A stretch of DNA of 63,999 nucleotides, counting the filler, from Collodictyon triciliatum (taxonomy: Eukaryota): the NCBI GenBank assembly GCA_043381765.1. It is 12 parts of 12 records of this genome, joined end to end, with 100 filler letters (N's around TTAATTAATTAA, not from the genome) between each part and the next. Parts side by side here need not be neighbours in the genome. Positions count along the whole stretch, not along the records: positions 10,822 to 16,129 come from JBHJMP010005305.1; 11 more parts are not named here. One strand, written 5' to 3'. Position numbers and translations under genes: made by a program. Below the pieces are notes generated by a model, which made no database searches, was not told the origin of the DNA, and saw nothing but the letters and a program-made list of their open reading frames with translations. Every line of letters starts with the position of its first letter. Position 1 is the first letter of the stretch. Shown here piece after piece: positions 1-63,999 of the stretch.

Positions 1-58
<58 letters not shown>

Positions 59-240
59 ATAAAAAACATAAAAAACACAAAAAAATAGAAAAAACAGAAA
101 AACAAAAAAAGCAGGAAAAGCAGGAAAAGCAGGAAAAGCAGGAAAAACAGAAAAAAATAATAGAAAAGCAGAAACAATGAAAAACAGAAAAAATGAAAAA
201 GCAGAAAAGGAAAACAGAAAAAACAAAAGCGAAAAAGAAA
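1..240. repeat. poly(A) and degenerate A-rich repeat (AAAAGCAGG/AAAAACAG) at contig end
   Basis: Read directly from the sequence. Confidence 0.9.
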
Positions 241-279
241 ACCACAGAGAACGACTGATAATAGCGTGGTCGGAAGTAT

Positions 280-2178
280 TTGATGAAGGTAAAACCATCC
301 GAAGCCGATGACAAGATCGTCAATGCTTTCAGTGATCTTCAGCGAGGATCTGGCGAGTCTGCCCGCAGGGAGTTACGACCTTATACAGACGAAAGCTTAG
401 ACTGCTTAGGAGTTGGAAGCTCACGAGAAGGGCTTCATGAGAAAGCACCCCGAAGTACTATCAAAATTCAGGTGGATAGTATCTCAACTAGCCTTAAAGA
501 CACAAAAATTACAGGGAGCGAGACAAAATGTATACCTGAAACCTCGACCAAGGCCTCCAACGTGCGTCTACGAGTCAAGCAGAACGTAAAAATAATTGAG
601 AGACGGTTGACTGTCCTCTGTTTCTTTATCACAAATGAAACCATACTCGAAAAAATTGTGTATTTTCAGAAAAACACCATAACAAAGATTATTATGACCC
701 TCTGCTGGATTATAAGTAACTTGAATGCCATTTCAATCATATTCGGAAAACCATGGCTCCCGTCGGATGTATTTTTTCCGGTGCAAGTGATTCTAACATT
801 GAATTTCATGGTTCATCACTCAATTTTTATCCGAGTAGGTATTGTAAAGGAGTTAGCTAGGTCTTTTGATTTTTGGTTCACGATTTACAATGTTATGTCA
901 TTACATCTTTGCTTTATATTATTGTATGGGTTCAATTTGGACTCATTCTGCATGGTTATTCATTCTTCTTCATGCATAATGCTCTCTGTATTGTATGATG
1001 CACATGCAGGAAATAGGACAGTATTTATGAAGGCTATTTCTCTGTTGGGAATCATTTCATATATCCCTGTCATAGTAGTGTTGCTTTTCCAAATTGTAAA
1101 TTTTGAAAACGAGCGCGTAACTTACGAGGCTGGCGACGTTGATATTGTAGATTTGCGCCTTCAAGCCCTGGATAATTTGACCACGTTGATGATTTACTTG
1201 CTACGCATATTTTATGCTCATAATGTAAAACGAACAAAGTACATTACAGTGGCATTTTTGTCAAAATTTTATGAAATAGAATCGAAAAAATCGGACGCGG
1301 TCCTTGTTGAATGTGATTCTGTACACTCTCAAGCCGAAGCTCCTTGTGGACGAGCGAACCAACAAGAACGTGGTAATGCACCTAGAAATGAAAACCAGAT
1401 TTCAGATGATTCAAAGAAGCATTTAAACATTGATAACATACCTGAATGCGACAAAAAGAAATATTTATTGATTGGTATAAATGAATCCTGTCACATCGAT
1501 TTCGATTTACACCTTACTGTATTCCATCTTTATGTCACAAAGTATCCTATGATTGTCGCTTTAGTCAAATCCAGATTATATGTATACACCGGAATATTTT
1601 TCAGCGCACTTTCCATACTCATTTCTTTACCGATGTCGATTGGATTCCAATTTCCTTCAAAGTATCAGTTTGTTGCATGTGGTATCACGGGGCTTGGATT
1701 ATTCTTTGTATTTGTCCAGATAATCCTGGCATGTAATTTCTTCTTGCTTCGGCAAGCGATGCATTCTTTTGATAATTACTACGTTCTTTTCTTGGTAACA
1801 AAAAGTTTTGTTTCGTACGGGATTTTGTGTGATTGGGACAGGCGCATTGTCTTCTGGATATTCTATTCGGTTGCCGCAGTGTGGTTCGTACTTATGGATG
1901 CTCTCGGAATAAAGTTTCGCAAGTTTTCGTACTTTGCTATTGCTGGGATAATCTGGTCTGTAATATTATCGGCTGTATGCAAAATAAATGGAGGAAAAAC
2001 TTTTGGCTTAGACAAGTATCTCTACGTTTTTGGCATGGTACAAGTCTCTTGTAAGATTATACTTTCCTCATCAACGCTTTCAATAAGTCTTTTCCTGGCA
2101 CGATTCCTCTTCAGCTTCTACAAGAACCCCAGACGAATTCTGTTTATGACCAGAAATGTTGAAATAATCGAGCTATAA
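280..2178 (+). CDS. intronless multi-pass membrane protein with two internally similar hydrophobic halves; function unknown
   Basis: 632-aa ORF (first ATG at 283). Two clusters of hydrophobic segments are separated by a polar linker. Matching motifs are ELARSFDFWF...LYDA and QAMHSFDNYY...LMDA. Confidence 0.8.
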   Translation: MMKVKPSEADDKIVNAFSDLQRGSGESARRELRPYTDESLDCLGVGSSREGLHEKAPRSTIKIQVDSISTSLKDTKITGSETKCIPETSTKASNVRLRVKQNVKIIERRLTVLCFFITNETILEKIVYFQKNTITKIIMTLCWIISNLNAISIIFGKPWLPSDVFFPVQVILTLNFMVHHSIFIRVGIVKELARSFDFWFTIYNVMSLHLCFILLYGFNLDSFCMVIHSSSCIMLSVLYDAHAGNRTVFMKAISLLGIISYIPVIVVLLFQIVNFENERVTYEAGDVDIVDLRLQALDNLTTLMIYLLRIFYAHNVKRTKYITVAFLSKFYEIESKKSDAVLVECDSVHSQAEAPCGRANQQERGNAPRNENQISDDSKKHLNIDNIPECDKKKYLLIGINESCHIDFDLHLTVFHLYVTKYPMIVALVKSRLYVYTGIFFSALSILISLPMSIGFQFPSKYQFVACGITGLGLFFVFVQIILACNFFLLRQAMHSFDNYYVLFLVTKSFVSYGILCDWDRRIVFWIFYSVAAVWFVLMDALGIKFRKFSYFAIAGIIWSVILSAVCKINGGKTFGLDKYLYVFGMVQVSCKIILSSSTLSISLFLARFLFSFYKNPRRILFMTRNVEIIEL

Positions 2179-3309
2179 AATATTACATTAAGATTTTAAA
2201 TCGAATAAAGGAAGGGAAAAAAAACTTTTACAGAGATGAACTAAAATAATGAACAAGCGAACGAATAAAAATAAATAAATAAATAAATAAATGGGTTTGG
2301 TGAATCTGAAGTGTTCTGGATTAAGGAATTAATGGTCTGCATGATAGATGGTGTTAAGTGGATATCATCCAGCGGGTACTCATCTCCCCGTCTCCTTGAA
2401 ATGAGCCCTGCAAAAGCACACTCAGCGACGTTTGACATGCTCCAGCGTAGTTTCTAGGTGCCAGACTCCCGGGTGACACCAGCAGAGTCCATGCCGTATC
2501 CAATTATGGATTTTATAATAAAATAATTAAAAATTCATATTGAAGAGTTTGATGTGCATATGTCATTAAATATCATGTGCTTATGACATATTCGTGATGA
2601 TGTGCTATGACCTCTACCCAAAATCCAATTTCCAGGATTCCATTGAACGCCGCAGTATGGAAAAAAACTGACGACCGGACTAATGGAAGCCTGAACATAC
2701 CCGCGTCCACCTTTTTTACGATCTGAAGGGCCAGTCCGGGAGTGTGTTTGTGGGCCTGCTGCCCCTCCTCGATCCTGCCAAAGTCCTCACTCGTTGCTCA
2801 GCCAAGCATAGGACATCTGCCTCTAAAACGTTGGAAATTAGTCGATCGAAGCAAAACCAAAACCAAAAACAAAAGCAAAAACAAAAGCAAAAGNNNNNNN
2901 NNNNNNNNNNNNNNNNNNNNNNNNNNNNNNNNNNNNNNNNNNNNNNNNNNNNNNNNNNNNNNNNNNNNNNNNNNNNNNNNNNNNNNNNNNNNNNNNNNNN
3001 NNNNNNNNNNNNNNNNNNNNNNNNNNNNNNNNNNNNNNNNNNNNNNNNNNNNNNNNNNNNNNNNNNNNNNNNNNNNNNNNNNNNNNNNNNNNNNNNNNNN
3101 NNNNNNNNNNNNNNNNNNNNNNNNNNNNNNNNNNNNNNNNNNNNNNNNNNNNNNNNNNNNNNNNNNNNNNNNNNNNNNNNNNNNNNNNNNNNNNNNNNNN
3201 NNNNNNNNNNNNNNNNNNNNNNNNNNNNNNNNNNNNNNNNNNNNNNNNNNNNNNNNNNNNNNNNNNNNNNNNNNNNNNNNNNNNNNNNNNNNNNNNNNNN
3301 NNNNNNNNN

Positions 3310-5037
3310 AGTCCGTTTGGCACGAGCATGGAACAAGGCCGCACGGCTCACGACCCAGGCTTCCTAACACGTCTGACTTCAGCAAAGCACGGCAGCTCAC
3401 CGCACTGCTCCGGCTCGGACTCTCTCAACTACTCATCCAGCCGAACGACACAGGCAGGGGATTCATCCCGGTCCATATCGGCAAGTTTTCTGCCCGCTGG
3501 CGTGAACACAACACCGCCCCTCACAATCCCCGGCACTTTCCAGCCAAATCCTGTCTTTAACCCACATCTCGGCGGGGCTATCCACAAAAGCTCAACTTTG
3601 CCTGAAGTCCCTAGTGAACTTGCGCTTTCTTCAACCAACACGCTTCGCATAGCAACCAAGTCTCCTTCAAGTGCAAACAGGGCGTCCCATCAAAACCCGC
3701 GCATTTCAAAGCGGTCCAGCGCGAAGCGCATCCGACCAACATCTCCAGGAAAAGAACTTGAGACCGGATATGATGTTGCTGATATTCGAGTGGTCGGACA
3801 GGAATCGCAATCACAATCTCAAACTCAAACTCAATCACAATCACAATCTCAATCTCAATCTCAATCACAATCACAATCACAGCCACAATCTCAATCACAG
3901 CCACAATCACAATCAGAATCCAAATCCAAATCAAAACTGCCACCAATATCAAAGCATACATTTCGAAAAGCACATGAATTACACCAATACAAAGCTAATG
4001 AAGCATCTATTGGCCTCGATACAAACGCTGAAGCAAATCCTGATCTACTACACACAACAAAAGCATCTTATTCGAAGGCAGTGATGACATTAAATGAAGC
4101 AGCACCATCGCCAGTTGCAGGCACAAATACATGCACAAATATAGGCACAGGCACTAACAACCGAAATAGCATAGATATTCAGAGCTATAATGCTCGCTGT
4201 CCACTTGAAAGAGTGGAGAGAACCCCATCTGATACGATAAATTGGGATTCTCAGCAAGATTCGGCAATAGATGCCAGCCATCAAATACCAATCTCTTACA
4301 GACTTGGCAAACAGCAAGGACTTTACCCACACCACACGCAGGAAGAGCAATCATCGCCTCAAGGCCATCTGCATCCCTTCTCCGTTGGCCTAAGTCCCCC
4401 AGTTTCTGCTAATGTATGTCCCAGCAACACAGACCCTGCAGATAATTCAAATGAGCGGCACTCACGTGCACATCGCCCGCCTACCCCAAGATTTTTACCC
4501 CAACATGACAGCGAATTCTGCGTCGATCTTCATCAAACACACCATACATCCGACGAAATATATCACCCCAATTACCCTTTTTCAATCGAATACCAGCCTT
4601 CATCACACCACATGCTGATGCAGAGCATATCTAGCCCATCTATACAAGGTTTTGCCTATGGCGGCAGCCCTACTTTTAGTGCAGAGCAGTCTTACATTCG
4701 TCCAGGTGGATTTCAAGGCCCAGCGCAGCCAGAAATATGCGGAAACACCTCAGATCCATGTGAATGTACGCAACAAACAAGATACGGAGAAGCATATGGG
4801 GATCTCTCGAGACATTCAAACCCTTATAACTACCCTTCTCAGCACCAATTTGAGCAAAATGCAGATACTTACCTTGGTCCGAACTACAGAGAGCAATATA
4901 TTGCGTCGTATTCTGCAAGACCTTTGGCAACCGTCGAACCCAGGCATCGAGATAGCAGGTTATTTTGCTTAAAATTTGAAAGCAACAGACGTGCTTGTCA
5001 CATCATATGTCCCGCTAGAATGATGCACCATATATAA
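3310..5037 (+). CDS. low-complexity Ser/Gln/Pro-rich hypothetical protein, partial
   Basis: Long open frame (569 aa from ATG 3328) with a (QS)n tract at about 3805-3930. It may start before the internal gap 2894-3309 and may be spliced at AG|GTTATT near 4959. Confidence 0.6.
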   Translation, partial: SPFGTSMEQGRTAHDPGFLTRLTSAKHGSSPHCSGSDSLNYSSSRTTQAGDSSRSISASFLPAGVNTTPPLTIPGTFQPNPVFNPHLGGAIHKSSTLPEVPSELALSSTNTLRIATKSPSSANRASHQNPRISKRSSAKRIRPTSPGKELETGYDVADIRVVGQESQSQSQTQTQSQSQSQSQSQSQSQSQPQSQSQPQSQSESKSKSKLPPISKHTFRKAHELHQYKANEASIGLDTNAEANPDLLHTTKASYSKAVMTLNEAAPSPVAGTNTCTNIGTGTNNRNSIDIQSYNARCPLERVERTPSDTINWDSQQDSAIDASHQIPISYRLGKQQGLYPHHTQEEQSSPQGHLHPFSVGLSPPVSANVCPSNTDPADNSNERHSRAHRPPTPRFLPQHDSEFCVDLHQTHHTSDEIYHPNYPFSIEYQPSSHHMLMQSISSPSIQGFAYGGSPTFSAEQSYIRPGGFQGPAQPEICGNTSDPCECTQQTRYGEAYGDLSRHSNPYNYPSQHQFEQNADTYLGPNYREQYIASYSARPLATVEPRHRDSRLFCLKFESNRRACHIICPARMMHHI

Positions 5038-5311
5038 AAGCACATTTTTTTCTATTTCCTTTGTGGTGGTTTATCGTACGTCATAAATTGATTCTGATAT
5101 AATATGTAGCTCAACGAGTTGTGTGAATAATCCGCCGTTTGTGTTGTGAGTTTATTTACCATTTTTCTTGTTCAACAGCTTTTATTTATTTTATTTTATT
5201 TTATTTTATTTTATTTTATTTTATTTTATTTTATTTTATTTTATTTTATTTTATTTTATTTTATTTTATTTTATTTTATTTTACATTCATGCATACCTGA
5301 AATATGTCACT

Positions 5312-5411
5312 NNNNNNNNNNNNNNNNNNNNNNNNNNNNNNNNNNNNNNNNNNNNTTAATTAATTAANNNNNNNNNNNNNNNNNNNNNNNNNNNNNNNNN
5401 NNNNNNNNNNN
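5312..5411. other. artificial contig-joining spacer (N44-TTAATTAATTAA-N44)
   Basis: Identical 100-nt spacers also lie at 10722, 16130, 21538, 26944, 32349, 37752, 43150, 48548, 53945 and 59342. TTAATTAATTAA gives stops in all six frames. Confidence 0.98.
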
Positions 5412-5607
5412 CAAACAAAAAACATACAAACAAAAAACATACAAACAAAAAACATACAAACAAAAAACATACAAACAAAAAACATACAAACAAAAAACAT
5501 ACAAACAAAAAACAACAAGAAACCAAAAAACGTTCACGAACTCTTCTCACTACAAAAAAAGAAGCAAAGCCACAACCGAAAGAGGTTATATACAAGGCAA
5601 AGCGAGA

Positions 5608-6491
5608 ATGCACCCCGAGACGGACGTAGACTCTTCAAAGCTGCGTTGCATCGCACGCACAGCCTCGTCGTTCATCTGGGCCGACACAGAAGGGCGCTTC
5701 TACCGACAAGCGAGCGAGCACGACAATCTGAATCCCATCCCATCCCTCGTCCTGCCAGCAAACTACAACCACGAGCGCGCCCTTCAAGAAGCGCCTCGCC
5801 ACGCGAGGGACTGTCTGCTAAGTGGCCATCTGCAACAAACGGGGCCAGAGTCATTCCAACTCAGCTTCTCCTTGCACGGCGGCGGAAACCAGCCATCCAG
5901 AGTGCCGCTCTTTGCCCACGAGCGCGTTCCATCGTCAGGTTCCGAGAGCCCAGGTCCGCACAACGAGACAGCTGACGCTGCCAATACTTTCTCTGCCCCG
6001 GTTGAGTCTGTCCACAAAGTCTTGGATTATCTTCACTCCGTCCCAACCTCGCACGTGGCTCAAATTGCGCAGATTGCGCAGATTGCTTTGGCCTCACAGA
6101 TGCTGCAGACAAACACGCAGGAGCAGACACTCGGCTTTATCAAAGATTTGTCGGGTCTATTTGAGCACCAAGTGGACAAGCTTGCTCAGCTGGCCAAGGA
6201 CCAAGCAGAGGCCTCTCGTATCTTGGCTGATTCGCGCGTGGATGTCTTAAAGGCACAGACGGATTCGTGCCTCGGACAAACGGATGCACAGCAGAAGCTT
6301 GCGACTGTCGTGGCCGACCAAATCCTGCGTTTGCCTTTGGTTTCCAACGGAGAAAGCACTGAGGTTGTTCAGTTGTATCTCCAAGCAGTAACTCCGTTTG
6401 GGAATCAGAAGCCTCAGGCTCTGGATTGCCAGCAGTCTCCTCTCGCATCAGCAACCGACAGGACTCCTCAGTTGAATACATCGCCTGGAGG

Positions 6492-6547
<56 letters not shown>

Positions 6548-9540
6548 ATTTCTATACTTTGTTTCCTTACTTTCCCCCGCCTTCATTACTACTCTATAGC
6601 ATTTTGTGTTTGTCTCGTCGATTCAAGACAATGATGATATTTATTGATTTAGTATTATTCACCGGTGTATATATGAAACATTTGGATTGCTCACAGATAA
6701 TTACTTTCTTTTCTTCTCCTTTCCTTTTCTTTCTTTTCTTTTGTTTTCTTTTGTTTTCTTTGTTTGTTTGTTTGTTTGTTTGTTTGTTTGTTTGTTTGTT
6801 TGTTTGTTTGTTTGTTTGTTTGTTTGTTTGTTTGTTTGTTTGTTTGTTTGTTTGTTTCTTTCTCTCTTTCTTTCTTTCCTTCTTGTCTCGTTCACACATC
6901 TCCTTCAACTATTCGGACATGAAATGAAACTACACCGATTTACTTCTTGGATTCAAAGACAATCGTAACGACAGCATCGAGCAGACTTTGAATGCGAAAA
7001 AACCTGCCAGCGCATCGGGTACTGCGGAGGAAGAAAAGGAAAAAGTAGACAACTCAGAATCTCGCTTCATGACCTTTGATGATATTGCTGACAGTCTCGC
7101 GAGCCTGACCCCGAAACTGAAGTTTGGCTTTGACACTGAGACAGAGCAGCCTAAAGACCATGTTGAAAATGAAGAAAGTAGGATACTGAAGGAGTCAGTA
7201 TTTGAGGATTGGCCACTCCCTATAATTCATGACCCCCCAAGAAACTCGTACCAGCTCGCCGCATTGATTGCAAGCAATCCTGAAAATACTTCACTCAAGA
7301 AACGTGCCATTCGCCTGGTCTCATCGTTCATGTCGCAATCCATTCTCAACGAAGAGAATCTAACGGAGGTATGCGCTTTGGTCCATTCAAAGGACAAGGA
7401 AGTAGTTGATAGGCTAGCCTCTGCCATCGGGCGACGTGTGGGTGTTTCTATGGAGTCCTTACCAAGGATTTTGGAGTCACTATGCTATTTTCTCCGATTT
7501 GCACCAAACGACTGCTCTGACAGCATCCTCACAACCGCCATTCTAGATTCCCTTCTGGGTCGGCTCTCAGACTTATACTCCTGTGAGGAGGAGGTGATCG
7601 AGACTCTCGTCACTACATTGACACAGATTATGATGTTCTCTCTCGACCTCGGTATTGCTGGTGTTCCAAAGTCAAAGTTTGACGAGTACCGACTGACATT
7701 CGATGAGTCATGGCTAGCGAGGGTATGGAATAAAGGCATGAGGGTATGTGATAGCCTGGAAGATAAAGCAAGAGAAAAAGCGCAAGATGCAAAGAAAGCC
7801 GCTTTTACTGAGGCTTTGAAGAGAATCGGAAGCAATGAAAATGCAGCCAGTCGAGGTGTGGGCCTGGTTCGTACTTTCACCTTTGGTCTCTTCCACGCCG
7901 CCCGCTCCATGGTTGCTCTTGATCTAGAATCAACGTTGGATTCATTTGACAACTTGTACGAGACGTTCAGCTCACTCAACATTGAGGAGGCGTGGTTTGA
8001 AGTCTACTCAAGTTTCCGGCTGTTTCTATTGAAGAAGACGGAACTCGCCCGAAAGTTCTGGGATGACATCATCGGCAAAAGTTCTTTTGGTGCGAATGAA
8101 TGGATGTGTTTCTTGGTAGCAGAACTGTTTTGTGACATCTTTGCCAGCACATATAAAGGGCAGGACAGGAGAGACCTGCTTTCCCTCTTTCTTCATATCC
8201 AGTCGCACAAATCATGGCCATCATCTGATTTGCTCAAGTTCCACGTAAGCTCCATCACTACAAAGATGCAGTCGTTTGCCCCGCCCGTCCTGGAGCCAAC
8301 ATCCTCAAAGCTATTAGAGATGTCTGCAAAGGAAGGATGCACCATTGAGCAGGTTATCCACAGCATCATGGAGCTGACCGCAGGCGACTCTGCGCTAGAG
8401 GAACCTTGCGAGATATATATCCCACTCAGCGCACAAGTGCAAGGAGATAGCAAAGAGAGCACGGAGGCAAAGGACGCAGCCGATGTTGTGTGCGCTTTCG
8501 TTCAAGACACAAGCACAAACAAGCGGCTTCTGGAGGTTGTCGGGGAAGCAGGAAGCGGCAAGAGTGTGCTCCTGCAGCAGGTTGCCAAGCGCCTCTGGGC
8601 GTGCTACAAAGCAGGCAACGCAATCCCACCCATCTACACGAGCCTGCAGTTGCTAAAAAGTCCGCGCGAGAACCTCGTGAGCCAGCTGTTGAAGACGCCC
8701 TTCAAGAACGGGATGAAGCAGGCCCGAGATGTGTGCTTCACCGACGACCAGGTGGCTCTGCTCCAGTCCGAGGCGTGGCCTCTTGTCTTTTTCGTGGACG
8801 ACTTTGACGAACTGGACCACACCGCCGCCTTCTCGGTGCTCAAGATGGATCTGCAAGACTGGCCGAATGCAAGGTTTGTCCTCGCCGCGCGCTGTCCTCT
8901 CCTGGACGGCGAGTCAAACCTTGCGTGCTTCGCGTCCCTTGCGGACAAAGCAGCCTTGCTGCCCTTCACTGAGCACCAGCGCCAGTTGTTCTTTGACGAG
9001 CACGCAAAGAGGCATATGCGTGCGGGGTGGGACTCGGGCGCGGCCTACGAGCAGCGTCTTGGCGAGCAGCCTGCTTTTGCAGCCGCATCTCGGCTTCCGC
9101 TCTTTGCGTCGGTCATTGCATCGGCGTTGCCCGCCGTCGCAGAACGTGCGGCCAAGCAATCTGCCTCTGGTTCATGGGAGGCGCTTCTGCAGGCTGCTTT
9201 GGTGGATGTGTGCATCGAAAGACAGGAGCAGCGCATCCGAGTCAGGCGTCTGCCTCTGCCTCCGGATTTCCCATCGCACTTTGGAGCGCACCTTCGCCGC
9301 TTCTGCAGAGACGTCGCCCTGTTGATGCAGTCACGCTGTGCCGATCACTCGGACCCGCATCTCCGCTACGAGTGGGACGCCTTCGAGAAGAAGTCTTCTG
9401 CGCCCGAGCTCGACCGATTCTTCGGGCCCGTTTCGCCCTCAGTCGAGATTCTACGCCGGGCTGCGCCTATGGTCAAGGCCTCGCCGTCGACCGTCAAGTT
9501 TGCAAGCAAAGTCTTTTATGATTTCTTTGTGATGTCGTAG
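5608..9540 (+). CDS. STAND-class NACHT NTPase with N-terminal coiled-coil/ARM-like helical region and no C-terminal sensor repeats
   Basis: Exon 1 5608-6490 and exon 2 6959-9540 are joined by a phase-compatible G|GTCTTT...AAAG|AC intron (about 1154 aa). Walker A is VVGEAGSGKS and Walker B is VFFVDDFDEL. YIPLSAQ precedes the NTPase, and the winged-helix end motif KFASKVFYDFF sits just before the stop. Confidence 0.8.
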
Positions 9541-9814
9541 ATGCGCAGTGGAACAGAAGGAAGAGAAGAAGGCAACCGGAAAGATGGAAAAGCTTGCTCG
9601 CACTTTCCTGCTTTAGTCTTGTTCTTTTTTCTATCTTCTTTCACCAACCTCAAAGGACGACTTCATTCGCTCCTGAGCTTCAATCACCACACCAATGAAA
9701 AGGAGAACGCAGAGATATACCTTGCCAAAGTCGGCTCTTGAACTCATCACAAGACCTCCCCTTTTTTTTTTAACCTTGTTTTTCTTCATTTTTTTAATGT
9801 CTTAATGAGTATGC

Positions 9815-10708
9815 CTAGGCAAAAACGAAGGAGGGCTTTCCTGGGAGCGCGGCAGACTTCTTGTCCTGCAGATCAGGAGCGGACGGGTCTTCCGAGTTGT
9901 GCACAAAGAGCTCGGTCAGATTGAAGCTGCGACGGATGTATTCGGCGTTTTCGTTGATGACTTGAAGCTCGTCATACGAAGTGGACAAATCAAAGGCAGA
10001 CACACCTTCGACCTTGACGGCATCCTGTGTCAGAAAAAAAAATCCATATTTGATTGCGATGGTGAGTATCAGAGGAAGTTGTGCGCTGTTCTGGGTGGAC
10101 AGGGTTTTGCGATTGGAAAACAAAAGAGAAGACAACATGTGTGATTATCTATATGTCTAATTGTGTGATAAGAGTGCTTTTCATTTTCGTATTGATTTGT
10201 TTGGTGTGTTCTTGTTTTCCTTTCCCTATTTGAGTAGTATCGCGCATAATTGTTCTGATATTATGCTGTCTGCTTTACCTTCACATAAGCGGCAAAAGGC
10301 ATGACCTTTTTAAAGATGGGCTTTAAGACCTCTTCAGCTTGGAATTTTTGGATGAGCTCCTTGTCTGTCATCTTATAAGTCTTTGTTGACTGCGGGTTGG
10401 GCGTAGAGGCATAAAGAAGGAATAATAAACGTAATTTTCTTCAAAACTGGGCGTTGGAATGCAGAGTTGGGAATAAGAGCCAGTAAAATGGACATTAGGT
10501 GCTTCTTACACCACATAAAACTTGCATATATCTCACAAAAAGAGGAACAGCAGAGAACATGAGCCATGACGATAAATATATATATAAAATGTGCCGAAAA
10601 GACCTCATCATAGACGGATTTCAGGGTTGTCAGGACTTTCTGTTGCCAGAGAGGATACGATTTGCTGACATAAATATGGAGGGTAGACAGCTTTCCAGCA
10701 GGTGTAGC
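9815..10708 (-). CDS. LARS1: cytosolic leucyl-tRNA synthetase, last three exons (partial)
   Basis: The spliced peptide ...LHIYVSKSYPLWQQKVL...KKVMPFAAYVK/DAVKVEGVSAFDLSTSYDELQVINENAEYIRRSF...ALPGKPSFVFA* matches the recognisable eukaryotic LeuRS C-terminus. Introns are GT-AG. Confidence 0.88.
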
Positions 10709-10821
10709 CTGTTAATCAATCNNNNNNNNNNNNNNNNNNNNNNNNNNNNNNNNNNNNNNNNNNNNTTAATTAATTAANNNNNNNNNNNNNNNNNNNNNNN
10801 NNNNNNNNNNNNNNNNNNNNN

Positions 10822-10920
10822 ATACATACATACATACATACATACATACATACATACATACATACATACATACATACATACATACATACATACATACATA
10901 CATACATACATACATACATA
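10822..10920. repeat. (TACA)n microsatellite
   Basis: Read directly. The same motif occurs at 43250-43350 and, as (GTAT)n, at 59442-59530. Confidence 0.95.
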
Positions 10921-12069
10921 CTATGACTTTGCTTATATTCGAACCTTGATGTTCCGCAGATGGATATGTAATGTATGTTTTGTGGGGTGCGGAACATCAC
11001 AGCAAAAATAATAAATTGATATTAATACGAATAAAGGAAAAATTGATATTAATATTTAAAATTAATTATTATACGTGTAGAGACTCGAAAAAAAACATGT
11101 GGGTCTAGGTAATTTGTATGCTTACATCATTTATGTGCTCTACCGCTTCTGTGCTTCATAATTTTTTGATGTGCAATTTAGATCTTACTGCGGCGTCTAT
11201 TTATGTTAATAATTAATCATCATGTTCGTATGAAGGAAAAAATTTAATCAACGCGAAATTTTGCGATTATATAAATGCATAATCGTAATTTTTAACTCAT
11301 ATAATAGAGCGGAACGGCCGTGAGTTTATTCTTCACCAGGATTTTTTTAGTTCTGGATTGAGCTCATGTCGTTTTCTTTTGGTTAGATTAACCTTACATA
11401 GGGTGATATTATCTTCAAAAGTTCTTCTCATCATCCTATAGTGCAAAAGAGTGAAATCTGAATTATGATTCCCTATCGAAAGTTACTGCGGCCACAGTCA
11501 GCTCTCATTAGACATATACAACCACTTTACATCACACCCAATATTTTATTTTTTTTGATTAAAGGAAGGAGGGGTTTTTAGATTTTTCTACTGCCCGAAA
11601 TAATTTTTTTGCTCCTTGTTTATAGCAGTGACGCGTGTCGGTTAAGGGTGCTGGCCGGAATGACATGGAAACTGGATTCATTGCTCAGCACTATGCACTC
11701 ACACTTGCATTTATAGTTAAAAATTCTTGAATATTTCATTATTTTTGCTTCGTGTTTGAGACGATTCAGGGGTTCAAATTAAAATTTTTTTTACATAAAA
11801 TTGTATTTTCTTTTAAATAATCTCATTCTTAACTATTTTATTATTAATACCATCATTTATTTTGAGGCGTGAATTTTCACTTATTTAATTACCTTTTAAT
11901 TTGTTTATCTGAAATTTTGTAACAGTACAAACCAAAACTGCTGGATGCAATTTCTGATAACCGACTACTTCTCAATCATCCTAACAGAATTGGATTCCAT
12001 GCAAATGGAGGCTGGTGAATCAAGAGAAAATCCCTCTAATAATTCACATGTTTAAAAATATTTCTTTAA

Positions 12070-12563
12070 AAAAAATTACCCTGAATTAACCCTAACAAAA
12101 TAGCAATATTTAGGATTTACTGTAAATAATTCATTATGTATATCTATTTTAACTTTCATTTCCTAAAATACATATTTCTAAAAAGTTCATAATTTCAAAA
12201 ATTTCAATTTTTTATGTAATAAAAATCTTAAACTTAATAACTTTGTAAATAATGAAGCGTAATTCCATGCACAATTGATAAAATATATGCAAGGTCATTA
12301 ATTAAATGCATGGGCTACTATTCATTACTGGCATTATTAAATTTATGAATTTAAGTCAAATAGATGCCTGATACAAATTCAAAAATAGTTTTTGCATACT
12401 TCAACTGATATTTTTTTAATTCATGCACGCGAATATTTTAACAATTATAAATAATACTGGTTTATTTTTGCTATTACCTCCTTTGTACAATTATCATAAT
12501 TAAATAATGTTTAAATGGAAAGAAAAATTAGGGTACTAAATTTTTTTGTCAGGGTAATTTTTT
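12070..12563. mobile_element. possible MITE/foldback-like element bounded by inverted repeats
   Basis: A perfect 15-bp inverted pair AAAAAATTACCCTGA (12070-12084) / TCAGGGTAATTTTTT (12549-12563) and an inner pair ACCCTAA (12089-12095) / TTAGGGT (12528-12534) enclose an AT-rich non-coding interior. Confidence 0.4.
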
Positions 12564-13644
12564 GTAAATTATTTACTGTAATATTATTATTATTTAAAAC
12601 TTTGATTATTCATGACATAATAACATTATATTGGATAGTTATTTCCATATTTTAATTAATCTTCATACTATTTTCAATATAGTTTTATTATTGAGTATAA
12701 TATCACTATCTGACTTCAAAATCTCATCGAATTTAATGTCAATGTATTCACTATAAAAGACAAGATCAAATATCAATACAATCGAAATTTTATTGATTCC
12801 ATGGGTGAAATATTAAATGGTTCAATATTATGTAATCTAAAAGTTCATTTATAAAAATTTTACTAACTTATTATAAAGATCAAATTTTGTTACCACCTGA
12901 TTTGATTAGTTCCATCATTTCCTTTTTGGGAAAGTGATATAATTAAACATGAATTAATTATAAAATTCCAATATGGTATTAGATGTATTGCATTATAATT
13001 TTTTTAGAGAATGAATACATAGGTTTATTTAATTTTTGAGACATATCTCTATACTGCTAAAATTTCATTTATAAACATGGGCAGACAATATAAGCTTGTT
13101 TCAATCTTTCTTGGCTAGTTCAATACCTATCATTGAGAAATTTATCACTAAGATATTTATTTGTTAAAGATAAATGTCTTTTGAAACCAAATTCTTAAAT
13201 TTATCAACTGAATTTTTCCTAATTAATTACTCGCGATGACGTTTACAGACGTAAAAAAATATAGATTTCAATATCATAAAAAAACATAATTGACAACCAT
13301 TCAAACTGTGCTGAAAAATTATTTGGAATCTTTTCATAACGAAACTTGATTTTTAATATTGACATAATTTTTAGTCCCTAGTCGATTTTTCAATAAACAT
13401 ATTTTAAATGGGGCAATTTATGTAAAAGCAATAGATATTTAAAATAAAAATATTTTGTAATAGCTCAGAGATAACATTTAAATCTCATGAATATTCTTCA
13501 TTAAATAAATAGGCATAATTTTACTTTTATGCGTTTTTTTAACGAAGGAAATCAATCTAGTGCCATTTATTGGCCATTAAGATCGACTCAAATGACTATG
13601 ATTTTAAAATTTAAATCAATATAATTAATAGATAAAAATACAGA

Positions 13645-16129
13645 ATGAAGACAAATTTTAAGTCTACAGCAGCTCTTTTTCTTATAAGTATATGATATAT
13701 TCAAAATTAATAATATTTCATTATATATTTAAATTAAATATATGATTAATAATTATATTGTCGTTAGGATTTATCATCTATGGTCAATTTTATGGGGTTG
13801 AAGGGCAGAACTATCTAATTCAAACGTTTACAGGTCACAACGGCGTTATATGGAGTGTTGCTATTACTTCTGATGGGTCTAAAATTGTTTCTGGAAGTCA
13901 CGATACTACAGTTAAAATTTGGAATTTTACTGATGGAACCTTGATTCGATCGTTGAATGGTCATACTTTAGCTGTTTGGGGTGTTGCTATTACTTCTGAT
14001 GGGTCTAAAATTGTTTCTGGAAGTGAAGATAGAACAGTTAAAATTTGGAATATATCAACTGGGGAGCTAATCAAGTCATCGATGGGTCATAAGTATGATG
14101 TATTTTGCATCGCTATTACTCCTGACGATTTTTACATAATTTCTGGAGGCTATAAAGAACTAAAAATCTGGACTTTTGATTCCTTAGTAATTATTCGTTC
14201 GTTGCCTGGTCTTACAGATTGGGTTACATGTATCACTGTTACCCCTGATAATTCAAGAATTGTATCTGGAAGTTACCAAACTATTGATATTTGGGATATT
14301 TCTAACGGAAAATTAATTCGATCGCTTCCTGGTGATTCCGATTATGTTCGAAGCGTTGCAGTTACACCTGATGGCTCAAAAATTGTGTCCGGAGGCGATG
14401 AGATCATCGTTAAAATTTGGAATATTCATGATGGAACTTTGATTAAATTTTTGAGAGGCCATACCACTTGGATATCAAAGGTTTCTATTGACCCTGATGG
14501 ATCAAAAATACTTTCTTCAAGTGCTGATAGTACAATCAAAATGTGGAATATTTATGACGGAGCTTTAATGAACTCACTTATTGGACACTCAAATGTTGTT
14601 TATTGTGTTACTTTTACTCCCGATAATTCAAAATTTATCTCTTCGGGTGATGCTGCAATCAAAAAATGGGGAGTCTGCTCTTCTGGTTACATTTATGATT
14701 TAAAGTCAAAATCATGTATAATTTGTCCCATTGGAAGCTACAGTAGCATTGGAAGTATGTCTTGTTCTATGTGTCCAGCTGGCACTTTTAATGACATCAA
14801 TGGTCAGTCATCCTGCAAAACATGTTTACCAGGAACATACAATCCATATATTGGTCAAAATTCTTGCATTTATTGTCCAGCAGGAACATTCAACCCATCA
14901 TCTGGGTCGGTGAATCAAACATCGTGCCAATTGTGTCCGTTAGGGACGTTTAACCCTTCCATAGGATCGACAGCTAAAAGTTCATGTCTTTTTTGTGCAT
15001 CAGGATCTTATAACCCATATGTCGGTCAGTCATATTGCTTGCTGTGTGCAGAAGGGACTTATAATCCATCACAAGGTTCTGAAAGCTCAAAATCTTGTAT
15101 TTCTTGCCCAGCTGGTACTTATAGTCCTTCAATGGGACAAAGCAGTTGTATTTTATGTGAATCTGGTTTCTACAACCAAGAGCCAGGAAGAAGATTCTGC
15201 CTACCATGTCAACCAGGAACGTACTCCAATTCCTCTTTTTCAACTAGATGTGAAGAATGCCCATCTGGTTCTTATAATCCAAATGTTGCATCAGCCAGTA
15301 TAAGCAGCTGTCAGCCGTGCCCTAAAGGAAGGTTTTCATCAAAATCTGGCGAATCAACTTGTGAACTTTGTATACCTGGTACATACAATTCTCTAGTAGG
15401 CCAAACTCAATGCTTCAAATGTGATATAGGATCATATAATCCAAAATTTGGTTCCAGTAGCATTAATTCTTGTGAGAAATGTCCGCAGGGTACCTATGGA
15501 AGCAGAAATGGAGATGATTGCACACCATGTTCTGTCGGAACATTCAACAATAAAACTGGTTCATTTAATGAATCATCATGCATTTCATGCTCCAATGGAA
15601 GCTACAGCTCAGAAAGAAGCTCATCATGCAGTCTATGCTTATCAGGATACTATCAAAAAGAAGGAATCACGAAAGACTCAAAATCATGCTATGCTTGTCC
15701 AGAAGGCACATTCAACTCAAACTCCGGCTCATATGGCAACAAATCATGTATTAAATGTCCACAAGGTACTTGGAATGATAAGGATAGTCAAGCATCATGC
15801 ACATCATGTCCAGCTGGTACATTCAACAATAAAACTGGCTCATTCAATCAATCTTCGTGCATATCATGTCCGAATGGTAGTTACAGCTCAGAAAGAAGCT
15901 CTTCATGCGGTTTATGCCCTTCAGGATATTATCAAAAAGAAGGTATCACAAAAGATTCAAAATCGTGTTATGCTTGTCCAAAAGGCACATTCAACTCAAA
16001 CTCCGGCTCATATGGAAACAGGTCATGTACTGAATGTCCACAAGGTACTTGGAATGATAGAAATGGTCAAGCATCATGCACGTCATGTCCAGCTGGTACA
16101 TTCAACAATAAAACAGGCTCATTCAACCA
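13645..16129 (+). CDS. signal peptide + 7 WD40 repeats + Cys-rich GCC2/GCC3 (ephrin-receptor-like) repeat stalk; 3' truncated by contig end
   Basis: Exon 1 13645-13687, intron GTATAT...TTAG 13688-13767 and exon 2 from 13768 give MKTNFKSTAALFLIRFIIYGQFYGVEG/Q. Seven GH...W repeats follow, then many CxxCPxGT(Y/F)N repeats. Confidence 0.88.
15537..16129 (+). repeat. 279-bp (93-aa) near-identical tandem coding repeat in the Cys-rich stalk
   Basis: GG(A/T)ACATTCAACAATAAAAC starts at 15537, 15816 and 16095. The contig breaks in the third copy. Confidence 0.9.
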
Positions 16130-16229
16130 NNNNNNNNNNNNNNNNNNNNNNNNNNNNNNNNNNNNNNNNNNNNTTAATTAATTAANNNNNNNNNNNNNNN
16201 NNNNNNNNNNNNNNNNNNNNNNNNNNNNN

Positions 16230-16449
16230 TTTGGGTGTGATGAGTCCAACGCCTCCTTCTGTAGGTGGCTTAATCAGTGTTTTGATTTTGTATTGCTGTC
16301 TCTTTGTTGTGATGAAGGTGCGGCATATACTCTCCAGTGTGTCGAGATGCTTTAGGGGTAGGTGAGAGCCCTTCATGTTGTGGATGAGGATGGATAACAT
16401 GAGTTGGTTCCATAGTCTCGCTTTTCCGATGTCTGACAGATGGTATCTA
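16230..16449 (-). mobile_element. non-LTR retrotransposon (L1/Tx1-like) ORF2 fragment, post-RT region
   Basis: RYHLSDIGKARLWNQLMLSILIH...LESICRTFI...LIKPPTEGGVGL matches the LxxPxxxGG(L/V)G motif found after the RT domain. Confidence 0.72.
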
Positions 16450-16517
16450 TAAAAAGTACCAGATGGTAAATAGATTCATCAAAATAAAGCTTCTTAATAA
16501 AATGAAATATGTCTCAC

Positions 16518-19500
16518 CTGTATCCTAAGCCAGCCATAACTACTCCAACTTTCTTCTTGTCATGTTCTCGTAATAACGAATGAGGAATGATTGGGCAACA
16601 TCCTTTCATCACCTTCGGTCAACTTTGTGACAGGTATGGTTTCCAACCCACTTTTCTTCTTTGGTTTATGATAGATTTATTTAACTTCCCAAATCGTGTT
16701 TACCAACAATGTAAACATATCCAAAAATTAAATAAATCCTGAATACCGCGCAACAATCATGGCTAAAGATGGCGGACACAACCACGGCAAGTTTAGATGG
16801 TTCTGTGGGCAACCAGGCAGTAGATGTGGGCTTCCTTGAAACTAGTGATTTTGAGTGGTGCCATCGATGAGGAATACATATTTCTCGTCTCTTTAAAAAA
16901 AGTATTTAAGCTTCATCATTTCCCCTTCATTCAATTCAAAGATTTAAATTCCCACTTAATCAGGAAAATAAAATAAAGAGGAGGTTAAAATTTGATAGTA
17001 TTGTTTTTCTCCTAAATAATTTTTAGCGAGCCCGAAGTATCTTTTATATAGTCTGAAGGAAAAATAAAGTAATATTATAGTACATAGTGACACGATATAT
17101 CAAATTAAAAATTAAAGGTATAGCCAAATTAGCAATCTAATCACATACCTCCAGCTTCACTCGTCCGATAAATTTGACAGAGTTTGTGACCAAAGTCCAT
17201 AAGCGATTCGAAGCACTAAATAATAAGTTTGAATCAAAAACCACATATCATGTAATAAAACTTTTTAAAATTTAATAAATGAAAGTAACCAACTATTCCA
17301 CAGTTGTTGAGACTGGTGCATCCGACAAAATGGAAAAAGTCATTAAGCCTAGGATGTTTCACTACTTCAAGGTCACTCGCTGTAGCAACCATGAGCGATG
17401 ACTTTTCAACCCCAGACTCGGCAGCAAGAACGGTGATTTTGGACTTCTTCATATTGAGCTGATTCATATCCTGGCAAAATGATTGGTAGAAAATAAGAGT
17501 ATATTTTTTGCCATTTTGATTACTCATTCTTCATTTCAACTTACTCACCCCATGATTGTCATTAGAATCTCCTTTCTTCCGACAAACCCGGCCAGTCGAC
17601 GCACCTTGAACTGGTGCTGCGCTTGGTCTTCAGGGTCTTCACCTAATGTATAGTTATTTGAACAAAATATAAATGTAGTATGTATCAGCAATCAATAAAA
17701 AAAATCTTAATCCATTAAAAATAAAAAATAAAGTCAGATTCCCAACGTCACGGTCGATGGCGTAGGTGAGATGGTGAATCACAAAGTTTGAATACTCCTT
17801 CGCACCTTGGTAGAAAACATGCCCGACCTTGGCCTTGAATTTCCTTTGAGCTCCTCCTGCTTTTACGCTAAAAATATGATAAATGTCTAATTCCTTCATT
17901 TTATCATTATAATATGATTCCTGGAAAATAAAAAAACCGAAATTCTATCAGTTATTAAAATCCTCTTCGCTTTCACCTTGGGATAGCTTTCTTTTTTTAT
18001 CGCCCGGGGCTTTTTGGACGGCAAAGTGCTCATCACAGAGATAAAATAAGGCACAACCGCATGCTGGTTCGTCAATCAGACAGGCGTGTTGAATCAGAAC
18101 ATGCTTTTTGATTAGGATAATGATTCAATTTATTTTAATCATTCGTGATAAGAAAAAAATGATTGTTTTGATTTCATCTCGCATTCAGCCACAATCAACC
18201 CGTATTTCGTTTTTGAGAGGGAATTGGCCATTGATTTCTCTGCACCATTCAACTCAAACATACTTTATGGTAGCATCAGGCTTGGTTTTCAGCATTTCAT
18301 CAAGGCTGACTGACTTGTTCAGCTCGAGTTTGCTTTGGTCAGGAGTCCAGCCGTAATGCGCACATAGAGAATACACAAACTATGGGCAATTTCGGATGGA
18401 GTCCAAACAACGAATCAAAACTTGCAATATGTATTAAAAAAAATTGAGGTTTTCATTTTAAAGAACGCAAAAAAATTATTAAAATTCGAATACGCTATAG
18501 TGCTATAATAAATTGATTAGCCATCTGTCACTACTATTCTCAGAAATCAGCCCATACACAAATCGATAAAGAAGAAGTAAACTCACTTCAATCTCGCAAG
18601 TCTCTTCAACCTGAAACTAAGATAATTTTGCAAAATAAATGGCGACATGAAATTGTGAATTGTCAAAAATCAATAAGTAAAAATGTAAGGTGACTTACTT
18701 AGGACTTCGTTCTTGAAAAACTCTTCCCTTTCTTGTTGCATATCTCAGAAAGTGGAGTAAAGGAAAAATGGATGATGCGTTCGTCAAAGACAATGAACAG
18801 TAATGGTGTGGAGGTCTTGTATCTTTGTGGCCGGATTCCACTTCTTGTAGTGCGTCTCTTTCATGTCTTCACGAGCAAGCTGCATCTGAATTGAATTTGC
18901 GTTTTCATTTTACAAAACTTGATAAATATGATCAATTTTTATTTCTAATTCATTTATGACGTTGCCAAGACGAATTCAAGTGCAGATGAGCACGACAAAG
19001 CCCTTTTCTTTCAGACTAAGCGCTGTACCAATGACTATTATTTAATTTATGGTATTAACAATTGTCCAATATTTATACGAACGATATAAAAGATAAAAAT
19101 ATAAAGGAGAAATTCATATTCCAACCATGCAAAGGAAACGGGGCCTTTGCTCTTTCGTAGGATTCTTGGCAATATTTTACCTCTCGCGGCATTTTTCTAC
19201 AATCTTAAATAATCAATTATTATTTTCAAGATGTCACCAAATCACCGTAGAAATTAAAAATCAAGTAAAAAAACATTACCCCAATTCTTCATAAATGCCC
19301 GACCGCTATGTCTAATAAGATGCTGAGGATTGGATTGAAAATATCTGTGGAAATATTCAAGTGTCAACCACTCATATAAATAAATGGATGATTCATGAAA
19401 AAATCTCAAAAAAACTCATTTAAAAGAAATATAGCTAAAATTAAGCACAGCAGCGTAATACATCATAGCAGCAACCACTTCATCATGCACATACAGTTTC

Positions 19501-19795
19501 AGAATCAAATTAATAATAAGTTTTTGATTCTCTTCAACACGAATATCCTCTTAAATAGCTTTGCCACTGATAAAAAAGTTTTACATACCAACATTTGAAA
19601 AATAAATTAAAAACTGTAATATTGTAAATATATCATATTCAAAAAATCGGGAATAACACATTCCCAGGAACTTTCAATTGACCCTCTCGATCAGCGTGTC
19701 CAAAAAGAAGCTGTCCATCCAGTCGTTGCGGATGTTGTTCGCCTTGAGCTAGATTTTTCTCAGGTGATGTTTAACCCATTCGATGAAAACCTGCA
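16518..19795 (-). pseudogene. multi-exon pseudogene: calponin-homology-like + DUF4062 + NACHT (NWD/TEP1/NPHP3-type)
   Basis: Exon remnants in order: QVFIEWVKHHLRKI*LKANNIRNDWMD (CH-like); FLYSTF*DMQQERE, FFIDLCMG and CLDSIRNCP*FVYSLCAHYGWTP (DUF4062); FVGRKEIL, VLAAESGVEKSSLM, FFHFVGCT, YVFLIDG and AWLP (NACHT). Stops and frameshifts occur throughout. Confidence 0.75.
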
Positions 19796-21637
19796 ATCAC
19801 AAATTAGCATTAGTAATCCAATAATTTCCATATAATAAAATCGTAATTTATCGATAATGTACATGAGGACAGGATTAGCTTAATTACAAGACAGGCTGAC
19901 CTTGGTCTCAGTGCTTGTTCCGGTTGCAGACGTGTGATAAATTTACCTATTCCTTCTTGTGTTCATAAAAAATTTTCATCGGATATAATGTGAGATCAAT
20001 TATCAAACAAATTTGATGCGAATGAGCATTTCTCTTCTTTTCTTACATGATTATTGTCTTATTCGTGTTAATTAATATTTATAACGCTTTTTTGGATACC
20101 TCGAATGGGATTTAAAGTTTGTCATTGCACTATTATTTGCTTGAAACTTAATTATATCATCTCTGATTATTTTTCCTGTTAATAATCAAATAAACCATTC
20201 GATGCTTCAAATAAATCAGTCGATATGTGTGACATATTTCAATTATGTATCTTAACTGCTTCGTTGGTATTTAATAAATCTTTTTGATTTTGTTTTGGTA
20301 ATAGTATTTCCACGGGTTACTTATATATCATACAACCACAAGGTATGCTATTATTACTAGATAATTCATACATAAATGAGGAATGTGATGTCTGCGATTC
20401 CCTACGAGCTGAATATGTATTTATGGTCGATGTATAACATAATGCTTTAAAATCAATTTTAAACTGTGCGAGGTTTTCAAAAATCATATGGAATATTCTG
20501 TGTATTCTCACAGAATTCCATATTTATTATCGAAAATAATTTGTCATAGCGAGATTCATGAGATAACCTTCCTTAAATTACAATCTAGACTTTGTGACCT
20601 GAGGATTCTACGTGGGATTTGGATATTGCAACACCTGACCATCACCGCACAAGTTTTCCAGGGTTTGCCTGCTCACTCTTCATTCAATGTCTGCATGCTT
20701 TCCACGCGTATCTTATGACAAATAAATCATGAAACAAAGCTTCGTTAAGAATATCCTGTAAAATAATAAATCTCTTAGAATAAAATTAGCATGTATTTTG
20801 AATGAAAAATAGAAACAATCCTGACTTTCTATAATTTCACCTTTTATCATTTGTCCACATTGCTTAGGGCGAGGAACGATTCCAATAACCTGCACATTCC
20901 TTGAAGAACCCCTTATTGGGTGGTGGTGGCAAGTTAGGGTGCTGATTTTCCTCCTCCATTGTTTCACACGGTTGTGTTTAGAAGGGTTGAAGTTTCGTTT
21001 TTTTCTGCTTGACCACTCAGTTTGTGAAATCTCGCAGTGGTGTAAATCATGAGTATCTCATTTCTTTCTCTGTAATTCCAGCAGGGTATGAAAGGAAGAA
21101 GAAATCCTTGCATGTTTATTTTATTTTCTGGTAGTTTAGGTACTTTTGATGTCGAAAACTAGAAAAATGCATTATTCATCAAAACAGTTTTAAGCTTTGA
21201 AGTATAATGAGAGATACGACTTTCATTTTCATATACCTTCAATATCGGCCATGGTGGAACCAGGAGGAATGCCACAGATAATAGCAGAAAAAAGGACTGA
21301 TTACTCTTCGAATGGTTGAATTAAAAAGAAAGACTAAGCATTATTTCACTTTCCCATCTCGACATGCTTTTATTTTTTACATTTTTATGTTTTTTATGTT
21401 TTTTATGTTTTTTTATGTTTTTTTATGTTTTTTTATGTTTTTTTATGTTTTTTTATGTTTTTTATGTTTTTTTATGTTTTTTATGTTTTTTTATGTTTTT
21501 TTATGTTTTTTTATGTTTTTTTATGTTTTTTTATGTTNNNNNNNNNNNNNNNNNNNNNNNNNNNNNNNNNNNNNNNNNNNNTTAATTAATTAANNNNNNN
21601 NNNNNNNNNNNNNNNNNNNNNNNNNNNNNNNNNNNNN

Positions 21638-23800
21638 TATCGTCACAGGACCACATTTGTGGACGTTTCCATATTTCATAGTTGTTAGATTGTCAGGGCT
21701 GAGCCATGTTTCTTGGAGGCAGATGATGTCTGAATGAGAGAAAATAGCAGTGTTTAGAGCCTCTTTACTTTTTTGGTGTCGTTAATACCCTAACGTTCCA
21801 CGACAGAACGTTAAAACGCATGAAAATTCTATTGACTTTTGGAGGTTGTAGCCCCCGGTGATTGGCCCTCTCTGCTGGAGCTGGGTTGCCCAGAGTGGGA
21901 TGTTTTACTCGATTTATCCTTCATTTGGCCGGTGCCATAATTGCTCGCGGTTCGGCCAGGATTTGTCCGATGGTCTTGGGCTTTTGGCTGCAACCCCTCT
22001 GTAGCTGGCGTGTTGGGAGATGCACTCTGTTGGCCACTAGTAACCATCGGTTCCAATTTTCTTCCTCATCCACGCGGTAGGCAGGGCCACCCATGTTTCC
22101 GCTTTCATTCTGATTTGCTTTCTGGCTCTCTATATTCGGTGATGTACTTAGCTGATTCACTCTCTTTTCATCAGGATAGGCTTATCTTCGACGGTTTCGG
22201 TTTTTTTTGGGGCGCCAGTGATTGCAGGATGAGTAACCGGTGTTTTATATTCGTCTACGTTTCTTTTTCTTGGATAGGAAGCCTTTTCTCTCTGGGGAGT
22301 CGCAAGAGTTTCGACAGCAGGTCTGCTCCCATAAACAGTACTTGAGGAGTCATTTGTTGTTCCCGAAGCTTCAAGGTGCTCACTTTCTTCTTCAGCAGAA
22401 CCTTCTATGATTAAGACAGGTTGGATAGACTGTTGTTCTTCCAATCCCGAGTCTGGTATCTTGCTTCTTATGAATTGCGCAGCACTTGCTGAAGACAGAG
22501 TCTCTTGAGTGGTCCCAGGAGTCATGCCCTCTAAGGAGGTAGGCGGGTGTGGTTTGCTGAGTGCCATTATGCTGTTTCCCGATTCTGATTTCGAGTTGGC
22601 TTGGATTTCCCTTTTCTCAATATCCATTTTATGATTTGAAGGTGATTTTGGTGGGATATCATCGAATTGGGGAAGTTGGAAATCTTAGAGACTAGCGATG
22701 TTTCGTCCACTTCCTTGAAGCCATTCAATTGCTGATATCACCTCCTCCAAGTTCATTGGCGAACTTGATGCACTTTCGGGAAAATCGCCTGGTGTTTCGT
22801 CCATTTTTTTCGATATCCATTTCTTGATTTTGGGGCCGTTCTTGAACCTTTGTCTTGATTGAGACTTCAAGCACTTCATCCATGGGTGTCTTGTCGCGAT
22901 TTCTCTCTCTGGCATTAGAGGACGACGCGTGTTGCCTTTGGCCTTGTTTGTGGGCTCTGGGCTTGTTTTGCACAGACGATTCCTGCACGGTTGGCCAGTC
23001 TTTAGCGCCATAGTCGGCTACTTTTGTGTGGAAGCCCGAAAAGCGAGTGGCGGTGTTTTGTTTGTTGGTCACCACTTGATTGGTAGTGATCGACTTGGCA
23101 GCAGCTGTTTTTTGTGGCTTGACATTGTGTGTCATTCTCTTCTTTGTTGGGGAAAGTTGATGGGATGTCAGACTCTTTGAGGGCGCGTATCACCACGCGA
23201 CAGCGTCTGCCATGAATGACGACAAAGTGAGGTATTTCCCCATTTTTTCCTGTTCTTCGTCAAATGTAACGAGTGCATCATTCATGCATATTCCTCCAGG
23301 CTTGGTCCAGTTGACTTTGATTGGGGTGAAGTTCTCACTGAAGGCTTTAAAAATATCAGTCCAGTGAACCCCCAGCGGTATGTTAGACAGGTGCGCAACC
23401 TTTGTGACAGTTTTTGCTGGCATGGGGTTGTATTGGTGATTGAGGACAAGTAATGGCATCCAAATAATATTTTGGCCTCCTTTTCTCACTCTCAAGAATC
23501 CAAGTTGGAGGCTCCCTTGTATTATAAATCCGATATTCAACAGTAATCTTTTCTATGATTTGTAAATAGACATTATTATAAGTACCGTTCATATTGCATA
23601 TATTAACAAAAGAAAATAAGAGTGTTTGGTGCTACGGTATCATTACGCTTTTCCTTGATATCTCTCGATGGCAGCATATGTGCGGTTACAATAATGACCG
23701 GAAGTCTGTGCAGCTATTTTACTATTCGCTCTCTGCTGTTATTTGTTGAGAAAGTCTTCATGTGGAAAACATACATAAATTTCATTTTTGTTCTTTTTTT
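21638..23800 (-). mobile_element. 5' part of a decayed LINE: ORF1 (RRM-like + low-complexity) followed by the start of the ORF2 AP endonuclease
   Basis: ORF2 starts at about 21821 with MRFNVLSWNVR, a frameshift, then ...SDIICLQETWL (APE motifs I/II). Upstream broken ORFs include the RRM-like VAHLSNIPLGVHWTDIFKAF. Confidence 0.8.
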
Positions 23801-24560
23801 GTTTATATCAGGAGTGTGTTGTGTTATTGGGCATAGAAATACATCGAATTGTCATTTATAACTGAGATGGTTGGATGCGTTATTGAAATTGACCACAAGC
23901 TATGTTACAATCGAAACTTAAACGGCATGATGCGTTTGAAATGCGTTTGATGAAAAAAGCATGAAATTTTCCAGCCAAACTTAATTTTTATTTGCATTTA
24001 GAGAATTCAATGAATATGGTGAAAATAAAAAAATGTAAATTCGATGAAAAGTACTGTGTAAAAACTAATTCATGTGTCATCATTCGTGATTCTCTAATTT
24101 TTCTATATGACAACATTGGTTTATTTTTCTAATATTTGATGAATAACATGGGAAGAGAGTGAATGTATATTGAATGGAATGCATGATTTCCCAAAACCTG
24201 TTTTGATTGAAAGTTCTGTGCTTTGCTATATAAATGCCTTCTTTTATATAAACCTCCCACACAACCCACTAAAACACTGAAATGGATTATAAAATCGCCT
24301 CAAAATGTGTTCTTCCAAAGGAATAACTGAACACGCCTCTTTCTTTGAGGAGAGGCTCGCTTATTGATTTTTTTATTGATTTGGTTCAGTTTGAAATATA
24401 TCGATCTTTTGTTTAATGTGAATGGAGCAGTCATCAAAGAAGCTACAACTCGAATGTCCTTTGATTAATATCATGAAAGCTAGGGGAAAGGGGAAGAGGG
24501 TAAAATGAAATCTGAAATTAATTTCATAAAATAACAATAGGTATCCTCAGAGACACGAAT

Positions 24561-63946: not shown

Positions 63947-63999
63947 GTAAGCACAACAACACAATGCAACATCATATATCTGGTGTGGTTATCTACATA

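What the first reader, a model, noticed from the sequence alone, without database searches (positions are those of the whole stretch)
13645..16129. Apparently extracellular WD40 propeller on an ephrin-receptor-like Cys stalk: candidate variable surface-receptor family
Seen: a spliced N-terminal hydrophobic leader, exactly 7 WD40 repeats, and a direct fusion (IKKWGVCSSGY...CIICPIGSY) to a long run of CxxCPxGT(Y/F)N repeats. The WD scaffold is regular, but residues right after GH (NGVIWS, TLAVWG, KYDVFC, TDWVTC, SDYVRS, TTWISK, SNVVYC) and in the second loop (SHDT, SEDR, GYKE, SYQT, GDEI) vary and include several aromatics. Known: canonical GH-WD repeats are almost always intracellular, GCC2/GCC3 repeats are disulfide-bonded extracellular modules, and similar top-face positions determine specificity in fungal HET-E/HNWD receptors. 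Inference: an NLR-style WD40 sensor has been moved outside the cell as an antibody-like recognition or adhesion head. Two members in 12 size-sorted contigs suggest a large family.
Basis: partly seen in the sequence, partly recalled or inferred. Interest (0 to 1): 0.85.

Follow-up and report, generated by a model that had tools for sequence, protein, structure and literature searches.

The report
Secreted WD40 propeller on cysteine-rich stalk
Two related genes of an AT-rich microbial eukaryote seem to send an ordinary, normally intracellular WD40 propeller out of the cell on a long disulfide-rich stalk, an unusual domain combination that looks like an adhesion or binding protein, not an antibody-like variable receptor.

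Summary
Gene A (13645-16129, contig 3) encodes a short hydrophobic leader (needs one 80-nt GT-AG intron), exactly 7 canonical WD40 blades and, without a linker, 26 CxxC..G.Y modules (Pfam Ephrin_rec_like, 14 stretches). It runs off the contig inside a 279-bp tandem repeat. Gene B (40322-43149, contig 8) supports it independently. It has an intronless signal-peptide-like leader, 21 WD40 blades (three propellers), and the same conserved junction into the same cysteine modules.

The propeller model is confident and matches solved WD40 propellers at 1.0 Å. The stalk's closest solved relative is the disulfide-laddered rod of the Chlamydomonas mastigoneme protein Mst1.

New here: the N-terminal propeller of both genes has an aromatic-rich top face (12 of 14 blades, against 28% in relatives). 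B's other two propellers have none.

The "NLR-style, antibody-like" reading is not supported. The repeats are not homogenised, top-face changes do not exceed silent changes, and no NACHT domain is present. Signal-peptide-like leaders in front of canonical WD40 arrays also turned out to be frequent among bacterial relatives.

I found no WD40 plus Ephrin_rec_like fusion elsewhere, but those searches were limited. The C-terminus, the anchor and expression remain unknown.

The parts
13645..13687 (+). Gene A exon 1: start codon plus the first 14 codons and one base of the hydrophobic leader
   Evidence: Sequence read. Best of 14 in-frame GT-AG exon-1 models. The leader holds the most hydrophobic 11-residue window of the protein (2.28, against at most 1.53 elsewhere). 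No RNA support was available.
13688..13767 (+). Gene A intron (inferred), 80 nt, GT..AG, 11% GC
   Evidence: Without it the frame has no ATG before blade 3. With it, the first GH lies about as far from the N-terminus as in gene B (residue 37 against 35).
13768..13826 (+). Gene A: end of the leader and the N-terminal strand that closes the last blade
   Evidence: The AF2 model has a strand at model residues 16-21, before the first GH. Its role as a 'velcro' closure is inferred from general WD40 topology (my knowledge).
13827..14669 (+). Gene A WD40 propeller, 7 blades, aromatic residue at top-face position 7 or 9 in 7 of 7 blades
   Evidence: Pfam PF00400, 7 stretches, E 1.7e-51. Repeat HMM finds 7 units. 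AF2 pLDDT is 87-98 over model residues 21-300. Foldseek best match 7big_A, TM 0.97, rmsd 1.0 Å. Aromatic counts.
14670..16129 (+). Gene A cysteine-rich stalk: 26 CxxC..G.Y modules (Ephrin_rec_like), cut off by the contig end
   Evidence: PF07699, 14 stretches, E 1.6e-77. 53 Cys with regular spacing. PDB sequence match to mastigoneme Mst1 8tx1_A, E 3.4e-35.
15519..16126 (+). 279-bp tandem repeat (2.2 copies, 87% matches) inside the stalk; the contig ends in the third copy
   Evidence: TRF. Between copies dS is 0.59, dN 0.072 and dN/dS 0.12.
40322..40417 (+). Gene B leader: ATG, positively charged start, 13-residue hydrophobic core, small residues before the first blade; no intron needed
   Evidence: ORF listing. 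Best 11-residue hydropathy window 2.59, against at most 1.71 elsewhere.
40418..43021 (+). Gene B: 21 WD40 repeats (three 7-blade sets). Aromatic top-face residues in 5 of 7 blades of the first set and 0 of 14 in the other two
   Evidence: PF00400, 20 stretches, E 3.1e-187. Repeat HMM finds 21 units, one of them weak. Aromatic counts.
43022..43149 (+). Gene B junction and first cysteine modules, cut off by the contig end
   Evidence: PF07699 on the last 45 residues: E 3.1e-7, 30.5 bits against a cut-off of 23.1. The junction aligns with that of gene A.

Best explanation
Genes A and B are paralogues in an AT-rich eukaryote with the standard genetic code. They encode proteins of the secretory pathway.

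A cleavable-looking N-terminal leader takes the chain into the ER. The mature protein starts with one (A) or three (B) ordinary 7-bladed WD40 propellers. It continues without a linker into a long, rigid, disulfide-laddered rod of Ephrin_rec_like modules.

The chain leaves the last blade after its third strand, at the bottom face. The top face of the propeller therefore points away from the stalk. In both genes the N-terminal, most distal propeller carries a ring of aromatic residues on that face. I read this propeller as the ligand-binding head, for adhesion to or recognition of an extracellular partner, possibly a glycan or a peptide. I read the stalk, and B's two further propellers, as a spacer.

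Shown: domain content, order, junction, fold, and purifying selection. Inferred: the splice in A, export, the orientation of the head, and the binding function. Unknown: the C-terminus (membrane anchor, GPI, kinase or none), the ligand, and expression.
For: - The architecture is found twice independently: leader, then WD40, then cysteine modules, with the junction conserved at 30 invariant of 74 columns.
- The leader is the only strongly hydrophobic segment in each protein. B's leader lies in one continuous ORF starting at an ATG.
- Both reading frames are long and unbroken (786 and 942 codons). They are under purifying selection: stalk tandem copies have dN/dS 0.12, and the closest WD repeat pairs have dN 0.14-0.30 against dS 0.5-1.1.
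- The propeller is canonical: pLDDT above 90 for 258 of 417 modelled residues, and TM 0.97 with rmsd 1.0 Å to 7big_A, followed by 2ymu, 5yzv, WDR61 and WDR5.
- The stalk is homologous to the disulfide-laddered 'SD' rod of the extracellular mastigoneme protein Mst1 (E 3.4e-35; paper passages). It is more distantly related to ELAPOR1 and a TNF receptor.
- Aromatic residues at top-face positions 7 or 9: A 7 of 7 blades, B propeller 1 5 of 7, B propellers 2-3 0 of 14, and 979 of 3469 (28%) repeats of database relatives. The binomial P for 12 or more of 14 is 1.3e-5.
- N-x-S/T sequons right after the WD tryptophan occur in 9 of 28 repeats, against 33 of 950 in relatives. This is compatible with glycosylation of the stalk-facing side.
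- Six 151-nt pieces with 0-1 differences to gene A occur in metagenomes of three studies. The coding DNA therefore exists outside this assembly.
Against: - No SignalP or DeepTMHMM could be run. My leader test is a hydropathy heuristic.
- A's leader has an arginine in its hydrophobic core and depends on an intron with no RNA support. A rival 46-nt-intron model would give a start without a leader.
- The blades carry no disulfides (0-1 Cys per blade), unlike the extracellular CRINKLY4 propeller, which has one per blade.
- The C-terminus is missing in both genes, so a surface anchor is not shown.
- The repeats are related by duplication, so the aromatic and sequon statistics overstate independence. 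AT-rich coding also raises Asn content.
- The stalk part of the model is unreliable (pLDDT 33-64). The head orientation therefore rests on textbook WD40 topology, not on the model.
Confidence: 0.6

Rival explanations
1. It is a structural subunit of an extracellular filament, hair, coat or scale (mastigoneme-like), not a receptor. The rod polymerises and the propellers mediate subunit contacts.
For: - The only strong solved relative of the stalk is the filament-forming mastigoneme protein Mst1 (E 3.4e-35). Its cysteine-rich tandem forms a disulfide ladder that stiffens the filament (passages).
- B carries three propellers in a row, of which only the first has an aromatic-rich top face. That would suit a scaffold.
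- The stalk is under strong purifying selection (dN/dS 0.12).
Against: - Mst1's N-terminal part is nine Ig-like domains followed by a polyproline helix. Neither is seen here.
- Similarity is limited to the generic cysteine modules, which also occur in many receptors (ELAPOR1 and TNFR hits; LRR-bearing Phytophthora proteins).
- Nothing here speaks on polymerisation.
Confidence: 0.2
2. One reading: a large, fast-diversifying family of antibody-like surface receptors built from an NLR-type WD40 sensor.
For: - Two members lie in 12 contigs.
- The most variable repeat positions are the top-face ones.
- The closest single-propeller relatives (37-43% identity) include proteins whose N-termini look like STAND/TIR starts; I read this by eye and did not test it.
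- A lake-water metagenome holds diverged (about 86% identical) copies of stalk and WD pieces. These may be further paralogues or related species.
Against: - No NACHT or NB-ARC domain lies in front of the repeats.
- The repeats are 56% (median) to 82% (maximum) identical at nucleotide level, so there is no concerted evolution as in fungal HNWD genes.
- Top-face non-synonymous change does not exceed synonymous change.
- A and B are old paralogues (47% identity).
- Family size cannot be counted.
Confidence: 0.08
3. It is not exported: a cytosolic protein, a pseudogene or an assembly chimera. On this view the hydrophobic N-terminus is coincidental and the CxxC modules bind metal.
For: - No RNA evidence is available.
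- Both genes are truncated.
- A rival exon-1 model without a leader exists for A.
- No environmental contig bridges the WD/cysteine junction.
Against: - The same junction in the same frame occurs on two independent contigs at 42% identity.
- Both frames are long, open and under purifying selection.
- B's leader needs no gene model.
- The cysteine modules match families and structures that are extracellular and disulfide-bonded.
Confidence: 0.07

Closest known systems
Plant CRINKLY4/ACR4 receptor-kinase ectodomain (bioRxiv 10.1101/2020.08.10.245050; passages read)
   Same: Signal peptide, then an N-terminal seven-bladed propeller (called a WD40 domain there), then a cysteine-rich TNFR-like domain. 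The propeller is proposed as the ligand-binding platform.
   Different: - CRINKLY4 blades are each pinned by a disulfide and are not GH-WD repeats in sequence. Here the blades are canonical WD40 (Pfam PF00400) without disulfides.
- Its cysteine-rich domain is a single domain of about 90 residues, not an array of 26 or more modules.
- Its transmembrane helix and kinase cannot be checked here, because the C-terminus is missing.
Chlamydomonas mastigoneme protein Mst1 (PDB 8tx1; PMC10602792, passages read)
   Same: The stalk modules are homologous (E 3.4e-35, four stretches over chain residues 1212-1816). In Mst1 they form an extracellular disulfide ladder spaced about 11 Å apart.
   Different: Mst1 has nine Ig-like domains in front and a polyproline-II helix behind, and it polymerises into a filament. 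Here the head is WD40, and nothing is known about assembly.
Signal-peptide-bearing WD40 arrays of Planctomycetota and other bacteria (library proteins such as P0138, P0168, P0221)
   Same: A leader is followed within a few dozen residues by canonical GH-WD repeats, often 14-43 of them. This is the same N-terminal layout as gene B.
   Different: They are bacterial and have no cysteine stalk (0 of 150 have 3 or more modules). Their function is unknown, and their export is predicted only by my heuristic.
Ephrin_rec_like (GCC2/GCC3) surface proteins of protists and oomycetes (e.g. P0121 and P0122 of Phytophthora, with LRR heads)
   Same: Long arrays of the same cysteine modules, combined with a different N-terminal binding domain.
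   Different: None of the 24 cysteine-module-rich proteins fetched has a WD repeat.
Fungal HET-E/HNWD and bacterial STAND-WD40 proteins
   Same: The same consensus-like, highly regular WD40 repeat type, with variability concentrated at top-face positions.
   Different: Those proteins are cytosolic and have an N-terminal effector plus a NACHT/NB-ARC domain. The fungal ones have near-identical repeats under concerted evolution (recalled knowledge). Here there is no NTPase, and repeats are at most 82% identical.

Membership tests
WD40 repeat / 7-bladed beta-propeller (Pfam PF00400) | Tandem units of about 40 residues with GH and WD signatures that score above the Pfam threshold | tested here: met
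   Gene A: 7 stretches, 170.9 bits against a cut-off of 27. Gene B: 20 stretches, 599.6 bits. My repeat HMM finds 7 and 21 units.
WD40 repeat / 7-bladed beta-propeller (Pfam PF00400) | Closed seven-bladed propeller fold | tested here: met
   AF2 pLDDT is 87-98 over model residues 21-300. Foldseek TM 0.97 and rmsd 1.0 Å to the 7-bladed 7big_A; WDR5 gives TM 0.88-0.92.
Ephrin_rec_like / GCC2_GCC3 cysteine repeats (Pfam PF07699) | Repeated CxxC..G.Y-type modules scoring above the Pfam threshold | tested here: met
   Gene A: 14 stretches, 255.5 bits against 23.1, and 26 modules by pattern. Gene B, last 45 residues: 30.5 bits.
Secreted or type I surface protein | N-terminal signal peptide (charged start, hydrophobic core, small residues before the cleavage site) | tested here: inconclusive
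   A hydropathy heuristic only. B looks canonical. A depends on an unverified intron and has an Arg in its core. No SignalP was available.
Secreted or type I surface protein | C-terminal transmembrane helix or GPI signal | not testable with these tools
   Both genes run off their contigs. No genome is held. No environmental contig extends the end.
CRINKLY4-type receptor kinase | One conserved disulfide per propeller blade | tested here: not met
   The repeats have 0-1 Cys each, at a buried-strand position. The feature is taken from passages of the preprint.
CRINKLY4-type receptor kinase | Transmembrane helix and cytoplasmic kinase | not testable with these tools
   The C-terminus is missing.
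HET-E/HNWD-type NLR (STAND-WD40) | NACHT/NB-ARC NTPase N-terminal to the repeats | tested here: not met
   Blade 1 starts 33-35 residues after the start codon in both genes. Pfam finds no NTPase in A or B.
HET-E/HNWD-type NLR (STAND-WD40) | Near-identical repeats with hypervariable codons under positive selection (defining feature recalled from the literature, not from a call) | tested here: not met
   Maximum 81.7% and median 56.1% nucleotide identity between repeats. Top-face non-synonymous change is 0.25-0.65 per site and scaffold synonymous change is 0.33-0.62 per site.
Mastigoneme protein Mst1 | Nine Ig-like domains before the cysteine-rich tandem and a polyproline-II helix after it | tested here: not met
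   The N-terminal part is WD40 only. The region after the stalk is not available.

The most novel reading that the evidence does not exclude
A little-sampled eukaryotic lineage has taken the canonical cytosolic WD40 propeller into the secretory pathway. It uses the propeller as the binding head of a multigene family of stalked surface receptors. The head has an aromatic ring on the outward-facing top face, sequons on the stalk-facing side, and a cysteine-module stalk that expands by tandem duplication. This would be an independent invention of a propeller-based extracellular recognition system, whose members differ in propeller number and top-face residues to recognise different prey, mates or microbes.
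Probability: 0.12. Interest if true: 0.8.

Novelty: new variant of a known kind. Interest (0 to 1): 0.55.

Why it matters
WD40 is one of the commonest eukaryotic domains, and it is treated as an intracellular scaffold. A canonical, disulfide-free WD40 propeller working outside a eukaryotic cell would widen that picture.

The propeller-on-cysteine-stalk design is otherwise known from the plant CRINKLY4 receptors. Seeing it again with a different kind of propeller would suggest that the design has arisen more than once.

The aromatic-rich top face gives a direct, testable handle on ligand binding.

The side observation also matters: many bacterial WD40 arrays carry export-type leaders. The 2017 survey of prokaryotic WD40 proteins does not mention this (the term 'signal peptide' occurs 0 times in its main text). 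It deserves its own check.

Tried and rejected
- Whole genome: none is held. Paralogues could not be counted and the C-terminus could not be recovered.
- RNA: no RNA holder was listed among 3 runs, so the intron and expression remain untested.
- Laying three metagenome runs: only short pieces were laid. The stretch 14628-15059, which holds the junction, has no cover, and nothing runs over the contig end.
- Search for the same fusion elsewhere. All of the following were negative, and all were limited.
  - Word-indexed protein searches: 120 listed of 1607 hits; 4 hits of 215 candidates; 16 hits of 457 candidates with a junction profile and 'longer' lengths.
  - 0 of 136 proteins then held had both motif kinds.
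  - 0 of 8 metagenome loci had a stalk match.
  - 0 of the 150 best of 521,274 HMMER hits had 3 or more cysteine modules.
  - 0 of 24 cysteine-module-rich proteins had a WD repeat.
  - Two Atlas look-ups gave only WD40 clusters, at scores of 0.87 or below.
  - Repeat-rich giants crowd the top of every list, so a rare fused relative could easily be missed.
- Literature. 'Ephrin_rec_like' plus 'WD40' gave 1 unrelated paper. 'extracellular WD40' gave 2 papers. WD40/GCC2/signal peptide/extracellular gave 428 papers holding 3 of the 4 terms, of which I saw 15 in the listing. None describes this fusion. Supplements were not seen.
- Earlier-findings look-ups by place and by sequence found nothing.
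- Considered and dropped:
  - Bacterial origin of the contigs. Their kilobases of 24%-GC DNA without ORFs, their microsatellites and the need for an intron argue for a eukaryote.
  - Ciliate-type genetic codes. There are no in-frame stops in 786 and 942 codons.
Full report
**What the window is.** The 63,999 bases are 12 contigs of about 5.3 kb, joined by N-TTAATTAATTAA-N linkers. Their GC content ranges from 0.31 to 0.48. The finding lies in contig 3 (10822-16129, GC 0.31). No whole genome is held for the window.

**Checking the observation.**
- From 13770 to 16127 the + strand is open for 786 codons.
- Pfam finds WD40 (PF00400, 7 stretches, E 1.7e-51) followed by Ephrin_rec_like (PF07699, 14 stretches, E 1.6e-77).
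- A repeat HMM built here finds exactly 7 WD units.
- The cysteine part present (489 residues) has 53 Cys in 26 CxxC..G.Y modules, with Cys spacings alternating 3 and 13-17.
- The two parts are fused without a linker. The tryptophan that ends blade 7 lies three residues before the first stalk cysteine.
- The contig ends inside a 279-bp tandem repeat (2.2 copies, 87% matches). That probably explains why the assembly broke there.

**The leader and the intron.**
- Without splicing there is no in-frame ATG before blade 3.
It is in frame.
- Of the 14 in-frame GT-AG models possible within about 870 nt upstream, it gives the most hydrophobic N-terminus.
- It also puts the first GH at residue 37, against residue 35 in the paralogue.
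- It remains a model, because no RNA run was listed. An alternative 46-nt intron would give a start without a leader.

**The second member settles most doubts.**
- Contig 8 carries one uninterrupted ORF from an ATG at 40322 to the contig end at 43149.
- The ORF has a charged start, a 13-residue hydrophobic core and small residues before blade 1.
- Then come 21 WD units (Pfam counts 20). That is three sets of seven.
- It ends with the same junction and the first cysteine modules (PF07699, 30.5 bits on the last 45 residues).
- A and B are 47% identical over a propeller. At the junction they are 42% identical, with 30 invariant of 74 columns.
- In each protein the leader is the only strongly hydrophobic stretch. 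The best 11-residue windows score 2.28 and 2.59, against at most 1.53 and 1.71 elsewhere.
- A fusion that recurs in frame on two contigs at this divergence is not an assembly chimera.

**Is it a working gene?**
- The two full copies of the 279-bp stalk repeat differ by dS 0.59 but dN 0.072, giving dN/dS 0.12.
- The closest WD repeat pairs have dN 0.14-0.30 against dS 0.5-1.1.
- Six 151-nt pieces with 0-1 differences to gene A occur in lake-water, groundwater and subsurface metagenomes from three studies. None bridges the junction.

**Fold.**
- An AlphaFold2 model of 417 residues, from a shallow 10-row alignment, gives pLDDT 87-98 for model residues 21-300. It has a strand before the first GH and four strands per repeat.
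- The stalk part is unreliable (pLDDT 33-64).
- Foldseek against the PDB puts 7-bladed WD40 propellers first. 7big_A gives TM 0.97 and rmsd 1.0 Å at 39% identity. Next come the Nostoc repetitive propeller 2ymu, Thermomonospora PkwA 5yzv, WDR61 and WDR5.
- The head is therefore a thoroughly ordinary WD40 of the consensus-like, highly regular type.

**The stalk.**
- By sequence, its closest solved relative is the Chlamydomonas mastigoneme protein Mst1 (8tx1_A, E 3.4e-35, four stretches over residues 1212-1816). ELAPOR1 (3.4e-8) and a TNF receptor (5.8e-4) follow.
- In Mst1 this cysteine-rich tandem is extracellular. It forms a ladder of disulfides about 11 Å apart that stiffens the filament (PMC10602792, passages).
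- If the geometry is similar, the up to 26 disulfides seen here would make a rod of roughly 30 nm. This is inference only.

**Variability of the repeats.**
- Across the 28 repeats, the most variable positions fall in three places. These are 2, 5, 6, 7 and 9 (after GH), 25 and 27 (the SxDxT turn), and 34, 35 and 38.
- This is also the usual WD40 pattern. Hu et al. 2017 describe high diversity at the predicted interaction hotspots of otherwise conserved repeats (passages).
- The repeats are not homogenised. The best pair is 81.7% identical at nucleotide level and the median is 56.1%.
- In the 12 closest pairs, non-synonymous differences at six top-face positions (0.25-0.65 per site) are no higher than synonymous differences in the scaffold (0.33-0.62 per site).
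- Nothing here resembles the concerted evolution with hypervariable codons of fungal HNWD genes (recalled knowledge). No NTPase domain precedes the repeats.

**Two features I did not expect.**
- Aromatic top face. Aromatic residues at positions 7 or 9 occur in 7 of 7 blades of A and in 5 of 7 blades of B's first propeller. They occur in 0 of 14 blades of B's other two propellers, and in 979 of 3469 (28%) repeats of the database relatives held. The binomial P for 12 or more of 14 is 1.3e-5, and for 0 of 14 it is 0.01. The repeats are not independent, so these figures are descriptive. They suggest that the N-terminal propeller is the functional head and that B's further propellers are spacers.
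- Sequons. An N-x-S/T sequon directly after the WD tryptophan occurs in 9 of 28 repeats, against 33 of 950 in relatives. By textbook WD40 topology (my knowledge) this loop lies on the bottom face. The chain also leaves the last blade there, into the stalk. The aromatic top face would then point outward and any glycans toward the stalk. AT-rich coding inflates Asn, so this is weak support.

**Is the premise right that WD40 stays inside cells?**
- A profile of the four propellers was searched against 1.84 billion representatives and gave 521,274 hits.
- Of the best 150, 30 have a signal-peptide-like leader by my heuristic, and 21 have the first WD repeat within 70 residues of the start.
- The named cluster members belong to Pirellulaceae and Planctomycetaceae.
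- Exported canonical WD40 arrays therefore seem common in bacteria. The 2017 survey does not use the term 'signal peptide'.
- For eukaryotes I know of no characterised case. CRINKLY4's 'WD40' propeller is extracellular, but it is disulfide-pinned and not a GH-WD sequence.

**Is the fusion known?**
- I found no relative that combines WD repeats and these cysteine modules. The searches were made, the Atlas look-ups, and the paper searches.
- These searches are blunt, because repeat-rich giants fill every top list.
- Together with CRINKLY4, this makes 'propeller head on cysteine-rich stalk' a known kind. The present genes are a variant in which the head is a canonical WD40.

**Verdict.**
- Export of the WD40 head is likely but unproven.
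- The binding-head reading is favoured (0.6) over a filament or coat subunit (0.2).
- The antibody-like or NLR-derived reading is unsupported (0.08).
- An artefact or cytosolic reading is unlikely (0.07).
- The C-terminus, the ligand, the family size and expression are open.

Noticed in passing
library proteins P0138, P0142, P0144, P0168, P0221, P0256 and others (no window coordinates): Of the 150 best WD40-array representatives, 21 carry a signal-peptide-like leader directly before canonical GH-WD repeats. Named cluster members are Pirellulaceae and Planctomycetaceae. Exported bacterial WD40 arrays look common and little discussed.
   Followed up: partly
window 6928-9537 (+), contig 2: An 870-codon open frame with a weak NACHT match (PF05729, E 1.3e-7) lies in a contig of GC 0.48 (0.54 locally). 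That is much higher than contigs 3 and 8, so the contigs of the window may not all come from one organism.
   Followed up: no
window 10822-10930 and 43250-43330: Contigs 3 and 9 both begin with the same short-period microsatellite; one frame of both reads as the same four-residue repeat. This hints that the two contigs share a genome with long repeat-rich non-coding stretches.
   Followed up: no
window 31346-31738 (+), contig 6: A short open frame with a WD40-like strand-C motif ending in FWD. It is probably an exon of an unrelated, ordinary WD40 gene.
   Followed up: no
window 13851-14125: Blades 1 and 2 of gene A form a 126-bp tandem pair, 76-81% identical by TRF. A 42-nt core is identical by eye, and the differences are concentrated in the loops. 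It is the only sign of a recent repeat duplication in the propeller.
   Followed up: partly
window 15686-16119 and 13854-14444: A lake-water metagenome holds contigs about 86% identical to the stalk repeat, and one WD piece joined in another order ('goes back 591'). These may be further paralogues or a related species.
   Followed up: no
window 10931-13644 and 37852-40321: About 2.5 kb upstream of each gene has no open frame longer than 114 codons, and GC is about 0.24 around 12-14 kb. The intergenic regions are large and AT-rich for a microbial eukaryote.
   Followed up: no
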